Below are positions 1 to 39,926 of a stretch of 39,926 bases of DNA, piece by piece. The position numbers and the translations under genes were made by a program. Positions within the stretch are counted from its first letter, which is position 1. Every line of letters begins with the position of its first letter. This DNA is from an uncultured Candidatus Saccharibacteria bacterium (GTDB lineage: Bacteria; Patescibacteriota; Minisyncoccia; Phycocordibacterales; UBA1006). The notes under the pieces were generated by a model. That model searched no databases. It saw only the letters and a list, made by a program, of their open reading frames with translations, and was not told where the DNA came from. Location of the stretch: assembly GCA_964620085.1 (NCBI GenBank), contig CAZUIQ010000006.1, forward strand, positions 1 to 39,926. The letters run 5' to 3'.

Positions 1-55
1 TGTACGGTCATGTACTTAGTCTAGTAAAAAGTGCCAAATGTGTTTAGAGATTACC
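1..55. repeat. left terminal inverted repeat (55 nt, perfect)
   Basis: nt 1-55 are the exact reverse complement of 39872-39926; imperfect similarity continues to nt 71. Confidence 0.95.
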
Positions 56-63
56 GAAGTCTA

Positions 64-92
64 TTGACATATTATAGTATGTATGATATTAT
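64..92 (+). promoter_or_regulatory. sigma70-type promoter TTGACA-17-TGaTATTAT
   Basis: -35 at 64-69, extended -10 at 84-92; upstream of ORF 129-608. Confidence 0.55.
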
Positions 93-128
93 CATACATG
101 AATACATTTTTTTACTAAAATAGAGCAA

Positions 129-608
129 ATGTTCAAACACATCAAACTTACCGAAGAAACTGCAGATTTAGTACTCTCCCTCTTAAGAGAAGCCACTAGC
201 GAATACGCAGTAACTATTTTCTCTTTTCATGTTGCCACTAAGAACAACTATCTTGAAATCTTTAAAAAAGAACAAGGTGTTCATGGCTCAGAAAAAATTC
301 TTAAGGAGGTGCAAGATCCTCACTACAAAAAGCAGTTTTTACAAAAGTTTTTATCTGATACACTAGATATCGAATTCCTTAGAAATGAAGGGAAAAATAG
401 TATCAAGTATTATGGAAAACAACAGCAACGATTGAAAAATTTTCTACCCTTTGGTACCGATTTCTTTTTCGAAGAAGGCAATAAGTACGCTGTGAGTATC
501 TACACAAGAAAAGGCAGTCCTTTAACTGATGTAAGCATATTCACAGTAAAGACAGCATCTGATTACTTACGAGATATCGTCTCTCAACAGAGGCAGATGA
601 ACGATTAA
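129..608 (+). CDS. hypothetical protein (159 aa)
   Basis: ATG ORF between a TTGACA-17-TGaTATTAT promoter (64-92) and a stem-loop/T-run terminator (646-674); no motif recognised. Confidence 0.55.
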   Translation: MFKHIKLTEETADLVLSLLREATSEYAVTIFSFHVATKNNYLEIFKKEQGVHGSEKILKEVQDPHYKKQFLQKFLSDTLDIEFLRNEGKNSIKYYGKQQQRLKNFLPFGTDFFFEEGNKYAVSIYTRKGSPLTDVSIFTVKTASDYLRDIVSQQRQMND

Positions 609-645
609 TACTCTCAGTATCGTAATGATTCGACCATTCTTAAAG

Positions 646-674
646 TCCGAACTCGAAAGAGTACGGATTTTTTA
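646..674 (+). terminator. intrinsic terminator (9-bp stem with 1 mismatch, GAAA loop, T6)
   Basis: TCCGAACTC-GAAA-GAGTACGGA-TTTTTT between the convergent ORF 129-608 and grpE. Confidence 0.7.
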
Positions 675-1304
675 TTTCATCTTCCAAACAACAACCCTTG
701 CTGGCCTAATTACTCGTTCTCCCATCAGATACCCTTTCTGAATAATCCGTTCGATTTTGTGATCAAGATTTACATCATCTGTTTCCTTGGTTTCAATTGG
801 TTCATGCCTATTAGGATCGAATTCAACACCGACTTGATCAATAGGACTAATCCCATTATTCTCAAGTGCGGTTTTTAATTGACTGTAGATATATTCAACA
901 CCCACGCGCCAATTTTTATCTACCGCCTCCCATGCAGCCGCATTCCCCATCGCCATATCAAAACTATCCAAGGTTGGGAGAAAATCTCCGAGAACTTTTT
1001 CCGTAGTTTTTTTCTTGGTCGTATCACGAACCTCATCAAGCTCTTTTTTCAAGTTTACATAATCCGCACGTGCACGCTGAAGAGCGGTGAGATGTTCACG
1101 AGACTCTTTTTGAGACACTTTCAAATCAGTCCTAAGATCTTTAAGCTTTTGCTTGTCTTTTTTTTCATCTCCCACCCAATCAAGCTCCTCGAATTCGACA
1201 TCGTCAATATCCTCTGCCCCGTGGAGCTCGTCATCGAGCGAAATGGGGTCGGCTTCAATTTCCGCCTTCTCTAGAGTTGGGTCATTGTATATATCGTCGT
1301 TCAT
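672..1304 (-). CDS. grpE: nucleotide exchange factor GrpE
   Basis: Acidic N-terminus, coiled-coil region, and a GrpE-type C-terminus (FLPTLDSFDMAM ... FDPNRHEPI ... QKGYLMGERVIRPARVVV). Confidence 0.9.
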   Translation of the reverse strand: MNDDIYNDPTLEKAEIEADPISLDDELHGAEDIDDVEFEELDWVGDEKKDKQKLKDLRTDLKVSQKESREHLTALQRARADYVNLKKELDEVRDTTKKKTTEKVLGDFLPTLDSFDMAMGNAAAWEAVDKNWRVGVEYIYSQLKTALENNGISPIDQVGVEFDPNRHEPIETKETDDVNLDHKIERIIQKGYLMGERVIRPARVVVWKMK

Positions 1305-1358
1305 ATGGTGGTATTATACATAATTTCAAGAAGTTTAACAGCCAAGAAAAAAGCCTTT

Positions 1359-1532
1359 CTATCCAAATAGATAAGCATGGCTTCCTATATCCAATAAAGC
1401 AAGCACTAAAACACCTTGTTCAATTTTATACACTAAAAGCAAGTCACCTTGAATATGACACTCTCTGACACCTCCGTGTTTGAGACGTTGATATGATTTT
1501 TTAAATTCCTCTGTTTCATGAATCCTATACAC
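1359..1532 (-). pseudogene. YafQ/RelE-family toxin remnant (57 codons, GTG start, about 35 central residues missing)
   Basis: My own translation gives VYRIHETEEFKKSYQRLKHGGVRECHIQGDLLLVYKIEQGVLVLALLDIGSHAYLFG. The N-terminal (FKKSYQRL) and C-terminal (RECHI..D.LL.Y ... GSH..LFG) blocks match YafQ-family toxins, but the helix-loop segment between them is absent. It lies 15 nt downstream of the DinJ-like antitoxin. Confidence 0.6.
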
Positions 1533-1547
1533 GAAACAGTATTATAG

Positions 1548-1811
1548 CTAAGACTTATCTAAATCGTCAAATAACTCTTTTGCTGTTTTATACGCCTTAC
1601 CATTTTTGATTGCATCAGCAATTTGCGCATCCCAAAAAGACCTTGGTTTTCCAGACAAAAGCATTGTGGGCTTAAACGGCAATCCTTTATCCACAACCAC
1701 CTGATTCAAAAACATTTTAATAGCGGAAGACATATCCAATCCCAAAGAAGCCAGCATCTTCGCCGCTTGAGCTTTTACTTTTGCATCGATTCGAATATTT
1801 AAAGTAGTCAT
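1548..1811 (-). CDS. type II antitoxin, RelB/DinJ family
   Basis: N-terminal ribbon-helix-helix pattern (TLNIRIDAKVKAQAAKMLASLGLDMSSAIKMFLNQVV) typical of DinJ/RelB; toxin-like ORF immediately downstream. Confidence 0.8.
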   Translation of the reverse strand: MTTLNIRIDAKVKAQAAKMLASLGLDMSSAIKMFLNQVVVDKGLPFKPTMLLSGKPRSFWDAQIADAIKNGKAYKTAKELFDDLDKS

Positions 1812-1817
1812 ATGGGT

Positions 1818-1862
1818 AGTATATACGATGTAATTACAATGTCAATACAGGTGTTCACACCT
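1818..1862 (-). promoter_or_regulatory. antitoxin promoter TTGACA-16-TATACT with an upstream 6-bp inverted repeat
   Basis: -35 at 1840-1845 and -10 at 1818-1823, only 6 nt before the ATG (leaderless type); inverted repeat AGGTGT-N2-ACACCT at 1849-1862 is a candidate operator. Confidence 0.55.
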
Positions 1863-1934
1863 TGACAAAAGTTTTAAAAAGTATACTCTCATTATAAGAA
1901 AACTATTTTCATAACTAATTAAACACTGCGAAAA

Positions 1935-2369
1935 ATGAAATCTTGTATTCTTACTAAGGAAAACCTCGAAACATTGGTCCGCGAACTGGCCGAGTTCACC
2001 AAAGACAGGAACTACTGGCTAGGTATCTCCTGTGGGAGAATAGAGCATGTAGAAGATCCAAGTCATGACTGGTTCAGAGGAGTAGGCACATTTGAGAGAG
2101 TTGTAAAACTGTCTTTTTATGAAAATCATAATGGTTACGGAATTCAGATTCGTCACATAAATTCAGTGGATAATTTATCTGTAACACCCGAAGATGATAT
2201 TATTTTTTTCGGATCAGAAATTATAATTAACGGTAACGATCTTCTTTATTTCGAAAATAATAGGAACATCTCTCCAAGTGGCGATACCTGCCTCTATATG
2301 GAATGGACTGTATCACGGAATGAAAAATATTCTTCTCAAAAAAGACAACTAACCTGTTCAGGCAACTGA
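1935..2369 (+). CDS. hypothetical protein (144 aa)
   Basis: ATG ORF ending inside a perfect 9-bp terminator hairpin (2353-2381); no motif recognised. Confidence 0.55.
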   Translation: MKSCILTKENLETLVRELAEFTKDRNYWLGISCGRIEHVEDPSHDWFRGVGTFERVVKLSFYENHNGYGIQIRHINSVDNLSVTPEDDIIFFGSEIIINGNDLLYFENNRNISPSGDTCLYMEWTVSRNEKYSSQKRQLTCSGN

Positions 2370-2381
2370 ACAGGTTTTTTT
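2353..2381 (+). terminator. intrinsic terminator (perfect 9-bp stem, T7)
   Basis: CCTGTTCAG-GCAA-CTGAACAGG-TTTTTTT. Confidence 0.85.
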
Positions 2382-2403
2382 CTATTTTAAAAAAATCCCA
2401 CAA

Positions 2404-2424
2404 CAAAAAATCCCTCTCGGGGAA
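2404..2424 (-). terminator. weak intrinsic terminator after rpsI
   Basis: Minus strand TCCC-CGAGA-GGGA followed by T6. Confidence 0.35.
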
Positions 2425-2479
2425 ATTTGTAAAACGAATTATCGCTTTGACCTCTCGACAAGCTCGAGGCAAGCCGCTG

Positions 2480-2887
2480 CTAACGTTTACTCCACTGAGA
2501 ACTCTTTCGAGCCTTCTTGTGTCCGAACTTACGTCGTTCCTTAGAACGCGCATCTCGTTTCAAGAATCCAAGTTTTTTCACTTCAGTCTTTACAGACTCA
2601 TCAGTCTGAGAAAGAGCTCGAGCGATTCCATGGCGAATTGCTTCAGCTTGAGAATGAGTCCCACCTCCCTTTACTACTACAGTAATGGTGTAGTTCTTAG
2701 CATCCTTAAGTTTGAACAATGCCTCCATTGCAACCTTCACGAGATCCTTGGTTGGAAAGTATGCGTCTGCTGGCTTGTCGTTGATAACGAGTGAATTCTT
2801 AGCTGCTTCCGTAATACGAATACGAGCCGAAGATGTTTTTCGACGACCAGTAGCAGCTATATAATTTTGAGATTTTGTAGCTGTCAT
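2480..2887 (-). CDS. rpsI: 30S ribosomal protein S9
   Basis: GGG.H.QA.AIRHGIARAL and a C-terminal basic tail ending SKR. Confidence 0.95.
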   Translation of the reverse strand: MTATKSQNYIAATGRRKTSSARIRITEAAKNSLVINDKPADAYFPTKDLVKVAMEALFKLKDAKNYTITVVVKGGGTHSQAEAIRHGIARALSQTDESVKTEVKKLGFLKRDARSKERRKFGHKKARKSSQWSKR

Positions 2888-2888
2888 A

Positions 2889-3230
2889 TTAGTCGTTGAT
2901 GATTAAGTTCTTAAGCATATCTGTTCGAAGTTTATTTCGAGGAAGCATTCCACGAATCGTTCGCATCAGCACTTCTCGAATACCACGACGATCTTTTAAG
3001 TGTCCTCGTGTTTCAATTTTCTGACCACCTGGATATCCAGAATAGGTCTGAAGCTCTTCGTTTAATCGTCGTTCTGAGAGGTCTAGTTTCGAAGCATTTT
3101 CGATCGTAACTTTTACATCAGAAATTTTATTGGGTGCAAAACCCGTATCCATCTTCCCTCGCAAGTAACTTGCGGCGAGACTGGTGACACGGCCAAGCTT
3201 TTTCCCTGTTGCATCAATAGTGAATTCCAT
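2889..3230 (-). CDS. rplM: 50S ribosomal protein L13 (short form, 113 aa)
   Basis: DATGKKLGRVTS.AA..LRGK and IRGMLPRNKL motifs; directly upstream of rpsI as in the conserved rplM-rpsI operon. Confidence 0.9.
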   Translation of the reverse strand: MEFTIDATGKKLGRVTSLAASYLRGKMDTGFAPNKISDVKVTIENASKLDLSERRLNEELQTYSGYPGGQKIETRGHLKDRRGIREVLMRTIRGMLPRNKLRTDMLKNLIIND

Positions 3231-3260
3231 AATTTAATAATTAGATAATAATTTCGGTGT

Positions 3261-3302
3261 CCCTCTCCACGATAGTGGAGAGGGTGGCATTGCGTAGCAA
3301 TG
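3261..3302 (-). other. two GC-rich hairpins between rplQ and rplM
   Basis: CCCTCTCCAC-GATA-GTGGAGAGGG (perfect 10 bp) and CATTGC-GTA-GCAATG. Confidence 0.6.
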
Positions 3303-3312
3303 ACGGGTGAGG

Positions 3313-3669
3313 TTATACGAACTCGATAATCGCCATTTCACTTCCATCTGAAAGACGATTTGGCAATTTCATGATTCGTAGATACCCTCCCTTTCGGTCG
3401 GTATATTTCGGAGCGTAGTCCTTGATCAGTACTTGTGCAACATCGAGTTGCCCCCCCATTTCTGCGGTGAGCAATCGAATTGCAGCAAGATCAGATCCAG
3501 ACTTGGCACGGGTTACCATCTTTTCAACCATAGGTCGAATTTCCTTGGCACGAGGAAGCGTTGTTTGAATACGTCCGTGAAGTACGAGCGCTCGCACAAG
3601 ACTTCTCAAGAATCCCTTGCGAACTTTTCGTTCGCGTCCGAATTTTCGTTTGTTGTCGTGATGTCTCAT
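3313..3669 (-). CDS. rplQ: 50S ribosomal protein L17
   Basis: MRH..NKRKFGRE...R..LRSL N-terminus and GGY.RI.KL..R.SDG C-terminus. Confidence 0.95.
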   Translation of the reverse strand: MRHHDNKRKFGRERKVRKGFLRSLVRALVLHGRIQTTLPRAKEIRPMVEKMVTRAKSGSDLAAIRLLTAEMGGQLDVAQVLIKDYAPKYTDRKGGYLRIMKLPNRLSDGSEMAIIEFV

Positions 3670-3696
3670 AATAATTTGATTAATCTCTAAATAAGT

Positions 3697-4674
3697 TTAC
3701 TTTTTGAGTGCGAGACCATAATTGGTAAGCACGTCCTTTACTTCATTTAATCCTTTGTCCCCAAATCCATCAAGCTCGAGAAGTCCTTCCTCGGTTTTTT
3801 GGATAAGACCACCCACCGTTCGGATACCTGCATCTGAAAGTGCGTTGAGAGTTCGTGTTGAAAGCTGAAGTGAATCAATTCGTGTTTTCAAAACCTCAGT
3901 AAGATCCTCCTTGTCCATAGACTCATCATCTTTGACAGTTCCTGTTGTTACAGATACCGGCATTTCAACATGAGTTTTTGCAATTTCCTTGAGATCAAGA
4001 ATCGCTCGAAACTGTTCAAGCATGATTTTCATCGCATCCTCGAGAGCCACCTTTGGTTCGATAGAACCATCAGTTTCAATAACAAGACGAAGTCGATTGT
4101 AGTTCGTTCGATCTCCAACACGCATATCTTCAACATCATAACTACATCCTACGATAGGAGAGAATCGGGCATCCGTCATAATCGTTCCGATGTCTACCTT
4201 CTCTTTTGAAAGCATTTCTCGAGAAACAAATCCTAATCCCTTTTCAACAACTACTTCGATGTTGAGCTCTGCACCCTTTCCTGTAACTTCACCAATATAT
4301 TGATCTGGTGTGGTTACAACCAATTGTCCAGATGTTTGAAAATCAGAAGCTTTTACGACACCACTTTTTACAGAGAGTGTTGCGGTTGCTGACTCATCAC
4401 CGGTCAATTGAAAGCGAACTTTTTTCAAATTAAGAATCATAGTGATAACATCTTCTCGAACACCTTCAAGTGTTGAGAACTCATGCTCAACTCCTTTGAT
4501 CTTTACTTGAGTAATCGCAGCACCAGGAACCGATGAAAGAATGATTCTTCGCAATGAGTTTCCAAGTGTATGACCATACCCTGGGTAAAGTCCTTCGATT
4601 TCATATACTCCTTGTGTGGAATCTTCTGAAACAGTTTTTAGTTTTGAAGGCAAGACAATTGATAGTGACATCAT
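3697..4674 (-). CDS. rpoA: DNA-directed RNA polymerase subunit alpha
   Basis: GHTLGNSLRRIILSSVPGAAI in the N-terminal domain; LQLSTRTLNALSDAGIRTVGGLI in the C-terminal domain. Confidence 0.95.
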   Translation of the reverse strand: MMSLSIVLPSKLKTVSEDSTQGVYEIEGLYPGYGHTLGNSLRRIILSSVPGAAITQVKIKGVEHEFSTLEGVREDVITMILNLKKVRFQLTGDESATATLSVKSGVVKASDFQTSGQLVVTTPDQYIGEVTGKGAELNIEVVVEKGLGFVSREMLSKEKVDIGTIMTDARFSPIVGCSYDVEDMRVGDRTNYNRLRLVIETDGSIEPKVALEDAMKIMLEQFRAILDLKEIAKTHVEMPVSVTTGTVKDDESMDKEDLTEVLKTRIDSLQLSTRTLNALSDAGIRTVGGLIQKTEEGLLELDGFGDKGLNEVKDVLTNYGLALKK

Positions 4675-4765
4675 AATGATTGGTGTAAGTTATGAGCGAA
4701 TAAAATGAATAAAGAACACTGAGTTTTGGGATATATCCCACGCCGCCCTACGGGCTATGCGGGAC

Positions 4766-5368
4766 CTATCGGCTGTAGAACTCGATTACTACCTGGAAAT
4801 TCAAGAACGGATCTGGATTTTTAGGCTCTCCTGAGATTTTTGCAGTAACTGCTGAATCATCGTAGGTAAACCAATCAGGTTTTTTAATCGCTTTCAATTT
4901 TGTTGCAACATCAGTAAAGAGCTTTGTGGTCTTACTTCCTTCGCGAATTGCGATTACATCATTCTGCTTGAGAGCATATGATGGGATAGTAAGTTTCTTA
5001 CTATTTACGGTGAAGTGTCCGTGAGATACCATCTGTCGCGCAAGCGCTCGAGTATTGGCAAATCCAAGACGATATACGGCGTTATCAAGTCGTTCCTCAA
5101 GCTGTTTGAACAAAAGGTCTGCAGGTGTGGTTCCTTTTTTACCATGCTCCATGGCATAGGTAACATAGTTAGAAAATTGCTTTTCTCGAACTCCGTACAT
5201 AAAACGAACTTTTTGTTTTTCAATCAACTGATTTCCGAAGTCTGAACGTCGTCCCCCTTTCTTACCTTTCTTGGTAACAGGTTCTGACTGTGCAAATTTT
5301 GCGGTCTGACATTTTTCATAGATACCGGCACCAAGGCGTCGGCACAATTTATATTTTTTCTGTGTCAT
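4766..5368 (-). CDS. rpsD: 30S ribosomal protein S4
   Basis: RLDNAVYRLGFANTRALARQMVSHGHFTVN (S4 RNA-binding domain); operon position. Confidence 0.95.
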   Translation of the reverse strand: MTQKKYKLCRRLGAGIYEKCQTAKFAQSEPVTKKGKKGGRRSDFGNQLIEKQKVRFMYGVREKQFSNYVTYAMEHGKKGTTPADLLFKQLEERLDNAVYRLGFANTRALARQMVSHGHFTVNSKKLTIPSYALKQNDVIAIREGSKTTKLFTDVATKLKAIKKPDWFTYDDSAVTAKISGEPKNPDPFLNFQVVIEFYSR

Positions 5369-5382
5369 ATATATTTATGTGA

Positions 5383-5817
5383 TTATACTCGTCGAGCCTT
5401 CTTAGGTCGTGGACCATTAAAAGGCACTGGTGTGCGATCCTTGATTGATACAATATCAATTCCCTTTGCAGAGAATGATCGGATTGCTGATTCTCGACCA
5501 GAACCTACACCTCGAACAACAACATGAACCTCTTTCAGTCCAATCATTTGAGCTTTTTCAGCAAGTACTTCACCGATCTTTGCCGCAGCAAAAGGTGTTC
5601 CCTTTTTAGCCCCTTTGAAACCAAGAGCTCCTGAAGAAGATGACATCACGGCATTTCCATCCATATCTGTGAGTAATGCCTTTGTGTTATTAAAAGTTGA
5701 TTGCACGTGCAAAATTCCCACCACTAATTTTTTCTTTGGTGTACGAGAAACAGCCCGATCGCGGAGACTCTTGTCAACCCTTTGTCCTTCTGTTTTTACA
5801 ATTCGTTTTTTTCCCAT
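5383..5817 (-). CDS. rpsK: 30S ribosomal protein S11
   Basis: GFKGAKKGTPFAA ... VRGVGSGRESAIR ... I.D.TP.P.NG.RP.K.RR. Confidence 0.95.
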   Translation of the reverse strand: MGKKRIVKTEGQRVDKSLRDRAVSRTPKKKLVVGILHVQSTFNNTKALLTDMDGNAVMSSSSGALGFKGAKKGTPFAAAKIGEVLAEKAQMIGLKEVHVVVRGVGSGRESAIRSFSAKGIDIVSIKDRTPVPFNGPRPKKARRV

Positions 5818-5832
5818 ATGTTTAGAAGTTAA

Positions 5833-6216
5833 TTAGGTCTTAGATTCTTTCTTACGACCAGATCCCATGGTGAGACGCTTGTTTCCTCGAACCGTTCGAG
5901 AATTCGTCTTGGTACGTTGACCTCGACTAGGAAGGTTGCGTGAGTGACGCGTTCCTCGGTAACTACCGATATCTTTTAATCGTTTGATGTTTTGACCAAT
6001 TTCACGAGTAAGATTTCCTTCAAGTTTCATAGTTTCAACAATCTTACGGATTGCTGCCTCTTCGTCTGAAGTCAAATCTTTGATCTTTTTCTTTGGATCA
6101 ACAGATGCTTGTTGAGCAATAGAAAGTCCCGCTGGAATACCGATGCCGTAAATAGCAGCTGCAAGTCCGTACTGAACATTTTTATTTTCTGGTAATGTAA
6201 TTCCTAGAAGTCGCAT
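5833..6216 (-). CDS. rpsM: 30S ribosomal protein S13
   Basis: IGSYRGTRHSRNLPSRGQRTKTNSRT motif. Confidence 0.95.
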   Translation of the reverse strand: MRLLGITLPENKNVQYGLAAAIYGIGIPAGLSIAQQASVDPKKKIKDLTSDEEAAIRKIVETMKLEGNLTREIGQNIKRLKDIGSYRGTRHSRNLPSRGQRTKTNSRTVRGNKRLTMGSGRKKESKT

Positions 6217-6234
6217 ATAATGTGAATACTAAAA

Positions 6235-6351
6235 TTAACCCTGTCGAGCTTTATGTCGAGGATTTTTTTTGTTAATGCGATACAAACGACCTTTTCGTCG
6301 AACGATTTTGTCATCCGGACTAATTTTTTTGATTGATGATCGAATTTTCAT
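6235..6351 (-). CDS. rpmJ: 50S ribosomal protein L36 (cysteine-free type)
   Basis: Not in the ORF track. My translation is [38 protein letters not shown] (38 aa). It sits between infA and rpsM as expected. Confidence 0.85.
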
Positions 6352-6439
6352 GATCGGTATCTATATTTGCTAATAAACGCTTACTACTAATATTTTGCCT
6401 TACGGCCAGAATAGCTGGTCAAAAAATAACAAGAGAGAT

Positions 6440-6655
6440 TTACGCTCTCTTCACAATTCTTCCTTTACCTCCATAGGGTTCAAGGAGCACATGAACCGTG
6501 TCACCAATCAATACTTTGATACGATGAAGTTTCATTTTGCCAGAAAGGTACGCAACTTGTACGTTACCATCTTGAAATCGCACCCGAAACATTGCGTTTG
6601 GGAGCGCTTCGAGGACTTCTGCTGTTACGATTAATTTATCGTCTGTTTGTACCAT
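6440..6655 (-). CDS. infA: translation initiation factor IF-1
   Basis: LPNAMFRV...GKM....I.VL.GD.V.V...PY....GRIV.R. The ATG at 6655 is preferred over the TTG at 6679 because the predicted promoter -10 (6670-6675) lies inside the longer ORF. Confidence 0.9.
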   Translation of the reverse strand: MVQTDDKLIVTAEVLEALPNAMFRVRFQDGNVQVAYLSGKMKLHRIKVLIGDTVHVLLEPYGGKGRIVKRA

Positions 6656-6669
6656 GTGCAGTAATTTGA

Positions 6670-6698
6670 ATCTTAGCAAATATATAAAACAATGTCAA
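6670..6698 (-). promoter_or_regulatory. infA-operon promoter TTGACA-17-TAAGAT
   Basis: -35 at 6693-6698, -10 at 6670-6675, 14 nt before the infA ATG. Confidence 0.55.
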
Positions 6699-6709
6699 CC
6701 AATTATAAC

Positions 6710-6718
6710 TTATCCACA
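6710..6718 (+). promoter_or_regulatory. perfect DnaA-box consensus TTATCCACA
   Basis: Exact 9-mer 11 nt upstream of the infA -35 box. Confidence 0.4.
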
Positions 6719-6792
6719 GAAAAACGTCTTATATTACAATGGTTTTAAAAGTTGAACAAGTTTTATTTTTAAGTCAATAGGTAAAATTAGAA

Positions 6793-8058
6793 TTATAATG
6801 CTACAACTTCTAGTTGATGAGGGTTTCTAGGAAGAATCCGTCTCCAGAACGGTTGTACCTGTAGCTTGTAAGTAGCTATTTCTGGAATTTGATCCATAGA
6901 AGATCTTGCTTCTTTTCGAGAAATGCCCAAAATTGCCTCCTTTATCTTCTGCGTATCCAGAAGACCAACCACCGTACCTGTTCCGGTAATACGTATTTGA
7001 ATTTTCTGTGGAATAGGCTGACCTGCGACTATGGCACTTGTCAGAATTGACAGATCCTCAAAGTTTTTTAGAGTAAGCTTTATATTCTTTTCCACACCAA
7101 GACTATCACCTATGATTCGGGCTATTTCTGAACGATGTACTAATAAGATAGTGACCGTCTGATTTGCGATGACATGTACCCCATCTTCATGTTTAGGATC
7201 AAGTACTATGGTTACAGGATTTTCTGGAAGCGTCAGAGGTAGTGCAATCATGGTATCTGGAACTTGCTCAGAAAGTCGTGCAATGAGGGTTTCTGTACGT
7301 GAAAACTCATTTTTCAAATCTTCAGCAGCTCTCGTAATCATCTCCGGATCAGCAATTGCATCTAAATCATCAGACCCTCCTGTTATTTCTGTCACAGAAC
7401 GAATGGTAACCCCTTCAAGTGTTTTTGAGGTCTTTGAAAAAGTAAAATCATCTAAAGCACTATTTCCATAGATACCCGCATCTTTGGCAATTACCCCAAC
7501 ATCTATTTGTCCGGGATCTTTCAAACCTTTTGGTGGGATGGTAACTGTTTTTGAGATAAGATATTTTTTACCAGCACTTGAGATGATTTCTGTTTTTGCA
7601 GAGATAGTTTTTGCACTCGTATGAGTATTATATAATCTCACGGTACCCGATGCCTGCGCTTCACTTGGGGCGCGACCTGTGATAGGAATAACTTTTTCAC
7701 TCGTAAATGTTTTTGTTGCGGTTGCAAAAAATACCCCATCCGTATTTCGAGATTGCGTTAACGTATACATTTTATCTACGGTACCCGAAAACTGTTTTGG
7801 TGTAACTGCCACCTTGGTATACGTAAATAGTCCACCTATACCCATACCGAGCGCAGTGATACAAATCATAGCAATAATCCACAGGAAACACCCTGAACGA
7901 TTTCGTACAGGGTTTTCATAACTTTTAAAGACCACAGGATCTTCCTGTTCTGATACTGGCTGTATTTCAAATTTTTGAGGTACTTCTAAAACCTGTTTTT
8001 TTACAACAGTTTTTTTCGTCACAATCATGTCATTCATCATGTGTTTTTTATCAGGCAT
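6793..8058 (-). CDS. hypothetical single-pass membrane protein (421 aa)
   Basis: Short cytoplasmic N-terminus, one hydrophobic helix (FLWIIAMICITALGMGIGGLF), then a large Thr/Ser/Ile-rich domain; 10 nt downstream of the preceding gene. Confidence 0.6.
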   Translation of the reverse strand: MPDKKHMMNDMIVTKKTVVKKQVLEVPQKFEIQPVSEQEDPVVFKSYENPVRNRSGCFLWIIAMICITALGMGIGGLFTYTKVAVTPKQFSGTVDKMYTLTQSRNTDGVFFATATKTFTSEKVIPITGRAPSEAQASGTVRLYNTHTSAKTISAKTEIISSAGKKYLISKTVTIPPKGLKDPGQIDVGVIAKDAGIYGNSALDDFTFSKTSKTLEGVTIRSVTEITGGSDDLDAIADPEMITRAAEDLKNEFSRTETLIARLSEQVPDTMIALPLTLPENPVTIVLDPKHEDGVHVIANQTVTILLVHRSEIARIIGDSLGVEKNIKLTLKNFEDLSILTSAIVAGQPIPQKIQIRITGTGTVVGLLDTQKIKEAILGISRKEARSSMDQIPEIATYKLQVQPFWRRILPRNPHQLEVVAL

Positions 8059-8068
8059 AAGAAGTTAT

Positions 8069-9208
8069 CTATTCAAGTCCTGCCAAGATTGCAAGTGATA
8101 GTGAGCTATTTTTTACTCGTGCCGTATGGGTATAGATCAGGAATTCGTCAAACATTTCTGTCTGAATAACTTCTATTTCCTTATTGATATCAACCTCAAT
8201 CATAGGCTTCAAGGCTTTTGCCCATACAGGATCCATTATGAGTATTACTGGCCCTGAAATATGCCCCATCTGTTTTTTAATACGAAGCATGATCATACGA
8301 ATTTCATCACTCATTTTTTTATAAGCCATCTCGATTCTTTGATAATAAATATCTCGCTCGTGTTCTAAGAAATTTTCATCACTTGCAAAGCGCATTACTG
8401 ACGCACTATGTCTCTGATCTACCCCAAACAGACGTGCGATGGCATTCTCAAACATGGCAAGACCTGTGTTTATTTTTTCTGAATAACTCATTAATCCTCG
8501 ATTGAACACTAAGCATGTTCCCGATACTCCCCCAAGAGTAATCACCGTGATTTGATTATACTCTTTTGCTATTCGTGAAAACGCCGTGTCTAATCCACTA
8601 AAAGAAACATCTACCCTATGGAACACATCGGCATATACTCCTAGTATCATTTCAACAAATGCCGCCGGGGCTAATGCAACCGTGGTATGAAGTAGGAACG
8701 ATTTAGCAGAAATACCCACAGGATTCTTAACCATATACCCATTGGCCTCAACGATAGGTTTCGTAGTGTGCATAATTCCCCACATTTCATCACGAGCATA
8801 ATCACGAAGAGCCTCTTGTTCAAAGAGTCGTGCATCACGAACCATGGCATCATCAATTATTTTTTGGGTGATTTTGAAAGGACTTGTTTTCTCTATGGTG
8901 ATATGACGTGATTTATTCACGAGCCAAGGCTCACCCATCACACATACTAACTTGTCGTAATTTCCATGAACCTTGCGACATTGTTCGAGTACTTTTTTTA
9001 CTTCATGCTCAACAAGACTCTCAAGGGATGCTTCTGTAGTACGGTGATGCATAATTTTTTCCTCACACGAAAATATAACCACCGGCTTTGTCACGGCACC
9101 TTCACGATGATACGTTCGCACCACCGAAGCAGTAATTGAATAACTATTCACCATGAGCACACACATGGTTTGTTCTTCTTTGGGCTTGTTTTTGAGAAAA
9201 GAAAACAT
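8069..9208 (-). CDS. putative actin-fold ATPase (FtsA/PilM-like), function uncertain
   Basis: The pattern ..ANGYMVKNPVGISA.. / ..VITLGGVSGTCLVF.. resembles FtsA/PilM phosphate- and adenosine-binding segments. The start is moved to the ATG at 9208 because a TATAAT (9215-9220) lies 6 nt upstream of it; the track start at 9226 is GTG. Confidence 0.35.
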   Translation of the reverse strand: MFSFLKNKPKEEQTMCVLMVNSYSITASVVRTYHREGAVTKPVVIFSCEEKIMHHRTTEASLESLVEHEVKKVLEQCRKVHGNYDKLVCVMGEPWLVNKSRHITIEKTSPFKITQKIIDDAMVRDARLFEQEALRDYARDEMWGIMHTTKPIVEANGYMVKNPVGISAKSFLLHTTVALAPAAFVEMILGVYADVFHRVDVSFSGLDTAFSRIAKEYNQITVITLGGVSGTCLVFNRGLMSYSEKINTGLAMFENAIARLFGVDQRHSASVMRFASDENFLEHERDIYYQRIEMAYKKMSDEIRMIMLRIKKQMGHISGPVILIMDPVWAKALKPMIEVDINKEIEVIQTEMFDEFLIYTHTARVKNSSLSLAILAGLE

Positions 9209-9260
9209 GTGCTCATTATAGAACACATGGTTTCTTTATTCAATCCATCCTCATCCGGCT

Positions 9261-11483
9261 CTATCCAATCATTGCTTTTATGCGACGCACCCCAGCGCTA
9301 CTCGCCTCTTCTTTTTGAATCTTGAATGTTCCAATTTCAGAAGTATTCGTCACATGGGGACCACCACAGAATTCGATGCTTATAGCATCGCCCTGAGCGA
9401 GTGAGCTTTGCGAACGAGTCGAAGGAGCAATTTCATATACACTCACAATATCAGGATATTTCGCACCGAATTCCATCTCTGCACCCAGCTTTTCGGCTTC
9501 CTCGCGAGGCATTTCTCGTCGCACGACAGGAAGCTTTGCTTCTATCCAAGTATTTACTAAAGCTTCTACTTGTTGTAATTCTTCTGCGGTTACTTTGCGA
9601 TCGAAACTAAAGTCCATACGGAGGCGTTCTTCCGTGATATTGCTTCCTCGTTGGTGAATATTTTTATCAACGACTTCTTGTAATGCTGCGAGTAACAAAT
9701 GATGTGCCGTGTGTAACTTCACGGTTGTTTCATTGGTATTTGCAAGACCTCCTTTGAATTTTTGTTCTGAACCTGAACGAGATGCTTCTTGGTGTCTTTC
9801 CATTAAAATCTTAAATGCTCCCATCACTGCATTTTCTGAGAAAGGAATTTTCTTTTCTTTAGCCAGCTCAATTGAAAGCTCTGGAGGAAAACCGTGTGTG
9901 GTCCATAGATCAAAAACGTTTTGTCCGTTAAGCTCTAATACAATTTTCTCGCCAGAATCAAGATTTTTCACAGAAGTCTTCATATCAAAAACTCTTAATC
10001 CTTGGTGTAGTGTTTTTTGAAATTGTTCAATTTCATGAAAGATTACACTGTATCCCATCTTTTTGACTTCAAGAATTTCTGGGTAAGCCCCTCCATAAGA
10101 TTCAATCAGCCGATCAAATATTATTTTATAATTCTCTAACGATGAAGAGATTATTTTTTGAAAATAAACAACTCCGCGACGTGTTAGACGACGCATCACA
10201 TACCCCCTATCTTTATTACTAGGAACGACACCATCTGACGCCATGAAAATTACAGTTCTAAAGTGATCCAGTGTAATTCTCTCAGCTTTTTGTTTTTCAA
10301 AATCACTTCCAGAAAACTGTAGACTTTCTATTCGTATAGCATCGCGGACTGCTTTAAATAAATCAGTATCATAAGCAGTATTTTTTCCTTGCATCACCGC
10401 AGTAAGACGCTCTAGTCCCGCACCAGTGTCCACATTCTTCTGAGAAAGATTTTTATATACAAAAAGTCTTGATTTTAACCAATCAATAAGAGTCGGATCT
10501 GTTGATACTTTTACCGCATGAAGTCCAACATCTTTGGCACAACTAGTATGTTGCTCATTACAATCAAAATAAATGCACTTACTAAGATCAACCCCAAGCT
10601 TCATTGAAAGTGAATTGAAAAAATCTGGATTATCTTTTTTGAGACCAGTCTCTTGCTCAAATACTTCTATAGTAAAATCTTTTAGTATCTCCTTTGCTTT
10701 TTCATGATTTCCGTTTACTACCAATATCTTTCTATTTTTAGTTTTCTCGAGAAAATTAACCAGTTCTTGATTTAGATTAAATTGATCATCATAGAGACTT
10801 CCCATTCCATCAATCAAAATAACTGCTGGGCTTTTCTCATACTCCATAAACACATCATTCCAGATTTCAATAAATGTTTCCTTTTTTACCTGCTCAACAA
10901 AAGACTCCTTCGAAATTTCTTGTCCAATAAAATCACCATTCATGTCATAAAACATTTCTGAACACGGACCACACGGACCATTATCTCCCGGACTCCACCA
11001 GTTATCATCCGCACCCAATGGATAAATTCTATGTTCAGGAATCCCAAGATTCATCCAAATATCTTTTGATTCTTGATCGAATGGAGCATTTGCATCACCT
11101 TCGAAAATAGTCACGGCAAGTCGCGCAGGATCAAGCCCTAACCCCTCTTCTTCACTTGTTAAGAATTCATAGCTCCAAGAAATCGCTTCTTGTTTAAAAT
11201 AATCTCCAAGAGACCAATTTCCCAACATTTCAAAAAACGAAAAGTGTCGATTATCACCAATATCATCAAGGTCCCCTGTTCGTACACATTTCTGACAACT
11301 TGCCAATTTAGTCCCAAGTGGATGCTTCTGTCCCATCAAATACGGAACCAGTGGCTGCATGCCGGCCGTATTAAAAAGCACCGAAGGGTCATTTTCGGGT
11401 ACCAAGCTTGCTGATGGTAAAATAGCATGACCTCGCTTCTTGAAAAATTCCAAGAATCTACTGCGAATTTCTGATGACAACAT
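9261..11483 (-). CDS. alaS: alanine--tRNA ligase with an inserted HAD-like module and no C-Ala domain
   Basis: Class II AlaRS motifs FNTAGMQP, CQKCVRTGD, HFSFFEMLGNWSLGDYFK and DTGAGLERL; editing-domain motifs HTAHHLL and CGGPHV. The protein ends right after the editing domain. Confidence 0.93.
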   Translation of the reverse strand: MLSSEIRSRFLEFFKKRGHAILPSASLVPENDPSVLFNTAGMQPLVPYLMGQKHPLGTKLASCQKCVRTGDLDDIGDNRHFSFFEMLGNWSLGDYFKQEAISWSYEFLTSEEEGLGLDPARLAVTIFEGDANAPFDQESKDIWMNLGIPEHRIYPLGADDNWWSPGDNGPCGPCSEMFYDMNGDFIGQEISKESFVEQVKKETFIEIWNDVFMEYEKSPAVILIDGMGSLYDDQFNLNQELVNFLEKTKNRKILVVNGNHEKAKEILKDFTIEVFEQETGLKKDNPDFFNSLSMKLGVDLSKCIYFDCNEQHTSCAKDVGLHAVKVSTDPTLIDWLKSRLFVYKNLSQKNVDTGAGLERLTAVMQGKNTAYDTDLFKAVRDAIRIESLQFSGSDFEKQKAERITLDHFRTVIFMASDGVVPSNKDRGYVMRRLTRRGVVYFQKIISSSLENYKIIFDRLIESYGGAYPEILEVKKMGYSVIFHEIEQFQKTLHQGLRVFDMKTSVKNLDSGEKIVLELNGQNVFDLWTTHGFPPELSIELAKEKKIPFSENAVMGAFKILMERHQEASRSGSEQKFKGGLANTNETTVKLHTAHHLLLAALQEVVDKNIHQRGSNITEERLRMDFSFDRKVTAEELQQVEALVNTWIEAKLPVVRREMPREEAEKLGAEMEFGAKYPDIVSVYEIAPSTRSQSSLAQGDAISIEFCGGPHVTNTSEIGTFKIQKEEASSAGVRRIKAMIG

Positions 11484-11503
11484 AATAGACCTACCTTATC
11501 ATA

Positions 11504-11518
11504 TTTTGGGAAACAAAA
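11504..11518. repeat. 15-nt motif TTTTGGGAAACAAAA (copy 1; copy 2 at 11969-11983)
   Basis: Exact 15-mer found twice. In both cases, on the minus strand, it sits just downstream of a terminator and just upstream of a TA-rich -10-like hexamer. Confidence 0.6.
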
Positions 11519-11527
11519 AAAGATCAT

Positions 11528-11560
11528 GAGAAAAGGCGCTCTTGTGAAGCACCTTTTTTA
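11528..11560 (-). terminator. intrinsic terminator after ORF 11579-11905
   Basis: 7-bp stem (a G.U pair forms only on the minus strand) followed by a T-run. Confidence 0.65.
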
Positions 11561-11578
11561 TTCTGTAAGATTATTAAA

Positions 11579-11905
11579 CTATGGAGTTAAAGAAATTGGA
11601 ACGTAGGTCCATCCTGAGTCGCATGCCTTGATGAGGTCACTCCTTTCGTTAATATACAAGTAACAAATCCCTTCATTTCTTTCAATAACCTGCTTGATTA
11701 TGTCACTTGAAAAAGTGTGACTCATTTTGATAACCTCAGGATGTTTTTCTACACGATAATCATCGTCTATAATTAACTGAAGTAGTCCCTCATACCTTAC
11801 AATCTTATAATCAGCTACATATTCTAACGGAATGATTGCATGGCAGCTTTTTGGTTCCTGTAAAAAAACCATCTGTGCTTTTACCTTTTTTAACTTGTTG
11901 TTCAT
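11579..11905 (-). CDS. hypothetical protein (108 aa), paralog of the N-terminal half of the 12024-12617 product
   Basis: Shared blocks AIIPLE/VIIPID and SSDIIKQVIERNEGICYLY/SSEDYQKILDNNGICYIQ; has its own terminator (11528-11560). Confidence 0.55.
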   Translation of the reverse strand: MNNKLKKVKAQMVFLQEPKSCHAIIPLEYVADYKIVRYEGLLQLIIDDDYRVEKHPEVIKMSHTFSSDIIKQVIERNEGICYLYINERSDLIKACDSGWTYVPISLTP

Positions 11906-11975
11906 TTCTATTTTTTTATTTATAACAATACCATATTTAACTTAAAAAGCAATGTTTGTTTATATTATTTTTGGG

Positions 11976-12006
11976 AAACAAAATAAGCGGACACTGTGTC
12001 CGCTTA
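11976..12006 (-). terminator. intrinsic terminator after ORF 12024-12617
   Basis: Near-perfect palindrome TAAGCGGACAC/GTGTCCGCTTA followed by TTTTGTTT. Confidence 0.8.
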
Positions 12007-12023
12007 TGATTTTCAGGAGGAAT

Positions 12024-12617
12024 TTAAAGCACTTCGCAATATTGCCAAACATACCCCTTTGGTAACCAATAATCCTTGATGTAATTTCCACTTCTTACAA
12101 TCTCTCTAAATTGCAAACAGTGATCTACGTTACCGAATTCATCCATCACCGCAAATTTTTTTTCTGAATTTTCCTCTGCGGGAAACTGATTAAAACTAAA
12201 CCAGCCTCCTTCTTTACTTACTACAAGCCTTATTGCTTCTGGCGATTCAAGATGAATAATAACCTTGCAGTCATGGAGGCCTCGTTGGGAATAAATCGTT
12301 CCCTGTTGATCATCACATTGAATGTAACAAATCCCATTATTATCAAGTATCTTTTGATAATCTTCAGAAGATAGATCATCCACGGAATGACCTTCATTTC
12401 CTAAAGCATCCAGCCCTTGGTACTCTTTGTAAACACAGAAAGAAGATATTGGCTTGCCTTCTATTTTCGTTCCAATTTTTAAAATTTCCAAAGAAATTGC
12501 TTGACTACTATCTTCTACAAAAACATCCGGAAAAAGTGGATCTATTGGAATAATAACCATACTTTCTGTTCCGGGTAATTTGACTAGAAATGCTTTTCTA
12601 CTGTGTGGATATTTCAT
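12024..12617 (-). CDS. hypothetical protein (197 aa)
   Basis: ATG ORF with its own terminator (11976-12006); N-terminal half is homologous to the neighbouring 108-aa ORF. Confidence 0.55.
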   Translation of the reverse strand: MKYPHSRKAFLVKLPGTESMVIIPIDPLFPDVFVEDSSQAISLEILKIGTKIEGKPISSFCVYKEYQGLDALGNEGHSVDDLSSEDYQKILDNNGICYIQCDDQQGTIYSQRGLHDCKVIIHLESPEAIRLVVSKEGGWFSFNQFPAEENSEKKFAVMDEFGNVDHCLQFREIVRSGNYIKDYWLPKGYVWQYCEVL

Positions 12618-12672
12618 ACTAAAAAAATTGATTTGTGAGAAAATGATTTAAAAATACAATACCACACTCAAC

Positions 12673-12697
12673 CAAAAAAGCAAGGTGTCCCTCGCTT
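12673..12697 (-). terminator. intrinsic terminator after pepF
   Basis: AGCGAGG-GACA-CCTTGCT (G.U on the minus strand) followed by T6. Confidence 0.7.
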
Positions 12698-12708
12698 TTT
12701 TAAAAAAC

Positions 12709-14478
12709 TTATTTCTGATCCATTGCAATCATCTTCTTGAGACTTTTAATATCTACTTTCACCGTATCCAGCCCATCCTTCCAAAAATCTGACTTACTGG
12801 TATCAATTCCAATACTCTTGAAAATATCCTCGGGTGATCTACTCCCCCCCGCAGACAAGAACTTGTTTATTTTTTCTACAAAACTCGAATCCTGTTTAAG
12901 GTACCCATACATTGCACTACTAATGAGTTGCCCATATGCATAGCTATACACATAGAAGAACCATCGTGCATGCATATACCGCACAAACAAATACCCGTCA
13001 TCTTGAGTAATCTTGAATGTTTTTCCGAGCTGTGCCTGCAGGTGTTTTTGCATAGTTGCCGTGAAATCCGTCTGCGAAATCTGCCCTCTCTCCCGAATCA
13101 TCGCATGAATATCTTCCTCGTATCCAAAATAGGCCGCTTGGCGAAATAGTGTATTGCACGCATCCTGGAGGTGGTTATACTGAGCGTACATACGCTCGCG
13201 TTTTGGTAAGTGCTGCAACACTTCGGCAAATGCAAAATTTTCAAAGAGTGTACTTGCAACCTCTGCTGTAGAGATAGGATGATTTTCATACATCACCGTT
13301 TGCTGCTTGGAAAGTTCACGATGAATTGCGTGACCCATTTCGTGTGCAAGTGTCCTTAATGAATTTAAATCATCTGTCCAGTTTAAAAGTACATAGGTTG
13401 GGCGATTATAGGCACCCCAACAATACCCACCTCCTCGTTTTCCTACTCGTGAATACGCATCAATCTGGCCATTTTGTAAAAACCTATCAAAGATCTCTAC
13501 ATACAACGGATCCACTTTACCGAATGCACTCCTAATAATTTCTACCGATTTTTCAAACGTAAACACTTGCTTACTCGCTGACAAGGTTACGCCCATATCA
13601 TAATAATAGAGTATATCTCGTCCCATAAGCTCTGCTTTTATTTTTGAAACTTCATGCGAAATGACGTATGACTTTCTGAGGAGTCTCATCAAGTTTATAA
13701 TGACCGATTCATCATTTTCATAATCGAGAATAGTAGCACTGTACGGATGCGCCAATCCTCGTAATTCATCATCAATCTTTTTATTAATAATAATTGCATT
13801 GAGTTCAGCCTCGGCAAAAAAACCTATTGATTTTAATTTTTCAATAACCAGACTATGTAATTTCTTACGATCACCCAAAGGAAGCCTTGAAATCATACCT
13901 ACTGCTTCATGAATAGGTACCATGCTCTCTTTCCAAGAAACTACTTGCTCCGAAATAAGTTTTTCAATAGCATTCGTCCATAGATGATTCGCTGGTTCAT
14001 ACTTTAATGCCAAAATCTTTTCTTCTTTTTCTCCAAGCTTATGTTTTGATACTTTCCAAACTTTTTCCAAAAAATACTGGAATTCCTGGAACTTTTTATC
14101 TTTTAGAATCTTCTGTTGTTGCGATTGGGGTATTTTTCCTAACTCAAGCTCAAAAAATAAAAATTGATTTGTTGCATGGGTTACTCGTGACTGAATCTTG
14201 GATAGTTGTGCGGTAACGAAAAGATCTCGACTATCCATATCACGAGCAAGCATATAGTAAGAAACCGGCTTCACATCACCTACGACATGTTGCAGATTTT
14301 TATAATCAAGAAGTGACTCTAGAAGTTTTGGAATACTTTTTGTAAACAAAAGATCTGTCCCCCACTTATTTAAAAAAGAATTACAAATACGCTCAATCGA
14401 CTGAACATCTTTCTCTATTTGCGGATCCTTGTGTGATGTGTACATGAGTCCCAAATTCCAAGTGGTTTGTATTTTCAT
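12709..14478 (-). CDS. pepF: M3B-family oligoendopeptidase F
   Basis: Zinc motif LAHEMGHAIH (HExxH); length and overall pattern typical of PepF. Confidence 0.85.
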   Translation of the reverse strand: MKIQTTWNLGLMYTSHKDPQIEKDVQSIERICNSFLNKWGTDLLFTKSIPKLLESLLDYKNLQHVVGDVKPVSYYMLARDMDSRDLFVTAQLSKIQSRVTHATNQFLFFELELGKIPQSQQQKILKDKKFQEFQYFLEKVWKVSKHKLGEKEEKILALKYEPANHLWTNAIEKLISEQVVSWKESMVPIHEAVGMISRLPLGDRKKLHSLVIEKLKSIGFFAEAELNAIIINKKIDDELRGLAHPYSATILDYENDESVIINLMRLLRKSYVISHEVSKIKAELMGRDILYYYDMGVTLSASKQVFTFEKSVEIIRSAFGKVDPLYVEIFDRFLQNGQIDAYSRVGKRGGGYCWGAYNRPTYVLLNWTDDLNSLRTLAHEMGHAIHRELSKQQTVMYENHPISTAEVASTLFENFAFAEVLQHLPKRERMYAQYNHLQDACNTLFRQAAYFGYEEDIHAMIRERGQISQTDFTATMQKHLQAQLGKTFKITQDDGYLFVRYMHARWFFYVYSYAYGQLISSAMYGYLKQDSSFVEKINKFLSAGGSRSPEDIFKSIGIDTSKSDFWKDGLDTVKVDIKSLKKMIAMDQK

Positions 14479-14485
14479 AATCGTG

Positions 14486-14494
14486 ATTATAGCA
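14486..14494 (-). promoter_or_regulatory. extended -10 TGcTATAAT, 7 nt before the pepF ATG
   Basis: Directly follows terminator 14505-14531. Confidence 0.55.
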
Positions 14495-14504
14495 GTTTTT
14501 TACA

Positions 14505-14531
14505 AGAAAAAAACACCCTCTCGGATGTTTT
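14505..14531 (-). terminator. intrinsic terminator after the DUF1761 gene
   Basis: ACATCC-GAGA-GGGTGT followed by T7. Confidence 0.7.
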
Positions 14532-14537
14532 TTTCTT

Positions 14538-14960
14538 TTACACTAACCAAACAAATAGTAATGCCCAGATAATGAAATTTACAAGTTGATACCCTATCGA
14601 AATCCCAAAGAGCTTGAGTGCATCCTTGGCTGGACGACCATTCCAAAGATTTGTTACCGTGAGTTGAGGTAGTATAAACCCTACAAAAATAACTCCCAAA
14701 ATCATGAACGCGTCACCAAATGAACCCGCACGGAAGTTAAATAAAAATAGATACGCAACGAACGCCATCACATACCCAGCAACCAAATTAATTGCCATAC
14801 GGATATACATGCCTCGTTTAGCATCCGCACTCATCATCTCGTTGTTTTGAGACATCCCAAGAGCATGTGCCCAAGTTTTTCCAAACAAAGGACCGTGCCA
14901 AATAAAACCTAGTATAAAATTAGTAGCTGCGGCAATTAATGCAAGAAGAAATAGTGACAT
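14538..14960 (-). CDS. DUF1761-like membrane protein
   Basis: Four predicted helices; N-terminal GFIWHGPLFGKTW motif typical of DUF1761. Confidence 0.55.
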   Translation of the reverse strand: MSLFLLALIAAATNFILGFIWHGPLFGKTWAHALGMSQNNEMMSADAKRGMYIRMAINLVAGYVMAFVAYLFLFNFRAGSFGDAFMILGVIFVGFILPQLTVTNLWNGRPAKDALKLFGISIGYQLVNFIIWALLFVWLV

Positions 14961-15010
14961 ACGTTATAAGTGAAATTTATATTAATTAATGACTAACAAT
15001 CAAGACCTCT

Positions 15011-15583
15011 TTATTCTACCACAAGAGTCTTTTTTGGAGTACGTGGTTTGCGAGACTTAAGAGGCTTAGGTACTTCTTCCGTTTGGGCAACAAATTGAGG
15101 ATCTGGAAATACGTGGAGACGGATTGCTTTCTCCACAAAGGACAAAACACCAAGTACGAAGAATGTGAGTAATGATACAAAAATTGCCTCACGAAACATT
15201 CCAAAACCAATAGCCATTCCGATTCCTGCACATATCCACATTCCAGCTGCAGTAGTCAGGTTTTCAATATGCCCGTCTTTGAAAATAATCAAACCAGCAC
15301 CCAAGAAACCAATACCGACGATAATATTTCCTGGCATGAGCGCCGGATTAAAACTTGCTCCGAATGTCGCCATGTATGACTCGCCAATATAAATTGAGAT
15401 ACTCACGAAAAATGCTGCTGCCATGGTAACAAGTGCATAGGTTCGCATACCCGCAGTCTTGTGCGCATGAATACGTTCGAGTCCTAATAAAATTCCGAGC
15501 ACCATCGCAAGTAAAAGTTTTACAATAAAAAATAAAAAAGGTGCATCAAATGTTTGTGCAATGATTTGATTGAAGATGATCAT
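15011..15583 (-). CDS. MgtC/SapB-family membrane protein
   Basis: LGILLGLERIHAHKTAGMRTYALV motif. The ATG at 15583 is preferred; the track start at 15598 is GTG and overlaps a TATAAT box (15590-15595). Confidence 0.8.
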   Translation of the reverse strand: MIIFNQIIAQTFDAPFLFFIVKLLLAMVLGILLGLERIHAHKTAGMRTYALVTMAAAFFVSISIYIGESYMATFGASFNPALMPGNIIVGIGFLGAGLIIFKDGHIENLTTAAGMWICAGIGMAIGFGMFREAIFVSLLTFFVLGVLSFVEKAIRLHVFPDPQFVAQTEEVPKPLKSRKPRTPKKTLVVE

Positions 15584-15603
15584 GAATTCATTATACACTT
15601 ACT

Positions 15604-15641
15604 TGAAATAAAAAATAGTCTTCTTGTGGAAAACTATTTTT
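15604..15641 (-). terminator. AT-rich hairpin terminator after ORF 15653-16702
   Basis: 8-bp plus 3-bp stem followed by a T-rich tract. Confidence 0.45.
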
Positions 15642-15652
15642 TATTTTTTTAT

Positions 15653-16702
15653 TTAATACGGAAATTCTTGAACAAGTTCTCCTGAATAATAAAATTCATA
15701 TCCAAGTTGTCCAAAATTATAGTGTGTACCGTTTACCGTAATGGGTGCTCCACCCGCAGAAGGATTCGGTTTTGGAATCGATCGATTAAATCCTAAATTA
15801 TACAATGTCGAAAGTACATCCGGTCGTTGTGAAATATCATACCCAGAAACTTTCCATTGAGCGATTACCTGACGCATGAATAATGCAGGGTACAGATATG
15901 AATAATAAGGATTTTTCGTATCTGTAATACGATCAAAGCGAACTTGTTCTGGATCAGAACCCTCAGTATAGGTGATAAGATTTTCCATTTCAGACCCAAG
16001 ATAAAATACTGAATTTTTATCTTTTAAATGCTCATCAATACGTGCAACCGTCTCTGGCTTAAGTCCTGCGATGCCGTAGGAAAATTTAGAAAGTGATGCA
16101 AGGATTTTAAGTGGTTCAAAATAAGATTTGAACGAATCACGACTACTCGTAAAAAATCTAAATTGCTCACCAATAATTCCACCGAGCAGTATTCGTGGTG
16201 GAATACCTGTATCTGATGCAGCTTTACGAATAATATCCTGATCACGAATAAAAGCTGATTTGAGTACCTGCCACTCATCAGAATCTGCCCATGCATATGC
16301 CGTTTGTACAAGAGGTGTCATATCAGGAACCGATACCCGCGCACAGTCTGTCATATTTGAAAAAAGATTGGTATCTAAAAATCTCATTTGCGATGTTGCA
16401 AACATTTTTGTCACCAGTTCTTTATTGCCAGTAGTTTCATATACGGTTTGAATCCGCCGCGCTGTTTCTGGTGCATAGTTTGCAAGAGCGTGAATTTTAC
16501 ACAACACAATCGCCTGAGTACTATCATCACTCATTGATTCGGCAACAGGTGCATTTTTCAAAAAGGATGAATTTCTTTCTGAGATAGTACCTCGAACATT
16601 GGTCCAGCCAAATCTCATACTCACAAAAACACCACTGAATACACACCCAATAACAGCAAAAACGATGAGTATAGTTTTACCTAGTGCTCCAAAAAGATTC
16701 AT
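15653..16702 (-). CDS. hypothetical membrane-anchored protein (349 aa)
   Basis: N-terminal transmembrane helix; the start overlaps the mnmA stop (ATGA at 16699-16702). Confidence 0.6.
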   Translation of the reverse strand: MNLFGALGKTILIVFAVIGCVFSGVFVSMRFGWTNVRGTISERNSSFLKNAPVAESMSDDSTQAIVLCKIHALANYAPETARRIQTVYETTGNKELVTKMFATSQMRFLDTNLFSNMTDCARVSVPDMTPLVQTAYAWADSDEWQVLKSAFIRDQDIIRKAASDTGIPPRILLGGIIGEQFRFFTSSRDSFKSYFEPLKILASLSKFSYGIAGLKPETVARIDEHLKDKNSVFYLGSEMENLITYTEGSDPEQVRFDRITDTKNPYYSYLYPALFMRQVIAQWKVSGYDISQRPDVLSTLYNLGFNRSIPKPNPSAGGAPITVNGTHYNFGQLGYEFYYSGELVQEFPY

Positions 16703-17733
16703 GCGGCAAGTATACCACCACCTACACAGATCACACCATCATAGAGTACCACCGACTGCCCAATCGACAGTGAAAAATCTGACTCGTCAAACACTATGAG
16801 CGCGCTGTTGTTTGTAAGAACCTCTATCGTGCACGATTTTAATTCACCGTGATAGCGAATTTGTGACGTATATGACTTATCAGAAAGTGCACAGCGCCAT
16901 ACGCAACCCTCAAGCATTACTTGATGTGAAACTTCTCGATCTTGAGGACTCTGAGAAACAGTAATCGTATTTTTTTGAATGTCCTTTGCGGTAATATAAT
17001 ATGGCTTATCATCAGGCGTTTTTTCTGTAATAACAAAACCGTGCCGCTCACCAAGTGTATAGAATACTGCCCCATCGTGTGTCCCAATATTTTTCCCTTC
17101 CTCATTTAAAACATCACCAGGACTCATTTCAATATAGTGAGATAAAAAATCTTTCATATTAATTTCTCCGATAAAACAAATTCCTTGTGAATCTTTTTTA
17201 GTGGCTGTTGAGAGGTTATAGTTCTCTGCAATCACTCGTACTTCCTTTTTTTGTAAATGACCAATAGGAAACAAAATATCCTTAAGTTGTTCATGAGTAA
17301 GTGTCCATAAGAAATACGATTGGTCTTTTTTATGATCAACACCTTTTACAAGCTGATTATTTATATTTTGCGCATAATGCCCCGTTGCAACAATTCCGCC
17401 ATTTTTTCTTGCCCAGCTTAAAAAGCCACCGAATTTTACCTCTCGATTACACATCACATCAGGATTAGGTGTTCGTCCTGCGCGATATTCTGCAATCATG
17501 TAATCAACAACTCCTTGTTTATATTCTTGCTCTAAATCAAGCTCAACGAAAGGAATACCCATGTGTGCACACACACGCATCGCATCACGACGTTCTTCGC
17601 GCCACGTACACGAGATCCAATCAGGTTGCCAAGTACGAATAAATACCCCGATTACTTCGTGACCTTGTTCTTTTAATACCGCAGCAGCTACCGAACTGTC
17701 TACTCCTCCTGACACCCCAACAAATACTTTCAT
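16699..17733 (-). CDS. mnmA: tRNA 2-thiouridine(34) synthase MnmA
   Basis: PP-loop VGVSGGVDSSVAA; conserved NPD..CN and catalytic Cys regions. Confidence 0.93.
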   Translation of the reverse strand: MKVFVGVSGGVDSSVAAAVLKEQGHEVIGVFIRTWQPDWISCTWREERRDAMRVCAHMGIPFVELDLEQEYKQGVVDYMIAEYRAGRTPNPDVMCNREVKFGGFLSWARKNGGIVATGHYAQNINNQLVKGVDHKKDQSYFLWTLTHEQLKDILFPIGHLQKKEVRVIAENYNLSTATKKDSQGICFIGEINMKDFLSHYIEMSPGDVLNEEGKNIGTHDGAVFYTLGERHGFVITEKTPDDKPYYITAKDIQKNTITVSQSPQDREVSHQVMLEGCVWRCALSDKSYTSQIRYHGELKSCTIEVLTNNSALIVFDESDFSLSIGQSVVLYDGVICVGGGILAA

Positions 17734-17761
17734 GGAGGTACAGTACCATAGTTAGAGCAAT

Positions 17762-17788
17762 AAAAAAAGCGACTCTTTCGATGTCGCT
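17762..17788 (-). terminator. intrinsic terminator after ORF 17816-18559
   Basis: AGCGAC-N9-GTCGCT followed by T7. Confidence 0.7.
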
Positions 17789-17815
17789 TTCTCTCAATGG
17801 CTTATGTTGCAAGTA

Positions 17816-18559
17816 TTATACAATATGCATATCTTGAGCCTCAGCCCCTACGTTAAGGCCAAATGTTCCTGCTCTGAAGTTTTTCACGATAAGCTCGTGA
17901 ATACGTTCTAGAAATTTCTCAGGATTATTCTTTATCTCTTGCTCATTTGTAAAAATAGTAGGAATCTTAGCTGATTTACTACGAGCATCTCTTACCGCCT
18001 CTTTGTTGTTTTTCAAATTGAAATGTACCAACATCCTTTGGCCTCCAAAGATACACCCAAGAACGAAATCTTTCCCTTTTCTATCCTCGTTCGTTTGTGT
18101 TTTTTCTACACTCGTAAGCAGATCGCTCTTCTTAAGCTTAATAACGGATTCTAAATAAATCCGAGCAAAGTATTCGGTATTAAAACCGCGGACACGTTTG
18201 AATAAATACTTCAAAAGAAACTTCTTGATAAATCGCTCAGTTTCATACGGATCGACTGACCCGTGAATACTAATTTTGTCCCTACGCGAATCAATATTTC
18301 TGAAAATAATCCGCTCTTTTTTAGGATCATCAGAAAATGAAATTTTTAATTCATATTCTTCAAGTGTTTTGAGTTTAATAGTAAACAGGAAGCCTCCAGG
18401 GAGGTTTTCCCGAGATTCTTTAAAATCCTTGATACTCTGAGTGATCTTAAGTTCTTGAAGCTGTTCACGTATGATAAAGGTAACGTAGATCAAATCTTTT
18501 GAGCATTTAAATAGTTGGGCAAGATTACTCTTGCGTTCCCCATCTTGTTTTAATTTCAT
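17816..18559 (-). CDS. hypothetical protein (247 aa)
   Basis: ATG ORF followed by a terminator (17762-17788); no motif recognised. Confidence 0.5.
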   Translation of the reverse strand: MKLKQDGERKSNLAQLFKCSKDLIYVTFIIREQLQELKITQSIKDFKESRENLPGGFLFTIKLKTLEEYELKISFSDDPKKERIIFRNIDSRRDKISIHGSVDPYETERFIKKFLLKYLFKRVRGFNTEYFARIYLESVIKLKKSDLLTSVEKTQTNEDRKGKDFVLGCIFGGQRMLVHFNLKNNKEAVRDARSKSAKIPTIFTNEQEIKNNPEKFLERIHELIVKNFRAGTFGLNVGAEAQDMHIV

Positions 18560-18627
18560 GGGCTATTATGTTTTAAAATGAATGAAATATTAAAAGAAAT
18601 ATACCACACATTTTATAATAATGCAAG

Positions 18628-19167
18628 CTACTGGCCCATAAGCCTCTTAAACACCTCAAATGTTACTCTAATATCAGCCAAGGCACTGTGTGCTTTTTCA
18701 TTCTTGATTCCATATTTATCACAAAGTGACTTGAGACTAAAACTCGTCATTTCTGGGTCCTTTCTAAAACGTAAATAAGCTAAGGAGATCGTATCAAGCT
18801 TAGCAAAAAAGAAAGGATCCTTGATACCATGTCTCATAAATCCCGCCACCAAAAACGAATAGTCGAACGGTGTATTTTGAGCAACTAACACACACCCTTC
18901 ACATTTCTGAGAAAGCATCGTAAAAGCCTCCTTTTGCGTGTGTCCAAATAGCCAATCATTTTCATCGTAACGATTAATACGTAAAGCTTCAGCATCTGCT
19001 GTTTCAATATGATCAGGTTTTACTTTTACCTCAAAACTCTCGAGCTCCTCATAAACACCTTGATCATTTAATTTTGCAAATAAACACCCGATTTCGATAA
19101 CTTCTTGAGTCAATGGATTAAATCCCGTTGTTTCTAAGTCAATAAACGCTAATTTTTTTTCTCTCAT
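18628..19167 (-). CDS. DEDDh 3'-5' exonuclease (DnaQ/epsilon-like)
   Basis: ExoI FIDLETTG, ExoII NTPFDYSFL, ExoIII HSALADIRV. Confidence 0.8.
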   Translation of the reverse strand: MREKKLAFIDLETTGFNPLTQEVIEIGCLFAKLNDQGVYEELESFEVKVKPDHIETADAEALRINRYDENDWLFGHTQKEAFTMLSQKCEGCVLVAQNTPFDYSFLVAGFMRHGIKDPFFFAKLDTISLAYLRFRKDPEMTSFSLKSLCDKYGIKNEKAHSALADIRVTFEVFKRLMGQ

Positions 19168-19193
19168 AGATTTTCTATAGTAACATATAGTTT

Positions 19194-20183
19194 TTATTTC
19201 AAAAACTTTTTCTTATTAGCAAGATGTTCTGCATATGTTTTTGCATAACGAATTACCCCATCGTTACCATGAAGGTAATACAAATACGGTGATGCTTGAG
19301 GAGAGATCGCTGCCTTGATCATAGCAACACCAGGATTTCCAATGGGACCAACTGGTAGTCCTTTGCGTGTGTAGGTATTATAGGGACCATCTTTTTGAAG
19401 ATCGCTTAATTTTAATTGCTCACTCGTTTTACCAAGTGTATACAAAAACGGTGCATCTACCTGCAGTGGTAACCCTGCACGTATTCGCGCCCATAAAATA
19501 CCCGAAACCATTTTTGCTTCTTCTGCGGTCTTAGCTTCTTTTTCCAGAAGCGATGCCATGATAATAATTTCCCGTTCTGTTTTTCCAGAAACAGCAATTT
19601 CATTTCTGAGAGGTTTTATCTTTTTTTCATACTGTTCCTCAAGAAGATGTATCATACTATCGATCGTGATTGATTTGAACACAATATAAGTTTCTGGGAA
19701 AAGAAAACCTTCTTTGTCTTTTGTTTTTGTCATAAACTCATCACGATTCCATGCAGGAATTACTTGAGAGATAATTTTTCCAATCTCAGTAGTTGATGAG
19801 CCTTCAGGAATTGTAATTTTTGCTTGTGTTCCTCCAAAATTTCCACGGGTGAGCATCTGCGCCACTACAAGCACGTTCTCCTTGGTATTAAATTGAAAAT
19901 CACCAGCAATAACACCTCGACGATTCATGAGCGAGGTCACGGTTGCCTGGAATACACTTGCCGACCGAATAATATTTGCAGATTGGAGAATAAGCGCGGC
20001 CTCCTTGGTAGAAACTCCCGTAGGGATAGTAACCAACGTACCAGGAATAAAGCCAGATGGAGCTCTTCCTGAATAGACAACACCTCCTATGATAATAAGG
20101 AGTACTGCAAACACTATACCAAAAAGCCACCTGAGGCTTCGGGGCTTTTCCTCCATAATAATTTTGGGATAGTGATACTCCAT
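19194..20183 (-). CDS. mltG: endolytic murein transglycosylase MltG (YceG-like)
   Basis: N-terminal transmembrane helix; ASLLEKEA...; YNTYTRKGLPVGPIGNPG motif. Confidence 0.9.
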   Translation of the reverse strand: MEYHYPKIIMEEKPRSLRWLFGIVFAVLLIIIGGVVYSGRAPSGFIPGTLVTIPTGVSTKEAALILQSANIIRSASVFQATVTSLMNRRGVIAGDFQFNTKENVLVVAQMLTRGNFGGTQAKITIPEGSSTTEIGKIISQVIPAWNRDEFMTKTKDKEGFLFPETYIVFKSITIDSMIHLLEEQYEKKIKPLRNEIAVSGKTEREIIIMASLLEKEAKTAEEAKMVSGILWARIRAGLPLQVDAPFLYTLGKTSEQLKLSDLQKDGPYNTYTRKGLPVGPIGNPGVAMIKAAISPQASPYLYYLHGNDGVIRYAKTYAEHLANKKKFLK

Positions 20184-20186
20184 AGG

Positions 20187-21650
20187 CTAAATAGGAAGGT
20201 TTGCGGGCGGTTCTGCCTTTTGAGCATCAATACGACCAAGCGCAGATGTTTCGGCAACTGACCCTGGGAAATGGAACAGTGTGGCAAGCTCTTCTGTAGA
20301 GAGTACTGATGTCACGGTTTTACCAATCGTCGCATTAACCAGAGGCTTATCTGCCATTTTTTTAATGGCAACCGTTGCCCCCATTTCTGGTGGATAGAAA
20401 AATTCTCGCTTGATATATCGCTTGAACATTTTTTCTCGATTAGTATTTTTCTTAAGATCTTTATAATCCTGCCAAGGAAAATCAAACCCATCATCCGTTC
20501 CGTTGATCGCTTCAAGACTATTCAAATTTGGCGCATTGAACTGCTTAAAAGTATTTTTAATTTCTCCAAATTTATCTTTTTTAAAATTTGAACCTTTTCC
20601 AAGATAGATCACACGAATACCGGTATCATATCCATATCGAGTAAGCTTCCTCTCGGTTGCCTCCATACGTGGCTTTTCTTTCTCTGGAGCATCTTTAAAT
20701 CCAGTATTATACGTTGAATCATCTATCTTTTTGTCTGGATCACTTGGATCAGTTTTTTCTTTTTTAATAAGCTGACTTCGATAAGGCTTCAAAATAATTT
20801 GATCAATCCAATAACGTCCCACGTCCTGCCAAGTAACAAATGGTTTTTCATCCTTCTTGGCCTTATCGGGATTTTCAAAATGTGCCCATGATCCTTGTAC
20901 TACAAACTGAATCCAAACCTGTTCACCCTGACCGAGAGAACCAAGTACCTGGAGGAGTGGCACAATAGGATCAATCTTCTGATTTTCATCAAGATTAAAT
21001 GATTCATGAAGCCCATACTCGACATAGGTTTTGATCGGAAGTGCGTCGATCGGAATTTTTTTATCTTTATCATCAGGATTTGGCACAAACTCTTCTTTTA
21101 GTTTATATTCACATCCACGCAAATCCCAACCATTTCCCATTTTAAACGGTGGTACATACTTTGTATAATCATCAACCTCGGTTACTTCTGCCTGTGGAAA
21201 TTGTGCGTAAATCAAATTCTCAATTCCTTCACGATTTTTCGGTTCACATCGTATAAAAAAATAAATACTTCCTTCAATAGATGCAATTTCAAGAGACCAC
21301 CAAAGCGGCCATTTTCCATTCCAAAGCGCGTCATACCATTTCCCAAAATCAGTAATGAGGGTGCTCCATTTCGTATCAATGCCTTTGGTAAATAACGGAG
21401 GCTTAGTATCTCCGTATAATGAAGTCAAAATCGTCTCAATAGCTGCAGGGCTTTTGAACACTTCACGTGGAATTTTAATCTCAATCATCGTAAACTTAGC
21501 CTCAGAGATTTTTAATTTTCTCACATACTCAAGCCACCAATCCTTGGCTACCCATAAACATAACAGCGGTGCCCAAATAACCGCAGTACCTACAATAAAA
21601 GGCCATACAAATTCGCGGAGTATGAACAAGGTGGTTTGAATAGGATCCAT
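20187..21650 (-). CDS. hypothetical membrane protein (487 aa)
   Basis: Two N-terminal hydrophobic helices followed by a large soluble domain; its stop lies 3 nt before the mltG ATG. Confidence 0.6.
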   Translation of the reverse strand: MDPIQTTLFILREFVWPFIVGTAVIWAPLLCLWVAKDWWLEYVRKLKISEAKFTMIEIKIPREVFKSPAAIETILTSLYGDTKPPLFTKGIDTKWSTLITDFGKWYDALWNGKWPLWWSLEIASIEGSIYFFIRCEPKNREGIENLIYAQFPQAEVTEVDDYTKYVPPFKMGNGWDLRGCEYKLKEEFVPNPDDKDKKIPIDALPIKTYVEYGLHESFNLDENQKIDPIVPLLQVLGSLGQGEQVWIQFVVQGSWAHFENPDKAKKDEKPFVTWQDVGRYWIDQIILKPYRSQLIKKEKTDPSDPDKKIDDSTYNTGFKDAPEKEKPRMEATERKLTRYGYDTGIRVIYLGKGSNFKKDKFGEIKNTFKQFNAPNLNSLEAINGTDDGFDFPWQDYKDLKKNTNREKMFKRYIKREFFYPPEMGATVAIKKMADKPLVNATIGKTVTSVLSTEELATLFHFPGSVAETSALGRIDAQKAEPPANLPI

Positions 21651-21659
21651 AATGGGTTA

Positions 21660-21668
21660 AGTATAGCA
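21660..21668 (-). promoter_or_regulatory. extended -10 TGcTATACT, 9 nt before the ATG of the 487-aa gene
   Basis: Sequence match; no SD motif. Confidence 0.5.
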
Positions 21669-21694
21669 AATTTTAGAGAGAAGACTATTGGGGT

Positions 21695-22408
21695 TTACTT
21701 AAGATGAAGAAATACAGAATTATTTATTCTTTCTACCAAAGCCTCTGAAAAACCCTCTTTTAATGTTCTTTCAAAAAAGGTTGCGCGCTGTTTTGACTTA
21801 TCCCTCTTACTACTAAGCTCCGCAGGTTTTACATCAACACCAATATGTGTGCAAAATTGGGTACGCAAATCAACGTCTTTCAAAATATCTCCTAGTAAAT
21901 ATTTATCCCTAACAAGCTTCTGTAGAGGGAATTTTTCAATATCTCCAAATGAACTAATTGTAATACCCCCGTTTTCTATAATCAGTTCATCTATCCAACT
22001 TCCAGCCTCACCTATTCTTTTAAAATAAAACCCTTCGAATATTTTTGGATTCTCAACCATCTTGTCTGTTACTATTTTTTGAAAACTAGCAACTTCTCCT
22101 AAGTACATATTTTCTGATGAGGCATGCATTACTACGGTTCTCACATTATCAACTTCTGAAACTTTTTTAATAATCTCAACAATACTATTTCCCACTTTTA
22201 CCATACTCTCCACTCCTCTATTAGTAATAGCCATACTATTTTCCACTTCAAAAATGATCTCCCAAATACCCTCTTTCTCGAGACGTGTACTCATACTAAA
22301 ATCATACTTCAGACCATCTATAGATTTTTCTATAGAAAATACCCGAGTCCCAAAATCTTCTATCTTCGTAAGATTTATTTTATTCATCCCACCAATAATA
22401 CTTTCCAT
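21695..22408 (-). CDS. hypothetical protein (237 aa), tandem paralog A
   Basis: Shares blocks with the 22456-23256 product: IDGL(K/E)YDF, (A/L)ITN(R/K)G, HIG(V/A)D and (F/Y)ERTLK. Confidence 0.6.
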   Translation of the reverse strand: MESIIGGMNKINLTKIEDFGTRVFSIEKSIDGLKYDFSMSTRLEKEGIWEIIFEVENSMAITNRGVESMVKVGNSIVEIIKKVSEVDNVRTVVMHASSENMYLGEVASFQKIVTDKMVENPKIFEGFYFKRIGEAGSWIDELIIENGGITISSFGDIEKFPLQKLVRDKYLLGDILKDVDLRTQFCTHIGVDVKPAELSSKRDKSKQRATFFERTLKEGFSEALVERINNSVFLHLK

Positions 22409-22415
22409 ACCTAAG

Positions 22416-22424
22416 ACTATACCA
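22416..22424 (-). promoter_or_regulatory. extended -10 TGgTATAGT, 7 nt before the ATG of paralog A
   Basis: Directly follows terminator hairpin 22424-22449; same cassette as 23265-23298. Confidence 0.55.
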
Positions 22425-22449
22425 AAAATTCCCCGTGTGGGGAATTTTT
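22424..22449 (-). terminator. intrinsic terminator after paralog B
   Basis: AATTCCCC-ACAC-GGGGAATT followed by a T-run. Confidence 0.8.
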
Positions 22450-22455
22450 GAACTT

Positions 22456-23256
22456 TTATAAAAATAACGTAATAGCATTCCCCACTCTTTTAAACTTATA
22501 ATCTGGAAACTTTTGTTTCAATGTTCTTTCATACATATCCGATCTCAACTTTCCTTTATCTTTTTCCACCCCTCTCTCTAAGGTAAAGTCTGCACCAATA
22601 TGCTTCATCAAAGCCGACAACGCGTCTTTATTATCCATAAGACTTGCAAGTTCTTGTTGATTATCCACAAACTGATTTAACGAAAATCTATTTTCACTAT
22701 GATAGGCATTATCAAATCCAAGAAGACGCTGTTTGAGATCGAAGGGCCTTTTCCCTGACTCTTCAATTATTACTTCCCCGTTTTTTATACGAATAGATTT
22801 TTTCCGATCATCTACTTGCTTAGTATGAGAAAAGTTATCAAAGATATGATTTCCTTGTTCTGTTTTACTTTTAAGGAAATTTTTAAATTCATCTAGCTCA
22901 CTCACTCGTAATTCTTCCTCAGCACCAAAAAAGGTTATTTTATTTATTCTTTCATGTTTTCTTGCAGTATTCACCAAAATAACAAGATTCTCGATAATAT
23001 ACTTATAGACTGCAAGACCTTTATTAGTGATAAGCATTCCATGTTTCGTACCAAAACCAAGATTCCAATACTTATCTTCATTTCTCTTGATAAGATGAAA
23101 ATCATACTCAAGCCCATCAATAGTTTCTTCTTTTAAAAACTCAACCATGCCAAAACTATTATTTATTTTTTTAGTCACCCCATTCTCAAGTACCGATTCT
23201 TCAATATCAGGTTTTGGCTTTTTATCAAATAATTTTTCGAATGTTTTACTATACAT
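22456..23256 (-). CDS. hypothetical protein (266 aa), tandem paralog B
   Basis: Paralog of 21695-22408; has its own terminator/promoter cassette. Confidence 0.6.
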   Translation of the reverse strand: MYSKTFEKLFDKKPKPDIEESVLENGVTKKINNSFGMVEFLKEETIDGLEYDFHLIKRNEDKYWNLGFGTKHGMLITNKGLAVYKYIIENLVILVNTARKHERINKITFFGAEEELRVSELDEFKNFLKSKTEQGNHIFDNFSHTKQVDDRKKSIRIKNGEVIIEESGKRPFDLKQRLLGFDNAYHSENRFSLNQFVDNQQELASLMDNKDALSALMKHIGADFTLERGVEKDKGKLRSDMYERTLKQKFPDYKFKRVGNAITLFL

Positions 23257-23264
23257 ATAACGTA

Positions 23265-23273
23265 ACTATACCA
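23265..23273 (-). promoter_or_regulatory. extended -10 TGgTATAGT, 8 nt before the ATG of paralog B
   Basis: Directly follows terminator hairpin 23273-23298. Confidence 0.55.
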
Positions 23274-23298
23274 AAAATCCCCTTTCCAGGGAATTTTT
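23273..23298 (-). terminator. intrinsic terminator after smc (overlaps the stop codon)
   Basis: ATTCCC-TGGAAA-GGGGAT with flanking A/T extension, followed by a T-run. Confidence 0.7.
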
Positions 23299-25513
23299 AT
23301 TTTGCCACCTTTACCGCCTCTTCGAATCGAATCGAGAGGAGTGTCGACGCATCATCAGAACCAAGCGTTACTCCGTACAGAATATCCGCTCGGGACATAG
23401 TCTCACGATTATGAGTCACCACAACCAACTGTGTTTGCTTGGCGAGGTTTTCAATCATATCACCATACTTCTGACTGTTCGCTTCATCGAGCGCCGCATC
23501 GGTTTCATCGAGCACCAGAAATGGTGGTGGATTTACTTGAGACAATGCAAAGAGTAGTGCAATAGAAGTAAGACTTCGCTCCCCTCCTGAAAGCATTTCC
23601 AAATCCTTCACTTTCTTGCGAGGAAGTGACACATCAATATCAATTCCTTGCTCCTTCTCTTCGCCCTCGTCTTCCTCATCACTAATAATTTCATTTCCTT
23701 CCTCATCGAGCTCCTTCTTCTTACGTTTTTCAATATTCACCACATCAAGTTTCGCGTCACCTCCTCCGAACATAAGCTTAAAGAATATATCAAATTCTTT
23801 GTTAATTTTCGTAATACCCGTCTTAAATTCACTTCCCAGTCTTTCTTTTAAATCTTTAATAGTCGACTCGAGAGTCATGACCGCATTCGTCAGATCCGTA
23901 ATCTCCTTTTCCAAGAAACTATCTCGAGTTACCGTCTCATCAAATTCTTGCATCACATCACCTCCACCTCCTCCACCCATATCCTCGAGGCGGATTTTTA
24001 CACGCTCAATTTCATGATGCATGGTACGCAATCCTTGCTCATCGATAATCTGATCATCATTCAAAAATCTATTTTTTAATTCAAGAATAACCGATCCTAC
24101 AAAATTTTCTGCTTGGATATATTCCTCCATCAATACATGGCTTCGTGTTTGTAATTCTTGTGCTGTATTTTCAAGGATATTACGTCGAGACACCACATCA
24201 CTCTTTTGAGCTTGGGCTTCATAAAAGCCACGCTCACGATCCAAGTGCATTGCACGAGTTTCTGCCATCTTGCTTTCAATACTTATAATCTCTTGTTCCT
24301 TTGCAATGATTTCTGTGTCCAGGTGTGCAATTTGTAATTCAAGATCTTGTTTTGTAGCTTCAAATTCACTCGTATCCACAGAAACCTGTGTCTGTGGACT
24401 TCCCTTCTTGCTCTCAATATATGATTTTAATTTCTGAATAATTCCAGATACTGAAATAGTACTCTCTGATTCAAGTTCACTGATCAAAGTTTCAAGTTCA
24501 GCAACGTTCACTGAAACCACTCCTGGTTTCCCTGGAATAACTCGTGTTGCTGATTCAATCATTCCCTCTACACGACCAATCTGTCTTCCGAGATCATCAC
24601 GAGTTTTTGATAATTCGCGAATATGATTACGCACACTTGCAAGCTGCATTTCTCCCTCAGTAACCACTTCCTGAGATTCATTGTTTCCTAGCTGTACTAT
24701 TTTTTGCTCGAGTATCACGAGCTCTTGATTCAAATTTGTAAGCGCACTATCGGTTTCAGATTTCTTGCGCGCCAAAAGACTTTGTTCTTGGACCAAATAA
24801 TGTTCATACAATCCCGCAAGTGCAATTTCTAATTCTCGAGCCTTTTCTATTTTTTCTACCTGCTTCTTCAAGAATTTAATATGCGGAGCAAGTTCACGAC
24901 GAAGACTTTCAGCCTCGCGTACATGGTCCCGCGTTTTTTCAAGTTTGCGTTCAGCATCCTTGATGCGGTAATGATACAACTTCAATCCCAAAGACTCCTC
25001 GAGCATTTCTCTGCGCTCTCCTGGTTTTGAGTTCAACAAACGATCGGCTTCTCCTTGAGAAATAATATGGTGACCACTTGATCCAATATTTACTGACGCA
25101 ATCAATTCGTGAACATCTTTTAATCGTACTTCATTTCCGTTCAAGGAATATTTATTCGCACCATCCATATGCACTTCTCGTGAAATCGTAATTTCGTCAA
25201 AATCAAGCGAGAGGTTCTGATCATCCATTGCAGGTAAATTAAAGATACGCTTCGTATTATCGAACGTAATAGAAACTCCTGCCCGGTTCATTTTTCCAAT
25301 CTGTTTGGATCCTTTGAAAATCAAGTCAGCCCCAGTCTTTGATCGCATTGATTTTGTTGACTGTTCTCCGAGTACGAATCGAATCGCTTCTACCACGTTC
25401 GATTTCCCAGACCCATTGGGACCTACAATCGCTGTCACGGGTGCAGAGAAATCAAAAACCGCCTTCTTGGCAAATGATTTAAATCCATGCATTTCGAGAC
25501 GTTTGAGAGTCAT
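23297..25513 (-). CDS. smc: SMC-family chromosome partition ATPase, compact form (738 aa)
   Basis: N-terminal head FKSF...VGPNGSGKSN..EAIRFVLGEQS; signature LSGGERSLTSIALLFAL; Walker B PFLVLDETDAALD; heptad-rich middle. Confidence 0.8.
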   Translation of the reverse strand: MTLKRLEMHGFKSFAKKAVFDFSAPVTAIVGPNGSGKSNVVEAIRFVLGEQSTKSMRSKTGADLIFKGSKQIGKMNRAGVSITFDNTKRIFNLPAMDDQNLSLDFDEITISREVHMDGANKYSLNGNEVRLKDVHELIASVNIGSSGHHIISQGEADRLLNSKPGERREMLEESLGLKLYHYRIKDAERKLEKTRDHVREAESLRRELAPHIKFLKKQVEKIEKARELEIALAGLYEHYLVQEQSLLARKKSETDSALTNLNQELVILEQKIVQLGNNESQEVVTEGEMQLASVRNHIRELSKTRDDLGRQIGRVEGMIESATRVIPGKPGVVSVNVAELETLISELESESTISVSGIIQKLKSYIESKKGSPQTQVSVDTSEFEATKQDLELQIAHLDTEIIAKEQEIISIESKMAETRAMHLDRERGFYEAQAQKSDVVSRRNILENTAQELQTRSHVLMEEYIQAENFVGSVILELKNRFLNDDQIIDEQGLRTMHHEIERVKIRLEDMGGGGGGDVMQEFDETVTRDSFLEKEITDLTNAVMTLESTIKDLKERLGSEFKTGITKINKEFDIFFKLMFGGGDAKLDVVNIEKRKKKELDEEGNEIISDEEDEGEEKEQGIDIDVSLPRKKVKDLEMLSGGERSLTSIALLFALSQVNPPPFLVLDETDAALDEANSQKYGDMIENLAKQTQLVVVTHNRETMSRADILYGVTLGSDDASTLLSIRFEEAVKVAK

Positions 25514-25524
25514 ATATGGAGATT

Positions 25525-25533
25525 ATTATAACA
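25525..25533 (-). promoter_or_regulatory. extended -10 TGtTATAAT, 11 nt before the smc ATG
   Basis: Directly follows terminator 25533-25560. Confidence 0.55.
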
Positions 25534-25560
25534 AAAAAGGGCGCAATATGCACCCTTTTA
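25533..25560 (-). terminator. intrinsic terminator after ORF 25566-26042
   Basis: AGGGTGC-ATATT-GCGCCCT followed by T6. Confidence 0.75.
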
Positions 25561-25565
25561 AAAAC

Positions 25566-26042
25566 TTATAGTATGGGCTCCTTTTGTTTTTGAAGTTCCG
25601 TAATTACGTACGCAATAAATTCTAACCATTGGACTTTATGCTTTTCATTACGCACCCCAGTAGTGATAAGTCCATAGAAAGTGAGTAGTGTTTCACCGAC
25701 ATATTCAGGAATATGTCGGTTCTCTAAAGCATGTGTTGCATCAACGAATGCATTTCGAACCGATTCAAAAATAATTAACTTCTCTGGATTATTTAAATTT
25801 TCCCTTCGTTCTACATTTTCACCGCATATGATACCAATTGCATCATTTAGGGCAAACTCCACAATAATCTTGTGATTTGAATCTACAGACTTTCCTGTAA
25901 GAATAAGATCCTTCACTTGAACACCGAGGAAAATTGCAAATTCTTTTTTTGTGTCGTTTTCGAAAGCTAGCTCATTCTGTATATCATCGAGATAGCGATC
26001 GATTTCACTCTCTTGGTTAAAATCATAGTTTTGATTATCCAT
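25566..26042 (-). CDS. hypothetical protein (158 aa)
   Basis: ATG ORF with a terminator (25533-25560) downstream; no motif recognised. Confidence 0.5.
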   Translation of the reverse strand: MDNQNYDFNQESEIDRYLDDIQNELAFENDTKKEFAIFLGVQVKDLILTGKSVDSNHKIIVEFALNDAIGIICGENVERRENLNNPEKLIIFESVRNAFVDATHALENRHIPEYVGETLLTFYGLITTGVRNEKHKVQWLEFIAYVITELQKQKEPIL

Positions 26043-26059
26043 GTGAATTGTTTTTTAAG

Positions 26060-26092
26060 TACAAAAATATGCTACCATAATAGCATATTTAT
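26060..26092 (-). terminator. hairpin terminator after ORF 26145-26729
   Basis: Perfect 10-bp AT-rich stem AAATATGCTA/TAGCATATTT followed by a T-run. Confidence 0.5.
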
Positions 26093-26144
26093 CAGATTAG
26101 TCAAATCTTAATTCCACCCCTTCGTCTCCAATGTATTTTTACTT

Positions 26145-26729
26145 CTAGTTCAACTCCGGATCCTTAGGGTACCAAGCCGAATGAAGTTCTTGATATCTTT
26201 TAGCGAGTACACTATAAGTCTGATTAAGTGTTTCATACTCTTTCAAATCTCGTTCATAAGCATTGCTCGCCAAAAACAAATTCTCCTTGAACTGTTTAAT
26301 TTCTCTAACAAGCTCATCCATTTCTTGACCAGAAAGATTTGTCCCTTTTGAAAGATTAAACCTTGATTTGTCATAATCAACACTCAACGACAAAATCTTT
26401 ATCTTATGAGACAAGGTTTCAAGACTATCAAATCTCTTATCAAGATCAAAATAGTCACGTGACAATTTTTCCTCATATTCATTTAATTTTTCATACTTCT
26501 TCGAAGCTGTATCGTACATCATCTGAGCATTTTCAAATACTTCTGCATCCTCATATTCCTTACGCTCATCATTATTCGAACCATCAATAATCTCTTTGGT
26601 TTTTTGATCCTCAATAAAAGTATCGTCATTTGTGTTAAATTCTTCCATTTGGGAAAGTTTTTGTTCAACTATTTTCTGATTTTCCTGAATATTTGTACCT
26701 GATTTATGCCAGTGTATATTTTCTTTCAT
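26145..26729 (-). CDS. hypothetical acidic coiled-coil protein (194 aa)
   Basis: Starts 9 nt after the P-type ATPase stop; Glu/Lys-rich heptad-like sequence. Confidence 0.5.
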   Translation of the reverse strand: MKENIHWHKSGTNIQENQKIVEQKLSQMEEFNTNDDTFIEDQKTKEIIDGSNNDERKEYEDAEVFENAQMMYDTASKKYEKLNEYEEKLSRDYFDLDKRFDSLETLSHKIKILSLSVDYDKSRFNLSKGTNLSGQEMDELVREIKQFKENLFLASNAYERDLKEYETLNQTYSVLAKRYQELHSAWYPKDPELN

Positions 26730-26738
26730 ACCTACTCA

Positions 26739-29084
26739 TTATACTTCTTTTTGTCGAAATACTAACTTTTTTACAAGCTCGTTACAGATAAAATACAGCC
26801 CAGTAACTCCTACAAGGATACTTACCTGTATTCCCTCTAGTGGTACGAGATGAAAGACTGACCCAAAAGACATATACGGTAATCCGATCGCAATTACATA
26901 GCAAGTCATGAGTACTACACCCAGGATTTTTGACATCTTTGGTGACTTGAAAATAGAAAGTTCTGAACGAAGTGAAAATACCAACGTAAGTTCCGCAAGA
27001 ACCGAAAATACAAACCATCCCGTTCGCAAAACAGTAATATCATATCCCTTGAATGCAAAGAAGAATATGAAATCAAACACCGAACTTACTATTGCAAAGA
27101 TTACAATATACTTAAAGAATTTTCTTGCTTCATCACGAATCGGTTTCTGAATAATGCTTTGTGAAACAGTATCCATAATTAAAAACATCAATGGCACATC
27201 CGTAAGAAGATTATTCAAAAGAATTTGAATCGGGAGCATGGGAATTTGCTGCCACACCACCACCACTGCTGTAAGCGAAATAAGCGTCCCGATATTTCCC
27301 GTAAGCGTGCAGAGTAAATACGTTCGAATGTGCGCAAACGCTTTGCGACTCATAGTAATAGCACTTATGATTGGTGAGAGACTTTTTTCAAGAAGAATCA
27401 CATCCCCTGACTGCCGCGCCACATCACTTGCATTATTTACTACAAATCCAATATCAGCACGTTTCAAAGCCAGTGCATCATTAATACCCTCTCCAAGGAA
27501 TCCTACTACTCCATGATCCAAATGCTCATTAATTAATTCAGATTTTTGCTCCGGTTTACATCGAGCATACACCACGTATTTTTCTATGTCATTATTATTT
27601 TCGGACTTCCAGGTATCCATTGAAAATACTGCATTCTTGTCAATTTTTATATCAAGTTTATTTCCAATATATTCTGCAACTGACAAACTATCACCAGTAA
27701 CAATCTTTACATCTACAGACAAATCCTTGATCGATGTATAGAGCTCTTTTGCATCACTTTTAAGTGGATCTTCAAATAATACCGCACCAAGCAATGAGTA
27801 ACCTTTACTCATTGCATCTTTTTTTGCAAATGCAATTACCCGCAAACCTTTTTGTTCTGCTTCGAGGCACTGTGTTTGAAAATCGTTTTCATTCGCGTCA
27901 CATGATGCACATACTCGCGCATACTGTCCTCGAATAATTTCTGATCCGTCGATAAGGGTATACACCGAAAATCCTCGTGCGATCTGAAATGGTGAGAGCG
28001 CAAGTTCCTGAGGACTACTTTTAGTTTCTCCAAGGTATTTACCAATAGCTTGGTCAAAAACATTATCCATTGGAGTACGCTCATAGAGGCCTTCCGAAAT
28101 AACTGAAAGACTCGAAGTGAGATCTTTGTGATCTACAATACTACTTACCTTTAGATTATTTTCGGTTACTGTCCCAGTCTTATCTGTAAAGAAATAATTC
28201 ATACTTCCAAGATTTTGAAGCACCGATAATTTCTTTACAATCACATTATTTTTTGCCAAAGCTAAAGCTTCACGAGTAAGGATAATGGTAACTATAAGAG
28301 GTAGCGATTCTGGAACAACTCCTACAAGCATCGCAATCGCATACAATACATATTCAGATCCGGTAAGACTATGTACTACTAATACATTCAATATAAATAC
28401 TGCAGCCAAACATAGTACGGTTAATATGAGAATATATTTACTCACTGAATGAATGAAGGATTCAAAACTATTACTCTTTGTCATTTTTGAAATTTTTTCA
28501 GCGTACATTAACAAAGAACTTTGTTTTCCAACAGCAATAATTTGTCCGGTAAGATTTCCTTGTACAATACTGACTCCGGCAAATAATGTATCACCCACAA
28601 CAAACGCTTTCGGGAGAGTTTCTCCTGTGCGCACTGACTCGTCGACAAATAAATCCTTAGCATCTCGAATAATCATATCCGCTACGATCACATCGCCGGG
28701 TTCTCCAAACACAATGTCCCCCATCACGATGTCGGTGCTTGGAATTTTTACAAGCAGGCCATCACGCCGTACCATAACTGTGTGCGCAATAAGTTTTTCC
28801 AAAGCCTGGGTACTTTTATTGGCTCGAAATTCTTGGAAGAATCCAATAATGGCATTAATTCCCGCGATACTGAAAAATATGATCCCGTCTAACGAATGAT
28901 GCAACAGCATAGATAAAATCCCTGAAATAATAAGCAGTGCAAAGAAAAATGATACAATCTGATTTTTAAAAGTAACCAACACAAGCTCTGCATCCGACAC
29001 ATGATGAGCAGGAGTATTTTTAGGAAGCTGGCTTACTTCTTCCGTAGTTAGTCCGGTAAGCAGATCTGTATTGGTTGGATTCAT
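26739..29084 (-). CDS. cation-transporting P-type ATPase
   Basis: Phosphorylation motif DKTGTVTEN, actuator motif TGET, VTGD, hinge GEGINDALALKRADIGF, about 10 transmembrane segments. Confidence 0.9.
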   Translation of the reverse strand: MNPTNTDLLTGLTTEEVSQLPKNTPAHHVSDAELVLVTFKNQIVSFFFALLIISGILSMLLHHSLDGIIFFSIAGINAIIGFFQEFRANKSTQALEKLIAHTVMVRRDGLLVKIPSTDIVMGDIVFGEPGDVIVADMIIRDAKDLFVDESVRTGETLPKAFVVGDTLFAGVSIVQGNLTGQIIAVGKQSSLLMYAEKISKMTKSNSFESFIHSVSKYILILTVLCLAAVFILNVLVVHSLTGSEYVLYAIAMLVGVVPESLPLIVTIILTREALALAKNNVIVKKLSVLQNLGSMNYFFTDKTGTVTENNLKVSSIVDHKDLTSSLSVISEGLYERTPMDNVFDQAIGKYLGETKSSPQELALSPFQIARGFSVYTLIDGSEIIRGQYARVCASCDANENDFQTQCLEAEQKGLRVIAFAKKDAMSKGYSLLGAVLFEDPLKSDAKELYTSIKDLSVDVKIVTGDSLSVAEYIGNKLDIKIDKNAVFSMDTWKSENNNDIEKYVVYARCKPEQKSELINEHLDHGVVGFLGEGINDALALKRADIGFVVNNASDVARQSGDVILLEKSLSPIISAITMSRKAFAHIRTYLLCTLTGNIGTLISLTAVVVVWQQIPMLPIQILLNNLLTDVPLMFLIMDTVSQSIIQKPIRDEARKFFKYIVIFAIVSSVFDFIFFFAFKGYDITVLRTGWFVFSVLAELTLVFSLRSELSIFKSPKMSKILGVVLMTCYVIAIGLPYMSFGSVFHLVPLEGIQVSILVGVTGLYFICNELVKKLVFRQKEV

Positions 29085-29090
29085 GATTTT

Positions 29091-29099
29091 ATTATAACA
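29091..29099 (-). promoter_or_regulatory. extended -10 TGtTATAAT, 6 nt before the P-type ATPase ATG
   Basis: Follows a hairpin/T-run at 29101-29125. Confidence 0.55.
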
Positions 29100-29143
29100 A
29101 AAAAAAGTGCTCTATGCACCTTTTTAGGCATTCTTTTAATGCT

Positions 29144-29836
29144 TTAATTCCAACCCTTTGCTTCTAGGGCATTTCGCGCGGCAGCTGTTTCGGCTTCTTG
29201 TTTCGAAGACCCCTTTCCTTCAGCAATTTTTGTATCACGGAAGTAAATTCCTACGGTGAAGATTTTGTCATGATCAGGACCGGTATCATGAAGTACTTTG
29301 TATGACGGAGTCACACCTTCGTGTTCTTGCGATTTTTCCTGAACATACGATTTCGCATCACGCCACAATCCATGTTTGATAATATTTTCAAGTTCTGGAA
29401 GAAGGTGTGCGTGAATAAATTCTTTTGCTGCATCATATCCTTGATCAAGGTATAACGCCCCAGTAAATGCTTCGAACGTGTTCGCAAGAATGTAGGCTCG
29501 TGCCTTGCCCATATCTTTTGCCTCACCTTTTGAGAGTAAGAGGTAATTATCAAATCCAAGGTTTTTAGAGGCATCAGAAATTGTGTTCGTGTTCACTAAC
29601 GATGCACGAAACGCCGTCAGCTCTCCTTCTGGTTTGTCACTATACTTAGTGTATAAATAGTCAGTCACAATGAGTTCCATGACGGCATCCCCTAGAAATT
29701 CCAATCGCTCGTTGTGCCCCATTCCCAATCCTGCATTCTCGTTTAAATAGGATCTATGCAAAAACGCCTGCTTGAGCAAGTCTTTGTTTTTGAACTCAAT
29801 ATTTAGCTTTTTTTCTAATTCTGAGAAGTCTTTCAT
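29144..29836 (-). CDS. rnc: ribonuclease III
   Basis: Signature ERLEFLGDAV; C-terminal dsRNA-binding domain (GPDHDKIFTV...GSSKQEAETAAA). Confidence 0.95.
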   Translation of the reverse strand: MKDFSELEKKLNIEFKNKDLLKQAFLHRSYLNENAGLGMGHNERLEFLGDAVMELIVTDYLYTKYSDKPEGELTAFRASLVNTNTISDASKNLGFDNYLLLSKGEAKDMGKARAYILANTFEAFTGALYLDQGYDAAKEFIHAHLLPELENIIKHGLWRDAKSYVQEKSQEHEGVTPSYKVLHDTGPDHDKIFTVGIYFRDTKIAEGKGSSKQEAETAAARNALEAKGWN

Positions 29837-29869
29837 GTAAAAATCATCTACTCTTTATATTACTTTTAT

Positions 29870-29898
29870 AGTATACGCTATACAGCCCTACTTTTCAA
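29870..29898 (-). promoter_or_regulatory. rnc promoter TTGAAA-17-TATACT
   Basis: -35 at 29893-29898, -10 at 29870-29875, about 33 nt before the rnc ATG. Confidence 0.55.
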
Positions 29899-29901
29899 GG
29901 C

Positions 29902-29936
29902 AAAAAAAATCCCCCGGCTTATACAGCTTGGGGGGA
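29902..29936 (-). terminator. strong intrinsic terminator inside the ORF-free locus
   Basis: TCCCCC...GGGGGA stem with an inner GC pairing, followed by T8. Confidence 0.75.
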
Positions 29937-29971
29937 CCTTATTTGTATTTATGTTAAAGAAACAATTACTT
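29902..29971 (-). ncRNA. candidate small RNA of about 70 nt (promoter-to-terminator prediction only)
   Basis: Consensus promoter 29978-30006 followed by terminator 29902-29936, with no start codon between them. Confidence 0.3.
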
Positions 29972-29977
29972 GTTCTT

Positions 29978-30006
29978 AGTATATACTATTGGTAATACAT
30001 TGTCAA
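29978..30006 (-). promoter_or_regulatory. orphan consensus promoter TTGACA-17-TATACT (no ORF downstream)
   Basis: -35 at 30001-30006, -10 at 29978-29983; terminator 29902-29936 lies about 70 nt downstream. Confidence 0.5.
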
Positions 30007-30027
30007 GTTTTTAAATGTGGATAAAGT
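30000..30027 (+). promoter_or_regulatory. orphan promoter TTGTCA-16-TAAAGT (no ORF downstream)
   Basis: Its -35 overlaps the -35 of the opposite-strand promoter; terminator 30103-30136 lies about 100 nt downstream. Confidence 0.4.
30016..30024 (-). promoter_or_regulatory. perfect DnaA-box consensus (TGTGGATAA on plus = TTATCCACA on minus)
   Basis: Exact 9-mer inside the longest non-coding region; 7/9 matches at 30207-30215, 30229-30237 and 30258-30266. Confidence 0.4.
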
Positions 30028-30033
30028 AAATTC

Positions 30034-30136
30034 CCTACAAAACCTTTTAAAAAGGGGTTTTGGTCGCCAATTGTGGTATCTATTTTAATTTATAAGATAA
30101 AACCACCTGATACCGCAGGTGGATTCTTGTTTTTTT
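30034..30136 (+). ncRNA. candidate small RNA of about 100 nt (promoter-to-terminator prediction only)
   Basis: Promoter 30000-30027 followed by terminator 30103-30136; no plausible ORF. Confidence 0.25.
30103..30136 (+). terminator. intrinsic terminator inside the ORF-free locus (partly bidirectional)
   Basis: CCACCTG-ATACCG-CAGGTGG followed by ATTCTTGTTTTTTT; a T4 follows it on the minus strand. Confidence 0.7.
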
Positions 30137-30225
30137 GTGTACTGATAAAAAATTAATTTATCAGCGCTTTGCTTCTAGGGTATAAGCTCGGCGGTATATT
30201 TTTGTATTCACCACAAGATACTTAA

Positions 30226-30276
30226 GACTTATCCAATACTGGGCTTAAATATAATATGTATCCAGAGGACTTATCC
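30226..30276. repeat. direct repeat GACTTATCC x2 (30226-30234 and 30268-30276)
   Basis: Exact 9-mers 42 nt apart; each contains TTATCC, the DnaA-box half. Confidence 0.6.
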
Positions 30277-30333
30277 TTTTATTCGTTTTCACGAAAGCAT
30301 GGGCCTACAACAGTTAAAGAATACTCTGTTAAC

Positions 30334-30362
30334 AGCATAGCACATATAGTTTAATATGTCAA
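30334..30362 (-). promoter_or_regulatory. orphan promoter TTGACA-17-TATGCT (no ORF downstream)
   Basis: -35 at 30357-30362, immediately after hairpin 30362-30400; -10 at 30334-30339. Confidence 0.4.
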
Positions 30363-30400
30363 GGACTAAAAATACCTCCTAGGGGAAGGTATTTTTAGTC
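30362..30400 (-). other. 14-bp perfect hairpin immediately after the nusB-nudix stop codon
   Basis: GGACTAAAAATACC-N11-GGTATTTTTAGTCC; no T-run follows on the minus strand. Confidence 0.6.
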
Positions 30401-31306
30401 CTACATCGCCATGATCTTTTCAACTGCCATCGCCATTAACTGTGTTACATCGTCATACATCGTAAGATCTGAAATTTCCGACATATCAAACCATTTTGCA
30501 TCCTTGAGTCCCCCTGAGGTTGATTCCAAAACTAGTGGAACATAGTCAGCTTGAGCTAGGAAGTAGTACACATGCTTTTTTACCGGACCTCGCTCTGGAT
30601 GGTGTGCCACATATTCATTTTCTCCAAGCTTTTCGATAATTTTAATATCAAGACTTATTTCCTCCTTAAGTTCACGAATCGTTCCTTCTTCTGCACTTTC
30701 CCCTTCTTCGATAGAACCTTTTGAGAGTGTCCAGTATCCAAATACATCAAATACCATTGCAAATCGAACTGTTCCAGATTCGTCTTTAGAGAACACTACT
30801 GCGCCTCCTTTCATATCTACAGGATACTGCGAAGGATCAAGTGCCACATGTGGCTTTTTCTTTTTAGAAACCTGCTCCTTTCCTGGTTCTCCAATTTCCT
30901 TATAAATAGCACCAAGTACCCCGTTAATAAACGGACCTGACTTTTCTCCACCAAACGCCTTACCCAATTCAATAGCCTCGTTAATCGCAACTTTTGGAGG
31001 CACGTTTTCACGATCCCCAAAAAGGAGTTCATACAATCCCAATCGCAAAATGTTACGATCAACAACCGATATTTTTTCAATCGGCCAATCGGGTGCAGCT
31101 TTTTCAATAATCTCATCAAGTACCTTTCTCTTGTTTACTACCCCTTTCGTTGTTTCCTTGATAAATGAAGGATCATCGATACCCGCACTAAACTCACCGA
31201 GACAATGCTCGAGAGCCAAATCTGCACGCGACTCATCAAACCCGTTAAAATCGAGTTCGAAGAGGGCTTGCATAATAATTGAACGTGCAACGTGTCGATG
31301 TGACAT
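30401..31306 (-). CDS. nusB: NusB-like antitermination domain fused to a Nudix hydrolase domain
   Basis: N-terminal half RHVARSIIMQALFELDF ... NEAIELGKAFGGEKSGPFINGVLG (NusB). C-terminal half has the Nudix box GSIEEGESAEEGTIRELKEEISL (GX5EX7REUXEEXGU with the last G as S). The ATG at 31306 is used; the longer track ORF would overlap rpmF. Confidence 0.8.
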   Translation of the reverse strand: MSHRHVARSIIMQALFELDFNGFDESRADLALEHCLGEFSAGIDDPSFIKETTKGVVNKRKVLDEIIEKAAPDWPIEKISVVDRNILRLGLYELLFGDRENVPPKVAINEAIELGKAFGGEKSGPFINGVLGAIYKEIGEPGKEQVSKKKKPHVALDPSQYPVDMKGGAVVFSKDESGTVRFAMVFDVFGYWTLSKGSIEEGESAEEGTIRELKEEISLDIKIIEKLGENEYVAHHPERGPVKKHVYYFLAQADYVPLVLESTSGGLKDAKWFDMSEISDLTMYDDVTQLMAMAVEKIMAM

Positions 31307-31352
31307 AAAAGTAGTGAAAGAGCTTAGTGAAATGATAAAAGATGAATAAAGA

Positions 31353-31571
31353 CTATTTCTTCTTACCAGCAGCCTTAGTTTGCTTTTTAGCAACCTTAGC
31401 TACAACGTCGAGAACCTTGCGGCCTCGGTACATTCCAGTTGTAGTATCAATGCGGTGACGCAAGTGAGTTCCTCCTGTCTTTACATCGTTTGTAGTCTTC
31501 GGAGCTTCAAGAGCATGATGACTGCGACGATTCGCTGTGTGTGATTTTGTGTGACGCATTCGTACTACCAT
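31353..31571 (-). CDS. rpmF: 50S ribosomal protein L32
   Basis: RRSHHAL ... THLRHRI....G.YRGRKV pattern of bL32. Confidence 0.85.
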   Translation of the reverse strand: MVVRMRHTKSHTANRRSHHALEAPKTTNDVKTGGTHLRHRIDTTTGMYRGRKVLDVVAKVAKKQTKAAGKKK

Positions 31572-31580
31572 ATAGATGAG

Positions 31581-31589
31581 ATATTATCA
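31581..31589 (-). promoter_or_regulatory. extended -10 TGaTAATAT, 9 nt before the rpmF ATG
   Basis: Sequence match; no SD motif. Confidence 0.45.
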
Positions 31590-31607
31590 GAGATTGGGAA
31601 ATAATGC

Positions 31608-31746
31608 AATACCACCCCCGTCCGCCAGCCGGCGGATCGGCCCCTCCTATAAATAGGAGGGGATCCCACATCGCACCTTAGGTTCCATAAGGATCTCCTC
31701 CTGTTTATAGGAGGAGGGACAGCCGTTAGGCTGCCGAGGTGGTATT
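31608..31746. other. GC-rich multi-hairpin element between rnhB and rpmF
   Basis: Hairpins at 31621-31636, 31641-31662, 31676-31692, 31695-31716 and 31720-31733, enclosed by the 9-nt complementarity AATACCACC (31608-31616) / GGTGGTATT (31738-31746). Confidence 0.6.
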
Positions 31747-32343
31747 TCTCAAAAACAACCTCCTATGAATCGGAGTCACCCCATACTTTTTTATTGCCTT
31801 ATAATGTTCTGGGGTTCCATACCCTTTATGAGTATAAAAACCATATTGAGGAAATTCAAGATCGTACTTTTTCATAAGCGCGTCACGATACACCTTGGCT
31901 AATACCGAAGCACAAGAAATCACAGGAATTTTCCCATCACCCTTGATAATAGTATGCTGTCTAAAAAAATTTTGCGGTGCCTTGAGTCCGCCATCCAAAT
32001 AAACATCGGCATGCTCCGGATGAATTTTTAATTTTTTTAATGTCGCGTCAAGGGCCATCTGTATTGCCTTGGTCAAACCTTTCTCGTCAATAATTTCTGA
32101 AGATGTTGAAGCTATTTTATACACACACTTACCCTGTTTTACCAGTTCACATAATTTATGGGCCACCACATCTCTTTTTTGTTCAGATAGTACTTTTGAA
32201 TCTTTTGCTCCAACAGTATCAAGTAATCCTAAGTCATGCTCAAGGATCGCAAACGCACACACGGTCACCGGACCCGCCAAGGGACCTCGGCCTACCTCGT
32301 CGATACCTATAATGTATTTGATCTTCTCAGGAGTTCTACCCAT
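31726..32343 (-). CDS. rnhB: ribonuclease HII
   Basis: IGIDEVGRGPLAGPVTV, DSK and ASVLAK motifs. Confidence 0.93.
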   Translation of the reverse strand: MGRTPEKIKYIIGIDEVGRGPLAGPVTVCAFAILEHDLGLLDTVGAKDSKVLSEQKRDVVAHKLCELVKQGKCVYKIASTSSEIIDEKGLTKAIQMALDATLKKLKIHPEHADVYLDGGLKAPQNFFRQHTIIKGDGKIPVISCASVLAKVYRDALMKKYDLEFPQYGFYTHKGYGTPEHYKAIKKYGVTPIHRRLFLRNTTSAA

Positions 32344-32349
32344 GGGGTT

Positions 32350-32358
32350 AGTATATCA
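32350..32358 (-). promoter_or_regulatory. extended -10 TGaTATACT, 6 nt before the rnhB ATG
   Basis: Sequence match; no SD motif. Confidence 0.5.
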
Positions 32359-32474
32359 AATCCGCCCAATAAACCATCTTGCAAAACCTTGGCAGTTATT
32401 CTATATTTAGAGTATCCAAATAGAGTAATTTGCTAAGGATCATAGCCGGAGCAAGCCACATCGCAAGATGTGGT

Positions 32475-32852
32475 CTATTTCGTTTCGAATAATGTCTTAT
32501 CATATGCCGTAAGTAACCACTTTTTTGCTTTTCCATACCAATTTAAACTAACAGTGGCATCGAATTGTTCCGATGATAACTTGATACGATTTGGAGATAT
32601 TGATACTACGTCACACTGATCTAATATTTCTTGTATTTTGCCAATCACTTCAGGATGTTTTTTCACAATCTTTGCATATCCAGTATTTTCATCACCCCAA
32701 AACAAATCAATGCTGCCAATCGATTTATAGTAGAATGCATTCCTTATTTCTCCAGATTTATTTTCAAGCATAAAAATCTCGGCTCCTGCACCTTTTGGGC
32801 CTTCATAAATATCACCAAATTCACCAACTCCTAAGTACTTAATATTTTGCAT
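32475..32852 (-). CDS. hypothetical protein (125 aa)
   Basis: ATG ORF 6 nt downstream of TGcTAGGAT; the GYAKIVKKHPEV segment faintly resembles phage-associated barnase/EndoU-like nuclease families, which I could not verify. Confidence 0.45.
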   Translation of the reverse strand: MQNIKYLGVGEFGDIYEGPKGAGAEIFMLENKSGEIRNAFYYKSIGSIDLFWGDENTGYAKIVKKHPEVIGKIQEILDQCDVVSISPNRIKLSSEQFDATVSLNWYGKAKKWLLTAYDKTLFETK

Positions 32853-32858
32853 CGACCA

Positions 32859-32867
32859 ATCCTAGCA
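32859..32867 (-). promoter_or_regulatory. extended -10 TGcTAGGAT, 6 nt before the ATG of the 125-aa ORF
   Basis: Sequence match. Confidence 0.4.
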
Positions 32868-32925
32868 AACCAAGATAAATTCCTGATAAACTTTTTTCCA
32901 GAAACATTTATCTTCTCCTTGCACT

Positions 32926-32957
32926 AAAAAAGCGCGGTTTGGGGAGCGAACCGGGGT
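32926..32957 (-). terminator. possible terminator after ORF 32968-33516
   Basis: CGGTT-N9-AACCG followed by CGCTTTTTT. Confidence 0.4.
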
Positions 32958-32967
32958 TTTTGTTAAA

Positions 32968-33516
32968 TCAGAGGAAATGAGGTTTAAGCGCAAGCAAGCC
33001 TTTTTTTTGCTTCACCTCTGCTTCAAGCTTTTCTAGTTCTGTACTCAATCTCAATTTCTCCTCGCTGATTTTGTTTGTGAAAAATTCTAGCCAAATTTTT
33101 GTCGTGCTAGATTTCGGGAAATTAGTTACTTGACCATTATCAACCGTCCAAATGGGAAGAACCTTACGCTGACCATCCTTAATTACTAACGGAATGCCGT
33201 TTTCCTCTTCCACAGGCAAGGTTGTAATATTAATCCATGTTCTCTTGTGTCCGCCAAACTGCTGCGTCTCTTGATTAACTGGCATAGAAACATGTGCCAT
33301 AAGATTTGGTAACTCCATGGACTCCAGCGCCTTGAGCATATCCCATGTTCCAGTCTCATCAAATACTAATGGTGCCTCATCTACTACACCGTACATTCTA
33401 AAACCTCCCATGGTCTCAGAATCAAATAATACTGAAGGTTGTTTTGGACGGTGCCAAAAGGGTAACTCATGGTGAGTATCAGCGGAACCAACGGTCCCAT
33501 AAAGTGCTATTTTCAT
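32968..33516 (-). CDS. hypothetical protein (182 aa)
   Basis: ATG ORF with a duplicated promoter-leader cassette upstream and a C-terminal coiled-coil tail. Confidence 0.5.
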   Translation of the reverse strand: MKIALYGTVGSADTHHELPFWHRPKQPSVLFDSETMGGFRMYGVVDEAPLVFDETGTWDMLKALESMELPNLMAHVSMPVNQETQQFGGHKRTWINITTLPVEEENGIPLVIKDGQRKVLPIWTVDNGQVTNFPKSSTTKIWLEFFTNKISEEKLRLSTELEKLEAEVKQKKGLLALKPHFL

Positions 33517-33547
33517 AATTCATTTTTTAAGTGAAACAATTTCACTT

Positions 33548-33576
33548 ATATAATCATATTAATATCATTTCGTCAA
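33548..33576 (-). promoter_or_regulatory. promoter TTGACG-17-TTATAT (cassette copy 1)
   Basis: The blocks GTTGACGAAATG and TATGATTATAT are identical to those in 34337-34365. Confidence 0.55.
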
Positions 33577-33593
33577 CTCGTACTCCTTGTACT

Positions 33594-33629
33594 AAAAAAG
33601 CCTCATCCATTCTATGAACAAGGCTTTTT
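33594..33629 (-). terminator. intrinsic terminator after ORF 33635-34306
   Basis: Long imperfect hairpin AAGCC...GGCTT followed by T6. Confidence 0.6.
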
Positions 33630-33634
33630 AAAAA

Positions 33635-34306
33635 TCATGATTTGTTGAGAATTTCGATAAATTTTTCAGTATTCTCTCTTGAATTAAGAACTTCTTTTAT
33701 CAAGTAGCCCCAAATATTTCCTGCTCCGTCTTTCTCTCCAAAAACGATCTTGTTTACAAATTCTATAGGAAACTTAATCCCCATATATCCATGAAAATCA
33801 TCAAACTCGAATTGAGTATTTTTCCATGTTCCCTCATTAACCCAACCTCTCTGTTGTTCATATTTGGATTGATAAGTTGAATCGACAAATTTCTCTCCCT
33901 TTGAGTTGAAACTATGTAAGAAAGTATATACCTTACCAGAATGTAACCTTTGTCTTGCAAAGCCAAACATATAATCCCAATCCGGTTTACGTACACTAAA
34001 ATACGGAGCAGCTTGGTGACAACACCAATTGTACACATCGTAGACACATACATTAAAATAAATATTTTCATAGACGTTGTCTTTGGTGCACATTTGCCGA
34101 TCTTCATCCTTGAAGTGAACAACTTCAGTATTTGAAAAAAGAAATTGCAAATTTTCCAATTCAACATGTCTAAAGAAATTATTTTGTGCAATAAATTCGA
34201 ATGGGTCAACTTTCTGATCTGTTGTAAAACTACAATAACCAAGTTTAAATTTTCCCTCCTGAGGTTTTTCCTTAGGTATAAATAAAGCATCATAAAGACC
34301 TTTCAT
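33635..34306 (-). CDS. hypothetical protein (223 aa)
   Basis: ATG ORF; Trp/Phe/Tyr-rich; same promoter-leader cassette as 32968-33516. Confidence 0.5.
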   Translation of the reverse strand: MKGLYDALFIPKEKPQEGKFKLGYCSFTTDQKVDPFEFIAQNNFFRHVELENLQFLFSNTEVVHFKDEDRQMCTKDNVYENIYFNVCVYDVYNWCCHQAAPYFSVRKPDWDYMFGFARQRLHSGKVYTFLHSFNSKGEKFVDSTYQSKYEQQRGWVNEGTWKNTQFEFDDFHGYMGIKFPIEFVNKIVFGEKDGAGNIWGYLIKEVLNSRENTEKFIEILNKS

Positions 34307-34336
34307 TGGATTATATTTTAGTGAATAATTTTCTTC

Positions 34337-34365
34337 ATATAATCATAGATATTACATTTCGTCAA
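34337..34365 (-). promoter_or_regulatory. promoter TTGACG-17-TTATAT (cassette copy 2)
   Basis: Same conserved blocks as 33548-33576; back-to-back with the dnaE promoter. Confidence 0.55.
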
Positions 34366-34378
34366 CCGGTCTCTCGTC

Positions 34379-34387
34379 TGCTATAAT
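34379..34387 (+). promoter_or_regulatory. extended -10 TGcTATAAT, 10 nt before the dnaE ATG
   Basis: Sequence match; no SD motif. Confidence 0.55.
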
Positions 34388-34397
34388 CATCAAACTT

Positions 34398-37300
34398 ATG
34401 TGCACCTCACACGAAAAATTTGTACACCTTCATGTGCACTCGCACTATTCCCTCCTCGACGGGCTTTCTAAGGTAGAAGACTTGATCAAGAAAGCAAAAG
34501 AATACGGCATGAATGCCTTGGCATTAACTGACCACGGAGCCATGTATGGTGCCATCGAATTTTACAAAGGATGTAAAGACGCAGGGATTAAACCTATCGT
34601 CGGAGTAGAAACGTATGTCGCCAATCGAACACGTTTCGATAAAGAAGCAAGTATCGATAATCGTCGCTACCACCTCACATTACTCGCACGAAACAATATC
34701 GGATATAAAAATTTAATGAAAGCTGTTTCAAAATCCTACATGGAAGGTTTTTACTATAAACCTCGCATGGATAAGGATCTCCTCAAGCAGCACGGTGAGG
34801 GTCTCATCTGTCTCTCGGGTTGCCCTGCGTCAGAATTTATTTGGAACCTTCGTGAAGGAAAAAAGAAAGAAGCCCGCGAATTAATTCAATTTTATATTGA
34901 ATGTTTCGGGAAGGAACATGTATTCATCGAAGTCATGAATCACACTGAAACAGATTTTTTCAACGAATGGTATAAACAACTTATCCCAGAAATGAAACTC
35001 ATCGCTCAGGAATTAGATATTCCTATGGTAGGCACTTGGGATTCACACTATTTATGTGTAGATGATGTGAATGCGCACAACACACTCTTGAAAATCAATA
35101 CCGCTGGTGGGATGGAAGAAATCAAAGGAAACTTTTCATTTATCAACCAACAAGAAGCCTGCGAAATTTTTGCAGATATGCCTGAGGTTATTGAAAACAC
35201 CGCCAAGGTCGCAGACCTTGTTGATCTCGAAATTGAATTGTCACCCTGGAGATTTCCAGAGTACCCCATTCCCGAAGGATCAAATTACGACGACGAACTA
35301 CGTAAAGCAGTGATGCTAGGACTTGTCGAAAAAGGATTTACTTATGAAGACCTAAAAACCAAGGAGCGTGTTGAGTTTGAACTTGATGTGATTAAGCAGA
35401 AAGGTTTTTCATCATACTTTCTCGTAGAAGCCGACATGGTACGCGCTGCAACTCGCATGAAAATTTATACAAATACTCGAGGCTCCGCTGCAGGATCGCT
35501 CGTATCATTTACAATGGGAATTACCAACGTAGATCCGATGAAATACAAATTACCGTTCGAGCGATTCTTGAACCCTCTCCGTCCCGGTATTCCTGATATC
35601 GACTTGGACATTGCCGATAATCGTCGCGATGACCTCATTGGATATTTAAAAGAACGCTACGGACAAAATTCTGTAGCACAAATTGGAACGTTTGGAACCA
35701 TGGCGGCACGTGGAGCCGTACGTGACGTAGCGCGTGCGTTAGGATATCCGTATTCAACCGGTGATCGTCTCTCAAAAATGATCCCTATGGGGTCTCAAGG
35801 ATTTCCAATGACCATTGATCATGCCATGGAAATTATTCCTGAATTACAACAGGATTATGATACTGATCGATCAACACAGGAAATTATTGATCTCGCAAAA
35901 AAAATTGAAGGAAACGTGCGACACATTTCGGTACACGCGGCCGGAGTGATTATTTCTCCAACTGGCGATGTAACCGATTTCGTACCTATTCAATACGACC
36001 CTAAAGGTGAAGGGAAAATTATCACCCAGTACGACATGTATTCCGGTGGTCGTGATGGTGTGGTGAACTTACCAAAGTTTGACCTCCTTGGATTACGCAA
36101 CTTGAACTTCATTGCCGACACTGTTGATCGTGTAGAAAAAATCCGCGGGATTAGTATTGATATGGAAAAACTCCCTCTCGATGATACAAAAGTATTCGAA
36201 ATGCTTTCACGTGGAGAAACCATGGGAGTCTTCCAAATGGCCGGAGGTGGCATGACAAAATATATCAAGGACCTCCAACCAACAAAGATCGAGGACTTGA
36301 TGGCCATGGTAGCACTCTATCGTCCAGGACCAATGGAAGTAATTCCGGAATACATTGAACGTAAACGAGATCCTAGACTCGTTACCTATCCAGATCCGCG
36401 CCTTGAGGAAGATCTCGAAGCATCGTATGGACTGTTGGTCTATCAAGATGACGTACTCCTTACCTCGATTCGACTTGCTGGATACACGTGGTTAGATGCT
36501 GACAAATTCCGTAAAGCCATGGTTAAGAAAATTCCTGAGGTAATGGCGAAGGAAAAGGATAAATTCTACAAAGGCTGTATGGAGTATGGTGGATTGAAGA
36601 AAGAAAAAATTGATGAAATCTGGCAGAAAATTGAACCGTTCGCAGCGTACGGATTTAACAAGGCACACGCAGCGAGTTATGGACAGCTCGCCTATCGAAC
36701 GGCCTATTTGAAAGCAAACTTCCCTGCTGAATATATGTCGGCCTGTATGTCCGCCGAAGCCGGTGATATTGAAACCGTAAGTCTCTATATTACTGAAGCC
36801 AAAAATATGGGATTCAGTATCCTACCACCCGACGTGAACGAATCATTCTCCGATTTTACCGTAGTCGTTGAAAATGGAGAGGTAACTAAAAAGATTCGTT
36901 TCGGATTAAATAATATTAAAAACTTTGGGAATGAGATTGGGAAGGCTATCATTACCGAACGTAAAGCCCAAGGGAGCTTTACCAGTATTGAAAATTTCCT
37001 TGAACGAGTGCTTCATAAAAATTTGACTAAAAAATCACTCGAGGCCCTTATTATGTCGGGAGCGATGGATAGTTTTGGAGAACGAGGACAACTCATTGCA
37101 AACATGGAGGAAATGCTCACCTTCAACAAAGAGTGCGCCAAAGATGCAGGATCCCAAGGATCACTATTCGCGGGACTTGCTGATGCGCCGAAGGCATACC
37201 TGACATTAAAAGATGCTCCAGCAACTGATACGAAACAGAACCTTGCGTGGGAAAAAGAATTATTAGGACTGTATGTAACAGGCCACCCGCTTGAAAAATA

Positions 37301-37613
37301 TGCTGATCGATTAGCAAATGCAAAACAGACCATTGCACAGATAAAAATCGATGAAAAAAATTCTAGTGAAATCGTGATCGCAGGTATTGTTGAAGACGTT
37401 AAAGAAATTTATACCAAGGCGAAAAATGAGAAGATGGCATTTCTTCGTATTGCCGACCTTACGGGATCACTTGAATGTGTCGTATTCCCTAAATCATATG
37501 GAGAACTTCAAAAATTCTGCCAAATAGACAAACTGGTGATTGTTAAAGGAAAAGTTTCTGATCGTGATGGAGAACGGAGCGTACTGATTGATAAGATGAA
37601 GGAATTGGTGTAA
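34398..37613 (+). CDS. dnaE: DNA polymerase III subunit alpha
   Basis: PHP domain FVHLHVHSHYSLLDG; palm PDIDLDI; FNKAHAASY; C-terminal OB-fold region. Confidence 0.95.
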   Translation: MCTSHEKFVHLHVHSHYSLLDGLSKVEDLIKKAKEYGMNALALTDHGAMYGAIEFYKGCKDAGIKPIVGVETYVANRTRFDKEASIDNRRYHLTLLARNNIGYKNLMKAVSKSYMEGFYYKPRMDKDLLKQHGEGLICLSGCPASEFIWNLREGKKKEARELIQFYIECFGKEHVFIEVMNHTETDFFNEWYKQLIPEMKLIAQELDIPMVGTWDSHYLCVDDVNAHNTLLKINTAGGMEEIKGNFSFINQQEACEIFADMPEVIENTAKVADLVDLEIELSPWRFPEYPIPEGSNYDDELRKAVMLGLVEKGFTYEDLKTKERVEFELDVIKQKGFSSYFLVEADMVRAATRMKIYTNTRGSAAGSLVSFTMGITNVDPMKYKLPFERFLNPLRPGIPDIDLDIADNRRDDLIGYLKERYGQNSVAQIGTFGTMAARGAVRDVARALGYPYSTGDRLSKMIPMGSQGFPMTIDHAMEIIPELQQDYDTDRSTQEIIDLAKKIEGNVRHISVHAAGVIISPTGDVTDFVPIQYDPKGEGKIITQYDMYSGGRDGVVNLPKFDLLGLRNLNFIADTVDRVEKIRGISIDMEKLPLDDTKVFEMLSRGETMGVFQMAGGGMTKYIKDLQPTKIEDLMAMVALYRPGPMEVIPEYIERKRDPRLVTYPDPRLEEDLEASYGLLVYQDDVLLTSIRLAGYTWLDADKFRKAMVKKIPEVMAKEKDKFYKGCMEYGGLKKEKIDEIWQKIEPFAAYGFNKAHAASYGQLAYRTAYLKANFPAEYMSACMSAEAGDIETVSLYITEAKNMGFSILPPDVNESFSDFTVVVENGEVTKKIRFGLNNIKNFGNEIGKAIITERKAQGSFTSIENFLERVLHKNLTKKSLEALIMSGAMDSFGERGQLIANMEEMLTFNKECAKDAGSQGSLFAGLADAPKAYLTLKDAPATDTKQNLAWEKELLGLYVTGHPLEKYADRLANAKQTIAQIKIDEKNSSEIVIAGIVEDVKEIYTKAKNEKMAFLRIADLTGSLECVVFPKSYGELQKFCQIDKLVIVKGKVSDRDGERSVLIDKMKELV

Positions 37614-37649
37614 TACAAAAAACATCTAGACATCTAGATGTTTTTTGTA
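37614..37649. terminator. bidirectional terminator between dnaE and ORF 37650-38822
   Basis: AAAAAACATCTAG-ACAT-CTAGATGTTTTTT, a perfect 13-bp stem. Confidence 0.85.
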
Positions 37650-38822
37650 TTAATCTCGTGAAGGAAAATCTCTATCTGTATAAAGCTTGATAACCTCATC
37701 ATAGTTTAGATGTATATTACTTCCTACCAAAGATTCAACAAGGTGCTTAATTCTTCGAGGTGAATAGTTATTTCTCAGTGCAGAAAGGCGCTCAACCATA
37801 AAGAACGACTCCTCGAGTGTCAGGGTTTCTTTTTCTTCTCCAAAGAAATGTTTCGTTCCTTTTTTGATTCCGTAGATTCCAAGACTGAATCGGACTGCAG
37901 ATAAATACATATCGATAATCTGGTCTTTCGTTAACAAATTTTCAAGCTGATAGGCTATTGAAATTTCTAATACTTTCCTTCGGAAACTTCTGGCAAAATT
38001 CTTGATAAATAATGTTCGAGCAAGTTGTATCGTAATAGTAGATCCCCCACTTTTGAGAAGTTTTACATGACGTCGCACTATTTTAGACTGACTCATGAGT
38101 CCTCTACAAAATGAAGTAACAACAAGCCCTTTGTGAGATTTAAACTTTCTATCCTCTAACCGTATAAGTATTTCTCTGAGATCGGCATAGCGACCTTGTA
38201 TCTGTTTTGATCGTGCAAAATATTTTACGTACTGATGTTCTGGGTTTTCAACAAGTTCAACTCGTAGAAACTTTGAGAGAAATCGAGTACACAAATAAAA
38301 GAACCCTGTTTCAAATTCAGTAATACTTTGTCGCGTAAGGACTGCCGTACCGATAGAATTTTCAAATTCTGAAACAAATGAACCTTCTAACCGATCGCGA
38401 GACATCTGACGTAATGTTACATAGGTCGAAAATTTTCGATTATCAGGATTCGTTGTGCTAAAAACAAGACGAAGAATATTCCTACCTAGAAATCTCCAAT
38501 CAAAATTACCCTGAATTATATGTTTAGCAGTTTTATTAGATGCGTACCTAATCTCTCCATTACTAATAGTCACTTCAGAGTATCGCTCTCCGAATCCATG
38601 AACACTAGCTTCTGTATGACTAATATTCATAGTAGAACGAACCGATGTTCCCATATACTCACTGAGGTCACTATTCATTATTTTTTCGTACAAAAGCCAC
38701 CTTCCACTCAAGTTGTTTCGAGATTTAATTCTGTCTCGGATCGCAAAAAAGAAACCGGCCAAAAAGATACCGGCAAGGATGCTTCCTATGACATTTTGTG
38801 AAATAGTGTTGAATATATCCAT
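37650..38822 (-). CDS. GT51 peptidoglycan glycosyltransferase domain protein with an unknown N-terminal domain
   Basis: C-terminal half carries the GT51 motifs LEDRKFKSHKG, GGSTITIQLARTLF, RRKVLEISIAYQLE...YL and GIYGIKKGTKHFFG. N-terminal transmembrane helix plus about 170 aa of unrecognised sequence. Confidence 0.65.
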   Translation of the reverse strand: MDIFNTISQNVIGSILAGIFLAGFFFAIRDRIKSRNNLSGRWLLYEKIMNSDLSEYMGTSVRSTMNISHTEASVHGFGERYSEVTISNGEIRYASNKTAKHIIQGNFDWRFLGRNILRLVFSTTNPDNRKFSTYVTLRQMSRDRLEGSFVSEFENSIGTAVLTRQSITEFETGFFYLCTRFLSKFLRVELVENPEHQYVKYFARSKQIQGRYADLREILIRLEDRKFKSHKGLVVTSFCRGLMSQSKIVRRHVKLLKSGGSTITIQLARTLFIKNFARSFRRKVLEISIAYQLENLLTKDQIIDMYLSAVRFSLGIYGIKKGTKHFFGEEKETLTLEESFFMVERLSALRNNYSPRRIKHLVESLVGSNIHLNYDEVIKLYTDRDFPSRD

Positions 38823-38913
38823 AGAGTTAGTTAAGGACCCCTACAATACCACATAAATATAAAATAATCAAGTATCTCCCTAAATCAACCAATAGTGCTA
38901 TACCTTTACTTAT

Positions 38914-39411
38914 ATGAACCCAGAACAACCTAGACACCATCGTAATGAATTGAACCCTATTAATACTCAACTAATCGAAGACGCGGTACGTATTGCTGAA
39001 ACCAAGGCAATTATTGCTGGCGCTGATGAACAAATTGAAGCACTGGCTCAACAAGGACGTCATGATGTTGCTGCTTTATTAAAAGCCTACCGTGATGCAG
39101 CGCAAAAAGAATATGACCTTCGAGAGAATCTTCGCACAAGTGCACGCTTTACCACTGAAAGAAATGTGATTCATGATGATGCTGATGCGCAGCCAGGTAG
39201 TGAAATTATTGAAGAATCAGTAAAACTCATTCCTCAATCAGGCTCATCTCCTGAGACCATTTCAGTTCTTCAAGAACTGATCGAGGAAGCTTTTACTCAA
39301 CGAGAATTTTATCATGAGACATTACAAAAACAGTTTCCTGATGAAAACCTTGTTATCAATAAAAAGTTACGAGAAATGAGAGATAATGGACCTATAGTAA
39401 CTATAAACTAA
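38914..39411 (+). CDS. hypothetical protein (165 aa)
   Basis: ATG ORF 9 nt downstream of TGcTATACC; helical, acidic sequence. Confidence 0.45.
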   Translation: MNPEQPRHHRNELNPINTQLIEDAVRIAETKAIIAGADEQIEALAQQGRHDVAALLKAYRDAAQKEYDLRENLRTSARFTTERNVIHDDADAQPGSEIIEESVKLIPQSGSSPETISVLQELIEEAFTQREFYHETLQKQFPDENLVINKKLREMRDNGPIVTIN

Positions 39412-39413
39412 GC

Positions 39414-39450
39414 AACAAAAAATCCCGCATCGTCACGTTGCGGGATTTAA
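39414..39450. terminator. bidirectional terminator between the convergent ORFs 38914-39411 and 39464-39811
   Basis: ATCCCGCA-N9-TGCGGGAT flanked by A6 and T3A7. Confidence 0.7.
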
Positions 39451-39463
39451 AAAAAGTACTTAT

Positions 39464-39811
39464 TTAAAGCGAGACGAATTCAATTCTTACTACCCCAAAT
39501 TCATCCATCGGATTTTTGGAATTCTCGAATCGTGCCCGTAATCCAAAGAAGATTCCAAGTATTTTTGAGACCTCCAGTAATTGTTCAGGGTCTTTATTAG
39601 TGATTTCAAAAATGATTTTATCATCCCAAGAGACTTTTCCTGGAGGACCAAAACGTAACCCTTTATTGTGACGTAATGAAGGACGGTGAATTGAAACAGT
39701 CTTTTCTTTCGTATAAAACTGGATAACATCACCACCTTTAATAACTGTTCTACGCGGCTTGATAGTATCCATCTGTTCAGATGTACCGCCAATTTGTTTG
39801 ATGTATAACAT
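39464..39811 (-). CDS. hypothetical protein (115 aa)
   Basis: ATG ORF driven by the inward-facing promoter in the right terminal repeat; terminator at 39414-39450. Confidence 0.5.
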   Translation of the reverse strand: MLYIKQIGGTSEQMDTIKPRRTVIKGGDVIQFYTKEKTVSIHRPSLRHNKGLRFGPPGKVSWDDKIIFEITNKDPEQLLEVSKILGIFFGLRARFENSKNPMDEFGVVRIEFVSL

Positions 39812-39835
39812 TTCGTATTTATTTTGTTTGTAGAT

Positions 39836-39863
39836 ACTTTATCATCTTTTATTACTATGTCAA
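39836..39863 (-). promoter_or_regulatory. sigma70-type promoter TTGACA-16-TGaTAAAGT
   Basis: Mirror image of the left-end promoter; upstream of ORF 39464-39811. Confidence 0.5.
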
Positions 39864-39871
39864 TACCTCAT

Positions 39872-39926
39872 GGTAATCTCTAAACACATTTGGCACTTTT
39901 TACTAGACTAAGTACATGACCGTACA
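39872..39926. repeat. right terminal inverted repeat (55 nt, perfect)
   Basis: Exact reverse complement of nt 1-55. Confidence 0.95.

Follow-up and report, generated by a model that had tools for sequence, protein, structure and literature searches.

A capless HAD-fold domain embedded in the catalytic core of a small alanine--tRNA ligase from an uncultured Candidatus Saccharibacteria bacterium

What is a domain of an unrelated enzyme fold doing between two active-site strands of an alanine--tRNA ligase (AlaRS), how did it come to be there, and does the enzyme around it still work? This question is raised by the alaS gene in the window, by which we mean the whole stretch of 39,926 nucleotides that was analysed (contig CAZUIQ010000006.1). 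AlaRS has been described as having kept its prototype architecture, as having "never recruited a new domain" and as having an active-site domain without an insertion peptide (PMC10036535).

The alaS gene was called as an open reading frame at 9261..11483 on the minus strand and encodes a small-type alanine--tRNA ligase of 740 aa. Its product scored 629 bits against the NCBIfam profile NF002436 (cut-off 529) and 550 bits against TIGR00344 (cut-off 457), and Pfam recognised tRNA-synt_2c (PF01411) in two stretches together with tRNA_SAD (PF07973). It is made up of catalytic, tRNA-recognition and editing domains and has no C-Ala domain. Residues 1-217 (10833..11483, minus strand) open the catalytic domain on its N-terminal side and end with the strand WNDVFMEYEK. 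Beyond the insert come motif 3 (NVDTGAGLER) and the helical tRNA-recognition domain (residues 346-572; 9768..10448, minus strand), of which residues 346-365 are encoded by native DNA and residues ~365-565 form a divergent block, and then the editing domain (9264..9767, minus strand), with PF07973 at residues 681-735 and the stop codon directly after it. The editing motifs HTAHH (9699-9713, minus strand) and CGGPH (9354-9368, minus strand), as well as WND and DTGAGLER, are all invariant between this protein and its relatives in an alignment with 11 close AlaRS. Judged by this alignment, the signature residues of catalysis and editing are intact to either side of the insert, and the 740-aa enzyme would retain both the charging of tRNA-Ala and proofreading.

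The preliminary description of this DNA had correctly reported that C-Ala is missing; the open reading frame ends five residues past the tRNA_SAD match. It is not a special trait of this gene, however, as all 119 listed relatives, which also lack the insert, are 578-630 aa long and have only PF01411 and PF07973 annotated, and a small-AlaRS type without C-Ala is already known from CPR, DPANN and Asgard genomes (bioRxiv 10.1101/2023.05.29.542759). The alaS product resembles these enzymes in the absence of C-Ala and in its backbone of ~600 aa and differs from them in having a 128-aa domain within the catalytic core; such an insert is not mentioned in the passages of that preprint that were searched. 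That the insert is an extra tRNA-binding surface making up for C-Ala was considered and rejected, since charge gave it no support (the pI of the insert is 5.6 and the family mean is 5.2).

In the alignment with the 11 close AlaRS the insert comprises residues 218-345, that is 128 aa (10449..10832, minus strand), and the DNA junctions agree with this. The closest relatives have an eight-residue hairpin, KDGxVIGK, in place of the 128 residues: FMEYEK-KDGxVIGK-LSQKNVDTG in the relatives corresponds to FMEYEK-[128 aa]-LSQKNVDTG in the window. When a solved AlaRS was compared, residues 1-218 of the query corresponded to residues 1-211 of the chain and residues 348-572 to residues 221-429, and the solved enzyme has 9 residues at the insert site versus 129 in the query. 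The insert site is the tip of the beta-hairpin that joins the WNxVFM strand to the motif-3 strand (VDTGxGLER). The interval first given for the insert, 10455-10832, had the right location but was 6 nt too short at the 3' end. At the DNA level 24 nt went out and 384 nt came in, in-frame at both junctions; the flanking DNA is native and the native alaS sequence picks up exactly afterwards.

Neither terminal repeats nor a target-site duplication were found at the insert, and no endonuclease or transposase is present. Rfam gave no intron match but only a sub-threshold chance match to a snoRNA, and no Hint or intein Pfam domain was matched in the alaS product. The junctions of the insert are EK|SPAV and VYKN|LSQ, and the other copies end in FKP|L, FTP|L or YLS|A. 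Thus, intein splicing residues are absent; the C-terminal junction is KN|L and not HN|C/S/T, and its Asn is absent from the other copies. Like inteins, the insert is in-frame and sporadic, lies at a conserved position within an essential gene and has a GC content below that of its host; unlike inteins, it has no Hint fold, splicing residues or homing endonuclease and is predicted to remain in the mature protein. An identity as intein, intron or mobile element was dropped on these grounds.

It had been proposed that a degenerate HAD-fold domain lies between the WNxVFM strand and DTGxGLER, and profile, family and fold evidence all bear this out and put the resemblance to HAD proteins above chance level. 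The insert scored 34.4-36.6 bits against the NCBIfam HAD-IA variant 3 model TIGR01509 (cut-off 29.4), and 13-16 bits against Pfam PF00702 and PF13419, which is below their respective cut-offs of 26.4 and 23.8. An AF2 model of the insert alone had a pLDDT of 93.4 and a repeating beta-alpha pattern, and the Foldseek matches in the PDB listed at E<=1e-3 were all HAD-superfamily proteins with query-normalised TM-scores of 0.50-0.75, the top ones including 2pr7, 2mu1, YihX, MDP-1 and HisB-N. The insert is thus a whole capless (C0-type) HAD-fold domain of ~120 residues. Going by the models, it probably folds independently and projects from the catalytic domain as a side domain; the full-length AF2 model built from an 11-sequence alignment was poor (pLDDT 64, pTM 0.47), and in it the module is not placeable relative to the active site or the tRNA. 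A calcineurin-like metallophosphoesterase with a GNHE motif was also considered because of weak matches to Pfam (E=0.01-0.1) and PdeM. These come from VVNGNHEK, which is specific to the window; the mini-HAD family described below has VVNGFREK at this place and no metallophosphoesterase structure was among the fold matches, and this reading was rejected.

A word-index search with the insert alone returned no close copy. An exhaustive phmmer search gave 60 matches at E<=1e-3, of which the top one reached 2.8e-16 over residues 4-122, and a profile search collected at least 2,151 clusters in a family of ~127-aa capless mini-HADs. The best family matches are stand-alone proteins of ~127 aa; those that carry a name are from Patescibacteria and DPANN archaea, and several clusters from Patescibacteria, Nanoarchaeota and Woesearchaeota are called 'HAD-IA family hydrolase'. 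With uncharacterised free proteins of this name, such as P0121, P0123, P0195 and P0200, the insert is collinear over residues 4-122 at 30-43% identity, and it shares with them the invariant D, K and A as well as the signature ILVDGM / KILVVNG / KKDNP / YFD. Unlike them, it is embedded in another protein, has an extra C-terminal linker (LFVYKN) and lacks the invariant His together with several residues that are nearly invariant. By its sequence, then, the window insert appears to descend from the mini-HAD family and to belong to it, though its active-site face has diverged. A second mini-HAD copy was not found within the window.

The active-site residues could be followed one by one. In the motif I region (VILIDGMGS; 10797..10823, minus strand) the nucleophile Asp had been taken to be replaced in AVILIDGMGSLYD, but this was a misreading: Asp225 is present and is invariant in 148/148 family members, and it is Asp+2, the general acid/base, that is replaced, by Met227, at a position that is hydrophobic throughout the mini-HAD family. 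All four family groups have the motif I Asp without exception, and the G-M that follows it is peculiar to the AlaRS-type ('DGM') subgroup. Since the HAD HMM alignments begin after motif I, this motif was assigned from the family alignment and from where the strand lies in the model. For motif II (10716..10718, minus strand) the position inferred earlier at KILVVNGN holds but the Thr/Ser does not, being Val256 here; Thr is found in 100% of the main family and is present in the DAx group, and Val is found in 100% of the DGM subgroup. KKDNPDFF had been read as part of motifs III/IV: the motif III Lys, Lys283 in LKKDNPDFF (10635..10637, minus strand) is invariant in the family and is aligned with the Lys of RKPNPDIF in HAD-IA variant 3 structures. 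Motif IV is YFDC (10560..10571, minus strand), where YF(D/E)H of the family is matched by FIDD/FED in HAD-IA, the 'DD/ED' form of variant 3. The acidic motif IV had been described as degenerate; of its two acidic Mg2+ ligands the first (Asp307) is kept and the second is lost, the position being His in 148/148 family members and Cys308 in the window copy. Thus, from the family invariants D8, K66, H91 and A99 the window copy keeps D, K and A and has Cys for His91; in addition the near-invariant Ser/Thr59 (family numbering) is Glu276 and Leu60 is Gln.

With HAD-IA variant 3 proteins (TIGR01509) and capless C0 HADs such as 2pr7 and MDP-1 the insert has in common the Rossmannoid beta-alpha core, the nucleophile Asp ending beta1, the Lys of motif III and the first acid of motif IV. 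It differs from them in Met at Asp+2, Val at motif II and Cys at the second motif-IV acid, and in being a domain of only ~120 residues, without a cap, that is nested in another enzyme. The insert probably does not function as a HAD phosphatase. The change from His to Cys could preserve metal binding, and an altered activity is possible.

The same insert is found at the same AlaRS site in at least nine further genes, and nine insert-bearing AlaRS come from independent assemblies of NCBI, ENA and JGI projects. Literature searches gave no description of a HAD insert in AlaRS, but the window gene is not unique in having one. In the eight AlaRS that are complete across it the insert region is 132-135 aa and has a short aromatic C-terminal linker that is absent from the free forms. 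Over residues 1-217, the N-terminal catalytic core, the window protein is 95% identical to the insert-less AlaRS P0002 but shares no more than 51-58% with the nine AlaRS that carry the insert. Synteny is shared with the orthologous loci L009 and L010, neither of which has the insert. From the insert-less syntenic loci, the native flanks and the same-site insert in AlaRS that are only 51-58% identical it follows that the window lineage gained the insert laterally, 24 nt being replaced by 384 nt. The donor is unsampled, the best identity to the insert being 43%. Most likely the insert would have come from an alaS allele that already had it, through recombination within conserved flanking sequence; independent insertion of a free gene into the same permissive loop is a possible alternative. 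That the insert arrived together with the divergent middle domain in a single recombination tract was also considered and rejected, as residues 346-365 in between are native, with 86% DNA identity to L009, and the middle domain is closest to the insert-less AlaRS P0024 (61%) as against 29-36% for the insert-bearing AlaRS.

Taking these data together, we favour the explanation, at a probability of roughly 60%, that alaS encodes a small AlaRS with a laterally gained mini-HAD which is a non-catalytic appendage and leaves the host enzyme intact. The insert would serve as a ligand- or partner-binding or structural appendage, or as a non-canonical accessory module. That it is a passive spacer is spoken against by purifying selection on the embedded copies of the other clade and by their conserved D/K/H/Y, which suggest an activity or binding site.

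A different reading, which we think unlikely but not far-fetched, is that the module is tied to translation as a cis-acting accessory enzyme or phospho-acceptor switch and was recruited repeatedly because it helps aminoacylation; it might act on a product or by-product of the synthetase such as AMP, PPi or an aminoacyl-adenylate, or a long-lived aspartyl-phosphate might report energy status. Besides the AlaRS genes, at least ten in all, the mini-HAD domain is embedded in ValRS (P0128 and P0129) and LeuRS (P0138) and is fused to archaeal uL22 (P0132), all of them from metagenomic protein collections. One free copy lies in an island within a ribosomal-protein operon, between rplO and secY, but free copies are mostly in unrelated, variable neighbourhoods. 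Purifying selection on the embedded copies, the invariance of D, K and H across 148 members, and nucleotidases and sugar phosphatases as the nearest named HAD-IA relatives all fit such a role, and so does the loss of Asp+2, which is also lost in HAD members with a persistent phospho-aspartate such as the P-type ATPases. However, the AlaRS-type subgroup is without three of the six canonical HAD catalytic residues, the window copy is without the invariant His too, and there are thousands of related AlaRS that do without the module.

It is less probable still, and in our opinion improbable, that the insert is selfish, an in-frame passenger without splicing that originated as a small accessory gene of a CPR/DPANN pool, spreads between alleles of essential genes and persists since only a precise deletion spares the host. 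Its distribution is sporadic (1/120 of the best-listed Paceibacteria-type AlaRS), its site is identical in AlaRS whose N-terminal cores share only 51-58% identity, and family-invariant residues are gone from the window copy. Other aaRS of these metagenomic collections also contain inserts of whole enzymes (GNAT, NUDIX and Ham1), and an NCBIfam model 'ileS_w_GNAT' exists. The GC3 of the insert is 10-25 points below that of the rest of the gene in 8/8 insert-bearing genes, but low GC is insufficient as a sign of recent foreign DNA, since the contrast persists in the loci L003 and L012, in which insert and host have co-diverged with dS>1. In this pair, the scope of the dN/dS analysis as the window copy has no close relative, dN/dS was 0.12 for the insert and 0.06 and 0.17 for the host segments. 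Thus, in AlaRS of another clade the insert is under purifying selection and is not junk in general, and protein-level constraint with host co-divergence is not neutral hitch-hiking; the absence of every intein, intron and mobile-element hallmark listed above also counts against a passenger. Finally, an assembly chimera or mis-join, with 384 nt foreign to alaS, is hardly credible. In its favour, the exact insert sequence is on one contig only, the word-based search gave no close copy, and only 1.4% of 384-nt windows reach a GC content as low as that of the insert. Against it, both junctions are in-frame with exact resumption of native sequence, the same architecture is at the same residue positions in nine independent assemblies, and the insert is predicted to fold confidently as a complete domain.

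Folded non-synthetase domains are known as accessories of aaRS, as in the eukaryotic WHEP/GST/EMAPII domains and in 'ileS_w_GNAT' (NF040702), and in IleRS-GNAT and the ValRS P0128/P0129 the extra domain is enzyme-type as it is here; what differs in the alaS product is that the guest has a HAD fold and lies in the hairpin between two active-site strands. The alaS gene of the window and at least nine other AlaRS genes thus contradict the statement in PMC10036535, as they carry an enzyme-fold domain between two active-site strands. The natural insertion of a domain tolerated ~8 residues from catalytic residues is also useful for synthetase engineering. The mini-HAD in ValRS, LeuRS and uL22 points to an uncharacterised link between a very common CPR/DPANN orphan family and translation; alternatively, the finding may mean that there is an undescribed way in which small genes lodge in-frame in essential genes. 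A bolder proposal, to which we give little credence for now, is that the mini-HAD is a transferable module of the CPR/DPANN translation apparatus, shared by AlaRS, ValRS, LeuRS, uL22 and the free forms, that has a binding or switch role and spreads from allele to allele. If this is true, recombination at conserved flanks would spread the module between alleles of essential genes across the boundary between bacteria and archaea. The module would then either be a phospho-aspartate switch on aminoacylation, or, by self-association or a common ligand, tether synthetases together or to the ribosome, and such tethering would be the prokaryotic counterpart to the multi-synthetase complex of eukaryotes.

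The alaS gene (9261-11483, minus strand) is an ORF for a 740-aa alanine--tRNA ligase in which Pfam recognizes two separate tRNA-synt_2c stretches and tRNA_SAD, and it scores 629 bits (cut-off 529) against NCBIfam NF002436, the AlaRS equivalog of roughly 595 aa. The host signatures for catalysis and editing (WND, DTGAGLER, HTAHH and CGGPH) are intact. In the alignment the insertion site is ...WNDVFMEYEK-KDGxVIGK-LSQKNVDTGAGLER... in ten close relatives and ...WNDVFMEYEK-[128 residues]-LSQKNVDTGAGLER... in the window AlaRS, which sets the insert at 10449-10832 on the minus strand (alaS residues 218-345); the preliminary description had located it rightly and made it 6 nt too short. Against solved AlaRS structures, 9 chain residues are matched by 129 query residues. 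At the DNA level, 384 nt replace 24 nt (AGGATGGTGTTGTCATTGGAAAA-type, encoding KDGVVIGK) of the insert-less syntenic orthologue L009, and sequence identical to L009 picks up again on each side, so that both flanks are native. No terminal repeats or duplication were found at the junctions, and Rfam gave no family above threshold. The module is anchored 9 residues past N209 and 7 residues ahead of D352, which we take to be the active-site Asn and Asp from N212 and D235 of E. coli AlaRS. A 16-nt direct repeat, 94% identical, lies within the insert (10561-10576 and 10811-10826); its copies encode AVILID and CIYFDC, 'hydrophobic strand + Asp' elements, and it is probably a coincidence of the repeated beta-strand-Asp pattern rather than the end of a mobile element.

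The insert matched Pfam HAD models at sub-threshold level only (E=0.02-0.1) and TIGR01509, the NCBIfam model for HAD-IA variant 3, at 34.4-36.6 bits, which passes the curated cut-off of 29.4. Modelling of the insert by itself, from 27 aligned family sequences, gave a repeating beta-alpha pattern with pLDDT 93.4 and pTM 0.88, and all the Foldseek PDB matches listed at E<=1e-3 were HAD-superfamily proteins with query-normalised TM-scores of 0.50-0.75, including capless 2pr7, the 2mu1 core domain, YihX, MDP-1, HisB-N and the phosphatase domain of soluble epoxide hydrolase. The predicted structure shows a complete fold of the HAD type, the type that had been read from the sequence beforehand. A calcineurin-like phosphoesterase was rejected because its weak signal came from a window-specific GNHEK where the family has GFREK, and no such fold was among the Foldseek PDB matches listed.

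An exhaustive phmmer search with the insert, covering 1.84 billion representatives, returned 60 matches at E<=1e-3, the closest being free proteins of about 127 aa (among them P0121 and P0123) that align end-to-end at 37-43% identity, and the same module within other proteins. At E<=1e-5, a profile from 27 members reached at least 2,151 clusters; the best 120 of these are all stand-alone proteins of 127-148 aa, and several clusters, from Patescibacteria, Nanoarchaeota and Woesearchaeota, carry the name 'HAD-IA family hydrolase'. Over 148 members Asp8, Lys66, His91 and Ala99 (insert numbering) are invariant, and Lys35, Phe58, Ser/Thr59, Leu60 and Tyr88 nearly so. Profile alignment to solved HAD-IA-v3 enzymes makes Lys66 the motif-III Lys and the family YF(D/E)H the 'DD/ED' motif IV. 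The family thereby retains one acid besides the nucleophile Asp and the Lys, with a hydrophobic residue at Asp+2 and His at the second metal ligand position; the AlaRS-type ('DGM') subgroup additionally has Val for the motif-II Thr. In the window copy D225, K283 and D307 are retained, and the preliminary description was mistaken in taking the nucleophile Asp as replaced. It was right to call the domain degenerate, since the family departs from the HAD motifs and the window copy has in addition lost residues conserved in the family: the invariant His is C308, Ser/Thr is E276, Leu is Q277, Asn is H312 and Tyr is V326. Lacking three of the six canonical catalytic residues of HADs, and the family His as well, the window copy probably does not act as a phosphatase. 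That residues invariant in the family have been lost suggests that constraint is relaxed or altered on what was once the active-site face.

When GTDB genomes and JGI/ENA metagenomes were scanned with the alignment of the DGM subgroup, the module turned up in nine more AlaRS genes, in each exactly at the insertion site of the window gene (loci L001-L003, L011-L013, L018, L019 and L022), of which L001-L003 are in MAGs labelled Micrarchaeota or Woesearchaeota. In the seven genes complete across the insert, FMxY and Q(K/Q)NVDTG are 133-135 residues apart. A short aromatic linker (e.g. NLVYFKP; LFVYKN for the window copy) terminates the embedded copies and is lacking in free forms. The insert most similar to that of the window (43%) is that of L011, which adjoins an mnmA-like gene. 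The N-terminal catalytic core of the window AlaRS is 95% identical to that of the insert-less P0002 and 51-58% to those of insert-bearing AlaRS, which by sequence places it outside the group of nine. Its other relatives among the matches listed are all (119/119) of 578-630 aa, and alaS is uninterrupted at the orthologous loci L009 (GCA_964817425.1) and L010, where the gene order is that of the window (mnmA, DUF1402, mgtC, [DUF1761], pepF, alaS, two unknowns, infA, rpsM, rpsK, rpsD, rpoA). Loss of the insert in the relatives is ruled out because they share a conserved 8-residue hairpin. These comparisons indicate that the module was acquired laterally by the window lineage, and since insertion site and linker are shared, an alaS allele already bearing the insert would be the most economical donor.

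L003 and L012 are the only insert-bearing pair that is moderately close; in it dN/dS is about 0.12 for the insert (76% identity), 0.06 for the N-terminal core (83% identity) and 0.17 for the downstream segment, ratios that are approximate as dS is near saturation. For pairs further apart, the identity of the insert follows that of the host (57 vs 59-62%; 50 vs 55-72%). The low dN/dS and this tracking argue that in the L003/L012 clade the module is a constrained part of the enzyme and not decaying junk. In all eight insert-bearing alaS examined (the window, 10449-10832, and L001, L002, L003, L011, L012, L013 and L018) GC3 is lower in the insert than in the rest of the gene by 10-25 points (e.g. 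0.20 vs 0.31, 0.48 vs 0.68 and 0.18 vs 0.44), and free family members have a GC like that of their own low-GC genomes. Recent foreign DNA alone is insufficient as the cause, because the gap persists in L003/L012 where insert and host have co-diverged at dS>1.

A second divergent block of alaS is the tRNA-recognition middle domain (residues ~365-565, 9789-10391), whose identity to relatives is 12-60%, against 88-100% for the N- and C-terminal parts of the same relatives, and which is closest (61%) to P0024, an otherwise distant protein. As about 20 native codons separate this block from the HAD insert, the gene looks mosaic or recombinant by sequence. Within the same domain a small lineage-variable insertion (TSVKNLDSGEKIVLELNG, ~9924-9986, residues ~500-520) is shared, among aligned relatives, with P0071 and P0117 only. 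Between pepF and alaS, ORFs of 108 aa (11579-11905) and 197 aa (12024-12617), both on the minus strand and without Pfam or PHROG matches, are missing from L009, and in L010 an HTH gene stands in their place; this slot is therefore variable. The 421-aa ORF downstream of alaS (6793-8058, minus strand) keeps its position in L009 and L010. Pfam gives it no match, and its weak PHROG match (E=1.3e-5), to a baseplate wedge subunit, probably comes from a repeat or fold in common and not from a phage origin of the gene.

The C-Ala-less architecture is that of the 'small-AlaRS' of CPR, DPANN and Asgard organisms, as described in a preprint (bioRxiv 10.1101/2023.05.29.542759), and small-AlaRS has an NCBIfam model of its own. 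Synthetases bearing enzyme domains are already known, e.g. NCBIfam 'ileS_w_GNAT'; our literature search turned up no account of an AlaRS with a HAD insert. That the function of the module is tied to translation is a serious rival to an accessory role, because the same domain recurs in ValRS (P0128, P0129), LeuRS (P0138) and archaeal uL22 (P0132) and one free copy is located between rplO and secY. With a pI of ~5-6, the module has a net charge that gives no hint of RNA binding. The mini-HADs of these four proteins are of another subgroup, DAx; they accompany GNAT in the ValRS and NUDIX and Ham1/ITPase in the LeuRS, shortly past the SRQ(R/L)xWG motif in both synthetases, and the one in uL22 is N-terminal. 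The copy between rplO and secY is in a small-enzyme gene island of a Patescibacteria contig (L007, 2703-9868) with GNAT, abhydrolase, glyoxalase, cyclase, APH and NTP-transferase genes. At two DPANN loci (L008, 4526-5384; L014, 884-1835) a free mini-HAD adjoins a NUDIX gene, which in L014 was recognised from its sequence only. The search that gave the ValRS, LeuRS and uL22 proteins also gave P0153, a CYTH-HAD fusion, as a more distant, cap-containing HAD match. For the window protein we favour an accessory role, non-catalytic or non-canonical, such as ligand or partner binding; it would stay a working AlaRS from which the HAD module protrudes as a side domain.

Follow-up and report, generated by a model that had tools for sequence, protein, structure and literature searches.

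Gene order and content of the gap

The 564-nt gap at positions 29837-30400 lies between rnc and nusB-Nudix and is the largest ORF-free gap in the window, by which we mean the whole 39,926-nt stretch of DNA analysed here. An earlier note, made by reading the letters of this DNA, had singled it out as the largest non-coding gap, and this was borne out; other window gaps of about 600 nt have small genes inside them. All of the elements which that note had listed were found in place (Table 1), together with a promoter that it had not listed. An ORF scan of 29837-30400 returned only two ORFs of at least 25 aa, one of 32 aa and one of 27 aa that starts with GTG.

Nearly all features of the locus read on the minus strand, which the note had not seen, and the gap is best read along this, the gene strand. 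In that direction the nusB-Nudix terminator is followed by promoter P1, a predicted RNA of ~230 nt and a bidirectional terminator, after which come the DnaA box and P2, a predicted RNA of ~70 nt with a G/C stem and U8, promoter P3 and rnc itself.

Table 1. Features of the gap between nusB-Nudix and rnc, in window coordinates; promoter scores are matches out of 12.
Feature	Position	Strand	Remarks
Terminator hairpin closing nusB-Nudix	30362..30402	-	16-nt perfect arms (100% complementary); overlaps stop codon
P1, TTGACA, 17 nt ending TGC, TATGCT (extended -10)	30334..30362	-	10/12 + TG
Predicted small RNA 1, ~230 nt	30095..30330	-	predicted start near 30327-30330, 3' end near 30095
Conserved core of small RNA 1	30210..30330	-	colinear 31-nt exact chain common to L003
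Conserved block AGGATAAGTC (repeat copy 1)	30268..30277	-	same order in L003
Conserved block TTAAGCCCAG	30239..30248	-	19 nt after block 1 in window, 18 nt in L003
Conserved block GATAAGTCTTA (repeat copy 2)	30223..30233	-	9/10 positions complementary to rnc codons 2-5
A/U hairpin	30142..30164	-	within ~75-nt window-specific stretch of small RNA 1; in every predicted fold
Bidirectional intrinsic terminator, 7-bp G/C-rich stem	30103..30122	both	z = -3.4; on minus strand ends small RNA 1
Perfect DnaA box TTATCCACA	30016..30024	-	single; 9 nt upstream of P2 -35
P2, TTGACA-17-TATACT	29978..30006	-	11/12
Predicted small RNA 2, ~70 nt	29902..29971	-	P2 to G/C stem + U8; -22.2 kcal/mol, z = -3.6
P3, TTGAAA-17-TATACT	29870..29898	-	10/12; directly after U8 terminator, before rnc; predicted 5' end near 29863
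Promoter-like site, TTGTCA-16-TAAAGT	30000..30027	+	9/12, chance level
ORF	30256-30354	+	32 aa
ORF	30073-30156	+	GTG start, 27 aa, crosses terminator hairpin

Promoters and terminators

Promoters were scored as matches out of 12 over the -35 and -10 hexamers. Sites of at least 10/12 number 23 in the whole window, three of them in the gap (1.4% of the window) and all three of these on the gene strand, while sites of at least 9/12 occur at chance level: a stretch of 2.5 kb has 7 of them, and its shuffled versions have 6.4 +/- 2.8. The three orphan promoters described earlier fare differently: the two on the minus strand (11/12, and 10/12 with TG) hold up, whereas the rightward one, at 9/12, scores at chance level, and the rightward RNA proposed to start from it is for this reason unsupported. 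P3 (29898-29870), which had been overlooked, is the predicted promoter of rnc itself; the same arrangement of a terminator and then TTGAAAA ahead of rnc occurs in the related loci L003, L002, L162 and L005. P1 is found in L003 as TTGACT-17-TAAACT with an identical TGTGCTA, and a P1-like promoter heads the Nudix cargo of L002 and L162.

A terminator scan gave 6 hits where 1.5 +/- 1.3 were expected. Both terminators previously called strong are real, in that the stem at 30103-30122 reads both ways and the G/C stem with U8 at 29902-29936 is part of a 72-nt RNA whose predicted folding energy is -22.2 kcal/mol (z = -3.6). L003 carries a terminator at the position matching 30103-30122, preceded by an identical CAAAAAAACA. 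The hairpin that closes nusB-Nudix, first described as 14 bp long, has perfect arms of 16 nt and folds at -25.7 kcal/mol (z = -6.4), with an inner stem and a U-run. The AT hairpin at 30142-30164 was likewise recovered, in every fold predicted, and the ~75-nt stretch around it is without counterpart in L003. A long-range inverted repeat (29902-29924 with 30180-30202) was dismissed, as its 8-nt perfect core and A/T runs are at chance level.

An insert in a variable slot

In Paceibacteria-type Patescibacteria nusB-Nudix and rnc are otherwise tightly linked. The spacer between them is below 100 nt (3-100) in 119 of 140 relatives and at least 200 nt in nine of the 140; in the closest relative, L161, whose NusB-Nudix is 97% identical, it is 3 nt, and in L166-L168 and L172-L174 it is 3-5 nt. 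On this sequence comparison, the short spacers of the relatives identify the 564 nt as a lineage-specific insert in a variable slot of a normally tight gene pair. The earlier reading had missed that the whole gap is an insert absent from close relatives.

Where sister lineages have the slot filled, its cargo is an orphan NUDIX ORF (L002, L162, L005, L011 and L165), a 23S-IVS protein gene (L056) or unrelated DNA (L164 and L171). The locus is a mosaic, as in the comparison with L001 the rnc protein is 96.5% identical but NusB-Nudix only 84.7%. Mobile and recombination elements were considered for the insert and set aside. MITEs and insertion sequences are recognized by terminal inverted repeats, target-site duplication and multiple copies, but the insert is not bounded by terminal inverted repeats, and neither the window nor any of the 174 loci of our collection has another copy of it. 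On inspection it fits neither a dif/Xer site nor an integron attC. Phage and plasmid collections contained nothing similar to it.

Conservation of the predicted small RNA 1

Alignment of syntenic spacers, which the earlier note had proposed, was carried out and revealed sequence conservation of one predicted transcription unit. With the window gap as sole query, the best nhmmer match in 1.6 Mb was the syntenic gap of L003, a distant relative (E = 0.026). The span of the predicted small RNA 1, from the conserved promoter P1 to its terminator, is homologous to L003 7003-7197, and the two loci have in common, in the same order, the P1 -35 and extended -10, three exact blocks of 10-11 nt, an A-run and the terminator. 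Their colinear exact chain is 31 nt long, a length reached by none of ~200,000 random windows from related genomes (maximum 27). Fourfold-degenerate sites of the flanking genes are only 28-33% identical between window and L003, which amounts to saturation. Taken together, the comparison with L003 demonstrates homology under constraint at the level of sequence. The direct repeat described earlier is real and is part of this pattern; its two motif copies are separated by 42 nt in the window and by 61 nt in L003, and GACTTATCC occurs twice in the gap and three times in the window against 0.26 expected.

The hairpins of the two RNAs are kept in position and differ in sequence, and separate fold predictions for each RNA gave a helix UUAAG/CUUA(A/G); ACAG/YUGU and AGG/CCU are further candidate helices, beside two variable hairpins. 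In folding energy the conserved core has no advantage over shuffled sequences (z = -1.2 and -0.7, for two sequences only). Its invariant parts, RGCCCR, AGGAUAAGUC, UUAAGCCCAG and GAUAAGUCUUA, are separated by variable hairpins and may be single-stranded. Indels between the conserved blocks are not multiples of three, and there is no frame open in both the window and the L003 sequence.

No further homologues besides L003 were recovered by nhmmer and blastn on 169-174 loci, by two viral pattern scans or from the phage and plasmid collections, which leaves the family with two known members, the window and L003. Neither carrier has close relatives that share the element, which is therefore dispensable. 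Small RNA 1 would be a member of an undescribed, patchily distributed family.

Considered as candidate stand-alone small RNAs, both minus-strand units have their own promoter and intrinsic terminator on one strand (P1 10/12 with TG, P2 11/12; terminators z = -3.4 and -3.6), no shared open frame exists, and conservation above the neutral level is found for unit 1 only. Of the cluster of small non-coding RNAs that had been suggested, the unit from the promoter at 30362-30334 stands, its promoter, three blocks and terminator recurring in L003, whereas the rightward RNA falls away. The leftward unit, from 30006 to 29902, keeps its strong promoter and terminator signals but has no homologue, with no similarity to small RNA 2 in 174 loci; as a predicted small RNA it is plausible but unsupported.

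Possible protein relics and peptides

Another explanation takes the spacer for what is left of an earlier cargo gene in decay, for instance the orphan Nudix gene of sister lineages or a homing-type HNH endonuclease, of which only the shell of promoter and terminator would survive, with no present function. ORF cargo in a similar promoter and terminator shell does occupy the slot in the five relatives with a NUDIX ORF, and the ORF of a phage HNH endonuclease (L170 726-1058) contains GGATAAGTC-N19-TTAAGCCCAG in frame (VDKS...LSPVID). On the other side, searches of the gap by tblastn, with the Nudix cargo proteins as queries, and by tblastx gave noise only, nine stop-masked frames (all six from the window gap, the three forward ones from its L003 counterpart) contained no Pfam family at E up to 10, and neutral DNA could not have remained alignable where synonymous sites are saturated. 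The L170 match is single, with about ten chance matches expected in the collection by rough estimate. The DKS and LSP residues follow from the pattern alone, and without Pfam signal in the frames scanned we regard the HNH relic as a chance match; the remnant explanation as a whole appears improbable.

The plus-strand frame at 30073-30156 (MVSILIYKIKPPDTAGGFLFFCVLIKN) raises the idea of a type I toxin-antitoxin or small-protein locus, in which a short hydrophobic peptide would be under the control of an overlapping antisense RNA. Back-to-back promoters, the bidirectional terminator and the partly hydrophobic character of the 27-codon ORF speak for it. The ORF nevertheless starts with GTG, has no suitably spaced Shine-Dalgarno sequence and depends on a promoter of 9/12, and transcription would stop at the terminator within it, ahead of the stop codon. 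The part of the gap in which it lies has no homologue, and the conserved part offers no open frame that both sequences share. We consider such a locus very improbable.

DnaA boxes and the origin question

A DnaA-binding region, whether an origin, a DnaA-titrating locus or a set of DnaA-regulated promoters, had been put forward from the boxes in the gap. The perfect box at 30016-30024 is real and lies 9 nt upstream of the P2 -35, and the window as a whole is enriched in perfect boxes, with 4 where 0.57 would be expected. The cluster, in contrast, dissolved on closer analysis: two of the boxes with 7/9 matches are the GGATAAGTC repeat, the gap holds only one box with at most one mismatch, and such boxes are not enriched in the window (16 against 12.8 expected). 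The conserved motif is GATAAGTC and not a DnaA box, with L003 keeping TTATC but not the CACA half. Cumulative GC skew, a check that had been proposed earlier for the complete genome, is steadily negative across the gap and shows no switch there within the window. Neither dnaA nor dnaN is among the 20 window ORFs scanned against Pfam, whose matches include an SMC-family ATPase, a PBECR1-type nuclease, alaS, pepF, mnmA, mltG and rpoA. Finally, the gap is absent from the closest relatives, which is impossible for an origin. The gap does not read as a replication origin or as a DnaA-controlled region, and the idea of a DnaA-binding region in any of its forms retains hardly any probability; DnaA might still act on P2 by way of its one box.

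Known RNA families

The Rfam check proposed earlier yielded no match at gathering thresholds across the whole window (Rfam 15). When the gap and its L003 homologue were compared with 4227 Rfam families at E up to 10, the only matches were chance ones to small RNAs and leaders, at 10-25 bits against gathering scores of 39-100. ARAGORN found no tRNA or tmRNA. The failure to match RNase P, tmRNA, SRP or 6S RNA by eye thus agrees with the Rfam models.

Several individual candidates were tried and rejected. For RNase P, AGGAUAAGUCC resembles CR-I and AUACAAAAAUAUACCGCC resembles J11/12, but no RNase P model matched at E up to 10, the AUACAAAAAUAUACCGCC motif is missing in L003 and the L003 RNA is far too short. 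There was no match to 6S, SRP or tmRNA, to 5S or 23S fragments or to riboswitches. Antitermination of the boxA type was suggested by UUCUUUAAC near both predicted 5' ends, a sequence that is not conserved in L003.

Relation of the insert to rnc

The position of the element invites an explanation purely in cis, in which the insert would control rnc and insulate it from the nusB-Nudix operon, the conserved RNA serving as a leader or attenuator whose read-through is cleaved by RNase III or sensed. The element is directly upstream of rnc in both carriers, a terminator and TTGAAA promoter precede rnc in every relative with cargo, and the 16-bp perfect hairpin at 30362-30402 offers double-stranded RNA. 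In addition, GAUAAGUCUUA is complementary at 9/10 positions to rnc codons 2-5, a pairing for which the rnc start ranks first of 44 start regions in the window and second of 18 in L003. Against this, P1 is separated from rnc by two or three intrinsic terminators and by a promoter of rnc's own, and in relatives that have Nudix cargo or lack a spacer rnc is expressed without the element. RNase III substrates typically have stems of roughly 20 bp, and the longest stem here, at 16 bp, falls below this. The L003 pairing is statistically weak, as 14% of random 11-mers equal it. We therefore judge cis control of rnc unlikely.

Pairing of small RNA 1 with the start of the rnc mRNA is a weak lead. Whole-RNA duplex energies against all start regions were discarded, as they allowed unrealistic loops; in them rnc ranked 26 of 44 and 14 of 18. 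The rnc mRNA of L003 may be leaderless. A bolder proposal makes small RNA 1 the first of a new class of accessory regulatory RNAs in CPR bacteria, spread by homologous recombination in the slot and controlling RNase III through pairing of GAUAAGUCUU with rnc codons 2-5; we regard this as speculative and rather unlikely. If it were true, some strains would gain an extra, RNA-based control over their main double-strand RNase. The sequences that would pair are GAUAAGUCUU and AAGACUUCUC.

Preferred interpretation and significance

Most likely, the gap is home to one or two genes for small non-coding RNAs, whose family has not been described before. We lean, by a modest degree, toward a fuller account in which the gap is a lineage-specific, self-contained insert with a small RNA of such a family and probably a second RNA, and restarts rnc transcription. 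The insert would terminate the upstream nusB-Nudix operon, a ~230-nt small RNA would be made from the strong extended -10 promoter P1 to the intrinsic terminator, a second RNA of ~70 nt would probably run from P2 to the U8 terminator, and rnc transcription would restart from its own promoter P3. Small RNA 1 would act in trans through its invariant blocks, by base pairing or protein binding; in principle, the blocks might instead exert their effect as DNA. The sequences show the anatomy of the insert, its status as an insertion and homology under constraint; that its RNAs are transcribed, and how they act, we infer.

The find is modest, consisting of two family members and predicted RNAs. Its hosts are ultra-small, host-dependent bacteria with reduced genomes, and a literature search surfaced no experimentally studied regulatory RNA of Patescibacteria beyond TIGR guide RNAs. 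A predicted promoter-to-terminator small RNA that is kept across saturated divergence, yet gained and lost between near-identical strains, would be a concrete regulatory candidate. The slot itself appears as a recombination site in a conserved backbone with small cargo that differs by strain, and would be useful for studying how reduced genomes keep flexibility.

Comparison with known systems

Clusters of DnaA boxes characterize oriC, datA and DARS. The gap has one perfect consensus box in common with these loci and differs from them in having no cluster, skew switch, nearby dnaA or conservation.

The leader of the rnc operon in E. coli is autoregulatory, as RNase III cuts a stem in the 5' UTR of its own message. 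As in that leader, a putatively structured RNA lies directly upstream of rnc and includes a block complementary to the first rnc codons. Here, in contrast, terminators and a dedicated promoter intervene, there is no long double-stranded stem, and the insert is absent from most relatives and without sequence similarity to the E. coli leader.

TIGR arrays of TIGR-Tas systems also occur in CPR bacteria and are recognized by a neighbouring Tas gene with a Nop domain and by repeat units, at least several of them, at regular spacing (PMC12045711). Both are non-coding CPR loci with short repeated motifs and a Rho-independent terminator at the end, but the present insert has two motif copies at unequal spacing (42 nt in the window, 61 nt in L003). 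With these two unequally spaced copies and no Nop-domain match among the 10 neighbouring ORFs scanned, a TIGR array was rejected.

Another parallel is with bacterial small RNA genes that combine a sigma-70-type promoter with an intrinsic terminator and sit in variable intergenic slots between core genes. The candidate described here differs from these in matching none of 4227 Rfam families, in its uncultured Patescibacteria host and in having only two known members. It resembles them as a stand-alone unit of ~230 nt with a strong promoter, an A-rich stretch and a Rho-independent terminator, and in its short invariant blocks between variable hairpins and its patchy distribution among close relatives.

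Organization of the gap

The 564-nt gap (29837-30400) between the NusB-Nudix fusion gene and rnc belongs to a Patescibacteria genome of low G+C content and Paceibacteria/'Nomurabacteria' type, such names being borne by the best 80 genomic relatives of the flanking gene. Sequence inspection, promoter and terminator scans, repeat searches and folding found every element listed in an earlier note on this DNA. The divergent arrangement proposed there was not upheld: the elements form an ordered series on the minus strand, which holds nearly all window genes, and the series includes a promoter ahead of rnc (P3) missing from that list. There are 23 promoter sites of at least 10/12 in the window, three of them in the gap and all three on the gene strand. 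The rightward promoter of the earlier note scores just 9/12, a chance level (7 sites that good vs 6.4 ± 2.8 in shuffles), and the rightward RNA unit was dropped. An ORF-free stretch of ~230 nt follows P1, and the true start of nusB-Nudix is probably 31306, since homologues of the fusion protein have 301 aa.

Features of the gap and its flanks, in minus-strand order
Feature	Position	Strand	Evidence or remark
NusB-Nudix fusion gene, stop codon	30401-30403	minus	upstream flank of gap
nusB-Nudix closing hairpin, 16 bp, perfect	30402-30362	minus	fold z = -6.4
Promoter P1, TTGACA-17-TATGCT with TG extension	30362-30334	minus	promoter scan
7-bp G/C-rich stem, terminator on either strand	30122-30103	both	terminator scan, folding
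Perfect DnaA box	30024-30016	minus	9 nt upstream of P2
Promoter P2, TTGACA-17-TATACT, 11/12	30006-29978	minus	promoter scan
~70-nt unit closed by G/C stem and U8	to 29902	minus	fold z = -3.6
Promoter P3, TTGAAA-17-TATACT	29898-29870	minus	33 nt ahead of rnc start codon
rnc	29144-29836	minus	downstream flank of gap

The 9-mer UUCUUUAAC (minus strand) occurs at 30313-30321 and 29953-29961, in each case 10-20 nt 3' of a predicted transcription start. It is similar to the boxA core CUCUUUAAC, the binding site of NusB/NusE, and adjoins nusB; comparison of the spacers showed that it is not conserved in L003, the relative's locus discussed below.

The earlier note had also entertained regulation by DnaA or a replication origin. 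Its perfect DnaA box is real and is the only one in the gap with at most one mismatch; two of its 7/9 boxes are merely the GGATAAGTC repeat, itself non-random (3 copies in the window vs 0.26 expected), and the DnaA link was given up. An origin was rejected as well, as GC skew is steadily negative through the gap with no switch, neither dnaA nor dnaN occurs among the 20 window ORFs scanned, and an origin would have to be present in sister strains, which lack this region. Across the window the perfect box TTATCCACA occurs four times (1687-1695, 6710-6718, 22661-22669 and 30016-30024) vs 0.57 expected, a count reached by 0 of 100 shuffles. Ahead of an IF-1-like ORF, a 10/12 promoter (6698-6670, minus) has the 6710 box 12 nt upstream of its -35, a layout that mirrors the one ahead of P2. 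Another lies within the antitoxin ORF of a possible toxin-antitoxin pair at 1359-1811, two minus-strand ORFs of 57 and 87 aa that by eye resemble RelE/YafQ-type toxins and DinJ/RelB-type antitoxins.

An insertion in a variable slot

All 80 genomic relatives have nusB-Nudix followed by rnc. Of 140 loci aligned at both gene ends, 119 have spacers shorter than 100 nt and only 9 have spacers of 200 nt or more. L161, a contig whose NusB-Nudix shares 97% identity with that of the window, has 3 nt from the nusB-Nudix stop to the rnc ATG, six further loci (L166-L168 and L172-L174) have 3-5 nt, and L001 (RNase III 96.5% identical) has ~70 nt with unrelated G+C-rich hairpins. The 564-nt gap is an insertion. 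In a rough tree the window groups with L001 and L163, and L003 with L004; the sisters L001, L163 and L004 all lack the element.

Long spacers elsewhere carry other cargo. An orphan, highly divergent NUDIX ORF directly follows the fusion gene in L002 (1755-2516), L162 (4076-4816), L005, L011 and L165 (3505-4080), with its own promoter (in L002 TTGACATATTTAATATAATATGCTAATAT, close to P1), a trailing terminator and then a TTGAAAA promoter for rnc. The slot holds a 23S-rRNA-IVS protein gene in L056 and unrelated non-coding DNA in L164 and L171. Comparison with L001 (6069-7737 vs window 29144-31306) is mosaic, NusB-Nudix being only 84.7% identical in protein vs 96.5% for RNase III, with similar third-codon-position identities (0.67 and 0.60, respectively); this points to recombination, or to relaxed constraint, beside the slot.

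Hairpins similar to those in the slots of L001 and L163 occur in the window's RNase HII/L32 spacer (31572-31725), where three are perfect and G+C-rich (CCCTCCTCC...GGAGGAG, CCCCTCC...GGAGGGG and CCGCCGGCTGGCGG) and have no Rfam match. Other variable slots lie at 32475-34306 and 26739-29084 in the conserved backbone DnaE/RNase HII/L32/NusB-Nudix/rnc/SMC. One of these holds a PBECR1-type nuclease ORF and two ORFs without Pfam match, where L163 has a PemK toxin instead; a P-type ATPase between rnc and SMC is present in the window, L163 and L172/L173 and absent in L162, L165 and L166.

A conserved unit shared with L003

In the syntenic comparison proposed in the earlier note, the upstream half of the gap proved homologous to the 308-nt spacer of L003. 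Shared in order are a promoter (TTGACATATTAAACTATATGTGCTATGCT in the window vs TTGACTTTTTAAACAAAGTGTGCTAAACT in L003); AACAGA at the predicted start; RGCCCR, then a hairpin differing in sequence (UUCGU-GAAA-ACGAA vs UUGUUGC-UUUAU-GCAGCAA); AGGATAAGTC; TTAAGCCCAG, 19 nt later in the window and 18 nt later in L003; GATAAGTCTTA, preceded in L003 only by an extra hairpin; the A-run CAAAAAAACA; a terminator of differing sequence; and the rnc promoter. The window copy has ~75 extra nt, including an A/U hairpin (30142-30164).

At fourfold-degenerate sites, nusB-Nudix and rnc show 28-33% identity between the two loci, which is saturation, and therefore neutral DNA should not be alignable. The colinear chain of exact matches, counted without promoter and A-run, is nevertheless 31 nt, vs a maximum of 27 in ~200,000 random windows of related genomes, and an nhmmer search of 1.6 Mb with the window gap alone as query ranked the syntenic L003 spacer first (E = 0.026). 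Invariant blocks together with fully diverged, position-conserved hairpins argue that the two copies diverged over a long time under selection; a recent transfer, which would give more uniform identity, is disfavored. The spacings differ by numbers not divisible by three, the two sequences share no open frame, and a Pfam scan of nine frames (E up to 10) gave no match. Given conservation despite saturation and the lack of a shared open frame or Pfam match, we read 30330-30095 (minus) as a predicted small-RNA gene (small RNA 1). The sequence observations of the earlier note were largely right, and its small-RNA reading was right in kind, with unit 1 constrained and represented in L003. For the remainder (30095-29900, P2 and U8 terminator), searches of 174 loci, phages and plasmids gave no homologue; it may be a second, younger unit.

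In L003 (7200-7240) transcription from the rnc promoter TTGAAA-17-TATAAC would begin at, or immediately beside, the conserved rnc ATG (7235), so that this mRNA may be leaderless; the public annotation starts rnc 5 codons upstream, within the predicted promoter.

Possible action and identity

We regard the unit structure, the status of the gap as an insertion and the constraint on unit 1 as established. The insert would terminate the upstream nusB-Nudix operon, produce one or two small RNAs and supply rnc with its own promoter. The core of small RNA 1 shows no exceptional folding stability (z = -1.2 and -0.7), so its invariant blocks more likely serve as exposed sites of recognition than as parts of a structure. 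The block GAUAAGUCUUA (30223-30233) is complementary at 9/10 positions to rnc codons 2-5, AAGACUUCUC (29821-29833; -9.2 kcal/mol); the rnc start region ranks 1/44 in the window and 2/18 in L003, where G-U pairs absorb two synonymous changes in rnc. The statistics are modest: random 11-mers pair equally well in 0.8% of cases in the window but 14% in L003, and the block lies partly within the RNA's own predicted helix. Pairing with the rnc mRNA start is hypothetical, a lead only. There is also a second segment, CUUUCGUG, able to pair with the region around the rnc start codon, CAUGAAAG.

The Rfam search, likewise proposed earlier, matched no family to the window or L003 copy, and no tRNA or tmRNA was found. 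The pattern GGATAAGTC-N19-TTAAGCCCAG has a single viral match, inside a phage HNH endonuclease ORF; an endonuclease relic was rejected, as ~10 chance matches are expected by rough estimate and there is no protein signal. TIGR arrays, known from CPR bacteria, need a long series of regular units beside a Nop-domain gene (PMC12045711); the gap has two motif copies and the 10 neighbouring ORFs scanned gave no Nop-domain hit, and such an array was rejected. The variable slot thus probably carries an accessory small-RNA gene of a new kind.
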